Assembly: GCA_050633305.1 (NCBI GenBank)
Contig: JBOEGF010000027.1
Location: 95,403 to 159,402, forward strand
DNA from: Nannocystales bacterium
GTDB lineage: Bacteria > Myxococcota_A > Polyangia > Nannocystales > Nannocystaceae
Length of the DNA: 64,000 nucleotides
Reading direction: 5' to 3'
This document shows, in pieces, positions 1-64,000 of the stretch. Positions within the stretch are counted from its first letter, which is position 1; every line of letters starts with the position of its first letter. A program made the translations under genes and the position numbers. Under the pieces are notes generated by a model that saw only the letters and a list, made by a program, of their open reading frames with translations, was not told the origin of the DNA and ran no database searches.

Positions 1-749
1 AACCCGTTCTGCTTCGTACGGTGTCCTTGCAGGAGGATGCGCTCACGCAGCGCGTCGATGTCCGCGAGCTCACCAACGATGAAGGTTGGGTCGAAGTCGA
101 CGTCGGTCGCGTCCTCGATGTCACCGCCGAGCTCGTCGTAGGCGGGACGGTGCAAGACCAAGTCTGGCTCTCGGATGGTGCGTGGGCGGCTTTCGACGAC
201 GCGCTCTGGGGAGGAGCGTCGTCGGTCGACTTCGGTCGCACCGAGTGCACGCCGCGGTCCTCCGCCGGAGAACTCGCGTTCGCCGGGTGCGCGCACGCAG
301 AGGGAACGATTGAGGGCACCGCAGGGTTCGGGGGTGTCGCTCGACACTTCGCCCGCCCGGTGTCGCTCAACGACACGAACTCGATCGCGCTGCAGGTCGA
401 AGCGACGCGCCCGTTCGAGCTTTGCGTTCAGACCGACGCTGGGGGTTCGTACTGCGTGGCTCTCGAGGCCGGCTTCGGAGAGCGACAGGTGTCTACGCTC
501 GACCTCCTCGACGACCAGGACACCGCCCTGCCCCATGACGCCCGGGCGAATCTCGTGACGGTTGCCACCCATGGTGCCGGCCCGTTCGAAGTCGAGGTTT
601 CTGGACTTGCGCTGTCGCGGGAAGAACTCGCACCACGACGAACCACGGCCGAGGGCTCACGAGGTTGCACCATTCAGAGCCCGAGCCACGGGCTGTGGTC
701 TCTGCTCTTGTTCGGTCTCGCAGCTCTCCGTCGCCGCCGTCGTCGATGA
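1..749 (+). CDS. Surface protein with C-terminal MYXO-CTERM-like sorting signal (5' partial, frame open to window edge)
   Basis: Ends ...SRGCTIQSPSHGLWSLLLFGLAALRRRRRR: Gly-Cys, short hydrophobic helix, Arg cluster; no stop upstream in frame. Confidence 0.75.
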   Translation, partial: PVLLRTVSLQEDALTQRVDVRELTNDEGWVEVDVGRVLDVTAELVVGGTVQDQVWLSDGAWAAFDDALWGGASSVDFGRTECTPRSSAGELAFAGCAHAEGTIEGTAGFGGVARHFARPVSLNDTNSIALQVEATRPFELCVQTDAGGSYCVALEAGFGERQVSTLDLLDDQDTALPHDARANLVTVATHGAGPFEVEVSGLALSREELAPRRTTAEGSRGCTIQSPSHGLWSLLLFGLAALRRRRRR

Positions 750-971
750 CTCTCCCCGCCCGTCGGGAGCCGCGGTAGCATGGAAGTCCGTCTCGATCCC
801 GCCGGGTTCCTGACATCGACCCTGTAGACGGCAGGTTTCCCCGTTCCAGGGGCACGAGAACGTCGCGCCCCTCGTAGGCGGCCCCACGCGATCGACTGAA
901 CATCAATCGGCTGGGCTCGAATCCCCCCGTGCAGCGACCGCATGGCACGATGGGTCAGGGGATCGAAGAGC

Positions 972-2657
972 ATGCAGATCAGATCGCTGCTTCTAGGCGC
1001 CGCCGCGTTGTTCGCGAGCGGTTGTTACACGGGCGTCGACGTCTCGGGCACCGGCGTGCCCTCGGGCGGCTCCGACAGCTTCACCACGACCGCCGGAGGT
1101 GATGGGACCGGCGACAGCGACAGCGACGACCCCGTTCCGGATGACTACGAACCCTCGCCCGTGGCGCTTCGACGCTTGGTCGGATCGCAGTACGAGGCCT
1201 CGGTGCGACTCCTGCTCGGCGATGAAGCCGCCGAGGCGGCCAACCCACCTGCCGACGCCGCGATCAACGGATTCACGGCTGTGGGCGCGGCCCAGCTCGC
1301 CTTGGGAAGTGCGGAGATCGATCGGTACGAAGCGTCGGCCCGTGACATCGCCGCGGCGGCTCGCACCGCAAACGCTCACCAGGCGTACATGGACTGCGAA
1401 CCGATCGGGCCGGCCGACGACGCGTGCATGGGCGAGTTCGTAGCGCGCTTCGGCCGTCTCGCATTTCGACGCTCGCTCGACCCCGACGAGCTCGACCGCT
1501 ACAACGCCGTCGGGCTCACCACCGCAGGCGACTTCGACGACTTCGACGCCGGAATCGAGTCGACGCTCGCGGCCATGTTGCAGAGCCCACTGTTCCTCTA
1601 CCAAGTCGAGAGCGGCGAAGCGACGGCAGACGCGGACGGCCAACGACGCCTTCGAGGCACCGAACTCGCGACTCGGGTGTCCTTCTTCCTCACCGGAGCC
1701 ACGCCCGACGCCGCGCTCCTCGACGCAGCCGAGGCAGGAGAGCTGGACGACAACGACGGATTGAGAGCGTCCGCGTTTGCTCTGCTCGAGCGTGAAGAGG
1801 CTCGCGGAGCCTTGGGGACGTTCACCGAGGAACTGCTCAAGCTCCACGAACTCGATGGACTTCCCAAGGACGCGGTGGCCTTCCCCACCTACGACGCGGA
1901 ACTCGCAGAGGCCATGCACGAGGAGACCCGCCGGTTCATCGAGCACGTCGGGTTCGAGGGCGGCGACTTCTCCGAGATGTTCGACGCCGACTACACGTTC
2001 GTCAACGACGTGCTCGCGGCCCACTACGGCATCCCGGGAGAGTTCGGGGAGGAGTTCGTGCAAGTCACGCTTCCGCCCGATCAAAAGCGGGGCGGCATCC
2101 TCGGCCACGCCAGCGTGATGTCCGTACTCGCCCACGTCTCGAGCAGCTCCCCGACCCACCGAGGCAAATTCGTCCGCGAGACGCTCCTGTGCACCACCAT
2201 TCCGGCGCCACCGCCCGGCGTCTCGACCGACCTCCCTGTCGGTGACGGTACGGAGACCCTTCGGGAGCGGCTCGAAGTCCACATGACTGACGCCTCGTGT
2301 GCGGGCTGCCACGTGCTGATGGACCCCATCGGATTCGCACTCGAGAGCTACGACGGCGTCGGCGCGTTCCGGACACTGGACAACAGCAAACCGATCGACG
2401 ACGCCAGCGAACTCGATGGAACTCCGGTCTCGGGCGCCGCCGAAGTCGGTGCGGTGCTTCGAGAGAACGAAGCGGCGCACGCCTGCCTCGTCCGCAACCT
2501 GTACCGCCATGCCACCGGGCACATCGAGAGCGACAGCGAGCTCGACGCCCTTCGAGACGTCACCACCGCCTACATCGACAGCGGCTACGATCTGCCGACC
2601 GCGCTGGTCGAGATCGTCGGCAGCCCCGCCTTCCGCCTCGTCGGAGAGCCTCTCTAG
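972..2657 (+). CDS. DUF1592/DUF1588/DUF1585/DUF1595-type (PSD/PSCyt) lipoprotein with CxxCH motif
   Basis: Lipobox ASGC; LRRL, SPxFLY, ELATRVSFFL, RGGILG, SPTHRG, CAGCH, DPIGFALESYDGVG motifs; ATG 972. Confidence 0.85.
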   Translation: MQIRSLLLGAAALFASGCYTGVDVSGTGVPSGGSDSFTTTAGGDGTGDSDSDDPVPDDYEPSPVALRRLVGSQYEASVRLLLGDEAAEAANPPADAAINGFTAVGAAQLALGSAEIDRYEASARDIAAAARTANAHQAYMDCEPIGPADDACMGEFVARFGRLAFRRSLDPDELDRYNAVGLTTAGDFDDFDAGIESTLAAMLQSPLFLYQVESGEATADADGQRRLRGTELATRVSFFLTGATPDAALLDAAEAGELDDNDGLRASAFALLEREEARGALGTFTEELLKLHELDGLPKDAVAFPTYDAELAEAMHEETRRFIEHVGFEGGDFSEMFDADYTFVNDVLAAHYGIPGEFGEEFVQVTLPPDQKRGGILGHASVMSVLAHVSSSSPTHRGKFVRETLLCTTIPAPPPGVSTDLPVGDGTETLRERLEVHMTDASCAGCHVLMDPIGFALESYDGVGAFRTLDNSKPIDDASELDGTPVSGAAEVGAVLRENEAAHACLVRNLYRHATGHIESDSELDALRDVTTAYIDSGYDLPTALVEIVGSPAFRLVGEPL

Positions 2658-2686
2658 CTTCACCACAGCTCAAGGAGACACGACAG

Positions 2687-4063
2687 ATGAAACCGTTTCG
2701 ACTTCATCGACGCACCATGCTCCGCGGCGCTCTCGGAGGCTCCGCGGTCGCGCTCGGCCTCCCGGTCCTGGAGGCCATGCTCAACGGCAACGGCGACGCG
2801 TACGCCAACGGGTCCGACCTCCCCTGCCGGCTGGTGACGTGGTTCTTTGGCAACGGATGCGCCGTCGCCGACGTGAACAACACGGGCGCGGGGATCCGCT
2901 TTGCGCCCGGCGAGACTGGAGCGGGATTCACACCCACCCCCCAACTCCAGCCGCTGGCAGACCGCGGCGTGCTCGAGTACTGCTCGGTGCTCAGCGGCTT
3001 CGACATCGCCGCAGCGGCTCAGCACCGACGCGGGCACCACGACGGGGTCGCCGGCTTCTTCTCCGGGTACCCGTTCGTCGAGCTCCCGCCCAACGGGGCG
3101 AACTACGCCTCGAAGTTCGGTGGTCCCTCCATCGACCAGGTCGCGGCCGAGCGTCTCGCGGGACAGACGGTCATCCCCTCCGTGCAAATGGCGATCTCCA
3201 AACGCATCGTCGGCGGTGAAGGCCCCACGCTGCAGTACCTCTCCCACCAGGGCCCGGACCAACCGCTCGCGCCGTACTTCGATCCCCGCGAAGCCTGGGA
3301 CAAGCTGTTCGGCACCTTCACCGTGCCCGACGATCCGGCCAAGCCCGCCCGACTCTCCGCCCTCGATGCGGTGCGTGAGGACGTGCGGCGCCTTCAGATG
3401 CGCGTCGGCGCCAACGACCGTATGCGGCTCGAGTCCCACCTGGACGCCGTGGCGCAGCTCCGCGGGCAGATCGATGCACTTGCCCCGGTGTGCACGCTGC
3501 CTCCACAGACCGCCCAGACCAACGACGACGTCGAAGGCCAAGAGCAGATCGAGGCCGTCAACGCCGTGATGAGCGAGTTGTTGGCGATCGCATTCGCCTG
3601 CGACATCACTCGCGTCGGCAGCATCCAGTTCACGGGCTCGGTCGGCTACACCGTGTTCAACAACCTGGGCCTGACCCGAGGGCACCACGACCTCACCCAC
3701 GACGCCGCCGAGAACGAGGCGATCGACCAGGCAACCATCTTCACGATGGATCAGTTCGGGGTCCTGCTCGAAGCACTACGCAACATGCCCGAGGGCGACG
3801 GCAACGTGCTCGACAACAGCTGCATCTTGCTGGGCAGTGACGCCGCAGCCGGCCTCACGCACTCCGTCTTCGACCAACCGTGCATCGTCGCTGGCGGCGG
3901 CGGCGGCATGCTCACCCACCCCGGCGTGCACTACCGCTCCGACACCGGCGAGAACACGTCGGACATCCTCCTGTCGTGCTTGCAGACGGTCGATGCCACA
4001 GCATCCGAGGCCGGCGGCGGCATTGGGGTCTCGACCACGCCGTGCAGCGCGATCCTGACCTGA
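2687..4063 (+). CDS. DUF1552 (HXXSHH) family protein with Tat-like N-terminus
   Basis: RBS AAGGAG, ATG 2687; HRRTMLRG...LGLPVLEAM, SIDQVAA, DRMRLESHL, AFACDITRV, EGDGNVLDNS; directly follows DUF1592 gene. Confidence 0.85.
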   Translation: MKPFRLHRRTMLRGALGGSAVALGLPVLEAMLNGNGDAYANGSDLPCRLVTWFFGNGCAVADVNNTGAGIRFAPGETGAGFTPTPQLQPLADRGVLEYCSVLSGFDIAAAAQHRRGHHDGVAGFFSGYPFVELPPNGANYASKFGGPSIDQVAAERLAGQTVIPSVQMAISKRIVGGEGPTLQYLSHQGPDQPLAPYFDPREAWDKLFGTFTVPDDPAKPARLSALDAVREDVRRLQMRVGANDRMRLESHLDAVAQLRGQIDALAPVCTLPPQTAQTNDDVEGQEQIEAVNAVMSELLAIAFACDITRVGSIQFTGSVGYTVFNNLGLTRGHHDLTHDAAENEAIDQATIFTMDQFGVLLEALRNMPEGDGNVLDNSCILLGSDAAAGLTHSVFDQPCIVAGGGGGMLTHPGVHYRSDTGENTSDILLSCLQTVDATASEAGGGIGVSTTPCSAILT

Positions 4064-4109
4064 GCGGGGAAAAAGGAACGAACGGCGGCGATCGTGCGTA
4101 GTCACCACG

Positions 4110-5009
4110 GTGCGTCGACGTCGCTTCTTAATCTGGGCAAGCCAGGGTGCTGGGGCCTGCGTCGCGGGCGGAACCGCCTCTGAACCCGCTCCAACACCGT
4201 CCGCACCTCCCGCACCGCCCGCCGCCGAACTCGACCCGCTCGAGGCGGCGGCGGAGCAGCTTCGCGCGCGGAGAGCAGACGATGGATTCACAATCCTCGT
4301 CGAAGCGCCGTTCGTCGTCGCGGGGAACGAGGCCCCACAAGACGTCCAGCGCCGGGCAACGCACACCATCGGCTGGGCCACGGCGCTGCTCAAAGACGCC
4401 TACTTCGAACTCGACCCCCCGGACGCGCCGACGGTTTGGCTGTTTCGAGACGACGCGAGCTACCGCCACTGGGCCAAGCGCTTGTTCGACGACGAGCCCG
4501 ACACGCCCTACGGGTACTTCACAGCCGAACACAACGCTCTGGTGATGAACATCAGCACGGGGGGCGGCACCCTCGTGCACGAACTCGTGCACCCGTTCAT
4601 CGACACGAACTTCCCTGGGTGCCCATCGTGGTTCGATGAGGGTCTCGCGTCGCTGTACGAGCAATGCGGAGAGCGAGACGGGAAGATCGTCGGGTTCGAG
4701 AACTGGCGTCTGCCCGGCCTCCAGGCCCAACTCCGAGCCGGCACCAACCCTACGTTCGACACCCTCACTCACACCTCCCGAGACGACTTCTACGCCGATG
4801 AGACCGGAGTGCACTACGCCCAAGCCCGCTACCTGTGCTTCTACTTGCAGCACGAGGGCCTGCTTCGGCGCTTCTACCACGCCTTCCATCAGGCCTCCGC
4901 TTCGGACCCCTCCGGCTACGAGACACTGAAGTCGGTGCTTGGCACGGACGACATGGAAGCCTTCGAGGCGACCTGGAAAGGCTTCGTACTGTCCTTAGAA
5001 CAAAGCTGA
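4110..5009 (+). CDS. Putative secreted zincin-like metallopeptidase (DUF1570/peptidase MA-like)
   Basis: HELVH (HExxH) followed by PSWFDEGLASLYE and Y-AQARYLC; RRRRF N-terminus. Confidence 0.6.
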   Translation: MRRRRFLIWASQGAGACVAGGTASEPAPTPSAPPAPPAAELDPLEAAAEQLRARRADDGFTILVEAPFVVAGNEAPQDVQRRATHTIGWATALLKDAYFELDPPDAPTVWLFRDDASYRHWAKRLFDDEPDTPYGYFTAEHNALVMNISTGGGTLVHELVHPFIDTNFPGCPSWFDEGLASLYEQCGERDGKIVGFENWRLPGLQAQLRAGTNPTFDTLTHTSRDDFYADETGVHYAQARYLCFYLQHEGLLRRFYHAFHQASASDPSGYETLKSVLGTDDMEAFEATWKGFVLSLEQS

Positions 5010-5063
5010 GTGTTCTCGTCATCCCGCTTGCCCGTGGCGCCCCCGCGCCCGGATACTCGTGTC

Positions 5064-5504
5064 GTGTCCCGTGTCCTGAGCATCGCACTCCTCGGCGTAT
5101 GCAGCGCGTGCCAGCTCTGCGACGAGAACGCCGACTGCGAAGGCGGGCGCTTCAACGTGTGGGTCGCGACGTCGGATAACGCCCCACTGCCCGAAGGCAG
5201 TTTTGCGCTCACCGTCACCCCCGATGTCGGAGCCGTGCTTCACGGCGAGTGTATGGTGAGCAGCCAAGGAACCCGCGCAGAGTGTTCCGGAGACGCCGTC
5301 GCCGGCTCCGTGAACCGACGCGATGTTTTCACGTTCCTGCGAATCTCCCAAGACCCGACCTTCGCCACGCTCGTCGGCGTGGGCCTCACCCACAATGGCG
5401 TCGTCGTGGACGAACGCGAAGATGAAACTCTGGACTTCTACCGCGGGGACTCCTGCGACAACGACTGCGGCGTCGCCGACGTCCAGCTCCAACCGCTGCC
5501 ATGA
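5064..5504 (+). CDS. Hypothetical Cys-patterned lipoprotein (paralog of 6194..6613)
   Basis: GTG 5064 (start uncertain, ORF open from 5010); signal peptide and CSAC lipobox; Cys spacing aligns with the 6194 protein. Confidence 0.65.
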   Translation: MSRVLSIALLGVCSACQLCDENADCEGGRFNVWVATSDNAPLPEGSFALTVTPDVGAVLHGECMVSSQGTRAECSGDAVAGSVNRRDVFTFLRISQDPTFATLVGVGLTHNGVVVDEREDETLDFYRGDSCDNDCGVADVQLQPLP

Positions 5505-5524
5505 CCGCCCTCGAGCGGTCTCGG

Positions 5525-5607
5525 TCCGTGGAGCAGGACTCGAACCTGCACGCGCCGAAGCGCCGTGGTTTTACAGACCACTACCCTGCCAATCGGGTAT
5601 CCCACGG
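5525..5607 (-). tRNA. tRNA-Tyr(GTA), atypical: C1-G72, A8, long variable arm
   Basis: Reverse complement folds CCGTGGG/TCCACGG acceptor, ACCC/GGGT D stem, GTGGT-CTGTAAA-ACCAC anticodon arm, GCGC-TTCG-GCGC variable arm, GCAGG-TTCGAGT-CCTGC T arm, discriminator A. Confidence 0.85.
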
Positions 5608-5612
5608 GTGTG

Positions 5613-5694
5613 CGGAGGGTGAGGGAGTCGAACCCCCAGGCCGTTTTGGCCCACCGCTTTCAAGGCGGCTTGGCGTGCCCATGCCGAACCCTCC
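5613..5694 (-). tRNA. tRNA-Ser(TGA), atypical D arm
   Basis: GGAGGGT/ACCCTCC acceptor, GCCGC-CTTGAAA-GCGGT anticodon arm, GGCC-AAAAC-GGCC variable arm, GGGGG-TTCGACT-CCCTC T arm, discriminator G. Confidence 0.75.
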
Positions 5695-5696
5695 AT

Positions 5697-5781
5697 CGGA
5701 AGATGAGGGAGTCGAACCCCCGCTGATTTTCACCAGACCGACGCTTTCCAAGCGAGTGCCTTACCGCTCGGCCAATCTTCC
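5697..5781 (-). tRNA. tRNA-Ser(GGA)
   Basis: GGAAGAT/ATCTTCC acceptor, GCCGAGCGGTAAGGC D arm, loop TTGGAAA, CTGGT-GAAA-ATCAG variable arm, T arm, discriminator G; top two anticodon-stem pairs mismatched. Confidence 0.8.
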
Positions 5782-5795
5782 AGTTGCTCACAAAG

Positions 5796-5880
5796 CGGAG
5801 GGGGCGGGATTCGAACCCGCGCTAACGATCGCTAGACCTCGGCGTAGCAGGCCGGCACCTTTCCACTCGGTCACCCCTCC
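5796..5880 (-). tRNA. tRNA-Ser(GCT)
   Basis: GGAGGGG/CCCCTCC acceptor, ACCGAGTGGAAAGGT D arm, loop CTGCTAC, CTAGC-GATC-GTTAG variable arm, GCGGG-TTCGAAT-CCCGC T arm, discriminator G. Confidence 0.85.
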
Positions 5881-5983
5881 AGGTTGTCTCCGCACCCAGA
5901 CAGACGCGGCTGCCAGCTGGGCGTCACGCTGAGCCACAGCGACACGACACGGCACGGCACGGGGGCAGCACGACTGCGATGCG

Positions 5984-6094
5984 CTATCGAGAGGCTCGAC
6001 TGCCCACCGCAGACGCGGAATACGACGGACTCGACTGCACATCGGCGATCGGGGTCGGGAGTCGTACGGCGTTGCGTTGCGCAGGAGCGTTCAT
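5984..6094 (-). CDS. Putative 36-aa Ser-rich leader peptide of the tRNA array (not in ORF track)
   Basis: ATG 6094 to TAG 5984: MNAPAQRNAVRLPTPIADVQSSPSYSASAVGSRASR; lies between candidate promoter and first tRNA. Confidence 0.4.
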   Translation of the reverse strand: MNAPAQRNAVRLPTPIADVQSSPSYSASAVGSRASR

Positions 6095-6106
6095 CGGTTC
6101 CGCGTC

Positions 6107-6134
6107 AACCTAGCGCCCGGAGGAGGACCGTCAA
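6107..6134 (-). promoter_or_regulatory. Candidate sigma70-type promoter for the leader/tRNA array
   Basis: TTGACG (6134-6129)-N16-TAGGTT (6112-6107) followed by GC-rich GACGCGG, resembling stable-RNA promoters. Confidence 0.5.
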
Positions 6135-6193
6135 GGCGAAATTGGAACCCGTACTCGCTTGCGGACCCCGACCCGGCGATCGAGACTCGGAGA

Positions 6194-6613
6194 ATGCTCC
6201 GAGCCGTGCTCTTGCTGGCCCTCGCCTGCTGTGGGGTCGGATGCCGCCCATGCAACGAGCGCTGCGTCGGCGGAATGCGGATTTCGCTGGAGGCCGACCC
6301 GGTGCTCTCGGATGGCCGGTACGACGTGGTCGTCACACTGGACGGCGGCACGGCTCTCGAAGCGAGCTGTACCATCGCGGAGCGGGGCACCGTCGCGACC
6401 TGCGAGGGCAGTCTCCACGCTCTCGGGGAAGACGGTTCGCAGGACCTCAACGTCCTGCGACTCTCAGAGCCCGCTTCGGGGGCCGAACACGTCGAGGTGG
6501 AGGTGTACTGGAACGACACCCTCCGCATCGACGCGGATGTCCAACTCGATCAGGAACCGAGCGAGTCCTGCAACCCGCACTGTGCCTGGGCGAGCGCAAC
6601 CCTCCCCTTGTAG
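6194..6613 (+). CDS. Hypothetical Cys-patterned lipoprotein (paralog of 5064..5504)
   Basis: RBS GGAGA, ATG 6194; signal peptide with GVGC lipobox; aligned Cys pattern. Confidence 0.7.
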   Translation: MLRAVLLLALACCGVGCRPCNERCVGGMRISLEADPVLSDGRYDVVVTLDGGTALEASCTIAERGTVATCEGSLHALGEDGSQDLNVLRLSEPASGAEHVEVEVYWNDTLRIDADVQLDQEPSESCNPHCAWASATLPL

Positions 6614-6624
6614 TTCGGTCGACG

Positions 6625-7617
6625 CTACTGCGCCGCCAGCCCGCTCGACGGCACGGGGACCTCCGTGAGCCTCACAACCGCCTCGAACCCCGCCTCCTGC
6701 AGAGGAACGTCACCGAACTGCTCGAAGCTGTCCTGCAACCCCATGGGTCCGACGAGCTTCTTCGGGTGCGCGGTCGCGTAGAACAGCCCGTTGGTGTCGT
6801 CGTCGAACTCGAGCGCGTCGACATACCGTCTCGCGGCGACCTCCAGCGACCCGGCCATGCCCACCATGGGGCCCAGAGTCTTCATGAACGCATTCAGCAT
6901 CTTCATACCGAACCCCGCGCTGCGAGCGAAGTTGCTGCTCGGAGCCGAACCTGGGGACACTGCGTTGACCGTCATACCGCCGGGCAACCGTCGCCCCAAG
7001 GCTGCAGCCCACCATGCGACAACGAGCTTCGCCGTGACGTACTCCTGCATGTTGGCGAAGCCTTCCTGAGCTTCGGTCTTCGCCAAGGCCACGATCGCAG
7101 CGGTGGAGTCACCATCGAACTGGTCGCGCGCGACGGCGGCAACATCGTGCAGCGGCGTCCCGGGTATCGTTCCGCGAGCCCCTTCGGACCCAGCAATGAC
7201 AATCCGGGCATGGGAGGACAGGAAGCCGGCCTCCCACAGGCGCATCGTCAACACATGGTGCCCGACCAGCGTCGAGGCCCAGGTGATTTCGACGCCGTCC
7301 GAGTTGTACTGCGGCTGCGAACTCGATGCGCCGGCGTTGAGGACGAGTCCATCGATGGGCGTGCCACGTTCGATCAGCTCGTCCGCTGCAGCGCGGGCAG
7401 TCTCCCTCTCAGAGGTGTCGACGGCCAACGTCGCAAAGACATCCTTGCCGACGCGCTCCCGTAGCGCGGCCCGGGCCGCCTCCGCCTTTTCGACGCTGCG
7501 GCACGCCAGGATGACGGTGCCCCAACCGGCCTCGGCAAGCTGCGCTGCGGCTTCAAATCCGACACCAGAGTTCGCGCCCGTGACGAGCACTGTGTTGTTC
7601 TTTCGAGTCTGAGTCAT
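6625..7617 (-). CDS. Short-chain dehydrogenase/reductase (retinol dehydrogenase-like)
   Basis: TGANSGVG, LNAG, YVTAK (YxxxK), NAVSPG. Confidence 0.9.
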   Translation of the reverse strand: MTQTRKNNTVLVTGANSGVGFEAAAQLAEAGWGTVILACRSVEKAEAARAALRERVGKDVFATLAVDTSERETARAAADELIERGTPIDGLVLNAGASSSQPQYNSDGVEITWASTLVGHHVLTMRLWEAGFLSSHARIVIAGSEGARGTIPGTPLHDVAAVARDQFDGDSTAAIVALAKTEAQEGFANMQEYVTAKLVVAWWAAALGRRLPGGMTVNAVSPGSAPSSNFARSAGFGMKMLNAFMKTLGPMVGMAGSLEVAARRYVDALEFDDDTNGLFYATAHPKKLVGPMGLQDSFEQFGDVPLQEAGFEAVVRLTEVPVPSSGLAAQ

Positions 7618-7638
7618 CGTTCGTTCCTCGGTTTGCCG

Positions 7639-8079
7639 TCAGGCGTTGGCTTGGGTTTCGATGGTCACCACGCTCGCGTCGAACGCCACGCAGCTCTCCA
7701 GCTGCGCGATTCGGCCGTCGAAGTCGTGGGTCTTCTGGTAGCTCCAGGCCGCGCGCTCGAGCACGCGCTCCCCCGCCACATCAAACGCCGCGGCCGTCCC
7801 CTTGAGCGGACATGTCGTGACGACCGAGGTCGGCTGGAGCGCAGCGGCCTCGACATCCTGAGGTGGGAAGTAGATGACGGCGTCGTAGATGCGCTTGCCG
7901 ACCTCTCGAACCCGCAAAGCGGCGCTCGAACGAGCCAACACCCGGCCACCCACCCGCGCGGTCACCACACCCTCGACCGGCTCGAGCACCATGAAGTGCC
8001 GCGGCTCATCCGGGCGCACGATGGCTCCTTGGACCATGGAACTCGGCGTCAGCGACTGTTTGACTGCATTTTCGATCAT
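7639..8079 (-). CDS. DUF427 domain protein
   Basis: ALRVRE, IYFPPQDV, TTCPLKGTA, AAWSY, VAFD motifs; ATG 8079 with RBS. Confidence 0.85.
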   Translation of the reverse strand: MIENAVKQSLTPSSMVQGAIVRPDEPRHFMVLEPVEGVVTARVGGRVLARSSAALRVREVGKRIYDAVIYFPPQDVEAAALQPTSVVTTCPLKGTAAAFDVAGERVLERAAWSYQKTHDFDGRIAQLESCVAFDASVVTIETQANA

Positions 8080-8149
8080 CTGTGTCTCGACCTTCCAACG
8101 AGGTATGGCCTCGCCTTCGCCAAAGAAAAAGAACCGTTTCCGAGTCATA

Positions 8150-9031
8150 ATGGTACAAAAATGGACCATGCCGTCGATCGACGAATTGGATTGGGACCAC
8201 CTCCGGGTGTTCCTTGCAACGATCCGAAGCGGCACGCTCCGCGGCGCAGCCGATTCGCTGGGACTGAGTCACCCCACAGCCCGTCGACGCCTCGGAGCCT
8301 TGGAGGAACAGCTGGGCCTCCAACTCTTTGAGCGGCGGCGCGACGGCTTGCACCCCACGCTGGAGGCCGCGGAGCTTCGACACGCAGCCGAAGACGTCGA
8401 GCGAGCGATTCATGCTTTGGGTCGCGTCGCCCAAGCGGCGGACCCGGCACTGCGAGGACCGATTCGCGTCACCGCCCCGGACGTCGTCGCAAACGAGTTG
8501 CTCATGCCCGACTTCGTCGCGTTCCAGCAACGCTGGCCCGCCATCGAGCTGCAAATCGAGAGTTCCTACCAACTCGCCAACCTCGACAAACGCGAGGCCG
8601 ACATCGCGATTCGTGCCATACCGGTCGGCAAGCTTCCGGACCAACACCTCACCGGAAGAAATGCAGGGACCGCGTACCAGGCGGCGTACGGAGAGCCCAC
8701 GGCATGGATCGGCTGGAAGGGCGAAGTCGCCGACCGGCCCTGGATCCGCGGGACCCCATTCCCCGACCTCCCGGTCGTCGGGGCCTTCGACGACGTCGCG
8801 CTCCAGCGCAGCGCATGCGCGGCGGGGATGGGCCTGTCGCTGCTCCCCTGTTTCTACGCCGACCCCACACTCCCGCGCCGCAGCGAACCCCGGCCACACT
8901 TCGACCTTTGGGTGCTCGTCCACCCCGATCTCCGCCGTAGTCCCAGGTTGCGGGCGTTCCGGGACGCCATGGTCGAAGCGATCGCCTCGTACCGTTCGCG
9001 TCTGGAAGGACACCACCCCACCTCAACGTGA
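8150..9031 (+). CDS. LysR-family transcriptional regulator
   Basis: DWDHLRVFLA...GTLRGAA...RRLGALEEQLGLQLFER HTH; start 8150 or 8168; divergent from DUF427-SDR. Confidence 0.9.
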   Translation: MVQKWTMPSIDELDWDHLRVFLATIRSGTLRGAADSLGLSHPTARRRLGALEEQLGLQLFERRRDGLHPTLEAAELRHAAEDVERAIHALGRVAQAADPALRGPIRVTAPDVVANELLMPDFVAFQQRWPAIELQIESSYQLANLDKREADIAIRAIPVGKLPDQHLTGRNAGTAYQAAYGEPTAWIGWKGEVADRPWIRGTPFPDLPVVGAFDDVALQRSACAAGMGLSLLPCFYADPTLPRRSEPRPHFDLWVLVHPDLRRSPRLRAFRDAMVEAIASYRSRLEGHHPTST

Positions 9032-9098
9032 CCCGTGCACGCCCCGGCTGCGTCACCGCCCCTGGCCGCCTACCCGCGCGGGCTGATACGCCTGTTCG

Positions 9099-10238
9099 GT
9101 GGCCGCGCGATTGTTCTACACCGATGAGCACGACGCCTTTCGCACCCAGGTCCGCAAGTTCGTACAGCGGGAGATCAGCCCCAACATCGAAGCCTGGGAA
9201 GAGGCCGCAGAGTTTCCGCGCAGTCTCTACCGCGCCGCCGGCGAGATGGGCTTGCTGGGACTGGGCTTCGCCGAGGACTACGGGGGCACACCCGCAGATG
9301 GGTTCCACAAACTGATCCTCACCGAGGAGCTGTCGCGTCCCGGCTCCGGAGGGATCATCGCCGGCCTGATGTCCCACGGCATCGGACTCCCACCGATCGC
9401 CAACATGGGCAGCGGCGCCCTCAAGGAACGGTTCATGCCCTCGGTCCTCAGCGGCGAAAAGATCTGCGCGCTGGCCGTCACCGAGCCTTCGGGGGGCTCC
9501 GATGTGGCCAACCTGCGAACCACCGCCCGCCTCGAAGGCGAGCACTACATCGTCGACGGCTCCAAGACCTTCATCACCTCCGGGATGCGGGCAGATGTGA
9601 TCACCACCGCGGTGAGGACCGGCGAGCCTGGGATGGCCGGCATCTCCATGCTCGTCATCGACGGCGACACGCCGGGCCTCACACGAACGCCGCTCAAGAA
9701 GATGGGCTGGTGGTGCAGCGACACCGCGACGCTCTACTTCGATGCCTGCCGTGTCCCGGCGGAGAACCTCATCGGTCAGGAGAACGAAGGGTTCCGCGGC
9801 ATCATGCAGAACTTCAACAACGAGCGGCTCATGATCGCCGGGATGGCGATTGCGGCCGCCCAGGTGTGCTGGGATGAAGCGGTCGCGTACTCCAAGGATC
9901 GCGAGACGTTCGGTCGCCCGTTGTCCAAGCGGCAGGTGATCCGGCACAAACTCGTCGACATGGCCCAGCGCATTGGGTCCGCCCGCGCGACACTCGAGTT
10001 GCTCACCTGGCGCGTGGACCAAGGCCAATGGCCCATCGCCGAGGTCTGCATGCTCAAGAACACGGCCACCCAGTGCATGGAGTTCTGCGCGAAGGAAGCC
10101 GTTCAGATCCTAGGCGGCGCGGGCTACATCCGCGGCGTCAAGGTCGAGCGCATCTACCGGGAGACCAAGGTGCTCTCGATCGGTGGCGGGGCGGAAGAGA
10201 TCATGAAAGAGCTCGCCGCCCGTCAGCTCGGCCTGTAG
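9099..10238 (+). CDS. Acyl-CoA dehydrogenase
   Basis: ALAVTEPSGGSD, GSKTFIT, RETFGRPL, QILGGAGY, IGGGAEEIMK. Confidence 0.95.
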   Translation: MAARLFYTDEHDAFRTQVRKFVQREISPNIEAWEEAAEFPRSLYRAAGEMGLLGLGFAEDYGGTPADGFHKLILTEELSRPGSGGIIAGLMSHGIGLPPIANMGSGALKERFMPSVLSGEKICALAVTEPSGGSDVANLRTTARLEGEHYIVDGSKTFITSGMRADVITTAVRTGEPGMAGISMLVIDGDTPGLTRTPLKKMGWWCSDTATLYFDACRVPAENLIGQENEGFRGIMQNFNNERLMIAGMAIAAAQVCWDEAVAYSKDRETFGRPLSKRQVIRHKLVDMAQRIGSARATLELLTWRVDQGQWPIAEVCMLKNTATQCMEFCAKEAVQILGGAGYIRGVKVERIYRETKVLSIGGGAEEIMKELAARQLGL

Positions 10239-10256
10239 CCGAAGCATCGGTGGGTT

Positions 10257-10643
10257 TCAGCCCAACGCCGGCAACTCGAAGTAGCCTCGCAGCGCCTCGA
10301 TGCGGTGCTGCTCATCGAGGTCGTAGACGAACACGCCGGGGTACTCGATGAGGGTGTCGTCGGACAGCGTGAGCGACACCGTGGCCACACGCGCAACGGA
10401 CCGTCCGGACGCGTGTTCTTCCCGCACCTCGAACTTCACCGCACGCAGGGGGGCGACCAACGCGTCCCACAGCTTGCCGATCTCGGCCCGTCCTCGGAAG
10501 CCCTTCGCCTCCGGGTCGAGCGGCGAGCCCCCGACGGGGTCCCGCACCCATGCCGTTGGAGAGAAACAGTCGAGCCAGGCGTCCTTGTCCATTCTCATGA
10601 CGGACTGCATGGCGCGCTCAGGTGTGCTGGAGGGTGTGCTCAT
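10257..10643 (-). CDS. NTF2-like / SnoaL-like (ketosteroid isomerase-like) protein
   Basis: AWLDCF...DPVG...GRAEI...GVFVYDLDEQHRIEALRGYF pattern, 128 aa. Confidence 0.8.
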   Translation of the reverse strand: MSTPSSTPERAMQSVMRMDKDAWLDCFSPTAWVRDPVGGSPLDPEAKGFRGRAEIGKLWDALVAPLRAVKFEVREEHASGRSVARVATVSLTLSDDTLIEYPGVFVYDLDEQHRIEALRGYFELPALG

Positions 10644-10658
10644 GATCGTTCCGGTTGC

Positions 10659-10698
10659 TTTACACGTGTAAACATAGCGATAACTTTACACGTGTCAA
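10659..10698. promoter_or_regulatory. Tandem palindromic TetR operators
   Basis: TTTACACGTGTAAA (10659-10672, perfect palindrome) and TTTACACGTGTCAA (10685-10698) between divergent NTF2 and TetR genes. Confidence 0.75.
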
Positions 10699-11285
10699 CT
10701 GCAGAGACGCGCGAAACGATCCTCGTCGCCGCGTGGCGGCTGATGAAGACCGATGCTTCGAACGTGACCATGGCCTCGATCGCCCGTGCGGCAGAGGTCA
10801 GTCGGCAGGCCGTGTACCTGCACTTCGAGTCCCGAGCGGGACTACTGCTCGCACTGGTCCGCTGGAGAGACGAGGCGTCGAACTTTTTCTCCCGGATCGA
10901 CCGAGCTTCCAACAACCTCGAGCCCCTCTCGGCCCTCGAGGGCTGCCTGCGCACATGGCTCAACTACCTCCCGGAACTCGATCCGGTCCCGCTCTACCTC
11001 GCCCGTGCTCGCGACGACCCTCCGGCGTATGCCGCTTGGTCCGACCGCATGCGCGCCCTCGAAGCTCTGTACCGCGAACCCATCGTCCGGCTGGATGCGG
11101 AGGGAAGCCTCCTGCTGAGTCCCGACCGGGCGGTCGCGGCGGTCCGTGCCGTCGCGGGGCTCTCCGCGTGGCAGCACTTGGTCAAGGACTGCGGGTGGGG
11201 GCAACGGGCGGCGGTCGACACGATCTGGCGAGCGACCTGTGGAGCGATTCTTCACCCAGACGCGTGTCGCGGAACAGAACGCTAG
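10692..11285 (+). CDS. TetR/AcrR-family regulator
   Basis: TRETILVAA...TMASIARAAEVSRQAVYLHFESRAGLL; GTG 10692. Confidence 0.9.
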   Translation: MSTAETRETILVAAWRLMKTDASNVTMASIARAAEVSRQAVYLHFESRAGLLLALVRWRDEASNFFSRIDRASNNLEPLSALEGCLRTWLNYLPELDPVPLYLARARDDPPAYAAWSDRMRALEALYREPIVRLDAEGSLLLSPDRAVAAVRAVAGLSAWQHLVKDCGWGQRAAVDTIWRATCGAILHPDACRGTER

Positions 11286-11911
11286 CGGGCGCCGACGGCT
11301 CCACGGAGGTACCCGGTCCACAACCGCGTGAGCTCATCCACGAAGTCCTCCAGGGCCACCCCCTCGTCGTCGGCAACGTACCCGTGCACCAGCGCGTTGC
11401 TCCCCTCGACCACCACACGCGTTGCGAGCTCCAAGTCGGGGACGGCAACCTCGGGGTGCAGGGCCAACCACGCTTGTGTCATCCGACGGATGCTGCGTTG
11501 CGCCTCAGCAATACGTGCCCGGACTGGAGGCAGCGCGGCGACTCGCTCGATGAAGACACGTTGGAGCCCCGGCCGCGCCAGGTGCTCGGCGAGCAGCTGC
11601 GAGACGAGGGCATGAACACCATCCTCGAGCGCGGTCGCTTCGGGCGGGTGTTCGTCCAACACCTTGCCCAGCGCCGTCGTCGCCTCCTCGACGTGAGCCT
11701 CGAACAACCGCCCCAAGATCGCCTCCTTGTTCGGGAAGTACTCGTACAGCGACCCGATGGATACGCCCGCGAGCCTCGCGATGCCGTTGGTGGTCGCTGC
11801 CCCGTGGTCGAAAAGCCGAGTTGCAGCCTCCAGAATACTGTCCACGGTGTGGCGAGAACGGTCTTGAACCGGTCTCCGGCGCCGCTGTGGAGGTTTGGAG
11901 GGGTCGGACAT
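11282..11911 (-). CDS. TetR/AcrR-family regulator
   Basis: RRPVQDRSRHTVDSILEAA...TTNGIARLAGVSIGSLYEYFPNKEAIL; ATG 11911. Confidence 0.9.
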   Translation of the reverse strand: MSDPSKPPQRRRRPVQDRSRHTVDSILEAATRLFDHGAATTNGIARLAGVSIGSLYEYFPNKEAILGRLFEAHVEEATTALGKVLDEHPPEATALEDGVHALVSQLLAEHLARPGLQRVFIERVAALPPVRARIAEAQRSIRRMTQAWLALHPEVAVPDLELATRVVVEGSNALVHGYVADDEGVALEDFVDELTRLWTGYLRGAVGAR

Positions 11912-11963
11912 GCGGTTGCGAACCCGAGTCGCGCGAGCCGAATCCGAGCCACACCCTAAGGGC

Positions 11964-12560
11964 ATGCACGGCGACACGCTCTGTAGCGTAGCACTCGGAC
12001 TCCTCACCCTGTACGGCCTCATTGCGCTGGTGGGGCGGACCGCGATCCTACGCCTCCGAGAAGAGGACACGGGCTGGCGCGGAATCTCAGGTTCCCCCGG
12101 CAGCCTCGCGTGGTGGGCGGGGGTATTGCTGGTCCTGTCCGTCGTCGGCCTCGGGCTCGCCCCTGCCCTCGCTCCGGCCGAACCCACGGTCGCACTGTGG
12201 CGTGTGCTCCTCGGTGGACTCGGGTTTGGACTCGGGCTTACGGGCACGGTGCTCGCCCAGCTCGCGATGGGACGCTCGTGGAGGATTGGTGTCCAAGCGG
12301 GCGAACAGACCGAGTTACGAACGAACGGACCGTTCGGGTGGTGCCGAAATCCCGTGTTCACAGCGATGCTGCTCACGACGGGGGCGCTGGTCGTGTGGGT
12401 CCCCTGGCTGCTCCTCCCCTGGACGCTCCAACTCGTCGCACTGGAGCTTCAGGTGAGGGTCGTCGAGGAGCCACACCTGCTCGCGACCCATCCCGAGGCC
12501 TACCTCCGGTACGCCGAGGAGACCGGACGTTTCCTCCCGCGTCTGGGACGCGGGCTCTAA
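11964..12560 (+). CDS. Isoprenylcysteine carboxylmethyltransferase (ICMT/PEMT-like) membrane protein
   Basis: MGRSWRIG, LRTNGPFGWCRNP, EEPHL...Y.RY...TGRFLP; multiple TM segments. Confidence 0.85.
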   Translation: MHGDTLCSVALGLLTLYGLIALVGRTAILRLREEDTGWRGISGSPGSLAWWAGVLLVLSVVGLGLAPALAPAEPTVALWRVLLGGLGFGLGLTGTVLAQLAMGRSWRIGVQAGEQTELRTNGPFGWCRNPVFTAMLLTTGALVVWVPWLLLPWTLQLVALELQVRVVEEPHLLATHPEAYLRYAEETGRFLPRLGRGL

Positions 12561-12621
12561 GGGCCCGGGCATTCCCCGGCGGCGCCATCAGGCTCGAAGA
12601 TCCAGGTACCATCGGGGCGCC

Positions 12622-13815
12622 ATGGCCCCTACCGCGACGCTCGGCGACCGCAGTCTCTTCCCAGCTCTTTCGCCGAAGGCGTACCTCAACCACGCTGCCG
12701 TTTCGCCGCCCTCCGCCCCGGTCCAAGAGGCGGTCGCGCAGTGTCTGTCGCACTACACCCAACAAGGGATGGGCGCGTTCATGACCTATCTCGAGCAGCG
12801 TGAAGTGCTGCGCGCCTCACTGGCCACCTTGGTGAACGTGCAGAGCAACGAGATCGGCTTCGTCCCGAACACCTCGTGGGGGGTGGTTTTCGCTGCGATG
12901 AGCTACCCATGGGAGACCGGCGATGGCGTCGTGCTGTTGGACGGAGAGTTCCCCACCAACATCACCCCGTGGCAACAGGCGGCATCCCTGTACGGCCTCG
13001 AGATCCACCGCATCAAGGCCTCGGACTTTGGAAGCCCTGACCCGGGTCTCGGCCTCGCCCAGCTCGACGCAGCACTTCGCAAGGGCGCAAAGGTTGTCGC
13101 CGTCTCGGCGGTCCAGTTTCAGACCGGTCTGCGGATGCCGTTGATGGCCATCTCCGCCCTCGCCCATCGCCATGGCGCATCCGTCTTCGTCGACGCAATC
13201 CAAGGCTGTGGCGTCGTGCCGCTTGACTTCAAGAAGCTGGGCGTCGACATGGCCAGCTGCGGCTCCCACAAGTGGATGATGGGCCTCGAAGGCTGCGGGT
13301 TCATCTACGTGGCGCAGCACCTCGGTCCCCGGCTGCGTCCCAGACTCTCCGCGTGGCTCAGCCACCAAGATGGGCTCGGTTTCCTGTTCGATGGACCGGG
13401 TCACCTCCGCTACGATCGCCCGGTCAAGACCGATGCGAGCATGGTCGAAGGCGGGGCGTACAACACGTTGGGATTCGTCGCGATGCACACCGCGTTGGAC
13501 TTGATCCAAAGCATCGGGGTGGAGGAGATTTTCGCTCACGTCCAGCGTTACCACGACGCACTCGAGCCCAAGCTGACCGCCCTCGGGCTCACCTCGCTGC
13601 GGTCGCCATCCCCGGGCGAACGCTCCGGAGCGCTCGCGTTCGAGGTCCCCGAATCGTTCGAACCGACCAAGCTCCCCGAGCGACTGGCGGCCCGTGGCAT
13701 CTCGGCCTCCATTCCCGACGGGTGCCTGCGGCTCGCTCCTCATTGGCCCAACGCCCTGGACGAGGTCGACGTGGTCGCCGAGGCGCTTGCCGAGGCGATT
13801 GCCGAGGTCAAGTAG
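12622..13815 (+). CDS. PLP-dependent aminotransferase class V-fold enzyme
   Basis: YLNHAAVSP, VDAIQ, GSHKWMMG (PLP Lys), LRLAPH. Confidence 0.9.
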   Translation: MAPTATLGDRSLFPALSPKAYLNHAAVSPPSAPVQEAVAQCLSHYTQQGMGAFMTYLEQREVLRASLATLVNVQSNEIGFVPNTSWGVVFAAMSYPWETGDGVVLLDGEFPTNITPWQQAASLYGLEIHRIKASDFGSPDPGLGLAQLDAALRKGAKVVAVSAVQFQTGLRMPLMAISALAHRHGASVFVDAIQGCGVVPLDFKKLGVDMASCGSHKWMMGLEGCGFIYVAQHLGPRLRPRLSAWLSHQDGLGFLFDGPGHLRYDRPVKTDASMVEGGAYNTLGFVAMHTALDLIQSIGVEEIFAHVQRYHDALEPKLTALGLTSLRSPSPGERSGALAFEVPESFEPTKLPERLAARGISASIPDGCLRLAPHWPNALDEVDVVAEALAEAIAEVK

Positions 13816-13943
13816 ACACGCAGGACGCCCCACGACGACCTGCATCGACGCACCGTAGTACGCGACCAATCGAACGTTCCGAGGGCAGCCCTCGGAGACT
13901 CTGAGGGCACGTCGGACTCAGCCGAACGGTGGCTGCGACAGCG

Positions 13944-15083
13944 TCACGGAAGCACGAAGTCGGCAAATACCGACAGATGGTCGGAAGCGATCTGCGACGA
14001 GTAGCAGGCGAGCGGCTCGCCCTGCTTCGGCAGCCACCCACCCGGAGGGTCATCGTCCACGCCATTGTCCGCGCAGCCGTTGTAGACTTCGGCGCCCTCG
14101 AAGAGCGCCTGCCCATACATCACGTAGTCCAGCCGCGAGTCGAAGTTGCCACCGATGAACGTGCCGTCGTTTGCTGAGTCCTCCTGAAACGCCGTCGCGA
14201 TCTGAAAGCCCTGACTCGTGAGCACGTCGAACGGGTGGTAGCGCAGCGGAATCTCGATGTCGCTGCCGAGCTCGTAGGACGCAGGCAACGGCGGGACCTC
14301 GTCCAAAGACGTTCCCAGATCGTCGTCATCGAGTTGCTCGTTGAAGTCACCGAGCACGATGAGCGCGTCGGCAGGACGGTTCTCGCGATACAGCCGCACA
14401 CCTCGGGCCAACCGCTCGGCCTCGACCTGCCGTCGGAACAGATCCTCGTAGTCTCCTCCGGACTTGAGGTGCACCGTGAACAGCGCCGCATAACAACCCG
14501 GCTCCGGCTGAACCCTGACAGCGAGAATGTCTCGGCCGACATCGTTGGCACTGGGGTCACTGCTCAGCGCGCTCCCGCCGTAGCTTGCGATCAGCTCCAT
14601 CGGAATACGCGAGATGCACGCGTTGAAAATGTCGCCTCCGATCGCCGGGGACTGGTTGGCCAACACGACCCCGGAATACCCGGCAGCCTCAGCCAAGTCG
14701 GCCACCCAAGCTTCCTCTCCCTCGTTGACCTCCTGCATGCACACCACATCCGCGCCGATGCGCGCGATCGAAGCGGCCAGGCCCACGAACGGGTCGCTAC
14801 CGGGACTGGACACGGCCTCGATGTTGAACGTCGCGACGCGTAAGGGGGTGGCGTCGCAGTCGCTCTCCTCGCCGGTCGTCGGGTCGAAGGTCGTCGTCAC
14901 CCCGCCAACGCTGTCCGAGCCGGCCGTGGAGCTGGACGAGTCCTCCTCCCCGGAGGACGCAGCGGCTGTGCCCGTGCTCTCTGCGCCGGTCCCGTCGTCG
15001 CCGTCCGACAGCGACACGTCCGAGCTAAGGCAACCCGAAACGATCGAGACGAAGACAAGAGCAGCCGAGCGGATCCGACGCAT
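13944..15083 (-). CDS. Endonuclease/exonuclease/phosphatase family lipoprotein
   Basis: Lipobox VSGC, Ser/Thr linker, ATFNI, CMQEV, VHLKS, GDFN, RLDY, SDH. Confidence 0.85.
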   Translation of the reverse strand: MRRIRSAALVFVSIVSGCLSSDVSLSDGDDGTGAESTGTAAASSGEEDSSSSTAGSDSVGGVTTTFDPTTGEESDCDATPLRVATFNIEAVSSPGSDPFVGLAASIARIGADVVCMQEVNEGEEAWVADLAEAAGYSGVVLANQSPAIGGDIFNACISRIPMELIASYGGSALSSDPSANDVGRDILAVRVQPEPGCYAALFTVHLKSGGDYEDLFRRQVEAERLARGVRLYRENRPADALIVLGDFNEQLDDDDLGTSLDEVPPLPASYELGSDIEIPLRYHPFDVLTSQGFQIATAFQEDSANDGTFIGGNFDSRLDYVMYGQALFEGAEVYNGCADNGVDDDPPGGWLPKQGEPLACYSSQIASDHLSVFADFVLP

Positions 15084-15159
15084 CCGCGGATGATGACACG
15101 AAAGCGGCCTCTGGGCGTACCGCGCCGCCGCCGCTGGAGAGCATCGGATCCAGACTCGA

Positions 15160-16503
15160 TCAGAGTCCCAGAGGCGCGACTCCGTCGTCGCCGAAGGTCG
15201 TTGTGTCCATGCCGAGCTTCTGCAGCATGTCGACGAACAGGTTGCCGAGCGGGTCACCGTCGAACTGCAGGTGCTGACCCACGGGCATCGTGCCGCCACC
15301 GTGGCCTCCGACAAGGACCGGCATGTTGTTGTGGCTGTGGCTGTTGCCGTCTTCGATCTCCGAGGACAAGAACACCATGCTGTTCTCCAACACGTTGCTT
15401 CCGTCCCCCTCGGGGGAGTCCTTGAGGCCGCGAAGCAGATAGGCGAGCTTCTCGATCTCCCAGCGGTCGATGATCGTGAGCAGGTCTTGCGTCGCCTGGG
15501 ACCCACCATGGTGGGACAGGTTGTGGTGTCCCCCGGGCGCGCCGATGAAGCCGTAGTCTCGACCTGACGCGCCGTTGGCCAACATGAACGACACCACGCG
15601 GGTCCGATCACACTGGAACGACTTGATGATGATGTCGAGCATCACTGCAACCCGAGCGTCGATATCTCCACCGACCTCGCCCGGGAACCCGGGGTCCAGC
15701 TCACATGCCGGGGCATCGGCCTCGGACTGGACCCGAAGCTCCAGATCGCGTACGGAATCGAGGTACTGCTCCAGCTTGACGCGGTCGGTGGCGCCGAGTT
15801 TGGACTGCAGCGCGGCTGCGTCGTCGAGCGCATGATCGAGAACGCTCAAGCGCTTGGCTTTGATGCGCTGTAGTTCGACCGCGGACGCCCCCGGGTCGAA
15901 GCCCGAGAACAGGAGGTCGAAGGCGGTCTGAGCCTCGGTGAGCTTCGGCAGCGGGTTGTTACCCTGCCACGAGATGTTTCGGACGTAGGCGCAGCCATAT
16001 CCGCTGTCGCAGTTCCCCACGTTGCCACCCCCGTCCATGCCCAGCTGCATGGAGCGCACGGAGGTCTCGCCGCCGATGTGTCCGGCGTAGGCCTGGTCGA
16101 CCGAGGTTCCGTTGGTGATGACGCTCTCGGACTTGTTGACGTGAACGGCCGTCGCGAACGACCCCGTTCCCGCCGCGTGGTCGCCAGCGCCGTCGGACTG
16201 GCCAGGCGCATTGTCGAGCCCACTGAGAACCGTAATGTCGCCGAGCAGATCGGCGTCGGCCAACGGCTGGAGAATCGGGGTGACGGACCAGCCCGCGCCG
16301 GTCTGCGCCGGAGTCCAGTCCGACATGTTGATGCCGCAGGGCACGTAAAAGGTCATCAGGCGCTGCGGGTTCGCAGGGGCACCGCCGTGGGCTTGAACGC
16401 GACGACTGGGCATCATCGCCTCGAGCATCGGCAGAGCGATGGCGATGGCGCTGCCGCCTCCGAGGAAGGTCCGGCGAGAAAGGATGGATGAGCGCTTGGT
16501 CAT
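15160..16503 (-). CDS. DUF1552 (HXXSHH) family protein with Tat-like N-terminus
   Basis: LSRRTFLGG...LPMLEAM, GDHA, SVDQ, HHNLSHH, HSHNNMP. Confidence 0.9.
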   Translation of the reverse strand: MTKRSSILSRRTFLGGGSAIAIALPMLEAMMPSRRVQAHGGAPANPQRLMTFYVPCGINMSDWTPAQTGAGWSVTPILQPLADADLLGDITVLSGLDNAPGQSDGAGDHAAGTGSFATAVHVNKSESVITNGTSVDQAYAGHIGGETSVRSMQLGMDGGGNVGNCDSGYGCAYVRNISWQGNNPLPKLTEAQTAFDLLFSGFDPGASAVELQRIKAKRLSVLDHALDDAAALQSKLGATDRVKLEQYLDSVRDLELRVQSEADAPACELDPGFPGEVGGDIDARVAVMLDIIIKSFQCDRTRVVSFMLANGASGRDYGFIGAPGGHHNLSHHGGSQATQDLLTIIDRWEIEKLAYLLRGLKDSPEGDGSNVLENSMVFLSSEIEDGNSHSHNNMPVLVGGHGGGTMPVGQHLQFDGDPLGNLFVDMLQKLGMDTTTFGDDGVAPLGL

Positions 16504-16527
16504 GGTCTCGTCTCCGTTTCTTCGGCG

Positions 16528-18624
16528 CTATTGCGCTTCGCCTCGGCGCATTCGGAAGTTGTCGCTCGTCGCGAGCCCGACGAGCAGAGTCTGCAGCTGG
16601 TAGCCGGACTCGGAGAACGCATCCGCTGCCTCCCCGATGACATCCTCGTCGTACTTCTCAATGCCCCGGCCCAGGCCGTAGAGCATGACCTTCTCGGCCA
16701 CGCAGTGGGAGAACTCGTCGCTCGTCGCGATCAGCTCCACCATTTGCAGCGCATCCCCAAAGTCCCCGCCGATCGGAAGCGTGCCGCTCGGGTCGATGTC
16801 GTATGGACCTTCGGTCTCTCGCCACGCGCCCATGCCGTCGTAGTTCTCGAACGCCAGGCCCACGGGGTCCATCAGTTCATGGCACGCAGCGCACGCGGGG
16901 TCTTCCCGGTGCTTGGCCAATCGCTCTCGCATCGGTCCCTCATCGAACGAGGGGTCAACCGTGGTCTCGGCGTCCGGCGGCGGCGGCGGCGGCTCGATGC
17001 ACAACAGCTGGGAGACAACCCAGTGCCCTCGTTTCACGGGTGAGGTGACGTTGGGGTGCGCGAGCACGGACATCAAACCACCTGTGGTCAGCAGGCCGCG
17101 TCGCGGAGAGTCTGCAAGGCTCACCCGAACGAACTCATCGGTCCCAACCGGCGGGAGGCCGTAATAGGCAGCCAAGCGATCGTTGATGAATGTCTCCTTG
17201 CTCGTGAACAGCTCGTCGAGCCCGCGGCCTTCTTCGATGACCGCCGCGATGAGCAGCTCCATCTCGGTCCGCATGTCCTCGCGCAGCATCGTCGAGAAGT
17301 CCGGGTATGCATCCGGGTCTTTGACGAGTTCCTCAGTCAGCGCGCGGGTGTAGAGCCATTGTCCGGCGAAGTTCTCGGCGAGGGCCTTCGATTTCGGGTC
17401 GGCGAGCATCCGTTCCACCTGCTCCTCGATCACGCCCGGCTCGTTCAGCCCTCCTTGTGAGGCCAACTCGAACAGCGCATCGTCAGGCATGCTGCTCCAA
17501 AGGAAGTAGCTCAGCCGCGACGCAAGCTCATAGTCGCCGAGCAGGTGTGGCTCCAACGACTGCGGCTGCGGGTCGAGCTCAACCCGGAACGTGAAGTGCG
17601 GGGACAGAAGCACCGCCTTCATCGCGAGCTTGAGCCCATCCTCCCAGCGTTCACCGTCATCCTGGGCGTAGCTCACGAAACCGACCAACGAGGCCAGCTC
17701 TTCGTCGGTCACCGGACGACGCCAAGCCCGCTCCGCGAAGCGGCGTACGGTCGCGTCGGTGCAGCCCTCCTCCGCCTCAGCGCACTGCACGAGTTGGTCG
17801 AAGACGCCGCCCTCCCCTGCCGGGGGCTCGACATCCACGTAGTCGACCAGCAAGTTGGTGTCGATCCCCATGTCGGGGTCGAAGGTGTCGTTGGTGAACT
17901 CGACCGTGACGATGTGCGCGCCCGTGTCGAGCGCGACCTGAAACTCGTGGTCTTCGGCAGCCTCGGCCGTCCCCACGACGTCGAACGACGCCTGCTCGAG
18001 CCCGTCCACGCTCACCACCATGTTCGGCGATGGACCTGCACCCGCCTGACCGGCAGCGCGGACAAGCACCGTGTATTCGCCGTCGGTTTCGGCGGCGACG
18101 GGGACCTCGATCGTTCCGTTGGAGGAGAGGTTCCAGAAGCCACCGCAACACTCCGCGCCGACGTCGCTGCCGATCGCCTCGGCTTCGATCCTTGCGGCCT
18201 CCCCCGCAGGGGCCGCAAATGCGGCATCGAGGACTTGGTCCGCCGCCCGCTCATAGAGCTCGACCAGCAGCGGTGAGGTGTTGAGGGCGTCGGCGATGTT
18301 GTCGAAGCCGAAGGAATGGTCGTCGGCCGGAAAGACGTCGGCGGGGGAGACGTCCAATCCATAGAACAGATCGCGGATCGTGTTGTTGTACTCGGCTCGG
18401 TTCAGTCGATGCAGCGTGACCCGGCCGGGATCCGCATCTGCGTCCTCGCCATCGGTGTCCGCACCATCTGTGCCCGAGCCGTCTGCATCAGCAGGGTCTT
18501 GAGCACCGTCGGTGTCCGCGGAGGAGTCCATCCCGCTCGCCGCCGCGTCGACCTTGGCCCCTGAGTAACAACCGCCCAGCGCAATGCTGCCTGCAACAAT
18601 GATCCAACCGGTCCGCATCAACAT
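16528..18624 (-). CDS. DUF1592-type lipoprotein with inserted carbohydrate-binding-like domain and CxxCH
   Basis: Lipobox LGGC; RLNRAEYNNTIRDL, GFDN, ELASRLSYFLWSSMPD, FAGQWL, SPVKRG, CAACH. Confidence 0.9.
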   Translation of the reverse strand: MLMRTGWIIVAGSIALGGCYSGAKVDAAASGMDSSADTDGAQDPADADGSGTDGADTDGEDADADPGRVTLHRLNRAEYNNTIRDLFYGLDVSPADVFPADDHSFGFDNIADALNTSPLLVELYERAADQVLDAAFAAPAGEAARIEAEAIGSDVGAECCGGFWNLSSNGTIEVPVAAETDGEYTVLVRAAGQAGAGPSPNMVVSVDGLEQASFDVVGTAEAAEDHEFQVALDTGAHIVTVEFTNDTFDPDMGIDTNLLVDYVDVEPPAGEGGVFDQLVQCAEAEEGCTDATVRRFAERAWRRPVTDEELASLVGFVSYAQDDGERWEDGLKLAMKAVLLSPHFTFRVELDPQPQSLEPHLLGDYELASRLSYFLWSSMPDDALFELASQGGLNEPGVIEEQVERMLADPKSKALAENFAGQWLYTRALTEELVKDPDAYPDFSTMLREDMRTEMELLIAAVIEEGRGLDELFTSKETFINDRLAAYYGLPPVGTDEFVRVSLADSPRRGLLTTGGLMSVLAHPNVTSPVKRGHWVVSQLLCIEPPPPPPDAETTVDPSFDEGPMRERLAKHREDPACAACHELMDPVGLAFENYDGMGAWRETEGPYDIDPSGTLPIGGDFGDALQMVELIATSDEFSHCVAEKVMLYGLGRGIEKYDEDVIGEAADAFSESGYQLQTLLVGLATSDNFRMRRGEAQ

Positions 18625-18786
18625 CCCCAGGCCGCAGCATCACAAACGTGGCACCAAGGGACAAATGGACTCTTTGTGGGCGGAGTGACGCTGTGTGCAC
18701 TCATCCGACCCGAGGCAGCCGATTCGGGCAGGGAGCCCACATCGTTTTCCACCGGTTGCGTGATCGCTCCGCGATTCCGCGCACGC

Positions 18787-18820
18787 AAAAGCCCTCCCCC
18801 GCGAGAGCGAGAGAGGGCTT
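18787..18820 (-). terminator. Rho-independent terminator of groES-groEL
   Basis: Minus strand GCCCTCTCTC/GGGGGAGGGC stem followed by TTTT. Confidence 0.7.
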
Positions 18821-18870
18821 GGTCGGACCTGCACCGGCCTCGGAAGAGGCCGGGTCGGACCGAGAAGGGC

Positions 18871-20568
<1,698 letters not shown>

Positions 20569-20579
20569 CTACTCGAGGA

Positions 20580-20867
20580 CTACTCGAGAACTGCGAGGAC
20601 TTCTTCTTCGCGGAGAACGATGTGCTCTTCGCCTTCGAGCTTCAGCTCGGTGCCGGCGTACTTGCCGAACAGGATCTCGTCGCCGGCCTTCACGTCGGGC
20701 GAGATGCGGTTGCCGTCTTTGTCGCGCTTGCCTTCGCCGACAGCGACGACCTTGCCGCGTGCGGGCTTCTCTTTGGCGGAGTCGGGAATGAACAGGCCAC
20801 CGGCGGTCTTGGTTTCCTCGGCGACGCGCTTGATGACGAGACGATCGTGAAGGGGACGGATTTTCAT
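20580..20867 (-). CDS. groES: Co-chaperonin GroES
   Basis: MKIRPLHDR...[16 protein letters not shown]...FGKYAGTE. Confidence 0.99.
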
Positions 20868-20986
20868 CGGATTTCGCTCTAGAATTTTTGGGGTTCGTTG
20901 AGGGAGTGTTTCGGGCGGATATGCATGCGTTGACGCACATGTGCGCAGCGCGTGAACCGCCGAAATGACTCAAGAATCTCAGGCGA

Positions 20987-21013
20987 CTAGCAGTCGAGCT
21001 GGTCGAGTGCTAG
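20987..21013 (-). promoter_or_regulatory. CIRCE-like HrcA operator
   Basis: CTAGCACTC-N9-GACTGCTAG versus consensus TTAGCACTC-N9-GAGTGCTAA, upstream of groES. Confidence 0.85.
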
Positions 21014-21021
21014 CGGCCCGG

Positions 21022-21049
21022 AGCATAAGCCGCGACCTAGGGCGGTCAA
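21022..21049 (-). promoter_or_regulatory. Candidate sigma70-type groESL promoter
   Basis: TTGACC-N16-TATGCT ending 8 nt before the CIRCE. Confidence 0.6.
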
Positions 21050-21140
21050 CCGCCCCAAATGAAAAAAATGGGGTTCAACAGTGGTCGCAAGCCGTGAGCA
21101 GACCCACAGTTTAAGGAGACCGACTGAAAGGCCGCCCCTG

Positions 21141-21731
21141 ATGACCCACGACTTTGCCAACCAGCACACCACGCTGGAGTCCTTCTTCTTCGAGGAGATC
21201 GAGCGTGCACAGTCCGAGCGCCCGCGCCGGCTGTCCACGGATGTAGAGGCCTACATCGTTGGTCTCCTGGCCCGCTACGCCACCCGTACTCATGCCGCCG
21301 GCCGAACCTCCCGACCCCTGGCCCTCGACTACCTCGAGGCCCGGGACCAGAAAGGGAGCCGCCGAGCCAAGGCACTACGGCGGGTGGGCGATCGCGCCCT
21401 GTACATCTCCGGTGTCGTCCCCCGAAGCATGACCCGCAGCCCAGTCGGGGTCGGCTACGTCAAAGGGATCGGCACCGCAGCCTATCGCGCCGTGACCGAT
21501 GCACCGACGGGAGGTCATCTCGATGTGCTGCGCCGGATCGCCGCCAACTTCGACGAGGTGGCCGAGGTGATCGGCGACGTCGCGAACCCAGCGGGAAACA
21601 CGGCGGCCAACGACGGTGGCTTGCTTGAGATCTACGAGCGGTGGCGTCTCGAGGGCGGCGACGCCGATCTGCGTCGCCTCGTCGCGGCAGGAGTCCTTAT
21701 CGACCCCGATCGGTCGGACGTCGTGCAGTGA
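21141..21731 (+). CDS. Conserved hypothetical helical protein
   Basis: ESFF...VEAYIVGLL, LRRVGDRALYISG motif, LLEIYERW; ATG 21141. Confidence 0.75.
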   Translation: MTHDFANQHTTLESFFFEEIERAQSERPRRLSTDVEAYIVGLLARYATRTHAAGRTSRPLALDYLEARDQKGSRRAKALRRVGDRALYISGVVPRSMTRSPVGVGYVKGIGTAAYRAVTDAPTGGHLDVLRRIAANFDEVAEVIGDVANPAGNTAANDGGLLEIYERWRLEGGDADLRRLVAAGVLIDPDRSDVVQ

Positions 21732-22357
21732 ACTGCGTCGCCCCAGGTGCCGTCGACCGCAAGCTTCGGGCGCTGTTCGACGGCATCGAGGCGCTCTACC
21801 AAACCCGCTCGGGCTTGGACCCCGCCGACGTCGTTCAGCGCGTCGCCGACGGCCCTCGGGAGACGTTGCTTCTGCGCGAAGACGACGATGCACTTCGGGT
21901 CGCCCTGGTGTTTGGCGACGACACGCTGCGCCTCCTCGAGCATCGGTCGCTCGACGAAGCCCTCAGCGACGCGGGACTCGGCGAGTCCCTGCCAGTCCTC
22001 GAGGGGCTCAGTCATCTGGCCTACATGGCGGAGGCGGCCCGGTGCGAGCGCCCCGTCAGTGGGCTCGAACTCGAGACCCAGGCCGAAGTCGACAAGCTTG
22101 CGCTGGTCCTGCTGCATCGCTGGCCCACCAGCGCCTCCACGTTCGAGCAACTCGTCGAGCGTCTCTACGTCCGCTTCGAACTCCTTCCCGGACCGGCCGA
22201 ACTTCAGCAGCGATACCTCGCTGCCAATCGCATCGCGCTTCGCTTTGCACGGGCCCTGCGCGAATCGGTGCGAGCCCAGCGAATCTCGGAGCTCCGCGCC
22301 ACGCTGCGACGGTTTTGGAGCCGAGATATGGACGGGAAGCGGGCGCTCGCGGCTTGA
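21728..22357 (+). CDS. Conserved hypothetical protein, translationally coupled to previous gene
   Basis: GTGA overlap at 21728-21731; EGLSH...LELETQAEVDK...RYLAAN. Confidence 0.75.
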   Translation: MNCVAPGAVDRKLRALFDGIEALYQTRSGLDPADVVQRVADGPRETLLLREDDDALRVALVFGDDTLRLLEHRSLDEALSDAGLGESLPVLEGLSHLAYMAEAARCERPVSGLELETQAEVDKLALVLLHRWPTSASTFEQLVERLYVRFELLPGPAELQQRYLAANRIALRFARALRESVRAQRISELRATLRRFWSRDMDGKRALAA

Positions 22358-22394
22358 AAGCCGAGCAACGACGCCCCTGGGGCACGGCCGGCCC

Positions 22395-23165
22395 CTACGA
22401 CCGCCACGCCGCCTGCATGGCTGCCCACGGAACGCCGTCGAGAATCTCGCTCATGCTCACCGGCGCGAAGCCGCGAATCATCCCCTGCCCTGCGGGGCAC
22501 CACGAACGCAGCGCTGCAGCGACGCGAGCAGGATCCACAGCACCGCGGCGTACGACCATGGGCTGAATCGGAAACGGTCCCAGGCTTTCGAGGACCCGTA
22601 GTCCGTCCTGCGGCATCGCTCTCCAGACGTTCGCGTCCACAGCAGCCACGTCGGCGACTCCCTCTCGAACCGCGCAGACCGACCGTGCGTGTGAACCGGT
22701 CTCCAACCACCGACCGAAGTACGCCTGTCCCCCCAGCGCGTCGACCCGGCCCAACAGCGAGCCGAAACCCGAGAGCGATGCGCGGTCATTGAATGCGGCG
22801 ACCTCTCCGCCGAGGTCATCGACTCGCGATGCGCGGTGCCTTTCTCGCACGATCACCTCACACCAGTAGTGTCCGCGTCCCTCACAGCGGGGGTCGTCAA
22901 GCACCATCGAAGCGGGAACGAGGTCCACCGAGCCCTGGGCATGCAGCCACAACATGGACGGCGCGCAGACCCAACCGAGGTCGAACTCCCCCACGGCAAA
23001 TGCGTCGTCGGCCGCGGCGCGAGGTCCCGATCCGCACCGGGCCACGTCCAGCGAGATCCGGCACGAGAGTTTCTGTTCGAGCCCCGCGACGACCTCGGCA
23101 AACAACGAACGCGGCAGCCCTGGCTCCCCATCCTCCGCTGCTAGATAGGTGACGCAGCGCAGCAT
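22395..23165 (-). CDS. PhnD/SsuA/transferrin-family substrate-binding protein
   Basis: DLGWVCAP, AFNDRASLSG, TGSHARS...ADVAAVD. Confidence 0.75.
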   Translation of the reverse strand: MLRCVTYLAAEDGEPGLPRSLFAEVVAGLEQKLSCRISLDVARCGSGPRAAADDAFAVGEFDLGWVCAPSMLWLHAQGSVDLVPASMVLDDPRCEGRGHYWCEVIVRERHRASRVDDLGGEVAAFNDRASLSGFGSLLGRVDALGGQAYFGRWLETGSHARSVCAVREGVADVAAVDANVWRAMPQDGLRVLESLGPFPIQPMVVRRGAVDPARVAAALRSWCPAGQGMIRGFAPVSMSEILDGVPWAAMQAAWRS

Positions 23166-23170
23166 GCCCC

Positions 23171-24676
23171 TCACGGTTGGACAGGGGCGGAACGCGTAGG
23201 TCGGCCGCGAATGGTCGGACGTGGGCCACGAAGTTCCACCCGCCACAGCGGCCCCGCTTCGGTCACCCGGAAACGCGACTTCAAGGTGCGGACAGGGCGG
23301 AACGTGTAGACCTCTTCCCCGGCCCGGAGAACGCGGTCGACCGCTGCGGTGCGCGGCTTCTTCCACACCGTCGCCTTCGCACAACGCTGCGCGGTCGCCT
23401 GCATGTAGATGAACACCGAGTAGTAGCGCCACTCGGTTGGGGAGCTGTAGTTGATGACCCGCGCCTCCCCCTGCACAGCGTCACACGCAGCCTCTCCGTA
23501 CTCTGAGGCCCCGGTGCTCTCGCTGAGGTCCACGGTGTCGTAGTTCTTCGGGACAAGCGACACGGGCAGCGCGACCAACAGCCAAGCGCATCGACCGAGC
23601 CACGGATGAAGCCGGCAAAGCGGCTTCGACAGAGCGTCGGCTGAGAGACCCACGCCAACACACCCGATCGCGATCGCCGGCAGGAAGAAAACGTCGAGGT
23701 CGGGGACCTTGTAGTTGAAGAACCACCACAGGTTCCCAGCGGCCGCCAGAACCACACCGGTCCCCGTCTTCGGTCGACGAACGACGAGGACCACCAATCC
23801 GACCACCGCGAGCGCGACCCCCACGACGAGCAGGTTGTCGACCCAGATGTCCCACAGCAGCTCGAGGCGCTTGTCGAAATCGTAGTCCTTGAGGAACTTG
23901 CGCTTGAACGACCCCCCGGTGGAGTTCTTTCGGAAGATCGTCCAATCGCGGGCGTCCCAGTTCTCGAACTTCCGCAGCGGGACATAGAGAAACACCAGCA
24001 ACCCACTCGCAGCGGCAAGCGCACTGAGCAACGCCAGGGAAAGCCGGGCACGGAGTCGCTCGAGCAGCATGCGCGGGCGCAGTCGCTCGGGAAGGTCGTA
24101 CGTCCACACCATCCACGCGTAGCCGACGCCAAACGTCGTGATCGACATGTGCATGCCGACGCCCAGCCCGCCCACGAGGCCAGCCAAGATCACGCCGCGC
24201 CTCCACTGTTCTTGGTGGGCGCGAACGAGGATCAGCAGTGCACCCAGGGTCATGACCAGGCCGGGCGTGTAGACCTCGGCGACGACCGCGTTGGCCCAGA
24301 AGGTCCGAGCGGTCGCCAAGACCGCCGAGCCGACCACCGCGGCCGCGATGCTCCCGCCGAGTCGGCGGACCAGCGCGTAGGTGATGGCGACCGCCCCCAC
24401 GCCAAACACCAAGCTCATCCGGTTCACGCCCAGCGCCGGCTCACCCGGCAGCCAGGTGAACAGGTGGGCCACCATCGTGTACAGCGGATAGCCCGGCGGG
24501 TGCGGCACCCCAAGGGTGACCGCATGCGCCGAGAACTCAGCGCTGTCGTACCAGTACACCGTCGGACACAGCGTCGACGCAAACAAGATCACGGTACCGA
24601 CCAGCACGGTTGCAAGGGCGATACGGTCGGGCATCGAGCGCCCCTGAGGCTCGGCGGCTGTCGTTTCCTCGGACAT
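23171..24676 (-). CDS. DUF2723 domain membrane protein (putative GT-C glycosyltransferase)
   Basis: PTVYWYDSAEF...LGVPHPPGYPLY, FWANAVVAEVY, many TM helices; ATG 24676. Confidence 0.85.
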   Translation of the reverse strand: MSEETTAAEPQGRSMPDRIALATVLVGTVILFASTLCPTVYWYDSAEFSAHAVTLGVPHPPGYPLYTMVAHLFTWLPGEPALGVNRMSLVFGVGAVAITYALVRRLGGSIAAAVVGSAVLATARTFWANAVVAEVYTPGLVMTLGALLILVRAHQEQWRRGVILAGLVGGLGVGMHMSITTFGVGYAWMVWTYDLPERLRPRMLLERLRARLSLALLSALAAASGLLVFLYVPLRKFENWDARDWTIFRKNSTGGSFKRKFLKDYDFDKRLELLWDIWVDNLLVVGVALAVVGLVVLVVRRPKTGTGVVLAAAGNLWWFFNYKVPDLDVFFLPAIAIGCVGVGLSADALSKPLCRLHPWLGRCAWLLVALPVSLVPKNYDTVDLSESTGASEYGEAACDAVQGEARVINYSSPTEWRYYSVFIYMQATAQRCAKATVWKKPRTAAVDRVLRAGEEVYTFRPVRTLKSRFRVTEAGPLWRVELRGPRPTIRGRPTRSAPVQP

Positions 24677-24729
24677 GCGCGGGGCCCGGTTGTACCAGGT
24701 CTTCGTTGACCCGAGCCCCGCCGTGGAAC

Positions 24730-25452
24730 TCAGAGTCCCAAGAACTCGGAGACGAACTCGGAGGCCGGCCGTGCGCGCAGAGCATCCAGGTCCCCGACCT
24801 GCACCACCTTTCCGCGTTCCACAACCGCAACCCGGGCGGCGAGGGCCTCGACGTCCCGCACATCGTGGGTCACGACGATCGCCGGACGGCCAAAGGCCTG
24901 CAGTCGCTCGGTGAGAAAGCGCCGCACAGCCCGTCGGGACGTCGCGTCCAACGCAGCCAGCGGTTCGTCCAGCAGCAGCAAGTTGGGCTCGAGAACAAGC
25001 GCCCGTGCGAGCGCCACGCGTTGTTGCTCTCCGCCGGAGAGGCCCTGCACCCGCCGCTCGGCCAGCGACGCGCACCCGAGTTGCCCGAGCAACGCCCTCG
25101 CCTTCTCGTGCCGTTGCGCCCGCGGCATCCGCACCGGCCCCGACGCGAGGCCAAACCCAACGTTGTCGAGGACGCCCAGGTGCGGGAACAGCCCGTAGCC
25201 TTGGGGGAGGTATCCGATTCGGCGCTCCTCCGCGGGGATGTCGATTCCCTGCGTCGAGCTGGCGAGCGTGGTTCCGGATACCGAGAGCTCGACCACCGAG
25301 GGACGGAGAACACCGGCAAGCAGCCTCAGGAAACTCGTCTTGCCACTGCCGTTGGGACCGACAAGTGCAAGGACGCCCTCGTCCCCGTCGAGTTCGACAT
25401 CGAGTTCGAACCCACCCACCCTCGCGTTGATCGCCGCCGTCCAAGCAGTCAT
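24730..25452 (-). CDS. modC: Molybdate ABC transporter ATP-binding protein
   Basis: [32 protein letters not shown] 25452 overlaps modB stop. Confidence 0.85.
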
Positions 25453-26267
25453 CGAGGCCTCAGGGTCGGGCGAAGCTTCGACAGTAGACGGAGTCCCGCG
25501 AGCAGCACCATCCCCAACCCGGCAAGGAACAAGGAGAAGACCACTGCGAGGCGAACATCGGACTCGAGCGCGGTGAAGATCGCCAACGGGAGCGTCTGCG
25601 TCGTGCCCGGCATGTTTCCAGCGAAAAGCAACGTGGCCCCGAACTCTCCCAACGATCGTGCCCAAGCCAAGGACGCGCCGCTCAACAACCCGGGCATCGC
25701 GATAGGAAGGGCGACCCGAAGGAACGCTCCTGCAGGTGTCGCCCCCAGCGTCCGAGCGACCGCGATCGTGTCCCGGTCGATCTCCCGGAACGCGGATGTC
25801 GCGGCCTGAACGAAGAACGGGGCGGACACCACAACCTGGGCCAGGACCACCGCGACCGGTGTGAAGGGGATGCGGAACCCAACATCGTGCAGCGCGGGCC
25901 CGAAGACCCCCTGTGCTCCGAAGGTCTGCAGAAGAGCCACGCCCACGACCGCCGGTGGAATCACGATCGGTGCCTCGACCAACACCGACACGATGCGGGT
26001 CGCCCTCGAGGACGAGCTCGCCAACCACCAGGAGAGCGGTGTTCCCAAGACCACCGTGAGTCCCAGACTGACCACGGTCGTCTGCAGGCTCAACCGCAGT
26101 GCCCGTCCAAACAATGGGTGTCGAAGACCAGACGCGAAATCGGCCGGCGTCACGGAGGCCACCAACGCGAACAAGGGAATGGCCAGTAAGCCGACCAAGG
26201 CGGCGCCCAACAGGCCACCCGCCACAGGCACGACACGCCGAGGCCATGCGCGTCGAGGCGTGCTCAT
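25449..26267 (-). CDS. modB: Molybdate ABC transporter permease
   Basis: [39 protein letters not shown]. Confidence 0.9.
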
Positions 26268-27028
26268 CGACCCCCCGCCAGGAACCCATGCGTCGCGAGG
26301 ACTGCTTGGCCGGGGACGGACAGGACGTGCTGAGCGAATCGCCGGCCCGCTTCGCCGTGCGGGGCGTCACCGAGCACACCGATCGGGAGCTCGACCGGAA
26401 CCGCGACCTCAGCGGGGATCTCGGTCACGCGCAGACTCGGCGTATGGACGGTGTCGGTCCGGTACACCAGTGCTGCGTCCGCTTCACCGAGCTCGACCTT
26501 GGCACGCACCAAACGGACATTGCTCTCCCGCGACACCACATGAGCACGCACGGACGCGGAGAACACCGCATCGCTGCGATCCAGGACCGCATCGGCGTAA
26601 CGCCCCGCAGGAACGGCGGCCGAGCCCAGCACGATGCGCCTCGCCTGCTCGAGGTCGTCGAAGCGATGGATGCCCGCTGGGTTGTCCCCCGGTACGACGA
26701 CCACGAGTTCGTTGTGTGCGAACACGGCGTGGGACTCCAGCCGCCCGCGCTCATCCAGAGCCTCCATCTGCTCCGGATCCGCCGAGGCAAACACGTCGGC
26801 CGCTGCGCCTTGCTCAATCTGCAGACGGAGAACATGGCTCCCCGCGAAGGAGAGGCGAACATCGATACTGGGGTGTTCGCGTTCGAACGTCTGCTCGAGT
26901 TCCGTGAAGGCCTCGGTCAACGACGAAGCCGCAAAGACAGACAGCGGCACCCGCTTCGACGCCTCGCTCCCACACCCACCCAGCAGGAGTGAAAGGACGA
27001 CGACCGAGCGCGGGAGAAGCCGAGGCAT
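26264..27028 (-). CDS. modA: Molybdate ABC transporter substrate-binding lipoprotein
   Basis: Lipobox [35 protein letters not shown]. Confidence 0.9.
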
Positions 27029-27032
27029 GGAC

Positions 27033-29036
27033 TCACCGCGGGCTCGCGGCGATGTTGCCGCCATCGACCGTGATCACGCACCCTGTGGTGCTCTGTGCCG
27101 TTGCGAGATAGACGAACGCATCGGCAACATCGCCGGCCGTGACGTCACGTTGCAAGAGATTGGAGCGGAAGTATGCGTCCACGTCGAGGCCCCGTGCTTG
27201 CGCCCGCTTCTTGACGTCGTCTTCATCCAACAGCCGGGTCCGAATGCGGTCGGCGTTGATGGCGTTCGCACGAATCCCTGCGTCGGCCCCCTCGATCGCG
27301 TATTGCTTCATCAACGCGTACAGCCCGGCCTTGGCCACCGCGTAGGGACCAAAGCCTTTGCCGGGGTTGAACGCAGCCTTCGACACATTGAACAACAGGC
27401 TTCCGCCCCGTCCTTGTGCCCGGAGGACCGTCGTCGCGGCGGACGCCAGGCTCTGGTGCGAGCGAAGATTCACCGCCAGGCTCGCCTCGAAGACATCGGG
27501 AGGGCACTCGTGGATTGGGGCTTGCGGGGCGGTGCCCGCGTTGGAGATGACGTGGTCGAGCCCCCCGAACGCCTCCACACATGTGCGGACCGCCGCTGCA
27601 ACCGCGCCGGGGTCCGTGACATCGAGGACGGCGAACTCCGCACCGAGCGTCCGTGCGACCTCGGCCACCGCGGGGTCTCGGTCGATGAGAAACAACGCAG
27701 CCCCCTGTCGTCCGAACGCTTGCGCGGTGGCCTCTCCGATTCCGGATGCGGCTCCCGTCACCAGGACCACGCGGCCCTGCAGCGGTGCGGGCTTCTTCCG
27801 GCCCAGCTTCGCTTGTTCGAGGGACCAATATTCCATGTCGAACAGGTCCGCATCCGGCAGCGCGTGATAGCGGCCGACCGCCTCGGCACCCCGAATCACC
27901 TCGATGGTGTGCTCGTAGAGGTCGGCGGCGACACAAGCAGCTCTCCGGGTCGCGCCCGCGGCCACGATGCCGACGCCGGGGATCAGCGCGACAACGGGGT
28001 CCGCGGAGAGCTTGGTCCGCGTGACCCCCTTCTCCGCCACTTGGGCGTCGAAGTAGGCGTCATACCGGCGCCGAAACGCCTGGACCTGTTCCGCGACGTA
28101 GCTCGACCAGTCGGACCCGCCGGCCTCCGGGTCCAGAAGCAGAGGAACGGCCTTGGTTCGAATGACGTGGTCCGGCGTCGCGGTGCCGCGCTGCGAGAGC
28201 GATGCGACGTTGGGGTCCGACGCGAACGCGAGCGCCGCGTCCGTCGCACGACGCTCCAGAATCACATCGCCCAAGTGTCCACGGAGCGCGGGAGCCAGCG
28301 CGGCATAGTCGGCCCGTTTGGTGGCGACCGAGACCACGGTCCGTTTCCGCGCCACGTGAGCCTCGGCCAGACTCACAGCCTCGATGTGACGCTCGTAGGC
28401 CAACTTGGCGGAGTCACCGAAGGTGAACAATCCGTGCTGAACGAGGAAGAGGCCTTCGCAGTTGGGCTGCGCCTCGGACGCCTCGGCAGCGAGCTTGGCG
28501 AGCGCGAAGCCGGGCATCACATACGGAACGACGGCGAGCCGCTCGCCAAACACCTCGTGCGCGAGGTCTGCGGCCTGCGCTTGGTCGGCCAAAGACAGGA
28601 TCGCGTCGGCGTGTGAGTGGTCGATGAACCGGTGCGGCAAGAACGCGTGCAGGAGCGTCTCGACGGAGGGGTTGGGCGCACGGGCGTTGAGCAACCGAGT
28701 CCGGGCCGCATTGACCATGTCCTCGTCGGACAACGCCGCCAACGTGCGGAGCCGTGCGAGCGTGTCGAGCCGGACGGCGGGCAACCCGGCCGGCTCAATG
28801 CCCCCGAGGTCCCACCCGCTCCCCTTGACGCATAGAACGTCGACCGGGTCCCCCAGGTCGTCGGGGAGCTGAGTCTTGACCGAGGTGTTGCCACCACCGT
28901 GAAGGACCAGCGCCGGTTCGGCACCGATCAGTCGCGACGTGTAGACGCGAAGCGCCACGTCTTCGTTGCTGCCGGGCACACCTGCCCAGCGTTCCATAGC
29001 CGCTTTCGCCTCCGCGTCGGACCACCGCGATCGCAT
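27033..29036 (-). CDS. Bifunctional class II aldolase / short-chain dehydrogenase (rhamnulose-1-P aldolase/SDR-like)
   Basis: GGGNTSVK, PSVETLLH, HSHAD, TPDH, EYWSLEQAKL, then TGAASGIG and YAVAK. Confidence 0.9.
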   Translation of the reverse strand: MRSRWSDAEAKAAMERWAGVPGSNEDVALRVYTSRLIGAEPALVLHGGGNTSVKTQLPDDLGDPVDVLCVKGSGWDLGGIEPAGLPAVRLDTLARLRTLAALSDEDMVNAARTRLLNARAPNPSVETLLHAFLPHRFIDHSHADAILSLADQAQAADLAHEVFGERLAVVPYVMPGFALAKLAAEASEAQPNCEGLFLVQHGLFTFGDSAKLAYERHIEAVSLAEAHVARKRTVVSVATKRADYAALAPALRGHLGDVILERRATDAALAFASDPNVASLSQRGTATPDHVIRTKAVPLLLDPEAGGSDWSSYVAEQVQAFRRRYDAYFDAQVAEKGVTRTKLSADPVVALIPGVGIVAAGATRRAACVAADLYEHTIEVIRGAEAVGRYHALPDADLFDMEYWSLEQAKLGRKKPAPLQGRVVLVTGAASGIGEATAQAFGRQGAALFLIDRDPAVAEVARTLGAEFAVLDVTDPGAVAAAVRTCVEAFGGLDHVISNAGTAPQAPIHECPPDVFEASLAVNLRSHQSLASAATTVLRAQGRGGSLLFNVSKAAFNPGKGFGPYAVAKAGLYALMKQYAIEGADAGIRANAINADRIRTRLLDEDDVKKRAQARGLDVDAYFRSNLLQRDVTAGDVADAFVYLATAQSTTGCVITVDGGNIAASPR

Positions 29037-29098
29037 GCCCGCCTGTTAGCACGGACCGCAGCCCCAGAGCCATGCACGAACCCCAGCAGGTTCTCAGG

Positions 29099-29782
29099 CT
29101 ACCGTGGCGACTTGTTCGCCGCCTTGTACGCGGCGAGCACGTCTTTGCACGAGGGCGACGTCGCGACATCGCGCGGGCTCTTGAGCGTGCCCAGCAGTCG
29201 ATCGCCGCCCACAACGGTCACGCCCATCCAGTAATGCTCGTTCTTGAAGTGGTGCAGACGATGGTGGCGCACCAGGAACTTCAAGTACCGCGACCGAGGC
29301 TTATAGGTGCAGTGGCACAGGTAGTGCGTCCACTCGTACACCAGCGCGATCAGAACCGACGTGGCTGTGAACGTGGCGGCCAGGCCTTGCGGCAGGAGCA
29401 GGTGGGCCACGACGGCCACGCCCACGAACACCAAGATGCCGCTGAGCACCGGGATGAACCACCAACGGGGCGCATGTGGATCGGTGTGGTGAGACCGGTG
29501 ATCCCGCGCAAGCCGGGTGTCGAGCGTGACGGGCCCAACTTTACGGGGCCGTGCATGCAGCACGAACACATGGATGAACCACTCCGTCATCGGCTGCAAG
29601 GCAACCTGTAGGAACACCAGCCCGAGGTCCCAGACCGCAAATCCGCCAAGCCAAACCCGATACGCGACCGCGTACACGGCAAAGCCCACCAACAGGCGAG
29701 GCGATGCGTTGCGAAAGAACAGTCGCGCCGCGTCGGAGAGACGCAGCCCGGGCGCGCGCGGGTGGGTGGCAGTGGCGTTCAT
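29099..29782 (-). CDS. Sterol desaturase / fatty acid hydroxylase family protein
   Basis: His boxes HVFVLH, HRSHH, HYLCH, HRLHH. Confidence 0.85.
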   Translation of the reverse strand: MNATATHPRAPGLRLSDAARLFFRNASPRLLVGFAVYAVAYRVWLGGFAVWDLGLVFLQVALQPMTEWFIHVFVLHARPRKVGPVTLDTRLARDHRSHHTDPHAPRWWFIPVLSGILVFVGVAVVAHLLLPQGLAATFTATSVLIALVYEWTHYLCHCTYKPRSRYLKFLVRHHRLHHFKNEHYWMGVTVVGGDRLLGTLKSPRDVATSPSCKDVLAAYKAANKSPR

Positions 29783-30561
29783 GACAAGGGTCCTTCGGAG
29801 GAGGCGGAAGCGTCTGTTAAATTCGTATGGGGTGATTCTTGTTCAGCCGCCAGGGCTTCGAGCAGGTCGAAGACTCGGGCGGTGCCGCGTTGTACGAGGG
29901 CTTCGGCGGCTGCTCGAGCGGCGTCACCGTCTTCGGCCTGCACCGCGTCCAGGACGTCGCGGTGACCGCCGACATCGGAGACCTCGTCCGCCATGATCAC
30001 CACCAACGCACCGCGGATGAGCTCGTACGTGTCGCGCAATGTGTTGAACGAGAGCCGATACGCGACGTTGTCGGCGGCGCGGACGAGCACGTCCCAGAAC
30101 TCGAGGGAGTGGCTCTGCAGGACACCGAGGTCTTCGGTCCCGCCCATCGCAGTGACCAGTGCCGCGAGCTGCTGGACCGTCGCGTCGTCTCGGCGGGTGG
30201 CCGCCAGTCGTGCCACGTCGGGCGCGAGCGCAGAGCGCATCTCCATGACCGAGCGTGCGACGCGGACATCGATCTCTCCGTCGGCGCGGATCATGAGCGA
30301 GCCGAGCAGGTCGAGGCCGGCGGTCTTTCGATAGTCGAGAACTCGGGTTCCGCCGCCCTGCTGAATCTGGACCAGCCCGCTTTGGGCCAGTCGCTTCAGC
30401 GCCTCGCGGACGGCTCCCCGATTGACGCCGAGCACCTGCACCAGCTCGCGCTCGGAGGGCAGCAAGACTCCCGGCTCCATACGCCCATCCACGATTTCTC
30501 GGGAGAGCTGCTCGAACACCTGATCCGAGATGGTGCGGCGGTCGATCTTCTGAAGACCCAT
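29779..30561 (-). CDS. GntR (FadR subfamily) regulator
   Basis: LPSERELVQVLGVNRGAVREAL; start probably ATG 30561. Confidence 0.9.
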   Translation of the reverse strand: MGLQKIDRRTISDQVFEQLSREIVDGRMEPGVLLPSERELVQVLGVNRGAVREALKRLAQSGLVQIQQGGGTRVLDYRKTAGLDLLGSLMIRADGEIDVRVARSVMEMRSALAPDVARLAATRRDDATVQQLAALVTAMGGTEDLGVLQSHSLEFWDVLVRAADNVAYRLSFNTLRDTYELIRGALVVIMADEVSDVGGHRDVLDAVQAEDGDAARAAAEALVQRGTARVFDLLEALAAEQESPHTNLTDASASSEGPLS

Positions 30562-30595
30562 CGGACTCATCATGAGGCCGAGCCACCGGACCTTC

Positions 30596-30611
30596 AACTG
30601 GTCATACCATT
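30596..30611. promoter_or_regulatory. Candidate FadR-type operator
   Basis: AACTGGTCATACCATT (TGGT-N3-ACCA) just upstream of the GntR gene. Confidence 0.55.
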
Positions 30612-30704
30612 AAACTGTCAGAGCGGTGGATTTGGGACGGTCGACAGCGGCTCTCAGCGGCTCGCGCAACTCCCGCCCCCCTCCGAGTCCGGTATCATCC
30701 TTCT

Positions 30705-32303
30705 ATGCTCCCGCTTCGGCTCGGCTCGACCGCGTTGCTCCTCGGTCTGTTCACGGTCGCATGCGACTCCGACCCCACGGCGGGAGGCGGCACTGACGGG
30801 GGAACCGGAAGCAGCGGCGGTACTGACGCCGTCATGGTCACGACGGATGTCACCGACCCGACGGCCCCCACGGACCCGTCGACGACGAGTCCAACGGGCC
30901 CCAGCGAGACGTCCGGGCCACCCACCGACGGCACCACATCCGACGCCACCACCACGACTCCCCCGGACTCGAACGGGCCCGACTGCGGGGACGGAGTCGC
31001 CGAGGGTGACGAGGAGTGTGACGGCGAAGACCTCGGAGATTGGGAATGCTCTGCGTTCGGGTTCATCGAGGGCACGCTCAGCTGCAACGAGATCTGCCAG
31101 CTCGAGTTCGATGACTGTCAGGCGTTCGCCTGCGGCGACGGGGAAGTAGAGCGGCGGGAAGTCTGTGACGGGGACAACCTGGACGAGCAAACCTGCGTCA
31201 GCCTCGGCTTCGACAACGGCACCCTCGCGTGCGCCGACGACTGCTTCGGGTTCGACACCGCCGGGTGTGGCACCTGCGGCGACGGCATCGTCGATCAGGC
31301 GGAGACCTGCGACTCAGCGGAGCTCGGCGATGAAAGCTGTCTGGAGCAGGGCTTCGACGGTGGCACGCTTGGCTGTGCCTCCGACTGCCTCGGCTACGAC
31401 ACGTCGAACTGCACGACCTGCGGTGATGGAAGCGTCGAGGGCACCGAGCAATGCGACGGGAACAACCTAGACGGGGGGAACTGCAGTTCTCAGGGATACG
31501 ACGCCGGAACTCTCCAGTGCAGCGGAAGCTGCGAGTTCGACGAGAGCGAGTGCTTCGACAACACCAACTGCTGTTTCGAGAACGGGAGTGCAGGATGCGA
31601 GGACACCGCGGTGGAGACCTGTGTCTGCGCTGCGGATGCGTTCTGCTGCAACACGGACTGGGATGAGCTGTGCGTCAACCGGGCGATCGACGAGTGCGGT
31701 GCGCAGTGTTCTCTGTGCGGGAACAGCAACCTCGAGGACGGCGAGGTCTGCGACAACAACCAGTTCGGCGGAGCCACATGCGTCACGATGGGCTTCGACA
31801 ACGGGGGGCTGTCGTGCACCAACGACTGCGGCACCATCAGCACGGCCAACTGCGGCACCTGTGGCAATGGGTCCATCGATCCCGCGGAGGACTGTGATGG
31901 GGGCAACCTTGGCGGGCAGTCCTGCGCAAGCCAGGGATTCGACGGCGGCACCCTGTCCTGCAATGCAAACTGCCTGAACTTCAACACCAGCAATTGCATC
32001 GAAATCCCCAGCTGGTCGATGGATGTGCACCCGATCTTCAACGCGAACTGCGGCTGTCACGGATCGGGCTTCGCACCGTGGGCCGGCAACCCCAACGCGG
32101 CCGCGGCCTACGATGCCATCGTCGACGTTTCGGCGGGCGGCGGCCTGCTGTGGATCGACTCGGGCGATGCCAACAACAGCTACATCGTGGACCGAATCGA
32201 GGGGATAGGCGGCTTCATGCCACCAGCTCCGTCCACGCCGCTGAGCGCGGGCCAGGTCCAGACGATCCGCGACTGGATCGACGGGGGCGCGCCGGAGAAC
32301 TGA
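30705..32303 (+). CDS. Cys-rich repeat lipoprotein with C-terminal cytochrome c-like domain (CxCH)
   Basis: Lipobox TVAC, Thr/Pro linker, about six CG(D/N)...E.CD...L...C...G(F/Y)..G.L.C repeats, then HPIFNANCGCH...MPP...IRDWIDGGA. Confidence 0.85.
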   Translation: MLPLRLGSTALLLGLFTVACDSDPTAGGGTDGGTGSSGGTDAVMVTTDVTDPTAPTDPSTTSPTGPSETSGPPTDGTTSDATTTTPPDSNGPDCGDGVAEGDEECDGEDLGDWECSAFGFIEGTLSCNEICQLEFDDCQAFACGDGEVERREVCDGDNLDEQTCVSLGFDNGTLACADDCFGFDTAGCGTCGDGIVDQAETCDSAELGDESCLEQGFDGGTLGCASDCLGYDTSNCTTCGDGSVEGTEQCDGNNLDGGNCSSQGYDAGTLQCSGSCEFDESECFDNTNCCFENGSAGCEDTAVETCVCAADAFCCNTDWDELCVNRAIDECGAQCSLCGNSNLEDGEVCDNNQFGGATCVTMGFDNGGLSCTNDCGTISTANCGTCGNGSIDPAEDCDGGNLGGQSCASQGFDGGTLSCNANCLNFNTSNCIEIPSWSMDVHPIFNANCGCHGSGFAPWAGNPNAAAAYDAIVDVSAGGGLLWIDSGDANNSYIVDRIEGIGGFMPPAPSTPLSAGQVQTIRDWIDGGAPEN

Positions 32304-32360
32304 CCGGCTCAGGGCCGAAAGGCCTGAGCAACGCGCCGGGGCGGCGTTATCCTGCTGCGG

Positions 32361-35003
32361 ATGAAGGACCCCGCGCCCCAGCCGATCCATCGCAAGGACT
32401 ACCAGCCTCCTGCGTTCGTCATCGACACGGTCGAGCTGCACTTCGACTTGCAGGAGTCCTTCACCACCGTTCGCGCGTCGATGAAGCTGCGTCGAAACGG
32501 ATCCCATGGAGACGACCTCGTGCTGCGAGGAGAACGCCTCGAGCTCGTCTCGGTCCTCATCGACGGAGTTCCCCGCGACGCGGACTCGCTGCACGTCACG
32601 GAGGAACACCTGAAGATCCCCGGCGTCCCCGATGCCTTCGAGCTCCGCACGGAGGTCCGCATCAAGCCGCAGGAGAACACCGAGCTCAGCGGGCTGTACA
32701 AGTCCAGCGGGAACTACTGCACGCAGTGCGAGGCCGAGGGATTCCGGCGCATCACCTACTTTCTCGACCGCCCGGACGTGATGGCTCGCTACCGCACCAC
32801 GATCGTCGCGGACAAAGCCGCCTACCCCGTGCTGCTCTCCAATGGCAACGCGGTCGAACGTGCCGACCTGGATGACGGGCGGCACACGGTCACCTGGGAA
32901 GACCCCTACCCCAAGCCCAGCTACCTCTTCGCTCTCGTCGCCGCTGATCTCAGCTGCAAAGAAGGCACGTTCACGACCCGCAGCGGCCGCGAGGTCAAGC
33001 TCGAGATCTGGGTCGAACACCAGAACATCAGCGCCTGCGACCACGCCCTCGTCTCACTGCAGAAGTCGATGAAGTGGGACGAAGAGGTGTTCGGGCTCGA
33101 ATACGACCTCGACATCTACATGATCGTGGCCGTCTCGGACTTCAACATGGGCGCGATGGAAAACAAGGGCCTGAACGTCTTCAACTCGAAGTACGTCCTG
33201 GCGCGGCCCGAGACCGCCACGGACGATGACTTTGAGGGCGTCGAAGCCGTCATCGCCCATGAGTACTTCCACAACTGGACCGGCAACCGTGTCACATGCC
33301 GAGACTGGTTCCAGCTGACGCTCAAGGAGGGCCTCACCGTCTTCCGCGATGAGCAATTCACGGCCGACATGACGTCCCCTGCGGTCAAACGCATCCAGGA
33401 TGTCCGCGTGCTCCGAGCCGCGCAGTTCGCCGAGGATGCCTCGCCCACCGCCCATCCGATTCGCCCCGACGCGTACATCGAGATGAACAACTTCTACACG
33501 GTCACCGTGTACAACAAAGGCGCGGAGGTCATCCGGATGATGCACACGCTGCTCGGGCCGGAGGCGTTCCGCAAAGGCATGGACCTCTACTTCGAGCGAC
33601 ACGACGGCCAGGCCGTGACGTGTGACGATTTCCGGGCCGCGATGGCCGATGCAAGTGGGGTCGACCTCGAGCAATTCGGACTTTGGTACAGCCAAGCCGG
33701 CACCCCGCGGCTGCGCGTCTCCGGCGAGCACGATGCCGCAGCGCAAACCTACAGCCTCACGCTCGAGCAGCTGGCCCCAACCGCAGGCGGCCCGGCCGAG
33801 TACGCACCGATGCATTTGCCGATCGCAACGGGGCTGTTGGCTCCCGACGGCACCGACCTCGAAGTCCGTCTCACCGACCCCGCCGTGACCGTCCGAGGCA
33901 CCACGGCGATCTTGGAGCTTCGAGAGCAGAAGCAAACCTTCACCTTCGCGGGCGTGAGTGCGCCTCCCCAGCCCTCGGTGCTGCGCGGATTCTCGGCCCC
34001 GGTGAAACTCGAGCAGGAGCGCTCCGGCGAGGAACTCGCGCTGTCGATGGCCCACGACTCCGACAGCTTCAACCGCTGGGACGCCGCGCAAAGCTTCGCG
34101 TCCGACTTGCTACTCGCGCTCACCGAAGCGCGGGCCAGTGGAGCCGAAATGGTGGCCGACCCGCGATTTACCGCAGCCTTCGGCGCCCTCCTCCAAGACC
34201 CAGAGCTCGATCCGTCGCTCGCAGCGCTCTCCCTGGTCCTTCCCGACGAGCGCGTGCTGGGGCAGCGACAGGACGTGGTCGATGTCGATGGGATCCACGC
34301 GGCCAGGACGTTCCTGCGCCGCACCCTCGCACAGGCCCACGCGCCTCGGCTGTGGGACGTCTACCGAGACCTCGTCGAACGCACCACCCCGTACGCCCAC
34401 GGAAAAGACGCCAACGGCTGGCGTCGACTCAAGAACGTCGTGCTCAGCTACCTGGTCTCGACTGCCGATCCGGCGGCGATCGAAGCCGCACGAACCCAGT
34501 TCGACCGGGCGGACAACATGACCGACGCCCAGGCCGCGCTCTCCCTGCTCGTCGACCAGGACCACCCCGCCCGGGACGAGGCCCTCGGTGCATTCTACGA
34601 ACGCTGGAAGAACCAACCTCTGGTGCTCGACAAGTGGTTCGCGGTCCAGGCGATGGGCGAGCTTCCCGACACCTTGGATCGCGTCAAGGCGCTGCGGGCC
34701 CACGCCGACATGAAGCTGACCAACCCCAACCGGATCCGCAGCCTCATGGGGACCTTTGCGGTACGCAACCAGGTCCGTTTTCACGCCGCAGACGGGCGCG
34801 GGTACGACCTGCTCGCCGACACCATCCTCGAACTCGACCCACTCAACCCGCAGGTCGCCGCGCGATTGACCGGCGCCTTCATGTCTTGGAGAAGGTTCGA
34901 CGACGACCGCAAGGCGCTGATGAAGGCCGCCCTGCAGAGGATCCGCGAGACCGAAGGACTCAGCCGCGACGTCTCCGAACTCACCTCGAAAGCACTCGCC
35001 TAG
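32361..35003 (+). CDS. pepN: Aminopeptidase N
   Basis: TQCEAEGFR, GAMEN, HEYFH...E, NPNR, NPQVAARL. Confidence 0.97.
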   Translation: MKDPAPQPIHRKDYQPPAFVIDTVELHFDLQESFTTVRASMKLRRNGSHGDDLVLRGERLELVSVLIDGVPRDADSLHVTEEHLKIPGVPDAFELRTEVRIKPQENTELSGLYKSSGNYCTQCEAEGFRRITYFLDRPDVMARYRTTIVADKAAYPVLLSNGNAVERADLDDGRHTVTWEDPYPKPSYLFALVAADLSCKEGTFTTRSGREVKLEIWVEHQNISACDHALVSLQKSMKWDEEVFGLEYDLDIYMIVAVSDFNMGAMENKGLNVFNSKYVLARPETATDDDFEGVEAVIAHEYFHNWTGNRVTCRDWFQLTLKEGLTVFRDEQFTADMTSPAVKRIQDVRVLRAAQFAEDASPTAHPIRPDAYIEMNNFYTVTVYNKGAEVIRMMHTLLGPEAFRKGMDLYFERHDGQAVTCDDFRAAMADASGVDLEQFGLWYSQAGTPRLRVSGEHDAAAQTYSLTLEQLAPTAGGPAEYAPMHLPIATGLLAPDGTDLEVRLTDPAVTVRGTTAILELREQKQTFTFAGVSAPPQPSVLRGFSAPVKLEQERSGEELALSMAHDSDSFNRWDAAQSFASDLLLALTEARASGAEMVADPRFTAAFGALLQDPELDPSLAALSLVLPDERVLGQRQDVVDVDGIHAARTFLRRTLAQAHAPRLWDVYRDLVERTTPYAHGKDANGWRRLKNVVLSYLVSTADPAAIEAARTQFDRADNMTDAQAALSLLVDQDHPARDEALGAFYERWKNQPLVLDKWFAVQAMGELPDTLDRVKALRAHADMKLTNPNRIRSLMGTFAVRNQVRFHAADGRGYDLLADTILELDPLNPQVAARLTGAFMSWRRFDDDRKALMKAALQRIRETEGLSRDVSELTSKALA

Positions 35004-35166
35004 CCGCGCGCTGGTTACGCAGCGAGGTCTGACACCCACGTCACACCCCGGTGTTCGAGGCCACACAAGCCCTCAGCGCCGGTTGGGACTCGCGTTTGCA
35101 GCGTCTGTGGGTGACCAGCATCTTGGAGGTGCGGCCTCGGCAGGCTCGCGACTTGGACTTCCTACG

Positions 35167-35772
35167 ATGCTGCGCTCCGTGACTCGTTCTTTCCGTCCCC
35201 GACTTCCAACGGTCTTCAGCCTCGCCCTGGGTTGCGCGCTGCTCGTCGGGTGTGAGGACCCCTCAACCGGCGGTTCGGAGACCGCCGACGACACGGGCAG
35301 TGACAGCGGTGAGTCCGGCGAAGAAGTGGTCGGGTTCCTCGCCGTCGGCTTCGGCGAGACCAGCTTCACACCGATCGAGGACGGTGGAGAACTCGAGGTG
35401 GTCTGGGGGTCTCAGGGCGCGGCCATGATTCCGCTGCCCATCCGCGCCGGTGGCATCACGGTTCCCGACGACCCGCGGGACTACACCGATGAGCGTGCAC
35501 CACTGCTCGATGTGACCCTCGACGTCGACGGCGAGGAGGCGGGGTTCTGCGGCCACTTCAAGTGCGTCTCCAACTACCCGATGTCCTTCGACGTCCTCAG
35601 CGACGGTACCTACGAGTTCATGTACGTACGCGTGATCATGCCCGATGGGGTCGACGTGCAATCGCTCGACGGAAAGACCGCGTCGCTGCGGGTCGAGCTC
35701 AGTCCCATCGACTCCGGCACGCTCGTCGAGGAGTTTGAGCTGACTCTCCTCGCCGCGCCTCCGCCCGTGTAG
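35167..35772 (+). CDS. Hypothetical lipoprotein
   Basis: Lipobox LVGC; acidic linker; coherent ORF between pepN and rnd. Confidence 0.7.
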   Translation: MLRSVTRSFRPRLPTVFSLALGCALLVGCEDPSTGGSETADDTGSDSGESGEEVVGFLAVGFGETSFTPIEDGGELEVVWGSQGAAMIPLPIRAGGITVPDDPRDYTDERAPLLDVTLDVDGEEAGFCGHFKCVSNYPMSFDVLSDGTYEFMYVRVIMPDGVDVQSLDGKTASLRVELSPIDSGTLVEEFELTLLAAPPPV

Positions 35773-35823
35773 GGGTCTGAGGTTCGGACCTACCGGACGC
35801 CCAGTCCGACGCCGGGCGACCGC

Positions 35824-36912
35824 TCAGCGACGGAGTCCTGCAAGCACCTTCTCGATGCCCTTGCCGTAGCGCTCTCGCTCCCAGTCATCAAGCGACGAGA
35901 CGTCACCATCGACCACGGACATCAGCCCGGCCCGGTCGATCACGATCTCGGGCTCCAGACCCAAGCGCGCCGCCTCGGCTTTCCGCCACGCCTTCATGGC
36001 GTCGACACGTTCGGAGCGCGCCCGGTCAGGCTTCGGCCGCTGGGGAGGCGGGCACGGGGTCTCGACCGCCGAAGCGACCAGTGCGAGCAGGTCGGGTCCG
36101 TCCCGGCGCGCGACCGGCTTGGGCATGCCCTTGACGGCCGCCAGGTCGTTGCGCGTCGTCGGGCATCCACGCGCCAAGCCCATCATGGCCATCTCCGGCA
36201 ACACCCGAAACGGAGGCCGGTCCAGTTGCTCCGCCCGTTGCTCCCTCCACGCAAACACGGCCTTGAGCACCGAACGACCCGCTTCGTCCAGATCTCGGGC
36301 GCCCTTGTACTTCCAGTAGCCATCGGGGTCGAAGGGCCGCTCCCGAGGCAAGACCGCGGTCTGACGGATGCAGGCACGGTCGAACATTTCGCGATGCGGG
36401 CCTTCATCGAGCGCCGCGCCTTGCAGGTCGGCCAAGCGCAGGAGGTAGTGCGTATCAAAGCGGGCGTAGGCCAACGCCGCGTCCGACAGTGGCCGCTGTC
36501 CCCAGTCGTAGCGCTGGAAGGCCTTGTTGGCTTTGAACTCGAAGTGCTCATCGAGTAGCGAGGCCAGGCCGCACTTGGGCCAACCCAAGACCCGCGCGGC
36601 GAGCATGGTGTCGAAGAGGTTCTGAATCCCGATCTTCTGCGTCCGCCTGAAGATCAGGACGTCGTAGTCGGCACCATGCATGACCTTCTGGATCCCCGGG
36701 GACTCCAAGACCTTCCCCAACGGCGCCAAGTCGACGGCCAAAGGGTCGATGAGGATGTCCGTGTCCGCGGTGCTGACCTGCACCAGGCAGATCCGCTCGT
36801 GATACGCGAACATCGAGTTCGCTTCGGTGTCGACTGCGATCCGCGACTCGCCGGCCAGGCGTTCGCACCACGTCTGCAGAGACTCGTTGGTGTCGACCCA
36901 GTGCGCGTCCAC
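35824..36912 (-). CDS. rnd: Ribonuclease D (DEDD exonuclease plus HRDC)
   Basis: AVDTE, CLVQVS, KVMHGADYD, FDTMLAA, DWGQRPL, YARFD, WREQRA; GTG 36912. Confidence 0.9.
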   Translation of the reverse strand: MDAHWVDTNESLQTWCERLAGESRIAVDTEANSMFAYHERICLVQVSTADTDILIDPLAVDLAPLGKVLESPGIQKVMHGADYDVLIFRRTQKIGIQNLFDTMLAARVLGWPKCGLASLLDEHFEFKANKAFQRYDWGQRPLSDAALAYARFDTHYLLRLADLQGAALDEGPHREMFDRACIRQTAVLPRERPFDPDGYWKYKGARDLDEAGRSVLKAVFAWREQRAEQLDRPPFRVLPEMAMMGLARGCPTTRNDLAAVKGMPKPVARRDGPDLLALVASAVETPCPPPQRPKPDRARSERVDAMKAWRKAEAARLGLEPEIVIDRAGLMSVVDGDVSSLDDWERERYGKGIEKVLAGLRR

Positions 36913-36916
36913 CGAC

Positions 36917-38080
36917 TCAGTGTACACGCTTGGGGCCCGACGGATTGCGCTGGGGCCCGCTTGCCTGAACTCGCGCGTCGCACCCTGCAGAGTCCCCGAG
37001 GGTGCACGCTTTGTCGAAGGCCCGTTGTGCGGCGAGCAAGTCTGCCCGTCCCATCTCCCGCTCCAGATGGACGCCCAGCATGCGGCAGCCATGCGCATCG
37101 TCGAGCCGGCATGCGTGCTCGAGCAACGACTCGATGTCGTCATCTTCGTCGACGCCGCGTGGCAGCGCCTGCGCCAGCGTTGTGCAACCCCGAGCAACAT
37201 CCCTGGCGCATGCGCGGCGCAGCCCGTCCTCAACTTCAGAAACCGCTCCATGTTCGGCGAGCGTCGCCACGCCCAAATGCACACACCCCTCCAGGTCGTC
37301 CTCGGTGCAGGCACGTGCGTAGAGTTTCCGCGCGCGCGACAGATCGACCGGCACGCCTTGTCCATGCTCGAACATGAGACCCCAGTTCGCGCACGCTTCC
37401 GCAACGCCGCCTTCGCAAGCCAACGCATACCGCCGATGCGCTCGAGCATACTCTCCAACCTCGTGGTCAGACGCCGCCGCCTCCGCGCAGGCCGGCCACA
37501 GTTCCAACGCACAAGGGTGGCCCTCGCTGGCGAGCGCGGTCATGGCCGCCAACGCTTCGTCCCGTTGCAACACCGTCGCCCGCTCCAGCTCGAGTGCCGC
37601 CGACAGCTCCTGCACCGCCCCTTCCAATGCCGCCGTCGATGACTCCAGGCGGCGGACGTCCGTGCGCGCCCGCTTGGCGTCCCCTCGGGCCTCGTCCGCA
37701 GCCGCCCATGCCTCATCGAGCAGGCGCCCGCGTTCGGCCTCTTCCTGCCGCCGACACTCCTCGATGATCGCATCCGCATCCGCGTCCGGGAGGGACGCCA
37801 GCTCGGTCGCCTCCACATCGCGACGGTCTCGCTCCAACCGACCGCTCCCGGTGCCGGGAACCGACCCCCCGACAGCGACGGAGCCCCCGCGGTCCCGCTC
37901 GACTCGCGTGGTCCGAAACGCCTCCACACACCCCCGAAAAACCAGCGTCGGTGTCGGGATACACTGGCCGTCGACCCGGGCCATCCCTCGGTCACAACGC
38001 GGAGCCGCAACCGCCCATCCACAACCCGATCCCGCTAGCAAACCCACCACCACCATCAATCTAAATCCCAACGTAATCAT
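36917..38080 (-). CDS. Lipoprotein with coiled coil and Sel1-like repeats
   Basis: GSGC lipobox; ACANWGLMFEHGQGVPVDLSRARKLYARAC-type repeats. Confidence 0.75.
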   Translation of the reverse strand: MITLGFRLMVVVGLLAGSGCGWAVAAPRCDRGMARVDGQCIPTPTLVFRGCVEAFRTTRVERDRGGSVAVGGSVPGTGSGRLERDRRDVEATELASLPDADADAIIEECRRQEEAERGRLLDEAWAAADEARGDAKRARTDVRRLESSTAALEGAVQELSAALELERATVLQRDEALAAMTALASEGHPCALELWPACAEAAASDHEVGEYARAHRRYALACEGGVAEACANWGLMFEHGQGVPVDLSRARKLYARACTEDDLEGCVHLGVATLAEHGAVSEVEDGLRRACARDVARGCTTLAQALPRGVDEDDDIESLLEHACRLDDAHGCRMLGVHLEREMGRADLLAAQRAFDKACTLGDSAGCDARVQASGPQRNPSGPKRVH

Positions 38081-38207
38081 GGTGTCAGTATCTCTAGGAC
38101 GCGTGGCGATGCGAAAGACCAGCGCGCGAGGACGGGACATCTCGTCGCAGGAGGGATCCGATCGCCCGCAGCGTGGCCTCGGGAAGACAGCGCCCCCGGG
38201 CTCGTGC

Positions 38208-40994
38208 ATGCTCGACACCATGGCCGGCCCAACGACCCCCACGGCGACCGACTCGGGGCTCGTCGCGGGTGACGGGGGCTGGACGACCCCACCGGCCGAA
38301 GGACCGCGTCGAGGTGCATCCTTTGGCCGGTACGTCGTCCTTCACGAGATCGGGTCGGGAGGAATGGGCGTCGTCTACGCCGCCTACGACCCCGAACTCG
38401 ATCGTCGTGTCGCGCTCAAGGTCCTGGGAGAAGCCGCGGGAACCGACACCGGCCGAGCCCGGCTGCTCCGCGAGGCGCAGACGATGGCACGCCTCTCCCA
38501 CCCCAACGTCATCACCGTTCACGACGTTGGTGAAGTCGAAGGCCGACTCTTCATCGCGATGGAGCTGGTGGCAGGATGCGACCTCAAGCGCTGGTTGGAG
38601 GAGACGCGGCCGTGGCAGGACGTACTCTCGGTGCTCCTCCAAGCCGGCCGAGGCCTCGCGGCAGCGCACGACCAGGGTCTCATTCACCGCGACTTCAAGC
38701 CTGCCAACGTGCTCGTCGGCGACGACGGCCTGGTTCGGGTGCTGGACTTCGGCCTCGCGCGACGCTTCGGACAGGTCGACGAGCCGCCCACGGGCGATAC
38801 GAGCGACCTCGACCTTTCGAGCTCCCACAACTCGCACACCGAGCAGCTCACCCAGACCGGAGCGATCGCGGGCACCCCCGCGTACATGAGTCCCGAGCAG
38901 CACGCCCGCGGCGAACTCGACGGCAAGAGCGACCAGTTCAGTTTCTGTGTCACCGCGTTCGAAGCGTTGTTCGGTGAGCGCCCGTTCGATGGCAACGGTC
39001 GGATGGCGCTGATGCTGCAGGCGACCCAAGGCGAGCGGCGGCCCATCCCCAAGTCAACGCAAGTCCCCGGTCGGATCTGCGAGGCGATCGTTCGTGGCCT
39101 GCAGCCCAAGCCCTCCGAGCGTTGGCCCCACATGCGAGGACTGCTCGAGCAACTCGAGCGCCGCCCCGCGTCCCACCGCAACATCGCCCTGGGCGCAACC
39201 GCTCTCGTCGGTCTCGCGGGGGTCGTCGCCGTCAGCCTCGAGCACGAGAGCGATCCGCCGTGCCCCCCACTGACGAGCCTTCGCGCAGGCCTGCTCCCCG
39301 ACGAGATTCGCGGCGAGATTCGAGGAGCATTCACAGGCACAGGGGTCCCCTTCGCCGACCAAGCGCTCGTGCATACCCTGAACACAGCCGACGCCTACGC
39401 CGACGAGTGGAGCCGGGCACGACTTGAGACCTGTGAAGCGACGCGAGTCCGGCACGACCGCTCCGAGAACCTCCATGACCGCTCGGTGGCCTGCCTCGAT
39501 GCCCTACGCCGGGACTTCGATGCAACCCTCGACGTCCTCGCCGAGGCCAAAGCGCAAACCGTCGAGAAATCCGTGGCCCTGCTGGGCAACCTCCGGCCAG
39601 TCCAAGGCTGCGCTGACGCCGAAGCGCTCTTGGAAGCCTACCCAGCACCCGCGCCCGAGCTGGCGGAGTCGGTCGAAGCTGCGGAAGCGCTCCTGTCTCG
39701 CGGCCGAGCCCTGTTGGGGGCGCGCCGGGACGGCGATGCTCTCGAGGCACTGCGACAGGCCGACGAGGCCGCGACGTCATCGACCCATCCCCCGACGATG
39801 GCGGCGGCTTCGCTCGAGTTTTCCATCGCGCTGAGCCGCAACTCGCAGCGGGAGCTCGCCACCGAGAAGTTTCACGGCGCGGGACAGCTCGCGGCTCGGC
39901 TGGGGGATGATCGCCTACTCACGCGCACGTGGATCGAGATGGGACGGCATCTCTTTCACGCCGAGTCGGCCCACGCCGAGGCGCTTCGGTGGTTCGACTA
40001 CGCCGAGGCCGTGCTTGCGAGGGTCCCGGACGCGTACACCCTCGAACTCGACCTCCGAGAGGCTCGCGGGTCTGCGCTCTCCGAACAAGGGAAGTTCAAG
40101 GAGGCACTCGCGGAGCTCGACACCCTCGATTCCCACCGCCCGCCGGGCAAGAAACGCGCGTGGGGAGAAGAGGTTCTGCGCGCCAACATCCACACTTGGC
40201 AGGGCGACTATTCGGCGGCGGAGGCTGCATTTGGGCGCGCCACAGAGCGCGCGTTGGAGACGATGGGTGAGGACCACCCAGTCTTCGCAGGCATCCACAA
40301 CGGACTGGGCACCGTCGCCTTCTCCCGAGGAGACCTCGCTGCGGCCGAGGCCGGCTTCCGCCGGGCGCATGAGATCATGAGGGCGGCGCTCCCCGACGAC
40401 AGCCAAGACCTGTTGTTCTCCCTGGGCAACATCGGAGAGATCCAGCGCATGCGAGGCAACCACGAGGCTGCACACGAAACGATGCTTGCAGTGGAGCGGC
40501 TGGTGAAGAATGCGTTCCCGCCCGTCCACCGCGAGGTGGGCACCACCAATCACAACATCGCCAGCAACTATCGAGAGTGGGGCAAGCTCGAAGAGTCCCT
40601 GCTCCGCTACGATGTCGCGATCGATGTCCGGCGAGAGATTCACGGCGCCAGGCACGTCTACGTCTCAAACAGCCTCACCGGAAAAGGCCTCGCCCTGCTC
40701 GACCTCGGGCGCACCGGCGAAGCGCTTCCGTTGCTCGAAGAAGCGCTGTCGATCCGCAGCGAGACGGGGGCGCCGCCCCGAAAACGGGCCCGCACCGAGT
40801 TCGGCTTGGCTCGCGCCCTGGCGCTGACCTCCGGCGACATGACGCGGGCGCGCAGCCTCGCCACAGCGGCGCGGGACCGTCTCCGCGACCAGAACGACGA
40901 CACCGCTGCCGACCGCATCACGAAGATCGATGCTTGGCTCTCCGAACATGGGGTCGAGATGGGCGCCGAGCCCACACCCCCAGCCCAACCATGA
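38208..40994 (+). CDS. Ser/Thr protein kinase with TM segment and TPR domain
   Basis: GSGGMG, VALK, HRDFKPAN, DFG, GTPAYMSPE; C-terminal TPRs. Confidence 0.92.
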   Translation: MLDTMAGPTTPTATDSGLVAGDGGWTTPPAEGPRRGASFGRYVVLHEIGSGGMGVVYAAYDPELDRRVALKVLGEAAGTDTGRARLLREAQTMARLSHPNVITVHDVGEVEGRLFIAMELVAGCDLKRWLEETRPWQDVLSVLLQAGRGLAAAHDQGLIHRDFKPANVLVGDDGLVRVLDFGLARRFGQVDEPPTGDTSDLDLSSSHNSHTEQLTQTGAIAGTPAYMSPEQHARGELDGKSDQFSFCVTAFEALFGERPFDGNGRMALMLQATQGERRPIPKSTQVPGRICEAIVRGLQPKPSERWPHMRGLLEQLERRPASHRNIALGATALVGLAGVVAVSLEHESDPPCPPLTSLRAGLLPDEIRGEIRGAFTGTGVPFADQALVHTLNTADAYADEWSRARLETCEATRVRHDRSENLHDRSVACLDALRRDFDATLDVLAEAKAQTVEKSVALLGNLRPVQGCADAEALLEAYPAPAPELAESVEAAEALLSRGRALLGARRDGDALEALRQADEAATSSTHPPTMAAASLEFSIALSRNSQRELATEKFHGAGQLAARLGDDRLLTRTWIEMGRHLFHAESAHAEALRWFDYAEAVLARVPDAYTLELDLREARGSALSEQGKFKEALAELDTLDSHRPPGKKRAWGEEVLRANIHTWQGDYSAAEAAFGRATERALETMGEDHPVFAGIHNGLGTVAFSRGDLAAAEAGFRRAHEIMRAALPDDSQDLLFSLGNIGEIQRMRGNHEAAHETMLAVERLVKNAFPPVHREVGTTNHNIASNYREWGKLEESLLRYDVAIDVRREIHGARHVYVSNSLTGKGLALLDLGRTGEALPLLEEALSIRSETGAPPRKRARTEFGLARALALTSGDMTRARSLATAARDRLRDQNDDTAADRITKIDAWLSEHGVEMGAEPTPPAQP

Positions 40995-42630
40995 ACGCGG
41001 CCCAGGCCAGCCCGGAGGCCCCGTGTTTTCTCGCGCGGCAGTTGCAGCCCTCATCGTCACCGCCAAGCCCTTGCTCGGCGTTCCAACTGCGGCGTGTATC
41101 GATGACCTGCTCGCTCAGGTCGACAACCGTCATCGCGGGCCCCTGCATGGGGACTTCCTGAACCCGAAGCGCGGCGGGTTGGGCCGGGTCCGGGCTGCCC
41201 GCGACCGCGAGCCGGCTGCCATCGTCGAACTCCACGTAGTCGGAGCCTTCACAAGCGAACACCATCGTGGCGTCGTAGAAGTTCGAGACCGGCTGAAGGT
41301 CGGGGTTTTCGTGGAAGATGGGGTCCAACGTCATCTCCTGTGGCGACAATGTGGTGTACAGCCGCGTCAGATACGCGTTGTGGTTCAGGATATCCATCGC
41401 GTGCTCAGCGGGACCGATGATCCGCGCCTCGAGCTCGTCCGCAAACGCCCCTGCGTCCCACGATTCGCGGTCGGCATCTTCTTCGTAGCACGACAGACAC
41501 CCGTAGTAGTCCTCGAACGAGACCCCCGTCGGCACGGGGAGGAAACGAGACAGCACCCCCTCGATCAACGGATGGACCGCGGAGCAGGAACCATCCGTAC
41601 AACTGAGGAGCTGTTGAAGCCCCAGCTCGGCCACCGCCGCCTCGGGTGAGGCCTCCCGATACCGCTGCGCATCCCACAGGGGGTTCAAGATTCCGTCGTC
41701 GAGCACGACGTCCGAAGGGCCGGCGTACTCGGTGACGAAGCCATGGCCATCACTGCCGTCCGCATCGACAGCTCGGGTGACCACGGACTCATAGTTGCTG
41801 CCCAAGTTCTGCCAGTCGATGGCCGCGAGGTTGAGTTCGACGCTGCTGTAGTTCGTTGGGGCTACACGAGACTCCCCAAGAAAAAACGCCCGTACACCCA
41901 TGTCGTCCGTCGCCGCAATGCGCGTCAACCGGATCGGGACACACGGCTCGTCCCCTTCATAGCGGATCACGACAGGGTGGATCTCGTCGACCCCGACACC
42001 ACCGCGTAGCTTGAACGCGACAAAGAGGAACCGCTTGTCGAGATAGGCTTGAAGCTCGCCGGGCGCGTCATCATCCTGCGCGTAGCCGTTCTCATCGAGC
42101 CATTCGAGCACCCCATCGATGGTCCCGCCCTCGAGGACCGCGTATTCAAACGCACCGGCCGTCCCGCGAGAGACCACCTGTGGGTCCTCGTCGAATGAAC
42201 CGCCCACACCCAGGTCCTCGCCCACGCCGCCGTCGGCCTCCAGTGCCGAGTTTGCGGTAAACGAAGCACACCCACCCCCTCGTTCCCGCTGCGATCCGCA
42301 GTCTTCAAACACGGTGGTCGTGCGAAATGTCGGCGCGGTCGCGCTCAACAGGTTCCGAAACAACGCGTCGGATCCCGCCTCGATCTCTGGCGCAGCCATC
42401 ACCGGGACCACCCACGCGAACGCCTCAGGGTCTCCCTGGTACTGAATCTGGACGTGTGCCTCGACAGTGGTTTCGTCGATCACGAACAAAATGTTCTCGC
42501 CGCTCTGGTCGACAGGCATCCCGATCGGTCCGGCATCGCAGAACGTGCCCCCGCAGGCGTTCACACGAGACGGAATCGCGGCAAGACCCAACGCCAACCC
42601 CACCGCTGCCAGGGCAATACAAGCTCGCAT
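40918..42630 (-). CDS. DUF2330 domain protein with MYXO-CTERM-like tail
   Basis: ACGGTFC, QSGENILF, FAWVVPV, CVPIRLT, YLTRLYT; ends GCNCR...GLAWAAFMVGLGVWARR. Confidence 0.85.
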   Translation of the reverse strand: MRACIALAAVGLALGLAAIPSRVNACGGTFCDAGPIGMPVDQSGENILFVIDETTVEAHVQIQYQGDPEAFAWVVPVMAAPEIEAGSDALFRNLLSATAPTFRTTTVFEDCGSQRERGGGCASFTANSALEADGGVGEDLGVGGSFDEDPQVVSRGTAGAFEYAVLEGGTIDGVLEWLDENGYAQDDDAPGELQAYLDKRFLFVAFKLRGGVGVDEIHPVVIRYEGDEPCVPIRLTRIAATDDMGVRAFFLGESRVAPTNYSSVELNLAAIDWQNLGSNYESVVTRAVDADGSDGHGFVTEYAGPSDVVLDDGILNPLWDAQRYREASPEAAVAELGLQQLLSCTDGSCSAVHPLIEGVLSRFLPVPTGVSFEDYYGCLSCYEEDADRESWDAGAFADELEARIIGPAEHAMDILNHNAYLTRLYTTLSPQEMTLDPIFHENPDLQPVSNFYDATMVFACEGSDYVEFDDGSRLAVAGSPDPAQPAALRVQEVPMQGPAMTVVDLSEQVIDTRRSWNAEQGLGGDDEGCNCRARKHGASGLAWAAFMVGLGVWARRPSRPHVRRAKHRSS

Positions 42631-42661
42631 GGACGGGTAGTGTCGGCCGCCCCCGGAACGA

Positions 42662-43771
42662 TCATCCCCCGAGCCACGCGGCGACAAAAAACCCTGCAAA
42701 CGTGCCTAGCGCGGTCCCTACGGACCCCACGAGAACGGCCGGCAGGACGAGATCGGGCCGGCCTAGGCTGCGTGCAAGGGCGAGCGCCGTCGTCCCACCG
42801 CCGATGTTGGCTTGAGAGGCGACGGCCGCCAGCGCCGGGTCGAGCCGAAAGACCTTGGCGGCCGCGAACGACACGGCGCCATGAACACCGACACAGGTCA
42901 CCGCAAGAACCGCGATCCGTCCGCCGACCGCTCCCAGGGAGCCGAGCGCCTGCACGTCGCACAGCGCACCGATCGCGGCGAGGAAGACATACACCGCAAA
43001 CATGCCGACCGCCTTCGCACCACGCAGACCAGACACCGCAGGAACCTGCGCCAAGATGAGCGCGAGCACGGTGAGCACGAGCATGCTCGGCAGGCCCAAC
43101 GGCTCGGCGACGACCGCACTTGCCCAAGCGCATCCCAGACCCAGCGTGAACAACACCGCGAGGTCTCGTGGTGCGACGGCCTCGCGATCGGGGTCCTCCT
43201 CCCCGGGCTCGCGCATCGCCTCCCCCACCCGTGCGCCCAACCAGCGCGGAAGCGCAATGGTGACCGCCATCCACACGGCGGTGATGCCAGAGTCGACCGC
43301 CATGGCGCCCGCGTAGAGCGGACCACTCTTCATGACCTCGTAGTGAAGCGCGATCGCGTTGAAGTTGGCGCTTCCGCCAATGTACGTCGCCGTGAACATG
43401 CCGGCCATTGCGGGGGTCTGCTCCCCGAACGGCGCGTCGTCGAGCAGCCAAAGCGCAAGCGCGACTCCGAGGGCAGTGCCAAGTGCACCCACGAAGAACA
43501 ACAGCAGCAGCTGCGGGCCAGCCTTGAGAACCGCCCGCAGGTTCACGCCCAGCAACAACCAGAAGATCGACAGCGGCGCCACATGGCCGAAGATGCTGCT
43601 GTAGACCGGGTTGTCGCCGGTTGGGATGACCCCGAGGTTGGAGACGAGGGCAGTGACGACGATGACGAGCAGCGCCACCCCAGCGTGTCGAAGCGGCGTC
43701 TTGTCGACGAGCCACTGCGAGGCGATCACACAAGATGCGATCACGGCAGCGACAAAGACGGGGTCGGTCAT
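42662..43771 (-). CDS. DUF819 family membrane protein
   Basis: ATYIGGSANF, ASQANIGG, multiple TM helices. Confidence 0.85.
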   Translation of the reverse strand: MTDPVFVAAVIASCVIASQWLVDKTPLRHAGVALLVIVVTALVSNLGVIPTGDNPVYSSIFGHVAPLSIFWLLLGVNLRAVLKAGPQLLLLFFVGALGTALGVALALWLLDDAPFGEQTPAMAGMFTATYIGGSANFNAIALHYEVMKSGPLYAGAMAVDSGITAVWMAVTIALPRWLGARVGEAMREPGEEDPDREAVAPRDLAVLFTLGLGCAWASAVVAEPLGLPSMLVLTVLALILAQVPAVSGLRGAKAVGMFAVYVFLAAIGALCDVQALGSLGAVGGRIAVLAVTCVGVHGAVSFAAAKVFRLDPALAAVASQANIGGGTTALALARSLGRPDLVLPAVLVGSVGTALGTFAGFFVAAWLGG

Positions 43772-43775
43772 CGGT

Positions 43776-44663
43776 TCACTTCCAAACGATCAAGCCCGCA
43801 CCCACACTCATGAGCACAACCGCGGCCACCTTGAACCGGGTCACCGGTTCGTTGAACGCGAGGCGGCCGACGACCACGGACATCGTGACTCCGATCGCAC
43901 GCTTCCCCGCTTCCACGAGCGCGGTGAACAAGTGTTGGACCGCGACGAGCTGGCTCCCCAACCCCACCGCGCCCAACGAGATCGCAAACACCAGCGGCTT
44001 CCATGCGGTACGAACTGCGCCGAGGTCTCGCAACTGGTCGCGAGAGGCGAGAAGGACCAAGCCCACGATCGCCAAGCCCGCATTGAGAACCGCGCCGTGA
44101 ATCCCGAAGCCGGCGTGCTGGGTCGCGAGCTTGTCGACGACGATCGTCAACGACCAGCACAACGCGGTCACCAGCATCGGGAGGCTCCCGGGCTCCCGAA
44201 TCAACGCACGGGCAAAAGCGGACGGCCGCCGGTCCTGTGCCGCGCCAGCGTTGAGCACCAAGGCACCCAGGACCACCACCCCAATCCCCACAACCTGACG
44301 AAGGCCAGGCATCTCTCCCAGCAGCGGGTTGGCCGCGAGGGTGGTGAACACCGGCACAAACGCCAGCAGTGGGACGGTGAGGCTCAGCGGCGAGACGGTG
44401 ACCGCACGAAAGAAGCAGAGGTTCGCGACGACGTTCAGAAACAACGACGCCATCCCGGGCAGCGCGTAGCTCCAGCTCGTGATCGTGTCGTCCCCGAACC
44501 ATGCCCAGAGCAAGAACAGCGGCATCTGGCCAAGCGTGAGCAGGACGAGCAGCGCCACGGGAGAGACCCGTTGGACCAGCACCTTCCGCGACGCATCGAG
44601 CCCCGCCCAGCACAAGGCAGAGCCGACCGTGAGGCCAATGCCGACAGAGGGATCCGGGCTCAC
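43776..44663 (-). CDS. DMT/EamA family transporter
   Basis: About 10 TM helices with two-fold repeat, LLGE and FNEP motifs. Confidence 0.8.
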   Translation of the reverse strand: MSPDPSVGIGLTVGSALCWAGLDASRKVLVQRVSPVALLVLLTLGQMPLFLLWAWFGDDTITSWSYALPGMASLFLNVVANLCFFRAVTVSPLSLTVPLLAFVPVFTTLAANPLLGEMPGLRQVVGIGVVVLGALVLNAGAAQDRRPSAFARALIREPGSLPMLVTALCWSLTIVVDKLATQHAGFGIHGAVLNAGLAIVGLVLLASRDQLRDLGAVRTAWKPLVFAISLGAVGLGSQLVAVQHLFTALVEAGKRAIGVTMSVVVGRLAFNEPVTRFKVAAVVLMSVGAGLIVWK

Positions 44664-45505
44664 GGCGAGAGCACCACGTTGTCGATCAGCCGCACACCGC
44701 CGTATCGGACGGCGAACGCAACCAAGGTCGGGGCATCGACATGCTCGACCGGCTGCAGGGAGGAGGCGTCGACGGCTTGGACGTAGTCGACCTCGCCCGG
44801 GGCAAGCGCCCCCTGTGCCCCCGCCAACAACGCGGAGGTCTGTGTGACACCCGCCTCGAACCGCCGAAGCACCTCGGCCCGGAAAGCCGGCAGCCGAAGC
44901 GCATTGGAGCGGGCGGACGAGCTCAGATTGGCGTTGCGACTGGACATGGCCAAGCCATCGTCCTCACGTACGATCGGCATGGACGCCACTTCGCCCCCGA
45001 GGAACAGGTCCGCATGCATCCTTCGGAGGATCGCGAGCTGCTGATAGTCCTTCTCGCCGAACACTGCCACGTCGGGGCGCACGAGCATCCAGAGCTTCGT
45101 GACGACCGTGCACACCCCTCGAAAGTGATCCGGCCGCGACTCCCCGCACAGGGTGGAGGAGAGGCCTTCGACGTTCACCCACGTCTGTCTGGACGGGTAC
45201 ATCTGGCCGGGGTCACTGGGAATGAACACGACGTCGACGCCAGCGGACTCAGCAAACGCCAGGTCTTGCGCCTCGTCTCGCGGGTACGCCTCGAGGTCCT
45301 CGCCGGGGCCAAACTGGGTCGGGTTGACGAAGATCGACAGCACGAGGGAACCGGCGTCCGTGGGTACGCGACGTCGGGCATCGTGAAGCAAGCTCAAGTG
45401 GCCCGCGTGCAGGAAACCCATCGTGGGAACGAAGGCGACACGTTCGGTGGACCGCACGGCGGCTCGCCACCGGGACAACTCGGGAACGGTACGGATGATC
45501 TTCAT
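44660..45505 (-). CDS. panC: Pantoate--beta-alanine ligase
   Basis: VPTMGFLHAGH, SIFVNPTQF, RPDHFRGV, FGEKDYQQ, GLAMSSRN, RLIDN. Confidence 0.97.
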   Translation of the reverse strand: MKIIRTVPELSRWRAAVRSTERVAFVPTMGFLHAGHLSLLHDARRRVPTDAGSLVLSIFVNPTQFGPGEDLEAYPRDEAQDLAFAESAGVDVVFIPSDPGQMYPSRQTWVNVEGLSSTLCGESRPDHFRGVCTVVTKLWMLVRPDVAVFGEKDYQQLAILRRMHADLFLGGEVASMPIVREDDGLAMSSRNANLSSSARSNALRLPAFRAEVLRRFEAGVTQTSALLAGAQGALAPGEVDYVQAVDASSLQPVEHVDAPTLVAFAVRYGGVRLIDNVVLSP

Positions 45506-45514
45506 GGAAGCGGG

Positions 45515-46453
45515 TCAGCGAAGCTCGTCGCGGTGTCGCTGTGCGAGCACGCGATCGGCCTCTTCGGGCTCGGGCCGGCCGAGGTAGGCATCCCACAGTC
45601 GCGACGCGTTCGTCGACTCGCCGTGTGCCTGGTGCTCGAGCGCCCGCAGAAACATCCGTTCGTGGGCCGGTAGCATGGTCTCCACGGCAGGACGGGCCCT
45701 CAACGACCCCGGCTCACGCCGCAGTTGGCGGAAGACCTCACGCGCCGACTCGGAATCCCCGGCGCGATCGAGCACGAGGGCCCAGACATAGCGAGAGATC
45801 GACCGCTCCTCGGCATCGAGTGGCGCATCGTCGAGTGCCATCCGCGCCAGCCGGACCGCCTCCTCGAGTTCGCCCTCATGAAGGGCGGCGACGGCGGCCA
45901 TTCGTTCGATTCGGTAACGCTCCGCGTCGCCGGCTGTGTCGGCCAGCGCCAAGCTCTCCCGAGCGGCGGACGCCTCTGCGAGAACGCTCTGCGCGTACGC
46001 ACGGAAGTAATAGGCCTCGAACGGCGCCCGGTCCCCGCGCAACTGGGCCTCCTCGATGGCCGCGTTGAGAAACGCTATCGCTTCGTGGGCGGCGGTCTTC
46101 TGGGCCTCGATCGTCTCGTCGAGGTTGGGGTCCGACTCCGGCATCCAACCCGTAGGCACCGCCTCGAGGACCGCCTGTTGGGCGGCGAGGACCAACACGT
46201 CGGGTTCGCGTGGGCACTGGCGAGCACGCGCTCGCCAGACCCGCTCGAACTTGCCTCGACCTTGGGTGCCGAGGCGAATACCCAGGGCCTGTCGACCTGC
46301 GGCGTCGCATGTCCGCCAAGGTCTGGCCCCCGCTCGCGCCCACGCTGTGGGCGGCGGCGCCGAGGCTGGCTTCCACGAGTCTTGCGCCCCGGCCGAATCC
46401 CCTGCGGGTCCCACGAGGGCCGCGATCAGAGCGAGGGACGCAGCGCCGGGCAC
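45515..46453 (-). CDS. Secreted TPR-like hypothetical protein
   Basis: Signal-like N-terminus, helical Ala-rich repeats; start uncertain. Confidence 0.6.
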   Translation of the reverse strand: MPGAASLALIAALVGPAGDSAGAQDSWKPASAPPPTAWARAGARPWRTCDAAGRQALGIRLGTQGRGKFERVWRARARQCPREPDVLVLAAQQAVLEAVPTGWMPESDPNLDETIEAQKTAAHEAIAFLNAAIEEAQLRGDRAPFEAYYFRAYAQSVLAEASAARESLALADTAGDAERYRIERMAAVAALHEGELEEAVRLARMALDDAPLDAEERSISRYVWALVLDRAGDSESAREVFRQLRREPGSLRARPAVETMLPAHERMFLRALEHQAHGESTNASRLWDAYLGRPEPEEADRVLAQRHRDELR

Positions 46454-46523
46454 GGTGGGAGCATAACACCGCGGATTCGCCAAAAACTTGACCTCAGGGC
46501 CCTGTTCGAATCACTCGTAGTTG

Positions 46524-46892
46524 ATGGACGTCGCGCCCGCAGCTCGGACCACCCTGCGCCTCCTCGACGCGGGGGCTCGCGCAGTCCTCCACGCGGTCGT
46601 GTGGACGCTACATGGGGCATGGACGCATCGCAGCCGGCTCAGCGCAGTCTTTGTACGCCTGGCGTGGTGGGCGTCACTTTGGCTCGCCATCGACACCGCG
46701 AGCACGCTCGTGGACGTTCGGCTGCCGCTGGGCGTGGACGATACGCTCACGCGCTTCGCGGTCGGGGTGGGGCTGTGCTGGGTGGTCGTCGTCTTCTCCG
46801 CGGCCGCACGGCTGCGATGGGCTGCGATCGCCTTGGGTACGATCCACGGCGGGCTTGGCGTCCTGCTGTGGACCCTCAGCGGCGGCGGGTGA
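46524..46892 (+). CDS. Small hypothetical membrane protein
   Basis: Three to four hydrophobic segments; fills gap before lipoprotein gene. Confidence 0.55.
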   Translation: MDVAPAARTTLRLLDAGARAVLHAVVWTLHGAWTHRSRLSAVFVRLAWWASLWLAIDTASTLVDVRLPLGVDDTLTRFAVGVGLCWVVVVFSAAARLRWAAIALGTIHGGLGVLLWTLSGGG

Positions 46893-46937
46893 CGCACGCC
46901 CCTTGGACCCGCCGTGCGGATCGGGCAAGCTCGATCC

Positions 46938-48503
46938 ATGCGGCAGGCCGCCATGCTCGGACTCGCGGTGGCGCTCGCCTGCGCCCCCGACGACCCGGAG
47001 ACCCCATCCTCGGAGATGGAGACCGAGCTCGACGAGGTGTTCGAGATCCCGAGCTTCATCGACCCTCCGAATGACGAGGTCACGATCGGTGTCGATCGGA
47101 GTCACGACCTGGTGCTCTCGGTGCGCGACATCCGGCCGGGTTTCACCCGTGTGTTCCTCGATGAGCAGAGCCTCGGAACTGGACTCGACGACCACGGGCC
47201 CGTCTCGCTGGACCCCGACGCGCTCACCGTCCACCTCGCCGGCGCTCTGGTGGTCGGCGAACACTCGCTTCAACTGCGCACCCTCACCCCCGAGGAGACC
47301 TTGGAGAGCGAGATCGTATCGCTGCGGGTTGTCGACGTGCAGACCGTCGACATCACGGCCACGATGAACGACGCGGTCGCGTTCGAAGCCGACGTGATCG
47401 ATGCCCAAGGACACGCCGACGCCGGCGTCTTGATGGGCTACGACCTCAGCGCGGACCCCGTCACCGTGACGCTCGCCGCCGCGCAGGACAACGGATGGGC
47501 CATCGCCGACCGACTGAGCGTGCCCCTGACCGGGTTCGACCGAACGGACGAGCCCCGGTTCACCGCCACGGCCGTCCTGCGCGAACGGGACGATACGCGC
47601 CGCCTCCGAATCGCGTGGCGAACCGGTGAGGAGGGGCGTGCCCTTCTCGGAACCGATGTGCTGTGGCCCGCGGCGACGGTCCATACCCAAGCGGTCGTCG
47701 ACCTTGCCGAGGCGTTCACCGGCTTCGAGTACTCGCGGCTGGGTCGACCCCTGATCCTGGGAGATACCCTCGTCGTCGAAGCACTGCTGTCTCCGGATGT
47801 GGAGCAACCCCTCCCGGGCTCCCGCACCCTCTTGACGAGCTACATCGATCCCCTCACCGGTCGATTTGGTCCGGCCAACGTCAGCGCCGTGGGTGCGGGA
47901 CGAGACATCGATCGTGTTGAGCCCGTCCGCGATCTGCTCACCCACGCCCGGGGCGGAACCCCCGGGTTCAGCGCCCGGGTCGCCGGCGTTCGGGCTGTGG
48001 TGTTTGACGTCGACTCTGGTACCGGAGCCCTCTCGGAGCGTCCGACGGGCGCAAGCGACCGTTTCAGCACCTTGACCGAGGCAAACGGCCCGACACACAC
48101 CATCATCGGGGCACTCGATTCGCGGCACGTCTTTGCCCCACTGCAGGCCGACAGTCCTCGGGTGTTCTTCCGTCAGTTCGACGACCGACGCAGCGGAGCG
48201 TCACAAGACGTCAGCCCCCCGGTGGACACACTCGCAGCGCTCGGCGACATGTCCGCCCCGATCGCGAGCACCGTGCTGGGAGGACTCCCCCTGTATCTCA
48301 TTCCCCAAGGCACGGAGGCTCCTGTGGCCGCCATCGTCAGCGCGGGCACCCCCCCGCACGTCGTGCTACTCGAAGGTCTCGCCTGCGACGAGATCGCAGT
48401 GCCGATCGTGTCCACCGACCCCATGACACGTGAGCTTTCGGCGGCGTGTCGGCGAGGCCGCGACGTCCACCGAAGCACCATCCGACTCGAAGAACCCGAA
48501 TGA
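46938..48503 (+). CDS. Hypothetical lipoprotein
   Basis: Lipobox ALAC; long beta-rich ORF; stop overlaps next start (ATGA). Confidence 0.7.
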   Translation: MRQAAMLGLAVALACAPDDPETPSSEMETELDEVFEIPSFIDPPNDEVTIGVDRSHDLVLSVRDIRPGFTRVFLDEQSLGTGLDDHGPVSLDPDALTVHLAGALVVGEHSLQLRTLTPEETLESEIVSLRVVDVQTVDITATMNDAVAFEADVIDAQGHADAGVLMGYDLSADPVTVTLAAAQDNGWAIADRLSVPLTGFDRTDEPRFTATAVLRERDDTRRLRIAWRTGEEGRALLGTDVLWPAATVHTQAVVDLAEAFTGFEYSRLGRPLILGDTLVVEALLSPDVEQPLPGSRTLLTSYIDPLTGRFGPANVSAVGAGRDIDRVEPVRDLLTHARGGTPGFSARVAGVRAVVFDVDSGTGALSERPTGASDRFSTLTEANGPTHTIIGALDSRHVFAPLQADSPRVFFRQFDDRRSGASQDVSPPVDTLAALGDMSAPIASTVLGGLPLYLIPQGTEAPVAAIVSAGTPPHVVLLEGLACDEIAVPIVSTDPMTRELSAACRRGRDVHRSTIRLEEPE

Positions 48504-49522
48504 AGAAACTCCTCGCGATGGTCGTACTCGCCGGACTCGGACTCTCGGGGGCCGCATGGTGGCTCACCCGGACTGAGGACATCCCTGAAGTGCTCGACGA
48601 GGTCGAGGCCAGCCCCGCGGTCATCGAGATCCCGGGCATGAACGGGCAGCCCCCGCTCAAGCTCGACGCCCTCCAGGGAAAGACCGTCGTCATCGCCGTC
48701 AGCGGTACTTGGTCCGCCAAGTCCCCCGAGGGAGAAGCCACCAACCGCGCCTTGTCCCGGTGGGTGTACCCCGAGAGCACAGTCGGCTATGCGGTCGCCG
48801 ATGCCGGAGGCCTGGGCGTGTTCGCGGAGCGAATCGAGGCCACGATGGCGAGCTATGCCACGGAGATCCGGTTTCCGCTGTACGTCGACTTCGAGGGCGT
48901 GTTCATCGAGACCTTCAAGCTGCCCAAGGGCCACCATGGGCTCGTCGTCTTGGGACCCGACGGAAGCATCCTGCAGCGCCACAGTGGCGGACTCGAGGGG
49001 GAAGCGTTGGAGGCGCTACGCGAGCAGTTGGGCGCGAGCGAACCGGAGTTGGGGCCGCCCATGCCTGAGCTATCCGCCGGCGCGCTCGACACCGCGGCAT
49101 GCCAGCAAACCGTCTGCGCATTCCTTTACAGCGGTCCAGATCCCGTCGTACGCGCAGACATTCCACGCATGAAGCCCGGGGGGTTCCAAGGCGACGACGA
49201 CGTCCGCCTGCAGCAGATGCGAAAACCTCCGGTCCGGCTCATCACCCTCGCGCGAAAGATGAAACTGACCAGCACCCGAGGCGCGTTCATCGGCAACATC
49301 GCCGACGACATCAGCAGCGAGGGCTGGGAACGCGTCAACCTCTCGGACGGCGCAGATGCCCTGGCCGCACTCGGGTTCGGCGACGAGCCGGGACTCATCG
49401 TGTTCGACCACGGCAAGGAGGCGGTCCGGGTATCCGGGCTGGTTCCTCTGCATCAATGGGGGCGCGTCGCCGACCTGCTGGACATCCAGGGGTTCAACGA
49501 TCGACGCCCCCCGCGGGAGTGA
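48500..49522 (+). CDS. Membrane-anchored TlpA/thioredoxin-like fold protein lacking CxxC
   Basis: LDALQGKTVVIAVSGTWSAKS, FPLYVD, VVLGPDGSILQRHSG resemble TlpA pattern. Confidence 0.6.
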   Translation: MKKLLAMVVLAGLGLSGAAWWLTRTEDIPEVLDEVEASPAVIEIPGMNGQPPLKLDALQGKTVVIAVSGTWSAKSPEGEATNRALSRWVYPESTVGYAVADAGGLGVFAERIEATMASYATEIRFPLYVDFEGVFIETFKLPKGHHGLVVLGPDGSILQRHSGGLEGEALEALREQLGASEPELGPPMPELSAGALDTAACQQTVCAFLYSGPDPVVRADIPRMKPGGFQGDDDVRLQQMRKPPVRLITLARKMKLTSTRGAFIGNIADDISSEGWERVNLSDGADALAALGFGDEPGLIVFDHGKEAVRVSGLVPLHQWGRVADLLDIQGFNDRRPPRE

Positions 49523-49607
49523 CAGCGGTCCGCCCGGAGGACCGACACCGCACAACATAACCTCCGAGGTCATCGAAACCGGGCCCCCGGAGGCTAGGCC
49601 AAGGACC

Positions 49608-50597
49608 ATGCTGCTCCGCGTCCTGGTGCTCTTGACCCTCTCCTGCCTCACCGGCTGCAACGCCCAACGGTTCTTCATGAGCACCGCTGTGGGGGGACTC
49701 GCAGACTACTTCGAGCATCCCTCGTCCGCCGAGGAGACCCTGGAGGAAGTTGCGCCCGGCGTGTTCACGTTCCAGAGCCGCTGGGAGCGAGCCCTGGTGG
49801 TGCAGACCCGAGATGGGCTCGTGATCACCGATCCCTTCAACCCAACCTTTGCCAGAGCACTGCGCTCCCGCCTCGAAAAGGACGGACTGTGGCAGCCCGT
49901 CCAGACAGTCATCTACTCACACCACCACCTCGACCATGTCGGCGGCGCGGCCGTGCTCGAGCCAGCAGAAGTTCTGGCCCACGAGGATGCCCCGGCACAC
50001 TGGGCCGCGCTCAGTCCCCGGGACCTGCTACAGCCCACCCGGCTCGTCCGAGGGGACACGACGCTACGGTACGGCGGCCGACGAATCGACCTGGTGGCCA
50101 TTCCCCGTGCCCACGCCGAGACTCACTTCGCGGTTCGGGTCGACGACCGTGTCCTGTATGCGCCCGACACAGTTGCACCAGGCATCATGCTGCTCGGTGG
50201 CCTTCCCGGCGTTCCGCTCGAAGGCTACTTCGCCGACATGCAGCGGCTACAGGGGCTCGAGTTCGATGTCTTCGTCGCAAGTCACTTCGGGTACGCCCCG
50301 AAGACGGAGTTCGTGCGCACGGTTGCGATGATGCGAGACCTGAATGCGATCGGTCAGGACGTCGTCGCCGAGCATCGAGAGGACGGCGGTTTTCACACCG
50401 ACAAGCCCACGCTCAAACGCGCATTCAAGGAGTTCTACGACCGGACGCATGCGAAGTACGGGGACTGGCACGGCTTCGACACCCACATCCTCAGCGCATT
50501 CGTTCGCATCTACACCGCCGACCTTCTCGGGGACACGGCCCCCCTCGGATCGCCGGTGTGTCACGCGAGCATGCACGACGCAGGCACGGACGCGTGA
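49608..50597 (+). CDS. MBL-fold metallo-hydrolase lipoprotein
   Basis: Lipobox LTGC; YSHHHLDHVGG, later H, D and H ligands. Confidence 0.85.
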   Translation: MLLRVLVLLTLSCLTGCNAQRFFMSTAVGGLADYFEHPSSAEETLEEVAPGVFTFQSRWERALVVQTRDGLVITDPFNPTFARALRSRLEKDGLWQPVQTVIYSHHHLDHVGGAAVLEPAEVLAHEDAPAHWAALSPRDLLQPTRLVRGDTTLRYGGRRIDLVAIPRAHAETHFAVRVDDRVLYAPDTVAPGIMLLGGLPGVPLEGYFADMQRLQGLEFDVFVASHFGYAPKTEFVRTVAMMRDLNAIGQDVVAEHREDGGFHTDKPTLKRAFKEFYDRTHAKYGDWHGFDTHILSAFVRIYTADLLGDTAPLGSPVCHASMHDAGTDA

Positions 50598-50648
50598 ACC
50601 TCTCGGTCCGGCAAACCCGAAGTCGCACGGCTCAAGGCCGCCGAAGCG

Positions 50649-51554
50649 TCACCAATGAAACACCACCCCGTACTGCGCGGTGTAGGGCTGCCCGGTGCCA
50701 TATGGGTTGGCGGTCCACACCGCACAGCCGTCGCCAAGGACGAGCTCCCCTTGGGCGACCTGATAGTCGAGGTCGATGTAGTAGTACTCGGACTCGGGGA
50801 ACTGGTTGTACGCTCGGAGGTGCGGGTAGTTCACGACCTGAGGCGGAAACCCGTAGAGCACCCCGTCGTCGTCCGGGTAGCCGCCGACGCCAAAGGTCTC
50901 GTGTTGCATCGACAACTCGGCGACACCGTTGTTGTCGAACAACACCAGGTTCATCGCGGCTTCGAGGTCCGTGTACGCCGTGACCACCCCGCCGGACCAC
51001 GTGAGGTACGAAATGATCCAGTCTTGGCCGAGTCCCCACGGGCCACAGTCGTCCCCTGTGCAGGTTCGTGTTCGCACCTGAATCGTGGAGCTGGCGAGCT
51101 CGTTCCGCGGCATGCCCCCAAGCTCGGCAAGGGCCTCGGCTCCGGTCCACGCGACGCCGTTGCAGGCCGCGGGGTCGAAGGGGTCATCGGAGAGCGGGGT
51201 GTCGCCGGAACTCTCGCCTCCGCCAGTCTCCGTCTCCGTGGCGGATGCGCCACCGGTGGTCGAGGTCTCGTCCGCGGACGCCCCTCCCGTCGAGGCCCCA
51301 TTCGTCGCGCTCGACGACCCGGTCGGATCCTGTGAGTCCCCTGCCGTGTCCCCGTCGCCACTCGTGGGACTGCTCGAGCCCTCGGACCCGGCGGAGGCAG
51401 TCTCGGTGGCGGTCGACGTGGCGCCGCCCCCCGATTCGGCCCCACTCGCGCCCGAGGCCCCACTGGCACTGCCGAATGGGGACGAGCCGCCCCCTTCCGC
51501 GCCACACGCGGCAAGACACAGACACATCGCGACGGCAGGGACGGAAAGGCGCAC
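50649..51554 (-). CDS. Hypothetical lipoprotein with Ser/Thr/Gly linker
   Basis: LAAC lipobox, long low-complexity linker, globular Tyr/Trp-rich C-terminus; start uncertain. Confidence 0.7.
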   Translation of the reverse strand: MRLSVPAVAMCLCLAACGAEGGGSSPFGSASGASGASGAESGGGATSTATETASAGSEGSSSPTSGDGDTAGDSQDPTGSSSATNGASTGGASADETSTTGGASATETETGGGESSGDTPLSDDPFDPAACNGVAWTGAEALAELGGMPRNELASSTIQVRTRTCTGDDCGPWGLGQDWIISYLTWSGGVVTAYTDLEAAMNLVLFDNNGVAELSMQHETFGVGGYPDDDGVLYGFPPQVVNYPHLRAYNQFPESEYYYIDLDYQVAQGELVLGDGCAVWTANPYGTGQPYTAQYGVVFHW

Positions 51555-51622
51555 GATGCTTTCCAGACGTGCACCGCAGTGCCAGGTTGCAACCAATCGG
51601 TGAGAACAGGTGCACGCCGAAC

Positions 51623-52111
51623 TCACCCGCTGGGAAGGAACACGGAGAACACGAAGTCCTCCCCGCCACCATGGCAGCCGATACAATCATCGGGTCGTTT
51701 CGACGTGAGCGGAGCACGATCGCCGTCGACCTGGGCCCATGCCCAACCGCCCTCGCTCTTCGCCATGACCTGGACGAGAAAAGGATCGGGCGCGTCCTCA
51801 CTCTCGTAGCTTTCGCACACCGCAGCGACGCCCTCAGGCCACGCATCCAGCGCGCCCTCGCCGAAGAACGCATCCAGCAGTACGGGGTGCAGATAGACCT
51901 CGACCCACGGCCCGTGGGCTCCGGATGCTTGGCGGCGGCGCGGCAGGTCCGCAGAGGTCGGCGGCGCGTCCCATGCTTTGTATCCATCCGACTCGACCGA
52001 ACCCACAAGCGCCAGCGCGGAGTCGTCTCCTAGCGAGACCCGCTCCGGCGAATCGGCCAAGCATCCGAGCAAGAGCGCTCCGCTGAGGCACGCTGAGGCG
52101 AGCAGCCGCAC
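51623..52111 (-). CDS. Cytochrome P460 / c'-beta-like lipoprotein
   Basis: LLGC lipobox, YKAW, VEVYL, WPEG...V.E, MAK...WAW, C-terminal CIGCH...DFVF; start 52111 or 52141. Confidence 0.7.
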   Translation of the reverse strand: MRLLASACLSGALLLGCLADSPERVSLGDDSALALVGSVESDGYKAWDAPPTSADLPRRRQASGAHGPWVEVYLHPVLLDAFFGEGALDAWPEGVAAVCESYESEDAPDPFLVQVMAKSEGGWAWAQVDGDRAPLTSKRPDDCIGCHGGGEDFVFSVFLPSG

Positions 52112-52139
52112 GAGTGCAGCGTACGTGGTAGACGGGCGC

Positions 52140-53450
52140 ATGGCCAAGGGTCCCTCGGCGCGCCGCGTTGCGGTCCGCGTCCTTCAAGACGTCGAGCGCG
52201 GCACGGGGTTCAGCAACCGCGCGCTGTCCAGGCAACTCGAGCGCCATCCAGGAATGGATCCGCGCGACCGTGGTCTCACCACGACCCTGGTCTACGGGGT
52301 GCTCCGCCACAGATCGCGGCTCGATGCCCACATCGACACCCACGCCAAACGTCCCAAGGGCCTCAAAGGGGAGACCCGGCAGGTCTTGAGGATCGCAACC
52401 TACGAGATGCTGGACCTTGGCCGCTCCCCTGCGATCGCGATCAGTGAGGCCCTTCGCGCGCTCCAGAAGGCCGGGCCACTCAAAGGGGCCGCACAGGCGA
52501 TTCTCGGGGCTGTCGGTCGGGAAGGTCCCGCACTCCAAGAACGCTGGGCCGCGGGAAAACCGCTCGCTGTCCTCGACCGTCGCTGGTCGATCCCACGGTG
52601 GCTCGGCGGGCGTTGGATCAAGACCCTCGGCGCAGAGGCGGCGATACAACGCGCGACGATCTTGGCCGAGCCCCCCCCGGTCGACCTGCGGGTCGACCTC
52701 GGCCGTATCAGCGCCGACGATGCTGTCACCCGGCTCGAATCGGAGCATCCAGGCATCGAGATCAGCCGCGTCCCGGACCAACCCCAGGCCCTACGGACGC
52801 GAGGCGGCGGCGACCTCTTCTTCGGCCCGATGCACGGCGAAGGCCTGATCTCCGTGCAAGGCCTCGCCGCGCAGCAAGCCGCGCTCGCCCTGCAACCTCA
52901 ACCGGGCATGCGCGTCCTCGATGCGTGCGCTGGCCTGGGCGTCAAGACGCTGCAGCTCGCGGAGCTGATGGACGGCCGCGGGACAATCGTTGCGGCCGAC
53001 CTCGACCCGCGCCAGATCGAAGAGGCCCTGGCCCAAGTCGGACGTGGGCGACTTGCGAATGAAGAACTCACGCTCACGCACGTCGAAGCCGACCTTGCGG
53101 GCGACCACCCCGATCTCGACGATTCTCCGTTCGACGCCGTGCTGCTCGACGTGCCGTGTACGGGGCTGGGCAACCTCGCACGACACCCGGAGATCCGCTG
53201 GAACCGAAGCTACGAGGACATCGGGTCCCGCGCTGAGCTACAGCAACAACTCCTACGCCGCAACTTGGCACGGGTCCGCTCCGGTGGAGCCCTCGTGTAT
53301 GCCGTGTGCAGCTTTGCTCCCGAGGAGGGCCCAGACATCGTCGAGACCGTCGTCTCGGACGGCTCGGCCACACTGGAGGTCTCTCGCACCTGGACACCCG
53401 AGGGGGATCAGACCGAGGGGTTCTACGTTGCTCGACTGCGACGGCCCTGA
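52140..53450 (+). CDS. rsmB: 16S rRNA m5C methyltransferase RsmB/NOP family with NusB-like domain
   Basis: DRGLTTTLVYGVLR, LDACAGLGVKT, LLDVPCTGLG, YAVCS, GFYVARL. Confidence 0.88.
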   Translation: MAKGPSARRVAVRVLQDVERGTGFSNRALSRQLERHPGMDPRDRGLTTTLVYGVLRHRSRLDAHIDTHAKRPKGLKGETRQVLRIATYEMLDLGRSPAIAISEALRALQKAGPLKGAAQAILGAVGREGPALQERWAAGKPLAVLDRRWSIPRWLGGRWIKTLGAEAAIQRATILAEPPPVDLRVDLGRISADDAVTRLESEHPGIEISRVPDQPQALRTRGGGDLFFGPMHGEGLISVQGLAAQQAALALQPQPGMRVLDACAGLGVKTLQLAELMDGRGTIVAADLDPRQIEEALAQVGRGRLANEELTLTHVEADLAGDHPDLDDSPFDAVLLDVPCTGLGNLARHPEIRWNRSYEDIGSRAELQQQLLRRNLARVRSGGALVYAVCSFAPEEGPDIVETVVSDGSATLEVSRTWTPEGDQTEGFYVARLRRP

Positions 53451-53525
53451 GGCGTTCCCCACCGCGGAGGTTCGGGGTACTGTTCCGCCTCGCATGCCGC
53501 GGTCATTTCAGGAGGGTCCACGCTG

Positions 53526-54482
53526 ATGGGCGTGTGGTTGCTCCCCGCGGTCATGTTGTTGGGCGGCCTCGTGTTGCTCGCGACCGCAGCCGACCGGTTT
53601 GTGCTCTCCGCTGCGCGCCTTTCCAAGGTTTGGGGGGTCTCTCCGATCCTCATCGGCGCACTCGTCGTGGGCATGGGTACGTCCTCGCCCGAGCTGCTCG
53701 TATCCGTGCTCGCGGCGCTCTCCGGTGAAGTCGACCTCGCGGTGGGCAACGCCGTCGGGTCCAACGTCGCCAACGTCACCCTCGTGCTTGGCGCGACCGC
53801 GGTCCTCGCCCCTCTCACCGGCAGCCTCCGGGTGCTACGCCGCGAAGGCATCCTGATGTTCCTCGCCGTGTGCGCCTTCGCAGTGGCGGTCTACGATCTC
53901 GAGCTGCAACGCTTTGAAGGCGTGATCCTTCTGTCGTCGATGGCCCTCGCAGCCTTCCTCGTCGTTCGTTGGGCCCGCGCGGATCAGAAGGCTGGCTTGG
54001 CTGCCCCCGACGACGACGACACCGACGTCAGCGAGATCAGCAAGCCGAAAGAGATCGGGATGGGCGTGCTCGCCTTGCTCCTGACGCTGCTCGGCGCAGA
54101 ACTCCTCGTTCGCGGAGGGACCGACCTGGCGTCCCACATGGGCGTGGACTCTGCGTTCGTCGGCCTCACGCTCGTCGCCGTCGGCACCTCGCTCCCCGAG
54201 CTCGCCACCTCGATCGCAGGTGTGCGTCGGGGCGAGCACGACATGGTCATCGGCAACGTCGTCGGGTCGAACCTGTTCAATGCCCTCGCGGTGGCCGGAG
54301 TCGCAGGCACCCTCGGGCCCGGCCCCATCGACCCGAGCTTTCGCCTCGCGAGCCTTGTGATGGTCGGATGCGCCGCCCTCGCAGGTCTGCTCGCGTTCAC
54401 GGGACGCGAGCTGGTGCGCTGGGAAGGCATCCTGCTGATGTTCGGCTTCGCCGGGTTCGTCTGGTTGAGCTACATCGGGTAG
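53526..54482 (+). CDS. Calcium/sodium antiporter (YrbG-like)
   Basis: Two alpha repeats GTSSPE...GNAVGSN and GTSLPE...GNVVGSN. Confidence 0.92.
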   Translation: MGVWLLPAVMLLGGLVLLATAADRFVLSAARLSKVWGVSPILIGALVVGMGTSSPELLVSVLAALSGEVDLAVGNAVGSNVANVTLVLGATAVLAPLTGSLRVLRREGILMFLAVCAFAVAVYDLELQRFEGVILLSSMALAAFLVVRWARADQKAGLAAPDDDDTDVSEISKPKEIGMGVLALLLTLLGAELLVRGGTDLASHMGVDSAFVGLTLVAVGTSLPELATSIAGVRRGEHDMVIGNVVGSNLFNALAVAGVAGTLGPGPIDPSFRLASLVMVGCAALAGLLAFTGRELVRWEGILLMFGFAGFVWLSYIG

Positions 54483-54492
54483 CTTCCGCCAC

Positions 54493-55191
54493 ATGGCTGC
54501 CCAGGCCCCTCGAATCGCGCCGTCGATCCTCAGCGCTGACTTCGCCCGACTCGGGGAAGAAGTTCGCGCCATCGACGAGGGCGGCGCCGACTGGATTCAC
54601 GTCGACGTCATGGACGGCCGCTTCGTCCCCAACCTGACGATCGGCCCGGGGATCGTGAAGGCGCTTCGGCCCCACACCACCAAGACGATGGACTGCCACC
54701 TGATGATCGTCGAGCCCGAGAAGTACGTGGCCGACTTCGCGTCCGCGGGGGCCGACATCATCACGGTTCACGTCGAGGCATGCCCGCACCTACATCGTAA
54801 CCTCCAGCAGATTCGCGCCCTGCCCCACCACGCGGGACAACGTGTCCTGGCCGGCGTCAGCCTCAACCCGCACACGCCGGTCGAGTCGGTCCTGCACGTC
54901 CTCCCGCTGTGCGACCTCGTGCTCATCATGAGCGTGAACCCAGGCTTTGGCGGACAGTCCTTCATTGAGGAGGTTCGGCCGAAGATTCGAGCCCTGCGCG
55001 CGGCGATCGATGCCCAGGGATTGAGCACGACCATTCAAGTCGATGGAGGCGTCAGCGACCTCAACGTCGCCGAGATCGCCGGCGACGGCGCGGACTGCTT
55101 CGTGGCGGGCAGCGCCGTGTTCCGCAATCCCCGGCACCCAGACGACTACGCCGGAGCGATCAAAGCCATCCGCTCGGCCGCGAGCCGCTGA
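54493..55191 (+). CDS. rpe: Ribulose-phosphate 3-epimerase
   Basis: IAPSILSADF, HVDVMDGRFVPN, MSVNPGFGGQ, VDGG, VAGSA. Confidence 0.97.
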   Translation: MAAQAPRIAPSILSADFARLGEEVRAIDEGGADWIHVDVMDGRFVPNLTIGPGIVKALRPHTTKTMDCHLMIVEPEKYVADFASAGADIITVHVEACPHLHRNLQQIRALPHHAGQRVLAGVSLNPHTPVESVLHVLPLCDLVLIMSVNPGFGGQSFIEEVRPKIRALRAAIDAQGLSTTIQVDGGVSDLNVAEIAGDGADCFVAGSAVFRNPRHPDDYAGAIKAIRSAASR

Positions 55192-55268
55192 GACCGTCGG
55201 CTTCTGATTCGCGTCGTTTTTCGCTTGCCAAAGTGACCGAAGCAGCATTACAAACTTCGCGGTCACAC

Positions 55269-55340
55269 GGCCCCATCGTTCAGCGGTTAGGACGCGAGGT
55301 TTTCATCCTTGAAACCAGGGTTCGATTCCCTGTGGGGTCA
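55269..55340 (+). tRNA. tRNA-Glu(TTC)
   Basis: GGCCCCA/TGGGGTC acceptor, CGAGG-TTTTCAT-CCTTG anticodon arm, CAGGG-TTCGATT-CCCTG T arm; CCA not encoded. Confidence 0.95.
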
Positions 55341-55346
55341 CTTTTT

Positions 55347-55385
55347 GAAGAGCCGAGGCGTACACGCTCTCGGCTTTTCTCTTTT
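55347..55385 (+). terminator. Rho-independent terminator after tRNA-Glu
   Basis: AGCCGAG/CTCGGCT stem followed by T-rich tract. Confidence 0.75.
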
Positions 55386-55516
55386 CGTAGTGACCATCAG
55401 CCGGAGCAGCGTTCGCCCGGGCTGGCACCCGCCGAACCCCGCCCCGCCTCCCACGCGACCACTGCCCCCCGCGCTCACCAAGGTTCCACCGTCCCAGCAG
55501 GCAGCGAGTTGCAGAG

Positions 55517-58500
55517 TCATCGGTGAGAATCCGGTGCCTCTCCGCCGGTGCTCTTCGCTTCTCCCTCGTCACTCCGCGAAGCCGTGGTTCCACGCGCGGC
55601 AGGCTCCTCGGGCACCAGCTCTCGGGCCTGATCGGTCAACGCCTCCGCCCTCCTGCGATCGCTGGACTGCAACACCCCAGCGAGAGCCAAGAGTCCTTGT
55701 GCGTGGATCTTCGGAGGCAGTCCTTTCCTCGCCGCCGCGAGTCCCTGTTCGAGGATGGGCTGACCTTCATCGCAGCGGTTCAACCCGCATAGGGCCTCTC
55801 CGAGGCGCAGCTGGCTCACCACGATCATCGAGTGGCCCTCGGGATAAACCCGGGTCCGGATCGCGAGCGCCCGACGATGCATACGTTCCGCTTCTGCGAC
55901 GTCGCTTTCGAGCATGGAGAGCACGCCGAGGTTGTTCAGAACGTTGGCCGTCCGTCGTTCACCGTCGGGGAAGGTCTTCTCGAGCGCCTCGAGGGCGCGG
56001 GTGTAGTGTTGACGCGCCTCCTCCATCCGACCCAGGCGGCGCAAGACCATGCCGGTTGCGGTCTGCGCACTCGCGACTGTGGGGTGGTCGGGGCCCAGCT
56101 CGGCAGTGAGGATCCGAAGAACCTCGCGGTCCAGCGAGAGGGCGGTTGGGTAGTCTCCAAGACGAACCGAGGCAAGTGCGAGGCTCTTTCGGTATTTGGC
56201 CGACACCGTCGTATCGGGGCCACTCGCGGCGTCGCTGATCGAGACAGCCTGTTCGAAGAGCCTGCGGGCATCCGTGAACCGTTGTTGCTTCATCCGCAGT
56301 TGCCCGCGGTTGTTTAGACTCCGAGCATACAATGGGTGCGATTTTCCACTGGTCAACGCGTGCACTCGGAGACCCCGCTCCATGAGGATGTCGGCGCGCT
56401 CGAGTTCGCGGAGACGCATGTGGGCGATCGCCAACGTCTCGGCCGCGACGCCAACCTCGGGATGGTCGGGGCCGAGTTCGTGCTCGAGGATGTCGAGCGC
56501 TCGCCGTAGAAGGTCCTGGCCCTTGGCGTTCTCACTCTGTTCGAGGGCGAGCGTACCTTGCCCGGAAAAGACAACACCGAGCGGGCGGAGGTCGGTATCG
56601 GCCAGCGTTCGCGCGAGTCCCTCGGCGGTGGCCAACTCGTCCGCTGCTGCGTCGTAGTCTCCGCGCGAGCGAGCCAGGCTCGCAAGTCGAGTATGAACGA
56701 ACACCGCCAGCTCTGGTGTCTCCCCACGGTCCAGACGCGCCACCGCCACCCGACTGAATCGTCCCCAGACCTCTGCGACCTCGAAGTTCGCTCGATTGGT
56801 ATGGGCGACCAACAGCTCCATCGCGGCGCTTGCGGCGATCCTCTCGTGGCCGACTTCACCGGCGCGCTCGGCTGCGTTCTCGAGCATCACGAGGTCCGCT
56901 GTTCCATCGTCCCCACGGGCCGCGAACGCACCGGTCCAATACATCGCCTCCACGGTGAGCGGGGCGTAGCCGAGCGCTTCGGCTCGCTCCAGGACGGCGC
57001 CTGCGAGCGCCGCCCCTCCCTTGAACTCTCCGGCCGCTGCCAAGACGTCGGCCTCGGCCAGCTCCGCTCGCAGCGCGCCGACGCTCGACCGCTCATCGAC
57101 GTCGTTGGGCAGGTCGAGTCGACGCAGCAACCCGCTGTGGTCGAGACACGATTCGACCGCATCGAGGCGCCCAACGATTTCGAGCGCCCGCAGGACCACA
57201 GCTCCCTCCGGTTCGCTCAAGACCTTGGTCACGGCACCGAAGGAACGGCTGCGGTCGTCGAGGCAGTCCTCCATACGGCCCCATAGCTCCTCTGAGAGGG
57301 TCTGACGGACACGTGCCGCCTCGCACTGCCGGACACGGACTTCTGACCAGCGCTTCGCGTATGCGTCGAGTTCGTCCAGGGCGCGTCGGCTAGTCTCCGT
57401 TGGGGATCCATCGGGCTGCAGCCCGGCTTCGACCAACGGGCGCCGCCGCGTCCACGCAGCCACCACCGTGTTTCCCTCCTCCACGCATGCCGTCAGTCGT
57501 GCTTCGCGGTCGACCCACCACCATCCACCGACGCCCAGACTCGCCACGACCGCGCCGCCTCCCACCCATCGCCACGGACGGCGTCGGGTGGCGCGCTCGA
57601 GCGCGTCCAGCAGCGCCCGCATGGAGGGCCACCTCTGAGTCGGGTCGACGCTCAAGCCGCGCCGCAGCGCACGGCGGAGCGCCTTCGGAACTCCAGGTCG
57701 AGCGGTCTGCGTCGGCTCTCGGACCCGCCCCGAGCGCACCGCCTCGGAGAGTTCTTCGAAGCTGTTTCCAGCGAACGGCCGTTGGCCGTAGAGAGCCTCG
57801 TGAAGGACAACACAGAAGCTGAACTGGTCGCTGCGCTCGTCCGCTGGCTCCCCGCGGTATTGCTCGGGCGACATATAATGGGGCGTCCCCACGAGCGCCC
57901 CATTGACGGTGAGTGTGGTCATCCAGACCGAGCGATCCACCAGGGCTGGACCGGTCTCCCCGATGCGACCGCGGGCCAGGCCGAAGTCGAGCACCCGTAC
58001 CCGACCGTCGGCTCCGATCATCGCGTTGTCCGGCTTGAAGTCGCGATGGACGATGCCCGCATCGTGGGCAGCAACGAGGCCGCGAGCGGCCTGTGCGAGG
58101 GTACTGAGGACTTCGGTTGCTGCGTGCGGACCGTCGGCCATCCACGCGCTCAAGGTCGGGCCGTCGATGAGTTCGAGCGCGATGAAGACCTGCTGGTCGA
58201 CCCGCCCCACGTCGTGGACGGCAACAACGTTGGGGTGCGCGAGCTGAGCCATCGCCTGCGCCTCTCGGAGCAGTCGCGTTTGTTCTTCGGCCAGGCTTCG
58301 GTGCAGTAACTTGAGGGCGATGTCGCGGTCGAGCTGTGGGTCGTGGGCGGCGTAGACCGTTCCCATGCCACCGTGTCCCAGCCAATGGATGATCTCGTAG
58401 CGGCCTACGCGAGAACCGGGGCGCAGGAGGTCCACCGTGTGCGGGCCGTGAGCTCCCGGTTCCTCATGCCCGAGAGCTTCCCCGTGTTCGCTCCCCGCGG

Positions 58501-58657
58501 AGCGGGCCATCGCGGCGACGAGAGCCAAGCACGCGGGACAGCCGTCGACGTGGGAATCGACGGCCGCACGGTCCTCATCGGAGAGCTGGCCGTCGACGAA
58601 CGCCACCACCGTGGTGTCATCGAGGCACTCCCGGCGGTGTGAGGTCCACGATGCCAC
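55517..58657 (-). CDS. Ser/Thr kinase with N-terminal zf-HC2 (anti-sigma-like) motif, TM segment and TPR domain
   Basis: CLDD...HVDGCPAC; GHGGMG, HRDFKPDN, DFG, GTPHYMSPE; TPR repeats; start about 58657. Confidence 0.9.
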   Translation of the reverse strand: MASWTSHRRECLDDTTVVAFVDGQLSDEDRAAVDSHVDGCPACLALVAAMARSAGSEHGEALGHEEPGAHGPHTVDLLRPGSRVGRYEIIHWLGHGGMGTVYAAHDPQLDRDIALKLLHRSLAEEQTRLLREAQAMAQLAHPNVVAVHDVGRVDQQVFIALELIDGPTLSAWMADGPHAATEVLSTLAQAARGLVAAHDAGIVHRDFKPDNAMIGADGRVRVLDFGLARGRIGETGPALVDRSVWMTTLTVNGALVGTPHYMSPEQYRGEPADERSDQFSFCVVLHEALYGQRPFAGNSFEELSEAVRSGRVREPTQTARPGVPKALRRALRRGLSVDPTQRWPSMRALLDALERATRRRPWRWVGGGAVVASLGVGGWWWVDREARLTACVEEGNTVVAAWTRRRPLVEAGLQPDGSPTETSRRALDELDAYAKRWSEVRVRQCEAARVRQTLSEELWGRMEDCLDDRSRSFGAVTKVLSEPEGAVVLRALEIVGRLDAVESCLDHSGLLRRLDLPNDVDERSSVGALRAELAEADVLAAAGEFKGGAALAGAVLERAEALGYAPLTVEAMYWTGAFAARGDDGTADLVMLENAAERAGEVGHERIAASAAMELLVAHTNRANFEVAEVWGRFSRVAVARLDRGETPELAVFVHTRLASLARSRGDYDAAADELATAEGLARTLADTDLRPLGVVFSGQGTLALEQSENAKGQDLLRRALDILEHELGPDHPEVGVAAETLAIAHMRLRELERADILMERGLRVHALTSGKSHPLYARSLNNRGQLRMKQQRFTDARRLFEQAVSISDAASGPDTTVSAKYRKSLALASVRLGDYPTALSLDREVLRILTAELGPDHPTVASAQTATGMVLRRLGRMEEARQHYTRALEALEKTFPDGERRTANVLNNLGVLSMLESDVAEAERMHRRALAIRTRVYPEGHSMIVVSQLRLGEALCGLNRCDEGQPILEQGLAAARKGLPPKIHAQGLLALAGVLQSSDRRRAEALTDQARELVPEEPAARGTTASRSDEGEAKSTGGEAPDSHR

Positions 58658-58749
58658 GCGCGGAGTGTAGCCTGCGCCCACAGGCCTCACCTCTCCGCCG
58701 AATGCCTGGGCGAAGGGATGGTGTGTCGCCTCAGTGGTACGATGCTCGG

Positions 58750-59227
58750 GTGCATGAGGCGTTCTTAGCGGCGCTCCCGCAGGATTCGGGCTGGGCACCC
58801 GAAGTCCTCGAAGTGCTCCAGAACTCTCGTCGCTGCTCGAGCGCGGCGCGGGGGCGCATCCAGGCATACGCGGTGCCCCTGCGCTCTTCGCCGAGCGGCT
58901 CGGCCAGGTGGTCGCGGGCGACGGACTTCTGACGTGGTTGGACGTTCGGGAATATCTGCGCGGTGTCGACATCGAAGGCATCGACTTGGCCGCAGCGTGT
59001 GCCGCGGGGCAGGACTCTGCGATTCAACGGTTCGAGGAGCCCTATTTCCGAGCTCTCCCCGGCACGTTGCGCTCGATGGGCGCCCAGGCGACGGATAGCG
59101 ACGACGCGGTCTCCGCGGTGCGGGAGAAGTTGTTCGTTGCCCACGGTGACACCGATCGACCGCGGCACAGTCGGGGCTGGACGAGAGCTTCATTCGCCTG
59201 CTCAGCCACACCGCGACGGGCCAATAA
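58750..59227 (+). pseudogene. Decayed kinase-associated ECF-sigma-like regulator
   Basis: Three segments separated by two frame changes: VHEAFLAALP, then LLERGAGAHPG...DLAAACAAG...VREKLFV, then SGLDESFIRLLS-stop; central region missing. Confidence 0.6.
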
Positions 59228-59236
59228 CCGCGCGCG

Positions 59237-60676
59237 TCACTTCGCGCGAATCCCTCGGAGCTGGATCGGTTCGGTCGAATCCTCGGCACGTTTGACCCGG
59301 GTCACCCGGCCCGACCAGGTCTCCCCCGTCAACCCGACATACGAGACCCACTCCTTGGCCTTGATCGCGCCCGCCTCACTCGTCGGGACGACCACCGGCT
59401 CTCGCTTCGTCCGCATGGTCTCCGTCTTGCCCGTCGGCTTGCAGCTTTGCTTGTAGTAGACCCGCCCGCCGTCGACCCGGTCGATGCGATTGGTGTCGTG
59501 GCAAGTCTCCGGCTTCCACGTCCGGACCTCATCAAAAAAATACAGGGTAGTGGTGTCGCCGGAGGCGACCTTCTTCTTGACGCGATAGGTGTATTGGACG
59601 AGCTTTCCGCGTCGGGGCGGCGGCAGCATTCGGTTCCAGGGGTCCTCCCGCTTGCTGAAGTCGAAGGGGTAAACATCGGCGAACTCCAGCGGTTCTACGT
59701 CTCCCGTCGCGGCGGTGGCGATGTCCTCGTCCAAGCCGTTCTTCATGCCCCTTTGCATGACCTCAAACGCGGTCCGATGCGTTCGGATGAGCCGGCGCTG
59801 CTGCTCGTCGACGTGATCCATGTACGTGCCTTCGGGGAGGTAAGGGAGTTCAGCCACGGCAGCAGGTACGTCGACACGGGAGATGTGGCTGAGGAATAGC
59901 TCCTTGGCGATGGCCCGGCCTACCGGGTCCTTCATGCAGGAAAACCCGCCGCAGCGTGCGACGTATGCCCGTCGCAAGTCCTCCAACGCGATGAGGGTCT
60001 CCTCCGAGACGCCATCACTACGCTGTGCCCTCGCGGCGGCGGCGATGGCCTCGAGAGGTCCGAGTGCTTCGGCGAACTCTGCCTGCTCTCGAACCCTGTC
60101 CTCGGCCAGGTCGTAGGGGGTGTCCAGATAGGTCGCCTTTTCGCCACCCTTCAGCGCGCGCACCACCGCCTCGATATTCTGGCGGGTGGTGTCCACCTCG
60201 TCCATGAACACCGTCTGCGCGGTGCTCGACACGCCGGCCTTCTTCACCGTGGCGAGGACCGCGTCACGGGCGAGCGTGCTCGAGTACCAGGCCAGTAACC
60301 CTGCGAGGTACTTTTCGTGGTCGTTCGGGTTCTGCGGTTGCAGTTTGCCGAGGCAACCGCTTGACCGCCCGCATTCCGCGAGCATGACCGCCACCGCGTA
60401 CGGATCCGCGTCCACGGGGTCCAGCCCGTACAGCCGCGGCGCGGTCTCGGACCAGGTGTTGTCCGCGCAAGCGATGGCTAAAATCTGGTGGTCATGCGGC
60501 CCCTCCAGCGGCACCACTGCGTCTCTTCGCTCGGTCCGAACGGGCGCGCATACCTCTCCGGCCAGACGCGTGCCTTCCACGTGTTCTTCCCCGGGTCGGA
60601 CAACCGTGAATAGAACCCCGCAGCCCGTGCTCAGCGCCAGGAGAACGGCGGGCAGGAAACAACGCAACATCTTCAC
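59237..60676 (-). CDS. Hypothetical lipoprotein
   Basis: STGC lipobox; 479 aa with paired Cys; start 60676 or 60670. Confidence 0.75.
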   Translation of the reverse strand: MKMLRCFLPAVLLALSTGCGVLFTVVRPGEEHVEGTRLAGEVCAPVRTERRDAVVPLEGPHDHQILAIACADNTWSETAPRLYGLDPVDADPYAVAVMLAECGRSSGCLGKLQPQNPNDHEKYLAGLLAWYSSTLARDAVLATVKKAGVSSTAQTVFMDEVDTTRQNIEAVVRALKGGEKATYLDTPYDLAEDRVREQAEFAEALGPLEAIAAAARAQRSDGVSEETLIALEDLRRAYVARCGGFSCMKDPVGRAIAKELFLSHISRVDVPAAVAELPYLPEGTYMDHVDEQQRRLIRTHRTAFEVMQRGMKNGLDEDIATAATGDVEPLEFADVYPFDFSKREDPWNRMLPPPRRGKLVQYTYRVKKKVASGDTTTLYFFDEVRTWKPETCHDTNRIDRVDGGRVYYKQSCKPTGKTETMRTKREPVVVPTSEAGAIKAKEWVSYVGLTGETWSGRVTRVKRAEDSTEPIQLRGIRAK

Positions 60677-60922
60677 GGCTCGCGATCACCGACCGCCGAG
60701 GGAGGTCGCGATTTTTCTCCGAAGAAACCCGCGACATCGCGCCATGCAACCACAGCGTGCTCGAAGCCGCGTGGCCCCTGGATGCGACCCCCCAACACCC
60801 CGAAGACCGTGGTCCGCCTCGCACCAGAGTCGGTGTCCGACTCCACGCAGCATGGTCTCCAAGGTGGCAGGGCTTCGGCAAGCGGGCGCGCCACCTCTTC
60901 GGCCGAGAGAGGTTGGAAGTGT

Positions 60923-61555
60923 TCAGTCTCGGACGTCGTCGATCACGCGCTGGAATTCCTCGATGGGGACAGCCCCCCGGAGTTCGCGCCCGTTGATGAA
61001 GAAGGTCGGGACCGCGCGCACGCCCTGATCGGTGCACAGTCGAGACTGTCGCTGCACCTCGGCCGCGGTCGCGGGGTCGCGCAGGTCTCGAGCGAAGCGC
61101 TCGGTGGCCAGACCGAGTCCGCGGGCGAGCGCAAGCGCGGACGCCTCGTCGACAACCTCTCCTTCGTAGAGTGCATCGTGCATCGACCAGAAGCGGCCCT
61201 GCCGCTGCGCCGCGACGCCCGCGCGAGCTCGCAGCTCTGCGTAGGCGTGCGAGCGAAGAGGCAGGTGCGCGTGGAAGAATGCAAGGTCTGGGTTGTCGAC
61301 GATCAGCGCGTCGACGGTGTGCCGGGCTCTCGCGCTGAACGGACACTGGAACTCCGAACACGCGACGATCGTCACCCGAGCGTCCCGCGGCAACGCCCCC
61401 TTGTGCGGTAGCCCCTCGGTGGGAACCCGGTCCCGAGCCGACACCGCATCGTCACGCTGGACACCGGTCCACACCAGTGTCGCACCGCCGAACATCAGTG
61501 CGCCCGCCACTGCACCCGAGACCAGTCCGCGAACCTTGGGAACGACCAACGCCAT
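60923..61555 (-). CDS. DsbA-family thioredoxin-fold protein (CxxS)
   Basis: VTIVACSEFQCPFS, HLPL..H, QGRFWSMHDALY, GVRAVPTFFING; N-terminal TM. Confidence 0.85.
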   Translation of the reverse strand: MALVVPKVRGLVSGAVAGALMFGGATLVWTGVQRDDAVSARDRVPTEGLPHKGALPRDARVTIVACSEFQCPFSARARHTVDALIVDNPDLAFFHAHLPLRSHAYAELRARAGVAAQRQGRFWSMHDALYEGEVVDEASALALARGLGLATERFARDLRDPATAAEVQRQSRLCTDQGVRAVPTFFINGRELRGAVPIEEFQRVIDDVRD

Positions 61556-61998
61556 AGGCCAATCGTACACCCCGGTCCTTCGTCGGTCATCCTGTGTCCC
61601 CGTCGGACACGTAGAGCACGTCGGTGGGTCGCGCCGACTTCCGGCCGCTTCGACCGGTTGTGCGTTGTGACAGACCTTCGAGCGAACTACGGCCGCGAGG
61701 CCGCACCGCGGGTGACGAGACTCAGAACGAGAGCGGGTCATGGTCGCGCCGCCGCAACCAGGCCACCATGAGGAAGAAGAGCCCGGGGGCGCCTGGAGGG
61801 AACCAACTCCGTACCCCCTTGGAGGCCATTGCCAGAGCCGAGGATTCCCCACCGTGTACGGCTGATTCCCAGCCGCGCGGAAGCGGTGGCCGGCCCGCGC
61901 GAACAACCCATTGCGTGGTCCCCCCGAAAAAGCTCGCGTGATTGACCGTCCGTCGCTGACGGATCCGTGCGGCGTGGAGATGAGGAACCCGCCGAACC

Positions 61999-62340
61999 AT
62001 GGTTCGGTCCATCTTCGAGGAGTCCCTTCGCCGTCGCTTCGTACTCGCCATCTGTTGGCTTCACGCCGCGCGTACCTCGCTCGTTCCTTCTGGATGCGGT
62101 GGATGAGCCGCTCGACCGAGGAGCCACATCCCGACCCCGGGACAACATCGGTGAACGGGCGCACGTCGCAGTGCATGAGCACAGGCGAGATACGCGGCGG
62201 CGACGGGTCGGAGACGACCACCTCGACGCACGATGCCGACCCTCCCTCGGAGAGTTCAACGGGATCGGAGACCGGCGGCGAGGACCCCGCTCCCGCTGCG
62301 TGCCCCCCCTGCGCCAGTTGTTTCTCGTGGTGTGGCATCG
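61999..62340 (+). pseudogene. Possible decayed lipoprotein gene
   Basis: Short ORF ending SGCGG-stop, then out-of-frame Ser/Thr/Gly linker typical of local lipoproteins. Confidence 0.3.
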
Positions 62341-62354
62341 AACACTCCGACAAC

Positions 62355-62531
62355 ACCTTCGGGGCAGTAGTCCAGCGGGCGCCCAGAGTGTCCGGGGGTG
62401 CCGTCGATCTTGAAGCGGAGCTTCTTGTTGTGGATCGAGGCGATCGGTTCGAACTCGGTGTTGTGGGTCAACTGAGCGCCCCACGAGTTCAGGCACGGCG
62501 GGAAGAACCACGGGAAGGCGAGGTTCTCTAC
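62355..62531 (-). pseudogene. Possible fragment of a trypsin/V8-like serine protease
   Basis: RFKIDGTPGHSGRPLDYC resembles the D-x-x-x-G-x-S-G-x-P catalytic Ser motif; no start or other catalytic motifs. Confidence 0.3.
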
Positions 62532-62563
62532 CCGAGGGCGCTCGCTTCGGACCCCCCGGATGG

Positions 62564-63022
62564 CTATCCCAAGCGCCCTTCGACGAACTCTTTGTTGCCT
62601 CGCAGAAGCGTCTGGAAGCCCGACTGCATCCGGCGCCTCATCATCGGCTTGAGGAGGCGCAGCAGAAGCCCCCGCGGCGTAAACGACATCCGCATCTCCA
62701 GCCGCGTCCACTCATCCGCGTCGGGCACGAACAAGAAGTCGGCGCGAGCGTGGGCGATCGGAAGACTCGTCCGCTTGAACTCGACCCCGATCTTCTCCAT
62801 CGGGCGCCACTCCACGATCCTCTCTTCGATGTCGTTCTTCCCATCTGCGAGTTCGCACCGCCGCACCGCTCCCAGGCCACGAGGCGTCGAGGTCGTGAGG
62901 ATCGTCGTTCGTAGGACTCCTTCGTGAAACTTGTAGATTCCGCCAAAGTCGGCCCAGCTTTCCCACACAGTCTTCAGCGGGGCCTTGACCGTTTCGAAGA
63001 CAACAATGTCTGGGGTCTTCAT
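62564..63022 (-). CDS. SRPBCC (polyketide cyclase/START-like) protein
   Basis: APLKTVW...DFGGI, GLGAVRRC, ERIVEW, C-terminal helix. Confidence 0.85.
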   Translation of the reverse strand: MKTPDIVVFETVKAPLKTVWESWADFGGIYKFHEGVLRTTILTTSTPRGLGAVRRCELADGKNDIEERIVEWRPMEKIGVEFKRTSLPIAHARADFLFVPDADEWTRLEMRMSFTPRGLLLRLLKPMMRRRMQSGFQTLLRGNKEFVEGRLG

Positions 63023-63417
63023 TGGGCACCTGGGAAGATCGTGAAAAGCGCCACAGCGTAGAGTCCGAACTGAATCACGAGGTACAGCGTCTCCAGCGCA
63101 ACGAAGGCCCCTGCGTTGGGGACGTTCTGCTTGGCGACCAGAGCCAGCACATGGGACGTCCAGAAGAAGAGTCCCATCAGTCCGACGAATAGAAGGGCCC
63201 GCATCGCGCCCGCGCTGCCGGCGTCGAACAGCGGATAGATCAGGGCCAGGGCGAAGCCCTGAATCACGATGGTCGCCAGACCCACAGGGATGTTGGGCTC
63301 ACCGTCGAAGTAGCCAAAGCCCTGGTACTTGTCTTTGAACAGCCCCACATGCCACCCCAAAGCCAGCGGAAAGGCGATCAGAATGTAGCTCACCGTGGAC
63401 AGCAACACGTTTAGCAC
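63019..63417 (-). CDS. Four-TM hypothetical membrane protein
   Basis: Four hydrophobic helices; stop overlaps SRPBCC start (ATGA). Confidence 0.75.
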   Translation of the reverse strand: MLNVLLSTVSYILIAFPLALGWHVGLFKDKYQGFGYFDGEPNIPVGLATIVIQGFALALIYPLFDAGSAGAMRALLFVGLMGLFFWTSHVLALVAKQNVPNAGAFVALETLYLVIQFGLYAVALFTIFPGAQ

Positions 63418-63765
63418 AGCGCCCCTCGGCAGGCGCTGCGGTCCTCACCGCGAGGATCCGGACGATGCGCAACGGGTTGGTCATCCTCGGCCGCGCAGGG
63501 GACCTTCCCCCCGGCAAACTCGTGAAACTCTACGCGCAACGGGACGGTCCGGGGAAGCTCGACCCAGAGGAAGGGAGTCGTCATGACCCGAACGACGAAC
63601 ATGCGCCCCGAGACCCGACAACCAACCCCGACTTTCCGACCGATCGACCTTGAAGCATGACGTGCCAGGTCCGCCGCGCCCTGCGAGAGGGATTGTCGAG
63701 ATCGGGCACCTGAATGGCAGGTTGGGCCAATGCCGGCCGTCGTGACCCGGTGTCAGGGTGATGGG

Positions 63766-64000
63766 GTGACGTCTTCCACAGAACACATCAGACTCGGCCT
63801 ATCGATCGCCGCCCTGTTCTGCGTATTCGGATGCGCATCCGCGGACCCCAGTGCGCCCGAAGAGGCATGCGACGAACGGGCCGCGGCCAACGCGGAAGAT
63901 GCGCTCGCTCTTTACCTTGAAGCGTGGGACGAAGAGGACCCCGCCCACCGGGCATGTCTGATCCAGCACAGCGTGGCCTCGGACGCTGTCCTGGTTGCAA
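63766..64000 (+). CDS. SnoaL/NTF2-like lipoprotein (3' partial; not in ORF track)
   Basis: GTG 63766: ...LSIAALFCVFGC lipobox, then YLEAWDEEDPAHRACLI; runs off window. Confidence 0.55.
   Translation, partial: MTSSTEHIRLGLSIAALFCVFGCASADPSAPEEACDERAAANAEDALALYLEAWDEEDPAHRACLIQHSVASDAVLVA

Follow-up and report, generated by a model that had tools for sequence, protein, structure and literature searches.

Introduction

In ribosome-mediated leader-peptide attenuation, a promoter is followed by a short ORF with cognate control codons, and the regulated genes lie downstream (PMC1183508). The trp, his, pheA and pheM-pheST systems are examples. The closest described tRNA systems are of three kinds. 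Extra bacterial tRNA arrays have long been called cryptic, and the one worked-out case, the trn operon (L-array) of Anabaena, is reported as a 26-gene plasmid operon (PMC8421152) under a protein repressor, TrcR (PMC10272220). A tRNA-Tyr that combines C1-G72 with a long variable arm has already been published for CPR bacteria, where it is paired with an archaeal-type TyrRS (PMC5370408). Finally, the tRNA-Tyr of phage T5 is reported to offset the tRNA-targeting PtuAB defence of retron Eco7 (PMC11555353).

Here we describe a cluster of four spare tRNA genes, ending in an unusual tRNA-Tyr, in a 64,000-nt stretch of DNA from a member of the Nannocystaceae (the whole of this stretch is called the window). 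Our main finding, drawn from sequence comparison, is a family-wide set of spare tRNA clusters with codon-matched leaders in large myxobacteria. As in the attenuators, a promoter precedes a short ORF enriched in cognate codons, but here the putatively regulated genes are tRNAs, one leader covers several amino acids of a multi-tRNA cluster, and neither a U-tract terminator nor Rho was found. The L-array shares with these clusters its supernumerary, divergent tRNAs without CCA, its patchy distribution, short-variable-arm tRNA-Leu and A8 variants, and the presence of RtcB ligases. It differs in that its tRNA-Tyr has G1-C72 and in being one long array that covers most amino acids, whereas the window has four genes and the longest array among relatives has 23 genes of five types. 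The clusters described here are small and chromosomal, are limited to 1-5 amino-acid types, and have individual codon-matched leaders. The CPR tRNA-Tyr is likewise a bacterial one with C1-G72, A73, GUA and a long variable arm; the CPR examples among the matches listed keep U8, however, whereas the window gene has A8 and a 4-bp D stem and is a spare in a genome that also has a normal tRNA-Tyr and a single bacterial TyrRS. The phage gene is similar in being an extra, sequence-divergent tRNA-Tyr that serves as a remedy for tRNA depletion, but it uses a strong promoter, while the genes described here are host-encoded and apparently feedback-controlled.

The locus points to a direct, codon-specific feedback in which the speed of decoding of a tRNA gene's own codons would control that gene, so that the purpose of spare tRNAs becomes testable codon by codon. 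In these bacteria, the leaders would also mark out the tRNAs at risk (Ser, Tyr, Pro, Leu, Arg, Gln, His and Trp), and they may reveal a new link between ribosome stalling and RNA output in bacteria without Rho. In addition, the locus offers a one-residue test of how C1-G72 comes to be accepted by a bacterial TyrRS, a matter of relevance to the orthogonality rule on which genetic code expansion draws.

Results and Discussion

The unusual tRNA-Tyr gene

The spare tRNA-Tyr(GUA) occupies 5525..5607 of the minus strand, and has C1-G72, A8, a 4-bp D stem, a long variable arm and A73. On that strand C1 is at 5607, A8 at 5600, the anticodon GUA at 5574-5572, G72 at 5526 and A73 at 5525; a UUCG loop closes the stem of the variable arm, and no CCA is encoded. 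We infer from the pairing that the 5′ end lies at 5607. The initial annotation had singled out C1-G72, A73, the GTA anticodon, the UUCG-capped variable stem and A8, all of which are borne out by the letters of the window. Its description of C1-G72 joined to a bacterial variable arm as atypical also holds: the housekeeping tRNA-Tyr of the same genome, inside a Thr-Tyr-Gly-Thr operon, has G1-C72 and U8, and C1-G72 is thus not the normal tRNA-Tyr identity of the clade. Compared with a canonical bacterial tRNA-Tyr, the window gene retains GUA, A73 and the long variable arm and lacks G1-C72 and U8. Its acceptor branch is 7/5, as in all 21 tRNA-Tyr copies compared, which sets these tRNAs apart from the allo-tRNA / selC* type as defined by an 8/4 or 9/3 branch (PMC7609411).

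ARAGORN calls the gene as tRNA-Tyr, and its Rfam score (34.9 bits) is the lowest among the four tRNA matches in the window. The minimum-energy fold is a cloverleaf (z −2.64; an equally good fold arose in 3 of 200 shuffles). The ARAGORN drawing, which places a U at position 8 and treats A8 as a bulge, is ruled out by covariation among 21 homologues. A8 and the 4-bp D stem are taken to be real because the 10-25 pair covaries (GC 18, AU 1, UA 1, GU 1), position 9 is variable (C 11, U 5, G 4, A 1), and A occupies position 8 in 20 homologues, with C in the other. The whole Ser-Ser-Ser-Tyr cluster is also covered by contigs of two other public runs, in which its flanks are unrelated to those of the window; within the tRNA-Tyr, 5599 (position 9) is the one difference listed. 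A third public run, possibly the source sample, is identical over 5563-5946. Since the contigs of other runs carry the unusual features, these are not sequencing errors, and an error at position 1 or 72, which the annotation had raised against itself, is countered by the agreement of the two-run contigs at both positions.

The window locus resembles a small operon

The cluster comprises four adjacent genes on the minus strand in the order Ser(GCU), Ser(GGA), Ser(UGA), Tyr(GUA). The first, tRNA-Ser(GCU) (5795..5880), has A37-C38 where the housekeeping copy has A37-A38; the second is tRNA-Ser(GGA) (5696..5782); and tRNA-Ser(UGA) (5612..5694) has a divergent D arm. Each of the four anticodons is also represented by a housekeeping tRNA in the host genome (11.0 Mb, about 66% GC, 92% complete).

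Upstream on the same strand is a leader ORF of 36 codons (P0001, 5984..6094), with its stop 106 nt ahead of the first tRNA. Seven Ser codons and one Tyr codon (TAT, 6022-6020) fall within the last 24 codons of this ORF, a cognate-codon enrichment of p = 0.065, which is above 0.05. The leader ATG is separated by 12 nt from the −10 element of a sigma70-like promoter at 6107..6134 of the minus strand (−35 TTGACG, 6134-6129; 16 nt; −10 TAGGTT, 6112-6107). A generic promoter/terminator scan returned nothing at the locus, but it scores against the E. coli consensus, from which this promoter is distant. In a predicted hairpin at 5967..6018 (minus strand), a candidate switch element, the last leader codons and the stop pair with the spacer, although the fold is not better than those of shuffles (z +0.9 for the window leader). 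A Pfam search of the ORFs flanking the cluster gave no match except one short-chain dehydrogenase. Judged from these elements and their conservation (below), the locus reads as a small operon of promoter, leader ORF and four spare tRNA genes. The initial annotation, which treated the tRNA-Tyr alone, stands only in part; it missed the upstream promoter and the codon-matched leader, which explain the locus better.

Leader codons follow tRNA content across the family

In an unbiased ORF scan, 42 accessory clusters were compared with 3000 random windows. A cognate-codon-enriched upstream ORF was found for 31 of the 42 clusters at p<0.05, and for 22 at p<0.01, p-values that are overstated because the genomes are related. 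When tRNA sets were permuted among clusters, the observed score was reached in none of 10000 trials. In the control set, p<0.05 is reached by 3 of the 38 other tRNA units in the host genome, one of which, the Lys-Asn pair on contig C10, has the same layout. Among the 11 clusters that were missed, one is truncated by its contig, and looser rules on first start and distance bring out a leader-like ORF in six. One of the 31 matches, in genome G069, is spurious because the cluster comes after a protein gene, without a leader. No convincing leader precedes the Arg-Arg and Gly spares of the host genome.

Codon usage was compared in 37 leaders, hand-picked from 44 units for cognate content (the units left out are G049, G069, G073, a housekeeping control, and the Arg, Gly and Lys-Asn units of the host genome). 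Per last 24 codons, the means for leaders with and without the matching tRNA, which are inflated by the picking, are 2.2 vs 0 for Tyr, 7.4 vs 1.5 for Ser, 8.7 vs 1.6 for Leu, 5.7 vs 1.2 for Pro and 3.6 vs 2.1 for Arg. Codon sets track the clusters as Ser/Tyr, Pro/Leu/Tyr or Pro/Gln/His combinations. The leaders also favor particular synonymous codons, with TAT making up 55 of 73 Tyr codons (14% genome-wide) and CTA 26 of 139 Leu codons (2% genome-wide).

Two further results are independent of the hand-picking. The first is a natural swap within the genus: in G003 and G005, homologous clusters end in tRNA-Trp, and the leader has SW where that of the window has SY. The second is the promoter motif TTGAC-N17/18-TA, which precedes 33 of the 35 leaders with enough sequence and occurs in only 18 of 20000 random windows; housekeeping units that bear the motif have it at a distance of 39-123 nt from the tRNA, and no ORF intervenes. 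These comparisons show, at the level of sequence, leader codons that match the tRNA content of their clusters across a family, within a conserved anatomy.

A stalling model and its output step

We favor, with a probability of roughly 65%, a reading in which codon-matched leaders control the spare tRNA genes through ribosome stalling, and the C1-G72 tRNA-Tyr is charged by its own host. While housekeeping tRNA is sufficient, the ribosome would traverse the leader and little spare tRNA would be made. If tRNA-Ser or tRNA-Tyr were cut, uncharged or under-modified, the ribosome would stall on the Ser/Tyr codons of the leader, the fate of the transcript would change, and the spares would be released. 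These would differ from the housekeeping copies at surfaces that nucleases or modifying enzymes may contact, namely the 1-72 pair, position 8 and positions 37-38, and could escape what had hit the normal copy because the surfaces read by such enzymes differ. The altered 1-72 pairs, position 8 and anticodon loops would suit either nuclease escape or modification independence, and do not tell the two apart.

The step from stalling to read-through would involve neither a Rho-dependent nor a U-tract terminator. No U-tract was found beside the leader stops (a run of four T occurs in only 2 of 37 spacers), and no C-rich spacer among the 37 leaders. Rho was not found in any of the 72 family genomes by a search that was positive in 8 of 14 controls. 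Rho-dependent attenuation is rejected because Rho was not found and the spacers are not C-rich. Pairing between leader and spacer is predicted for many leaders, without a shared structure. Coupling via U-less termination, or via ribosome-gated processing or decay, is possible.

A broader form of the proposal, which we advance tentatively as possible rather than probable, is that this Rho-less myxobacterial family has a modular tRNA back-up: each leader would list the codons of its own cluster and act through a stall-coupled switch that needs neither Rho nor a U-tract, and a TyrRS with Lys152 (below) would charge both G1-C72 and C1-G72 tRNA-Tyr, giving two tyrosine identities that toxins would not hit together.

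A literature search, made over full texts mostly outside the subscription journals and judged from titles and abstracts, returned no description of leader-controlled tRNA genes.

Conservation of the C1-G72 tRNA-Tyr and alternative readings

The tRNA-Tyr type is present in 35 of the 72 genomes of Nannocystaceae, with C1-G72 in 33 and U1-A72 in two, and in one of the seven genomes of the host's own genus. A pattern search matched 18 family genomes, 17 of them truly; further carriers came from a covariance model built on 21 copies, for which 20 of the new top matches were fetched and one proved to be a housekeeping gene. The 54 unique family copies comprise 52 with C1-G72 and two with U1-A72. The constancy of G72-A73 is partly built into the search pattern, but is seen in the model-found copies too. 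In the fold, 98% of the alignment cells of paired positions are paired, compensatory changes occur in 18 of 25 pairs, and every stem shows covariation, the 4-bp D stem among them. Some copies are solitary; others share arrays with tRNA genes for Ser, or for Pro, Leu and Arg.

The high copy number, with up to seven in tandem within one genome, is one reason to ask whether the tRNA is used in decoding at all. Leader control might be real and the odd tRNA-Tyr serve as a decoy for tRNA-targeting toxins, or as an extra-ribosomal tyrosine donor. The variability of the 54 copies is in keeping with such a role: positions 37-38 are AA in 26, AC in 18, CA in six and otherwise in four, C33 replaces U33 in four, A73 is kept in 49 and lost in five, and U8 is absent (A8 in 53, C8 in one). 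A sponge function has also been raised for the Anabaena array (PMC8421152). Nevertheless, the copies conserve the GUA anticodon, C32, the T loop and all four stems, and the leader codons match the anticodons, as feedback on decoding would predict. The same Anabaena report gives 23 of 26 array tRNAs as charged in vivo, and beside the arrays described here no transferase or other conserved protein gene is evident among the neighbors listed. On balance we regard a non-decoding tRNA-Tyr as unlikely.

The leaders might instead sense the loss of a tRNA modification (queuosine, m1G37, t6A/i6A37 or s4U8), with spares that need fewer modifications. Modification enzymes require particular tRNA motifs. 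The strong preference for TAT in the leaders would fit, as would the presence of G37 in only 17 of 41 spare tRNA-Pro compared with all three housekeeping tRNA-Pro of the host genome, and A8 excludes s4U8. This reading is made distinctly improbable by the normal anticodon loop of the window tRNA-Tyr and by the housekeeping tRNA-Arg(CCG), which also has A37; moreover, a rare wobble codon would likewise sharpen a sensor of tRNA shortage.

Patchy presence, the low Rfam score and degenerate copies in some arrays would agree with a mobile tRNA array that survives as a passive or decaying remnant, in which the leader-like ORFs arose by chance. Such a remnant is very unlikely, and the sequences largely refute it: pairing is maintained by compensatory change, the promoter motif recurs, the codon match survives the permutation control, and the tRNA block is kept in other runs within unrelated flanks.

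Outside the family, the pattern matched 3 of 396 phylum genomes, none of the matches being a tRNA-Tyr by its sequence, although this pattern is insensitive and found only 17 of the 35 carriers in the family. No homologue was found in phage and plasmid collections, and a 19-base tRNA-Tyr pattern had no match in viral contigs. A contig-wide scan gave at least 119 matches, mostly CPR-type genes; among the matches listed, those of the same tRNA type are in records of Myxococcota or Deltaproteobacteria.

Two arrays in relatives are of separate note. The longest, in G007 (L195:70-2498), is a tandem of 23 genes (seven Tyr, nine Leu, five Pro, one Arg and one Ser) that reaches the contig end and lies behind a leader rich in Leu, Pro, Tyr and Arg codons. 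In G069 (L247:2939-3119), a tRNA with a Pro-like body (C1-G72, A73) and a GCU anticodon stands beside the spare tRNA-Tyr, and the gene directly before these tRNAs is, as we take it from its sequence motifs, 2′-5′ RNA ligase-like.

TyrRS and the possible charging of the C1-G72 tRNA-Tyr

That a second, archaeal-type TyrRS charges the odd tRNA as a natural orthogonal pair, as in CPR bacteria, is the least credible reading: C1-G72 with A73 is given as the archaeal tRNA-Tyr identity set (PMC9976931), the host genome is only 92% complete, and the carrier G069 does have a second TyrRS, but PF00579, which recovers all archaeal controls, gives just two proteins in the host genome (one bacterial TyrRS with an S4 domain and one TrpRS), a one-contig carrier with five tRNA-Tyr copies has one TyrRS and two TrpRSs, and the second enzyme of G069 scores as bacterial-type. 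An archaeal/eukaryal-type TyrRS was found neither in the host genome nor in the five carriers scanned with PF00579, four of which have a single TyrRS. The initial annotation had offered as options that the tRNA is poorly charged by a standard bacterial TyrRS, needs a second or a relaxed TyrRS, or has a non-decoding role, and that it might be naturally orthogonal. The second enzyme was looked for and is not seen in the host genome, the relaxed one is plausible from a substitution described below, and the tRNA-Tyr is probably not an orthogonal tRNA.

Lys160 of the host TyrRS aligns with Glu152 of the B. stearothermophilus enzyme, a residue that presumably contacts base 72. Glu152 is reported to act as an antideterminant that guards against non-cognate tRNAs (PMC9976931). 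At this position Lys occurs in each of the 50 family TyrRSs that were examined, from among 70 family genomes with a TyrRS match. In parsed enzymes of the same type from outside the family, it is Asp or Glu in 12 of 13 and Ala in one; for the other bacterial type, with 13 enzymes parsed, the corresponding column is ambiguous and has Ser, Asn and Lys among its residues. Since family genomes without the spare tRNA-Tyr have Lys152 too, it is one lineage event and not co-evolution, and at best a permissive background for the charging of C1-G72. Three Inquilinus-type genomes pair a C1-G72, C8 tRNA-Tyr with an Asp152 enzyme, and Lys152 is for that reason perhaps not necessary for such a tRNA.

Bacterial-type TyrRSs that are blind to the 1-72 pair are reported in human mitochondria and the Plasmodium apicoplast (PMC4394434, PMC6310243). 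The host enzyme would resemble these in tolerating either pair, but it belongs to a free-living bacterium, and its tolerance is predicted from Lys152. With this analogy, the replacement of Glu152 by Lys may let the single host TyrRS charge the C1-G72 tRNA-Tyr, which at home would then not be orthogonal.

The Inquilinus-type tRNA-Tyr (L049:1290-1550; also L064 and L085) has an encoded CCA, and upstream of it are a tRNA-like 5′ half and an ORF of 14 codons, one of them for Tyr. By our own parse, the tRNA-Phe of the Anabaena trn operon (L023) has C1-G72, and its tRNAs for His, Met and Glu have A8; the array tRNA-Phe is reported as migrating oddly (PMC8421152).

Other spare tRNAs and tRNA-like elements of the host genome

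Further divergent spare tRNAs occur elsewhere in the host genome (G000) in small clusters: Pro-Gln-His, Arg-Arg, Leu-Leu, Lys-Asn and Gly. The Pro-Gln-His cluster (L264, G000:C13:26362-26660) lies behind a leader rich in Gln, Pro and His codons; its tRNA-Pro has A1-U72 and A8, and its tRNA-His has G8 and apparently lacks G-1. A DNA homologue of this cluster is found in only one of 71 relatives, G001, where it has a similar leader. The L265 entry (G000:C47:18510-19107) holds two tRNA-Leu, which follow a Leu-rich leader and have variable regions of 7 nt and non-G37 loops, and two tRNA-Arg with G32, one of them also with G33, which have no clear Arg-rich leader. The spare tRNA-Gly(GCC) (L266, G000:C65:19689-19762) has C1-G72 and G73 in place of G1-C72 and U73, and no leader was found for it. 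The Lys(CUU)-Asn(GUU) pair (L267, G000:C10:853100-853417) is preceded by a promoter and by a leader of 31 codons, three of them for Lys and one for Asn; its tRNA-Asn has U73.

Other single genes include a tRNA-Leu with an AAG anticodon (G000:C76:3-87), the A34 of which is uncommon among bacteria, and an unusual tRNA assigned to Asn(AUU) before a Glu-Lys pair (G000:C32:152651-152730). The window also contains an ordinary tRNA-Glu(UUC) at 55269-55341, with a near-identical second copy on C32.

The host genome has at least four RtcB RNA ligase genes (on C18, C20 and C13), one of which is split or frameshifted (C13:15281-16491), a number consistent with pressure from RNA damage. Finally, a region at G000:C18:127800-128750 consists of repeated, permuted tRNA-like modules (T arm, closed acceptor hairpin, D arm) with weak Rfam tRNA matches, which we presume to resemble bacterial YrlA-type Y RNAs.

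Follow-up and report, generated by a model that had tools for sequence, protein, structure and literature searches.

Among leader-peptide attenuators, thrL and ilvL are multivalent. We use the term leader-peptide attenuator as it is defined in the available part of 10.1101/834739. Surplus tRNA genes are described in L-arrays, for which the available text of PMC8421152 proposes the role of an inducible backup set; a term search of that text returned neither "leader" nor "attenuation," and it calls the regulation of single tRNA species in bacteria largely unknown. One L-array, the trn operon of Anabaena PCC 7120, is reported to have a repressor, TrcR (PMC10272220). Our literature search, which covered a minority of subscription papers, found no report of leader-gated tRNA genes.

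Here we describe a block of Ser and Tyr tRNA genes from a Nannocystales bacterium, lying in a window (the whole stretch of DNA that was analyzed) of 64,000 nucleotides. From sequence comparison, we put a probability of about 60% on the reading that this block is one of a set of dispersed spare-tRNA blocks under ribosome-sensed transcription attenuation at a hairpin without a U-tract.

Four accessory tRNA genes for Ser and Tyr

The genome is 11.0 Mb in size, with 66% GC, and is 92% complete. A preliminary description of this DNA proposed four tRNA genes on the minus strand with spacers of 14, 2, and 5 nt, long variable arms, no encoded CCA, and discriminators G, G, G, and A. ARAGORN and the sequence agree with the arrangement and the spacers, and inspection of the sequence confirmed the remaining features. 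Three of the four genes score above the Rfam RF00005 gathering score of 29 bits.

5796..5880, minus strand: accessory tRNA-Ser(GCT); ARAGORN, RF00005 56.0 bits, 58/88 identity with the housekeeping copy
5697..5781, minus strand: accessory tRNA-Ser(GGA); ARAGORN, RF00005 48.2 bits, 54/89 identity with the housekeeping copy
5613..5694, minus strand: accessory tRNA-Ser(TGA) with a noncanonical D arm; ARAGORN, below the RF00005 gathering score, 56/86 identity with the housekeeping copy
5525..5607, minus strand: accessory tRNA-Tyr(GTA) with C1:G72, A8, A73, and a variable arm; ARAGORN, 34.9 bits, 57/87 identity with the housekeeping copy

Housekeeping genes for Ser-GCT, -GGA, -TGA, and -CGA and for Tyr-GTA are present elsewhere in the genome. 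The block therefore does not hold the sole copies, and its accessory, non-housekeeping status, which had been proposed, is upheld. Because the same anticodons occur in housekeeping genes, the block adds no new anticodon. Accessory and housekeeping copies are 61 to 66% identical across all four anticodons. The missing CCA is not distinctive, as it is also absent from the four housekeeping Ser genes.

The anticodon stems have mismatches, C27.A43 in Ser-GCT and two in Ser-GGA. The determinants recognized by SerRS in tRNA-Ser are G73, G1:C72, G2:C71, A3:U70, and a paired variable arm, and by sequence the accessory Ser genes keep all of these. Eight other loci share the odd D arm of Ser-TGA. The block has orthologues with the same deviations, including the D arm and C1:G72; the deviations are therefore not random decay but are kept, as had been suggested.

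The tRNA-Tyr gene carries an unusual acceptor end. According to the parts of PMC9976931 and PMC5370408 that we consulted, C1-G72 is the archaeal and eukaryotic Tyr identity and G1-C72 the bacterial one, and human mitochondrial TyrRS ignores the 1:72 pair. C1:G72 and A8 were present in 31/32 distinct Tyr-GTA genes, a sample biased to accessory blocks and found partly with the present gene as query. G1:C72 is found in the housekeeping tRNA-Tyr of this genome and in leader-headed Tyr genes of another family. A second TyrRS was sought and rejected: the two PF00579 matches in this 92% complete genome are one bacterial TyrRS and one TrpRS. We also rejected C1:G72 as an escape from an AtaT-type acetylase, since the available text of PMC7595197 points the opposite way, with C1-G72 retaining more acetylation than G1-C72 in the tRNA context used there.

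Further tight accessory blocks of two to three genes each lie on other contigs of this genome (Pro/Gln/His, Leu/Leu, Lys/Asn, and Arg/Arg). A search for more accessory tRNAs in the genome with 319 queries gave six short weak matches and nothing else. The accessory tRNA-Leu(CAG) and -Leu(GAG), at L032:111-267 (G000:C47:18510-18666), are 76 nt long; their variable region measures 7 nt, which sets them apart from the class II Leu tRNAs of bacteria. A housekeeping-type tRNA-Leu with anticodon AAG lies at G000:C76:3-87, and Leu-GAG was called for the accessory gene alone. At G000:C32:152651-152730, a Gln/Glu-like tRNA body with an odd anticodon loop received an ARAGORN call of Asn(ATT). A degenerate tRNA-like element (L049, G000:C10:853171-853264) precedes the accessory Lys/Asn pair. 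Within the window, a housekeeping-type tRNA-Glu(TTC) at 55269-55341 has its own promoter-like site and a U-tract terminator.

Leader ORFs matched to their tRNA genes

The preliminary description overlooked a promoter-like site and a short ORF upstream of the block, as well as the membership of the block in a family-wide system. The features of this region are as follows.

6129..6134, minus strand: putative -35 hexamer TTGACG, from the sequence; TTGAC(A/G) at the same place in 13/13 members of the Ser/Tyr family
6107..6112, minus strand: putative -10 hexamer TAGGTT, 16 nt past the -35; found by a cargo-blind promoter caller, TAnnnT-like in orthologues
5984..6094, minus strand: leader ORF of 36 codons; orthologous ORF in 13/13 family members
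5974..6012, minus strand: predicted stem over the leader stop codon, a candidate antiterminator; 6012-6005 pairs with 5981-5974
5881..5983, minus strand: spacer of 103 nt from the leader to the first tRNA; without a U-tract terminator, fold z +0.6
5503..5520, minus strand: GC hairpin past the last tRNA, without a U-tract (-10.4 kcal/mol, 1 T in the tail); possible 3'-end role

The leader ATG lies 12 nt after the -10 hexamer of the putative promoter. A consensus promoter and terminator scan of 5000-6700 returned 0 sites, with TTGACG under its threshold. The last 18 codons of the leader include seven Ser codons and one Tyr codon (TCG AGT TCG TAT TCC TCT AGT TCT). The hairpin at 5503..5520 abuts the stop of a convergent gene (5010-5504). 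The neighboring genes are unrelated: DUF1592/DUF1552 genes, a short-chain dehydrogenase, a LysR regulator, and an acyl-CoA dehydrogenase. The two flanking genes, 5010-5504 and 6077-6613, are distantly paralogous to each other (27%); both begin with a Cys-rich, lipoprotein-like segment, and a Pfam search placed them in no family.

The Ser/Tyr block family has 13 members, each with a leader ORF of 33 to 39 codons, and the frame is open in 13/13. In two members, tRNA-Trp replaces tRNA-Tyr, and there the leader has zero Tyr codons and one Trp codon; the 10 members with a Tyr gene have 1 to 5 Tyr codons in the leader. There are two exceptions: a Tyr gene was not detected at L151, whose leader has four Tyr codons, and L159 lacks a Trp gene for the Trp codon in its leader. 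Comparison of the leader with its closest orthologue gave eight nonsynonymous and four synonymous codon changes. In a related strain, the 110 nt between leader and tRNAs are swapped for 80 other letters, with the promoter-leader region and the tRNAs kept; the gene downstream is the same gene, diverged. No shared operator was seen by eye in the 13 promoters. Flanking proteins match at just 1/13 orthologous loci. The distribution is patchy, with a match at 1e-9 in 19/72 genomes and in 2/6 other genomes of the genus. The GC content of the block resembles that of the host, and phage, plasmid, and viral (IMG/VR) collections gave no match to it.

A pattern of three closely spaced T-arms has matches in 32/72 genomes of the family Nannocystaceae. 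We collected loci by tRNA sequence alone, which gave 138 arrays; 11 with less than 350 nt upstream were dropped. Judged by cargo, 85 of the others are accessory blocks, and 42 are solitary genes or housekeeping clusters already recognized. A stringent promoter-plus-ORF caller blind to cargo detected leaders in only a minority of arrays and was replaced by a test of matched versus mismatched cargo. The score rates the last 25 codons of the best ATG ORF (15 to 70 codons) for a chosen set of amino acids and is computed in the same way for own and foreign cargo. With their own cargo, 58/85 accessory blocks scored at least 2 and 41 at least 3, and the own cargo ranked first in 65/85; foreign cargo reached a score of at least 2 in 1.1% of 2,813 pairings. 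In 10,000 rounds of cargo permutation, the number of matched blocks averaged 8.6 and never exceeded 20, against the observed 58. The single match in the housekeeping and single-gene class (1/42) stands at the front of an accessory Glu block. Matches were spread over 33/38 genomes and 29/46 cargo sets and covered all 20 amino acids. Since the genomes are kin, the P values are overstated, and the spread over cargo types weighs more.

A check independent of the score looked at TTGAC 30 to 75 nt before the ATG, which was present in 39/54 leaders versus 7/45 other ORFs in the same windows and 81/2000 random ORFs. Cognate codons end in A or T at a fraction of 0.38, compared with 0.20 among the remaining leader codons and 0.21 across the genome, a skew to rarely used synonyms. 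The match is specific to the frame (0.49 versus 0.14 and 0.14), partly by construction. Among blocks with Arg-TCT, Ser, and Gly genes, 7/7 leaders carry AGA or AGG close to their end, codons that could also serve pairing; among other blocks that include an AGR reader, AGR makes up 2/25 Arg codons. Among 14 metagenome matches, seven scored at least 2, three had visibly homologous leaders, and four had none or lacked upstream DNA.

The leader at the Ser/Tyr locus ranks its own cargo 1 of 35 cargo sets, with a modest score of 1.6. Matched leaders in the same genome score 7.1 (Pro/Gln/His), 2.5 (Leu), and 1.9 (Lys/Asn). The 27/85 accessory blocks that score below 2 include the Arg pair of this genome, with no matched leader and a score of 0.0; many of the 27 lie inside longer operons or have a leader more than 330 nt away (L097, recovered).

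We noted some further features of these upstream regions. The Arg-GCG/Arg-TCG pair (L032:558-707, G000:C47:18956-19107) has a good promoter-like site and no Arg-rich closed ORF; an Arg-rich frame before it lacks start and stop. Thr codons are present as well in the Lys/Asn leader (L049), whose block has orthologues that include Thr and Phe genes. In a set of 52 leaders, the final codon is Cys in twelve and Arg in eleven, whatever the cargo.

Tight tRNA triples occur in 62/301 genomes of the phylum. Among 49 phylum loci, four blocks, from three genomes of two other families, have a matched leader of rank 1. Housekeeping clusters and four long arrays in this sample had no matched leader; the leader test is weak for long arrays (those of four other genomes), whose cargo spans many amino acids. 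Two accessory arrays of at least 30 tRNA genes, L219 and L220 (G241 and G271), lie beside an EF-Tu-like C terminus, likewise with no matched leader.

At the level of sequence, these data show that leader content tracks cargo over many cargo types and that the leader is conserved, in frame, and promoter proximal. The sensor half of the proposed system is thereby well supported; the actuator half we infer. A stress-induced backup role for the Ser/Tyr block, as suggested in the preliminary description, would fit the leader found; the stress might be an anticodon nuclease, starvation, or an antibiotic.

The proposed switch and its rivals

In the proposed mechanism, a promoter-like site is followed by a short ORF rich in codons read by the downstream tRNAs, and this leader would be translated. 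When housekeeping tRNAs are lost, cleaved, or undercharged, a ribosome would wait at the Ser and Tyr codons, and its presence may alter the fold of the spacer and permit read-through into the spare tRNAs. Fast translation of the leader would let RNA polymerase stop in the spacer. The outcome would be a negative feedback loop for each codon group, topping up exactly the tRNAs that have run short. The weakest step is the stop signal, which in Nannocystaceae would be a GC hairpin acting without a U-tract and without Rho.

U-tract terminators were found in 2/52 leader spacers versus 3/156 random ones, and none was found at the Ser/Tyr locus. After housekeeping tRNA clusters of this genome they occur in 19/43 cases and after accessory blocks in 0/6. 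A rho gene was found in 0/72 Nannocystaceae genomes, near-complete ones included (control, 8/14), and the spacers showed no C>G skew beyond 1.19 in the first 15 nt; on these grounds we rejected Rho-dependent attenuation. In the four leader-headed blocks of other families, there is a hairpin with a U-tract, and a 5' arm could pair with the end of the leader (-15 to -20 kcal/mol, values given with no null).

The spacers as a set fold better than shuffles (median z -1.49 versus -0.27, P = 9e-6), and z is at or below -2 in 20/63 versus 3/60; the Ser/Tyr spacer has z +0.6. At this locus, the stop-codon stem and one spacer hairpin are the only helices upstream of the tRNAs kept in the centroid fold, and the stem with its inner helix reaches -31.3 kcal/mol (z -1.4, not significant). 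A general stem across the stop codon was rejected, as it did not exceed controls in three tests: 8.0 versus 8.1 bp of pairing in controls, a duplex z of +0.18, and a post hoc retest with 3/13 and 5/45 versus 7/80. In Glu/Asn blocks, a stem over the stop, read by eye, is kept in 8/8 with one compensatory change, and in some of them its 3' arm appears by eye to match the acceptor strand of the first tRNA. Leader-controlled, footprint-dependent misfolding of the first tRNA was also rejected (P = 0.85 in 42 blocks). An automated terminator/antiterminator test was positive in 5/58 and recovered 0/4 positive controls.

Locus L035 (G000:C18:127400-129500) is a separate case. Its repeats resemble Y RNA (YrlA, below the gathering score) and tRNA, and upstream of them are a promoter-like site, a leader ORF of 28 codons, and a GC hairpin carrying a U-tract. 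From these features it looks like a classical attenuator ahead of a Y RNA locus. For the protein downstream, a Pfam search with the first 225 aa gave no match.

The same sensor might drive another output. The position of the ribosome on the leader would then govern processing or decay of the tRNA precursor instead of transcription, with a stalled ribosome shielding the 5' end or hiding a nuclease site in the structured spacer. The lack of U-tracts and of rho, the structure of the spacers as a set, and the Glu/Asn stem with its 3' arm that in some blocks resembles the acceptor strand speak for such a mechanism. We nonetheless regard it as unlikely: the first tRNA does not generally fold in a footprint-dependent way, and a transcription terminator is used by the sister blocks of other families.

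Less probable still, the block could be an ordinary accessory array, controlled by its promoter as in Anabaena trn or weakly constitutive, with a leader that is an inherited remnant and gates nothing here. The modest score, the absence of a recognizable terminator, the nonsynonymous drift at the Ser/Tyr locus, and the Arg pair without a matched leader are consistent with this. Against a remnant speak a leader and promoter kept where the spacer is replaced, a frame open in all 13 members whose content follows the cargo, and 13 promoters that share no operator recognizable by eye.

The proposal of the preliminary description that the set is accessory and under selection is supported; its suggestion that the genes donate aminoacyl groups for nonribosomal transfer found no support. 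Supply of aminoacyl-tRNA to nonribosomal transferases, with C1:G72 and odd D arms keeping these tRNAs out of translation, would explain why noncanonical features are conserved and why the Tyr gene has a pair that is not the bacterial identity in the consulted parts of PMC9976931 and PMC5370408. We find it highly improbable: the 12 neighboring ORFs hold no transferase family, flanking proteins are rarely shared among orthologous loci (1/13), the blocks span the full set of 20 amino acids, and decoding is what a leader with matched codons points to. Just as implausible are decaying pseudogenes of a horizontally acquired array, suggested by lower Rfam scores (one below threshold) and the patchy distribution (19/72 genomes at 1e-9) and contradicted by the same deviations across genera, compensated stems, and conservation of tRNAs and leader while the spacer changes.

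Attenuation by a ribosome on the leader is thus our preferred reading for the Ser/Tyr block. A broader version, which we advance tentatively and hold at somewhat below even odds, is that Nannocystaceae possess a second, nearly complete, dispersed tRNA set. Every block would be leader-gated in its own codons, with a stop independent of both Rho and a U-tract, and recoded tRNA bodies (C1:G72 Tyr, short-arm Leu) would be charged by the single housekeeping synthetases. Such a set would form a codon-by-codon homeostat with an undescribed termination or processing step.

Comparison with known systems

If the preferred reading is true, a leader that tests the codons of its own downstream tRNAs would provide direct feedback on tRNA supply and could plausibly counter toxins that cleave tRNA, attack by phages, or starvation. 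The system is chromosomal and family-wide and covers 20 amino acids with cargo swaps, which makes it amenable to analysis block by block. It raises the questions of how attenuation could work without Rho or a U-tract and of how a bacterial TyrRS handles a C1:G72 tRNA. In the latter respect, the closest parallel is in CPR bacteria, which, as described in the available text of PMC5370408, likewise have a bacterial-type tRNA-Tyr body with a variable arm and the archaeal C1-G72. CPR genomes have an archaeal-type TyrRS according to the same text, whereas this genome has a bacterial TyrRS and a G1:C72 housekeeping tRNA-Tyr.

L-arrays such as Anabaena trn resemble the blocks described here in being tightly spaced supernumerary isodecoders with a patchy occurrence among relatives (PMC8421152, available text). 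The Ser/Tyr block shares with them the addition of isodecoders without a new anticodon; its four genes do not make it an outlier in gene number, by which L-arrays are defined. L-arrays are further characterized by horizontal spread and by a switch from silence in growth to induction under translational stress. Anabaena trn is a single 26-gene unit under promoter repeats in the consulted part of PMC8421152, whereas here there are mostly 2 to 10 genes per block, grouped by codon family, each block with its own leader. The mycobacterial polycysteine leader ORFs of the "Cys ribulon" (10.1101/834739, available part) likewise involve dispersed operons in a GC-rich host, coordinated through pausing of ribosomes at cognate codons, with no intrinsic terminator. 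Their output, access to a ribosome binding site, is inapplicable to tRNA genes.

With E. coli trpL and Salmonella hisL, the blocks share a layout of promoter, short ORF with cognate codons near its 3' end, and controlled genes, and, as in amino acid operon attenuators, one leader would sense several amino acids. Unlike trpL and hisL, Nannocystaceae blocks have no recognizable intrinsic terminator, and rho is absent from the genomes searched; we therefore do not class them as classical attenuators. Furthermore, the cargo of trpL and hisL is enzymes, whereas here it is tRNA genes, the decoders of the codons that the leader would sense.

What the first reader, a model, noticed from the sequence alone, without database searches (positions are those of the whole stretch)
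5984..6134. Candidate leader peptide whose codons match the downstream tRNAs: possible translation-sensing tRNA operon
Seen: after TTGACG-N16-TAGGTT lies a 36-codon ORF whose last 16 codons hold 7 Ser (TCG, AGT, TCG, TCC, TCT, AGT, TCT) and 1 Tyr (TAT), with no Ser or Tyr in the first 20 codons. These codons call on all four array tRNAs (TGA for TCG, GCT for AGT, GGA for TCC/TCT, GTA for TAT), and several are T-ending codons that are uncommon in GC-rich genes. It stops 103 nt before the first tRNA. A 9-bp inverted repeat (6098-6106 with 6012-6020) links the start region to the Tyr-Ser codons. Established: leader-peptide attenuation works this way for amino acid operons. Inference: ribosome stalling when Ser/Tyr tRNAs are depleted or damaged lets transcription read into replacement tRNA genes. 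The ORF is short and could be chance.
Basis: inference. Interest (0 to 1): 0.8.

Follow-up and report, generated by a model that had tools for sequence, protein, structure and literature searches.

The report
Codon-matched leader gating spare tRNA genes
This bacterium keeps a spare set of serine and tyrosine tRNA genes behind a tiny "test" gene written in the codons those tRNAs read, so it probably makes them only when ribosomes stumble on those codons, although the usual transcription stop signal is missing here and how the switch acts is still open.

Summary
The 36-codon minus-strand ORF (6094-5984) heads a cassette of second-copy tRNA genes (Ser GCT/GGA/TGA, Tyr GTA). Homologous cassettes keep promoter and ORF, with in-frame indels only. 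Leader codons follow array content: Tyr or Trp, Pro/Gln/His, Lys/Asn/Thr, Leu/Arg, up to nine amino acids (0 of 200,000 permutations; unseen loci 23 of 100,000). The same design occurs in Actinomadura-type and Kitasatospora chromosomes, with a Shine-Dalgarno site and a textbook terminator; an antiterminator is predicted in the Actinomadura type. A conserved start-to-end leader helix replaces it, but there is no U-tract terminator, and no Rho was found in 11 of 11 family genomes. The sensor is well supported; the output step is unresolved. The spare tRNA-Tyr has an archaeal-type C1:G72 pair. Ten literature searches found no leader-peptide control of tRNA genes. This scan noted the idea before on other DNA (eight phage notes, two bacterial arrays). 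New here: small amino-acid-specific chromosomal cassettes in two phyla, cultured strains, and a terminator-less, Rho-less variant. There are no expression data.

The parts
6129..6134 (-). -35 hexamer TTGACG of a sigma-70-type promoter (predicted)
   Evidence: the TTGAC-N16-TANNNT spacing recurs before 15 Ser-led cassettes; block 5994-6145 conserved in X4
6107..6112 (-). -10 hexamer TAGGTT; start site inferred near 6100, giving a nearly leaderless mRNA in this copy
   Evidence: several homologues have purine-rich Shine-Dalgarno-like sites before the ATG instead; start site not measured
5984..6094 (-). Leader ORF, 36 codons, MNAPAQRNAVRLPTPIADVQSSPSYSASAVGSRASR
   Evidence: conserved in 9 homologues with 20 of 20 gap runs inside the ORF being multiples of 3, against 2 of 17 after the stop
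5990..6034 (-). Control-codon stretch (codons 21-35): 7 Ser and 1 Tyr
   Evidence: Tyr/Trp content follows the array in 10 of 10 aligned leaders
6079..6088 (-). RNA segment 1 (codons 3-6), pairs with segment 2 when the leader is not translated
   Evidence: RNAalifold core helix; 83% of cells paired, 11 two-sided changes, 0 of 500 shuffles
5994..6007 (-). RNA segment 2, the conserved GGCAGTCG motif (Gly-Ser-Arg codons), shared by the alternative folds
   Evidence: near-invariant columns in A1; pairing
5963..5970 (-). Candidate segment 3 after the stop, pairs with segment 2 in one stalled-ribosome model; weakly supported
   Evidence: not above shuffles at this locus (44 of 100); spacer replaced in X4
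5881..5983 (-). 103-nt GC-rich spacer with hairpins but no U-tract terminator
5795..5880 (-). Spare tRNA-Ser(GCT)
   Evidence: housekeeping copy on C18
5696..5782 (-). Spare tRNA-Ser(GGA)
   Evidence: housekeeping copy on C49
5612..5694 (-). Spare tRNA-Ser(TGA), divergent (below the Rfam gathering score)
   Evidence: housekeeping copy on C2
5523..5607 (-). Spare tRNA-Tyr(GTA) with a C1:G72 first pair and a long variable arm
   Evidence: the housekeeping Tyr on C27 starts with G
5500..5522 (-). Hairpin after the last tRNA, at the stop of the convergent gene 5010-5504
6012..6106 (.).

Best explanation
A self-contained spare-tRNA cassette under leader-peptide control. A sigma-70-type promoter fires into a short ORF whose second half is written in the codons that the downstream tRNAs read. 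When the housekeeping Ser/Tyr tRNAs are plentiful and charged, the ribosome runs to the stop and the downstream tRNA genes stay largely off. When they are scarce, uncharged, cleaved or modified, the ribosome stalls in codons 21-28, segment 1 can no longer pair with segment 2, the RNA beyond the ribosome folds differently, and the spare tRNAs are made. The product is the very molecule being sensed, so the loop is direct. Shown: promoter and ORF conservation, frame preservation, codon-array matching, second-copy status, the 1:2 helix, and a terminator plus a predicted antiterminator in actinobacterial counterparts. Inferred: translation, stalling, induction and its direction. For the output step at this locus I split my belief as: pausing or termination at a GC-rich hairpin without a U run 0.4; control of precursor decay or processing 0.35; an unknown factor 0.15; none (decoupled) 0.1.
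For: Second copies: housekeeping Ser GCT, GGA, TGA, CGA and Tyr lie elsewhere in G000. A fixed promoter-then-ATG rule found a leader before 15 of 16 divergent Ser-led arrays and before none of 21 housekeeping-type Ser loci. Tyr/Trp swap: 8 of 8 Tyr arrays have Tyr and no Trp in the leader; 2 of 2 Trp arrays have Trp and no Tyr. Loss of tRNA-His goes with His 3 to 1 in the leader (L031 vs L102). Matching across 14 array types, ORF chosen by script: 59.5 vs 15.6 +/- 4.9, 0 of 200,000 permutations. On 41 tRNA units of two named genomes fetched before their upstream DNA was seen: 42.2 vs 23.3 +/- 4.5, 23 of 100,000; the leader of the nine-tRNA array L198 has 32 of 33 codons in the array's set. A Gly/Trp/Cys/Ala-rich leader (L045) predicted further tRNAs, and Arg, Gly, Ala, Trp and Cys genes were then found downstream (L194). 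Actinomadura-type loci: 64 of 64 have a purine-rich site, a leader and, by eye, a GC hairpin with a U run. In 61 of 64 modelled, the terminator's left arm is sequestered 0.61-0.68 while the A site is 10 or more codons from the end and 0.19-0.30 once it is 8 or fewer. In X4 only the array and the promoter-leader block are conserved.
Against: No RNA, ribosome or reporter data. No U-tract terminator in this spacer; of 28 Nannocystaceae spacers only L070 (and L008 by eye) show one, although the genome's housekeeping tRNA genes often do. No Rho in 11 of 11 family genomes. The 2:3 pairing is not above shuffles at this locus (44 of 100) and clearly above in only 1 of 10 homologues. The 1:2 pairing here is 12 of 100 against shuffles, leader z -1.7. 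In the Actinomadura model the terminator wins at equilibrium in most states and the untranslated RNA is also antiterminated, so the switch would have to be kinetic. Exceptions: X4's leader has a Trp codon at codon 23 with no Trp tRNA seen in the laid array. Isoacceptor matching is loose: L006 has only Ser(GCT) but TCG codons. Divergent arrays L199 and L201 and G000's Gly(GCC) on C65 have no matching leader, and the C47 Arg leader looks decayed. The array's own set ranked first in only 10 of 14 rows. A housekeeping Arg(CCG) unit scored 2.97 by chance, above this locus's 2.81.
Confidence: 0.72

Rival explanations
1. Sensor without a switch: in this lineage the terminator has been lost, the cassette is transcribed all the time, and the leader is a relic of an attenuated ancestor.
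For: No U-tract terminator and no Rho; spacer freely replaced in X4; weak 2:3 support; one decayed leader in the same genome (C47 Arg); a Trp codon without a Trp tRNA in X4.
Against: In terminator-less members the leader still keeps frame (20 of 20 gap runs), the 1:2 helix with two-sided changes and codon tracking (Tyr/Trp, His), and it is better conserved than the spacer and flanks. That implies current selection.
Confidence: 0.1
2. General translation-stress sensor of the whiB7/wblC or ermC type (recalled): any ribosome-stalling insult such as an antibiotic turns the cassette on, and the codon content is secondary.
For: The Anabaena spare-tRNA operon is induced by impaired translation (PMC8421152, abstract). 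Leaders use minor codons (AGT+TCT+TCA 30 of 84 Ser codons against 15% genome-wide). Any early stall would free segment 2.
Against: One genome carries several cassettes, each with a different leader matched to its own tRNAs, which a general sensor would not need.
Confidence: 0.12
3. The peptide itself, or a protein or RNA binding the conserved GGCAGTCG motif, is the functional unit, and the codon match is a by-product.
For: A Gly/Asp-Ser-Arg motif and an N-terminal Met-Asn/Ala-Pro motif are conserved.
Against: Both motifs are explained by base pairing with each other. Peptides of different cassettes share no sequence but each matches its array.
Confidence: 0.04
4. Chance ORF in GC-rich intergenic DNA.
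For: 345 of 1,709 background ORFs have as many Ser/Tyr over their whole length.
Against: Conservation, frame preservation and both permutation tests.
Confidence: 0.02

Closest known systems
Leader-peptide transcription attenuators of amino-acid and aminoacyl-tRNA synthetase operons (trpL, hisL, multivalent thrL and ilv leaders, pheM: recalled; Streptomyces lividans leuL, trpL, alaL, ilvL, metL, thrL: PMC8079986, passages of section 14 read)
   Same: Short upstream ORF with control codons that name the regulated product; several amino acids sensed by one leader; alternative RNA helices sharing one segment; in Actinomadura-type and Kitasatospora cassettes a GC hairpin with a U run. PMC8079986 also lists leaders that lack a U-tract terminator (leuL1, trpL2, metL, thrL).
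   Different: The regulated genes are tRNA genes, not enzymes. Several independent cassettes per genome cover much of the code. At this locus there is neither a U-tract terminator nor a detectable Rho.
Cyanobacterial L-array, the trn operon of Anabaena sp. PCC 7120 (PMC8421152: abstract, outline and one passage seen; TrcR repressor, PMC10272220: search listing only)
   Same: Supernumerary tRNA genes besides a housekeeping set, induced when translation is impaired; an HNH gene follows two related cassettes (L050, L053).
   Different: L-arrays are long (up to 43 genes) and the Anabaena one is under a protein repressor; the main text has 0 occurrences of 'leader' or 'attenuat'. These cassettes hold 1-17 or so genes, grouped by amino acid, each with its own cis-acting leader.
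T-box riboswitches (recalled)
   Same: Sense tRNA status through codon-anticodon specificity and control downstream transcription.
   Different: No T-box or other cis-regulatory Rfam family matches in the window; here the specificity lies in translated codons.
C1:G72 tRNA-Tyr with a variable arm of CPR bacteria (PMC5370408, passages read)
   Same: Same unusual identity: archaeal-type first pair on a bacterial long-arm body.
   Different: Those bacteria carry an archaeal-type TyrRS. G000 has one TyrRS, matching TIGR00234, and one TrpRS and keeps a G1:C72 housekeeping tRNA-Tyr.

Membership tests
Leader-peptide transcription attenuator | Short ORF between promoter and regulated genes, under coding constraint | tested here: met
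Leader-peptide transcription attenuator | Control codons specific for the regulated product | tested here: met
   exceptions
Leader-peptide transcription attenuator | Segment 1:2 helix that a translating ribosome disrupts | tested here: met
   (0 of 500 shuffles for two-sided changes; structure drawn from these sequences)
Leader-peptide transcription attenuator | Alternative 2:3 antiterminator | tested here: inconclusive
   forms in folding models but not above shuffles at this locus; predicted switch in 61 Actinomadura-type loci
Leader-peptide transcription attenuator | Intrinsic terminator (hairpin plus U run) before the regulated genes | tested here: not met
   absent at this locus; present in Actinomadura-type loci, L108, L070 and, by eye, L008
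Rho-dependent leader attenuator | Host encodes Rho | tested here: not met
   PF07497 in 0 of 11 family genomes, 3 of 5 class relatives; TIGR00767 67.6 bits against a cut-off of 509; tblastn best hit 26% identity; G000 is 92% complete
Leader-peptide transcription attenuator | Leader is translated and stalling induces the downstream genes | not testable with these tools
   needs Ribo-seq and reporters
tRNA L-array (Anabaena trn type) | Supernumerary tRNA genes besides a full housekeeping set | tested here: met
tRNA L-array (Anabaena trn type) | One long array covering most amino acids | tested here: not met
   four genes, two amino acids
tRNA L-array (Anabaena trn type) | Control by the TrcR repressor | not tested
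   no search for TrcR or its operator was run
T-box riboswitch | Rfam T-box model match upstream | tested here: not met
   only tRNA matches in the window

The most novel reading that the evidence does not exclude
Nannocystaceae run a codon-by-codon surveillance network: several chromosomal cassettes each test one part of the genetic code and release replacement tRNAs. These tRNAs have altered identity features (for example C1:G72 tRNA-Tyr) that may escape toxins or nucleases aimed at the housekeeping set. Because this lineage has neither Rho nor a U-tract terminator at these leaders, the stalled ribosome would act through an undescribed output, such as ribosome-gated survival or processing of the tRNA precursor, or a new kind of termination.
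Probability: 0.3. Interest if true: 0.92.

Novelty: new variant of a known kind. Interest (0 to 1): 0.8.

Why it matters
Attenuation is a textbook way to control amino-acid operons, but I found no paper applying it to tRNA genes themselves (searches; subscription journals are mostly not held). It would explain why many large-genome bacteria carry odd second-copy tRNAs and when they use them. It gives a sequence-readable prediction of which tRNAs a cell expects to lose to starvation, antibiotics, toxins or anti-phage nucleases. It also supplies natural codon-specific translation sensors. Cultured strains named in the records (Paraliomyxa miuraensis, Actinomadura nitritigenes, Thermomonospora, Kitasatospora) make it testable now. 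The terminator-less, Rho-less form at this locus poses a clean mechanistic question.

Tried and rejected
The 9-bp inverted repeat as the switch: rejected. Rho-dependent attenuation: rejected for lack of Rho. An FttA/aCPSF1-type terminator (recalled idea): no Beta-CASP domain in G000; an RNase J-like gene is present but below the family cut-off. A conserved partner gene: 74 flanking ORFs share no common family beyond HNH twice and DUF1501 twice in sister loci, and no integrase was seen. A second, archaeal-type TyrRS for the C1:G72 tRNA: not found. Phage origin of this tRNA type: 0 matches in viral contigs to one pattern, a narrow test. Phylum-wide survey: the pattern was one letter too long and missed G000 itself, so its 0 of 251 says nothing. 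Expression: no RNA holder listed; only DNA contigs or contigs of unknown kind were laid. The consensus promoter and terminator scan found nothing. The strict promoter rule missed the non-Ser cassettes, which were found by eye and then scored by script. In one search two hand-picked leaders (L053, L165) were not recovered and were left out of later tables. Single Ser(GCT) genes of Streptomyces-type records (L109, L156, L169, L178) show no matching leader. Supplements of the papers were not read.

Full report
Observation. The finding lies on the minus strand. ARAGORN finds four tRNA genes, Ser(GCT), Ser(GGA), Ser(TGA) and Tyr(GTA), at 5880-5523; Rfam finds only tRNAs in the window. The ORF 6094-5984, its codons, the 103-nt spacer, the TTGACG-N16-TAGGTT site and the 9-bp repeat are as described. 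Taken alone the ORF is only suggestive: 3 of 1,709 background ORFs of 30-42 codons have 8 or more Ser/Tyr in their last 16 codons, but 345 have as many over their whole length.

These are spare tRNAs. The genome (11.0 Mb, 66% G+C, 92% complete) has ordinary Ser GCT, GGA, TGA, CGA and Tyr genes elsewhere. It also has other divergent clusters: Pro/Gln/His on C13, Lys/Asn on C10, and Arg/Arg and Leu/Leu on C47. Upstream of the Pro/Gln/His, Lys/Asn and Leu/Leu clusters lies a short ORF rich in the same amino acids; the Arg leader looks decayed and a lone Gly(GCC) has none. Named records with the same Ser array include Paraliomyxa miuraensis and a Nannocystaceae MAG, so I infer that the host belongs to Nannocystaceae (Myxococcota). 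Flanking genes differ from locus to locus (74 ORFs).

The leader is conserved and follows the array. A fixed rule (TTG[AC]C, 17-19 nt, TANNNT, then the first ATG) found a leader before 15 of 16 divergent Ser-led arrays, this one included, and before none of 21 housekeeping-type Ser loci. The two groups were told apart by tRNA sequence, and the rule missed the non-Ser cassettes. In an alignment of ten leaders, 20 of 20 gap runs inside the ORF are multiples of three, against 2 of 17 after the stop; these are rows, not independent events. All 8 arrays with tRNA-Tyr have Tyr and no Trp in the leader, and both arrays with tRNA-Trp have Trp and no Tyr. Arrays that add Gly, Ala, Trp and Cys have leaders rich in them. 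A Lys/Asn-family leader in front of Thr, Asp, Ala, Val, Ile, Met, Lys and Gly genes has changed to match (L076). Loss of tRNA-His goes with His 3 to 1 (L102). With one locus for each of 14 array types (loci chosen by me, ORF chosen by script) the matched score was 59.5 against 15.6 +/- 4.9, 0 of 200,000 permutations; the own set ranked first in 10 of 14 rows. Among all 49 tRNA units of G000 three scored 2.8 or more: Pro/Gln/His, this one and one housekeeping Arg unit, which is a false positive.

Prospective tests. I listed the tRNAs of the genomes behind L161 and L174 and fetched 40 regions (clusters and low-scoring singles out of 152 hits, leaving out the arrays already seen) before looking upstream. 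Over 41 units the matched score was 42.2 against 23.3 +/- 4.5, 23 of 100,000. Seven units scored 2 or more, one of them (L215) probably by chance. New cassettes are L198 (nine tRNAs, 32 of 33 leader codons in the set), L200, L202, L218, L219 and L223, and by eye L220 and L227; L199 and L201 are divergent arrays without a leader. The leader of L045 held Gly, Trp, Cys and Ala that its five Ser genes did not explain; the longer region holds the missing tRNAs beyond an NYN-domain gene (L194).

A second phylum shows the full anatomy. A pattern for the spare Ser(GCT) hit 91 places in the species-genome collection, 80 fetched. Sixty-four are Actinomadura, Spirillospora or Thermomonospora loci, mostly Ser-Met-Arg-His arrays. 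All 64 have a purine-rich site, a leader (28% Arg, 20% Ser, 14% Gly, 12% His, 5.5% Met) and, by eye, a GC hairpin with a U run just before the first tRNA. In 61 of 64 modelled, the terminator's left arm is paired upstream with mean probability 0.61-0.68 while the A site is 10 or more codons from the end, and 0.19-0.30 once it is 8 or fewer; at equilibrium the terminator mostly wins, so the switch would be kinetic. tRNA-Met is missing in 4 of 5 loci whose leader lacks an internal Met and in 6 of 59 others (p 0.0015, kin not independent). Two Kitasatospora Gln-Ser-Ser-Tyr arrays have Gln/Ser/Tyr leaders (L108, L180); two further Kitasatospora loci were not examined beyond an ATG-only scan.

RNA structure at this locus. 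What is conserved is a helix between codons 3-6 and the GGCAGTCG motif near the stop. RNAalifold finds its core unprompted. The extended form pairs in 83% of cells with 11 two-sided changes (0 of 500 shuffles; slid controls 27-44%; the structure was drawn from these sequences). The unrelated Lys/Asn leaders show the same start-to-stop rod (91% paired, little covariation) and an alternative pairing with a downstream copy of the segment (80%). In the Ser family the alternative 2:3 pairing appears in folding models but beats shuffles clearly in only 1 of 10.

The output step is open. The spacer here has no hairpin followed by a U run. Among 28 Nannocystaceae spacers only L070 and, by eye, L008 do, although many housekeeping tRNA genes of G000 end in such terminators. 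In X4 the array and the promoter-leader block are conserved, while the 110 bases between are replaced by 80 others. Rho was not found in 11 of 11 family genomes, one of them a single contig, but was found in 3 of 5 class relatives; TIGR00767 and tblastn give only weak hits in G000 (67.6 bits; 24-26% identity). So it works like an attenuator in its sensor but fails the membership test for the classical or Rho-dependent kind at this locus. I think U-less pausing or termination (0.4) and precursor decay or processing (0.35) are the likeliest outputs; both are inference.

Why spare tRNAs. All 11 cassette tRNA-Tyr genes printed begin with C (in one row after an extra base that ARAGORN included); the one here has C1:G72 with a long variable arm. 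PMC5370408 (passages) describes that form in CPR bacteria with an archaeal TyrRS, whereas G000 has a single bacterial-type TyrRS. Altered acceptor stems would suit replacements that evade tRNA-attacking enzymes, but charging and resistance are untested.

Known and new. The closest known systems are leader-peptide attenuators (PMC8079986, passages of section 14; E. coli examples recalled) and the stress-induced Anabaena L-array (PMC8421152, abstract and one passage). Ten searches returned no listing that describes leader control of tRNA genes; PMC6429828 has no passage on tRNA genes. The library lacks most subscription papers, and no supplements were read. Earlier notes of this scan report the same idea for phage arrays and two bacterial arrays; they are unchecked and are not counted as support, and none covers look-alike DNA. 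Verdict: real, a new variant of a known kind, interest 0.8.

Noticed in passing
G000 and ten family genomes: No Rho gene found in any of 11 Nannocystaceae-family genomes tested, despite 7-13 Mb high-GC genomes; found in 3 of 5 class relatives.
   Followed up: partly
window 5523-5607 (-) and L002, L003, L006-L008, L038-L040, L044: Cassette tRNA-Tyr genes start with C (C1:G72 here) and keep a long variable arm, with only one bacterial-type TyrRS in G000.
   Followed up: partly
G000:C13:26362-26900, C10:852900-853420, C47:18510-19300: Other spare cassettes of the same genome: Pro/Gln/His, Lys/Asn and Leu/Leu with matching leaders; Arg(GCG)/Arg(TCG) with a decayed-looking leader; remnants of lost tRNAs in the C10 spacer.
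   Followed up: partly
G000:C65:19689-19762 and C32:152651-152730: A divergent Gly(GCC) without a leader, and a Glu-like tRNA body called Asn(ATT) by ARAGORN.
   Followed up: no
L050:408-1049, L053:111-749, L045:2011-2943: HNH nuclease genes follow two cassettes and an NYN-domain gene interrupts a third, as in other mobile tRNA arrays.
   Followed up: no
L165 (Deltaproteobacteria MAG): Six Ser tRNAs behind a poly-Ser leader; a tRNA-binding-domain gene lies upstream.
   Followed up: no
L116, L123, L137, L138, L154, L162-L164, L168, L176: The Met position of several Actinomadura-type arrays is called SeC(TCA) or an unassigned anticodon by ARAGORN: enlarged or decayed anticodon loops.
   Followed up: no
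L109, L156, L169, L178: Single spare-type Ser(GCT) genes in Streptomyces and Streptacidiphilus records with no matching leader; L109 has an upstream hairpin instead.
   Followed up: no
L131 (Microbacterium record): A longer mixed tRNA array containing the same Ser(GCT) type; its start and any leader lie outside what I examined.
   Followed up: no
window 5010-5504 and 6196-6613 (+): The cassette sits between two small Cys-rich, probably secreted proteins with no Pfam match that resemble each other by eye.
   Followed up: no
window 55269-55341 (+): Housekeeping-type tRNA-Glu(TTC) with a hairpin and U run behind it.
   Followed up: no
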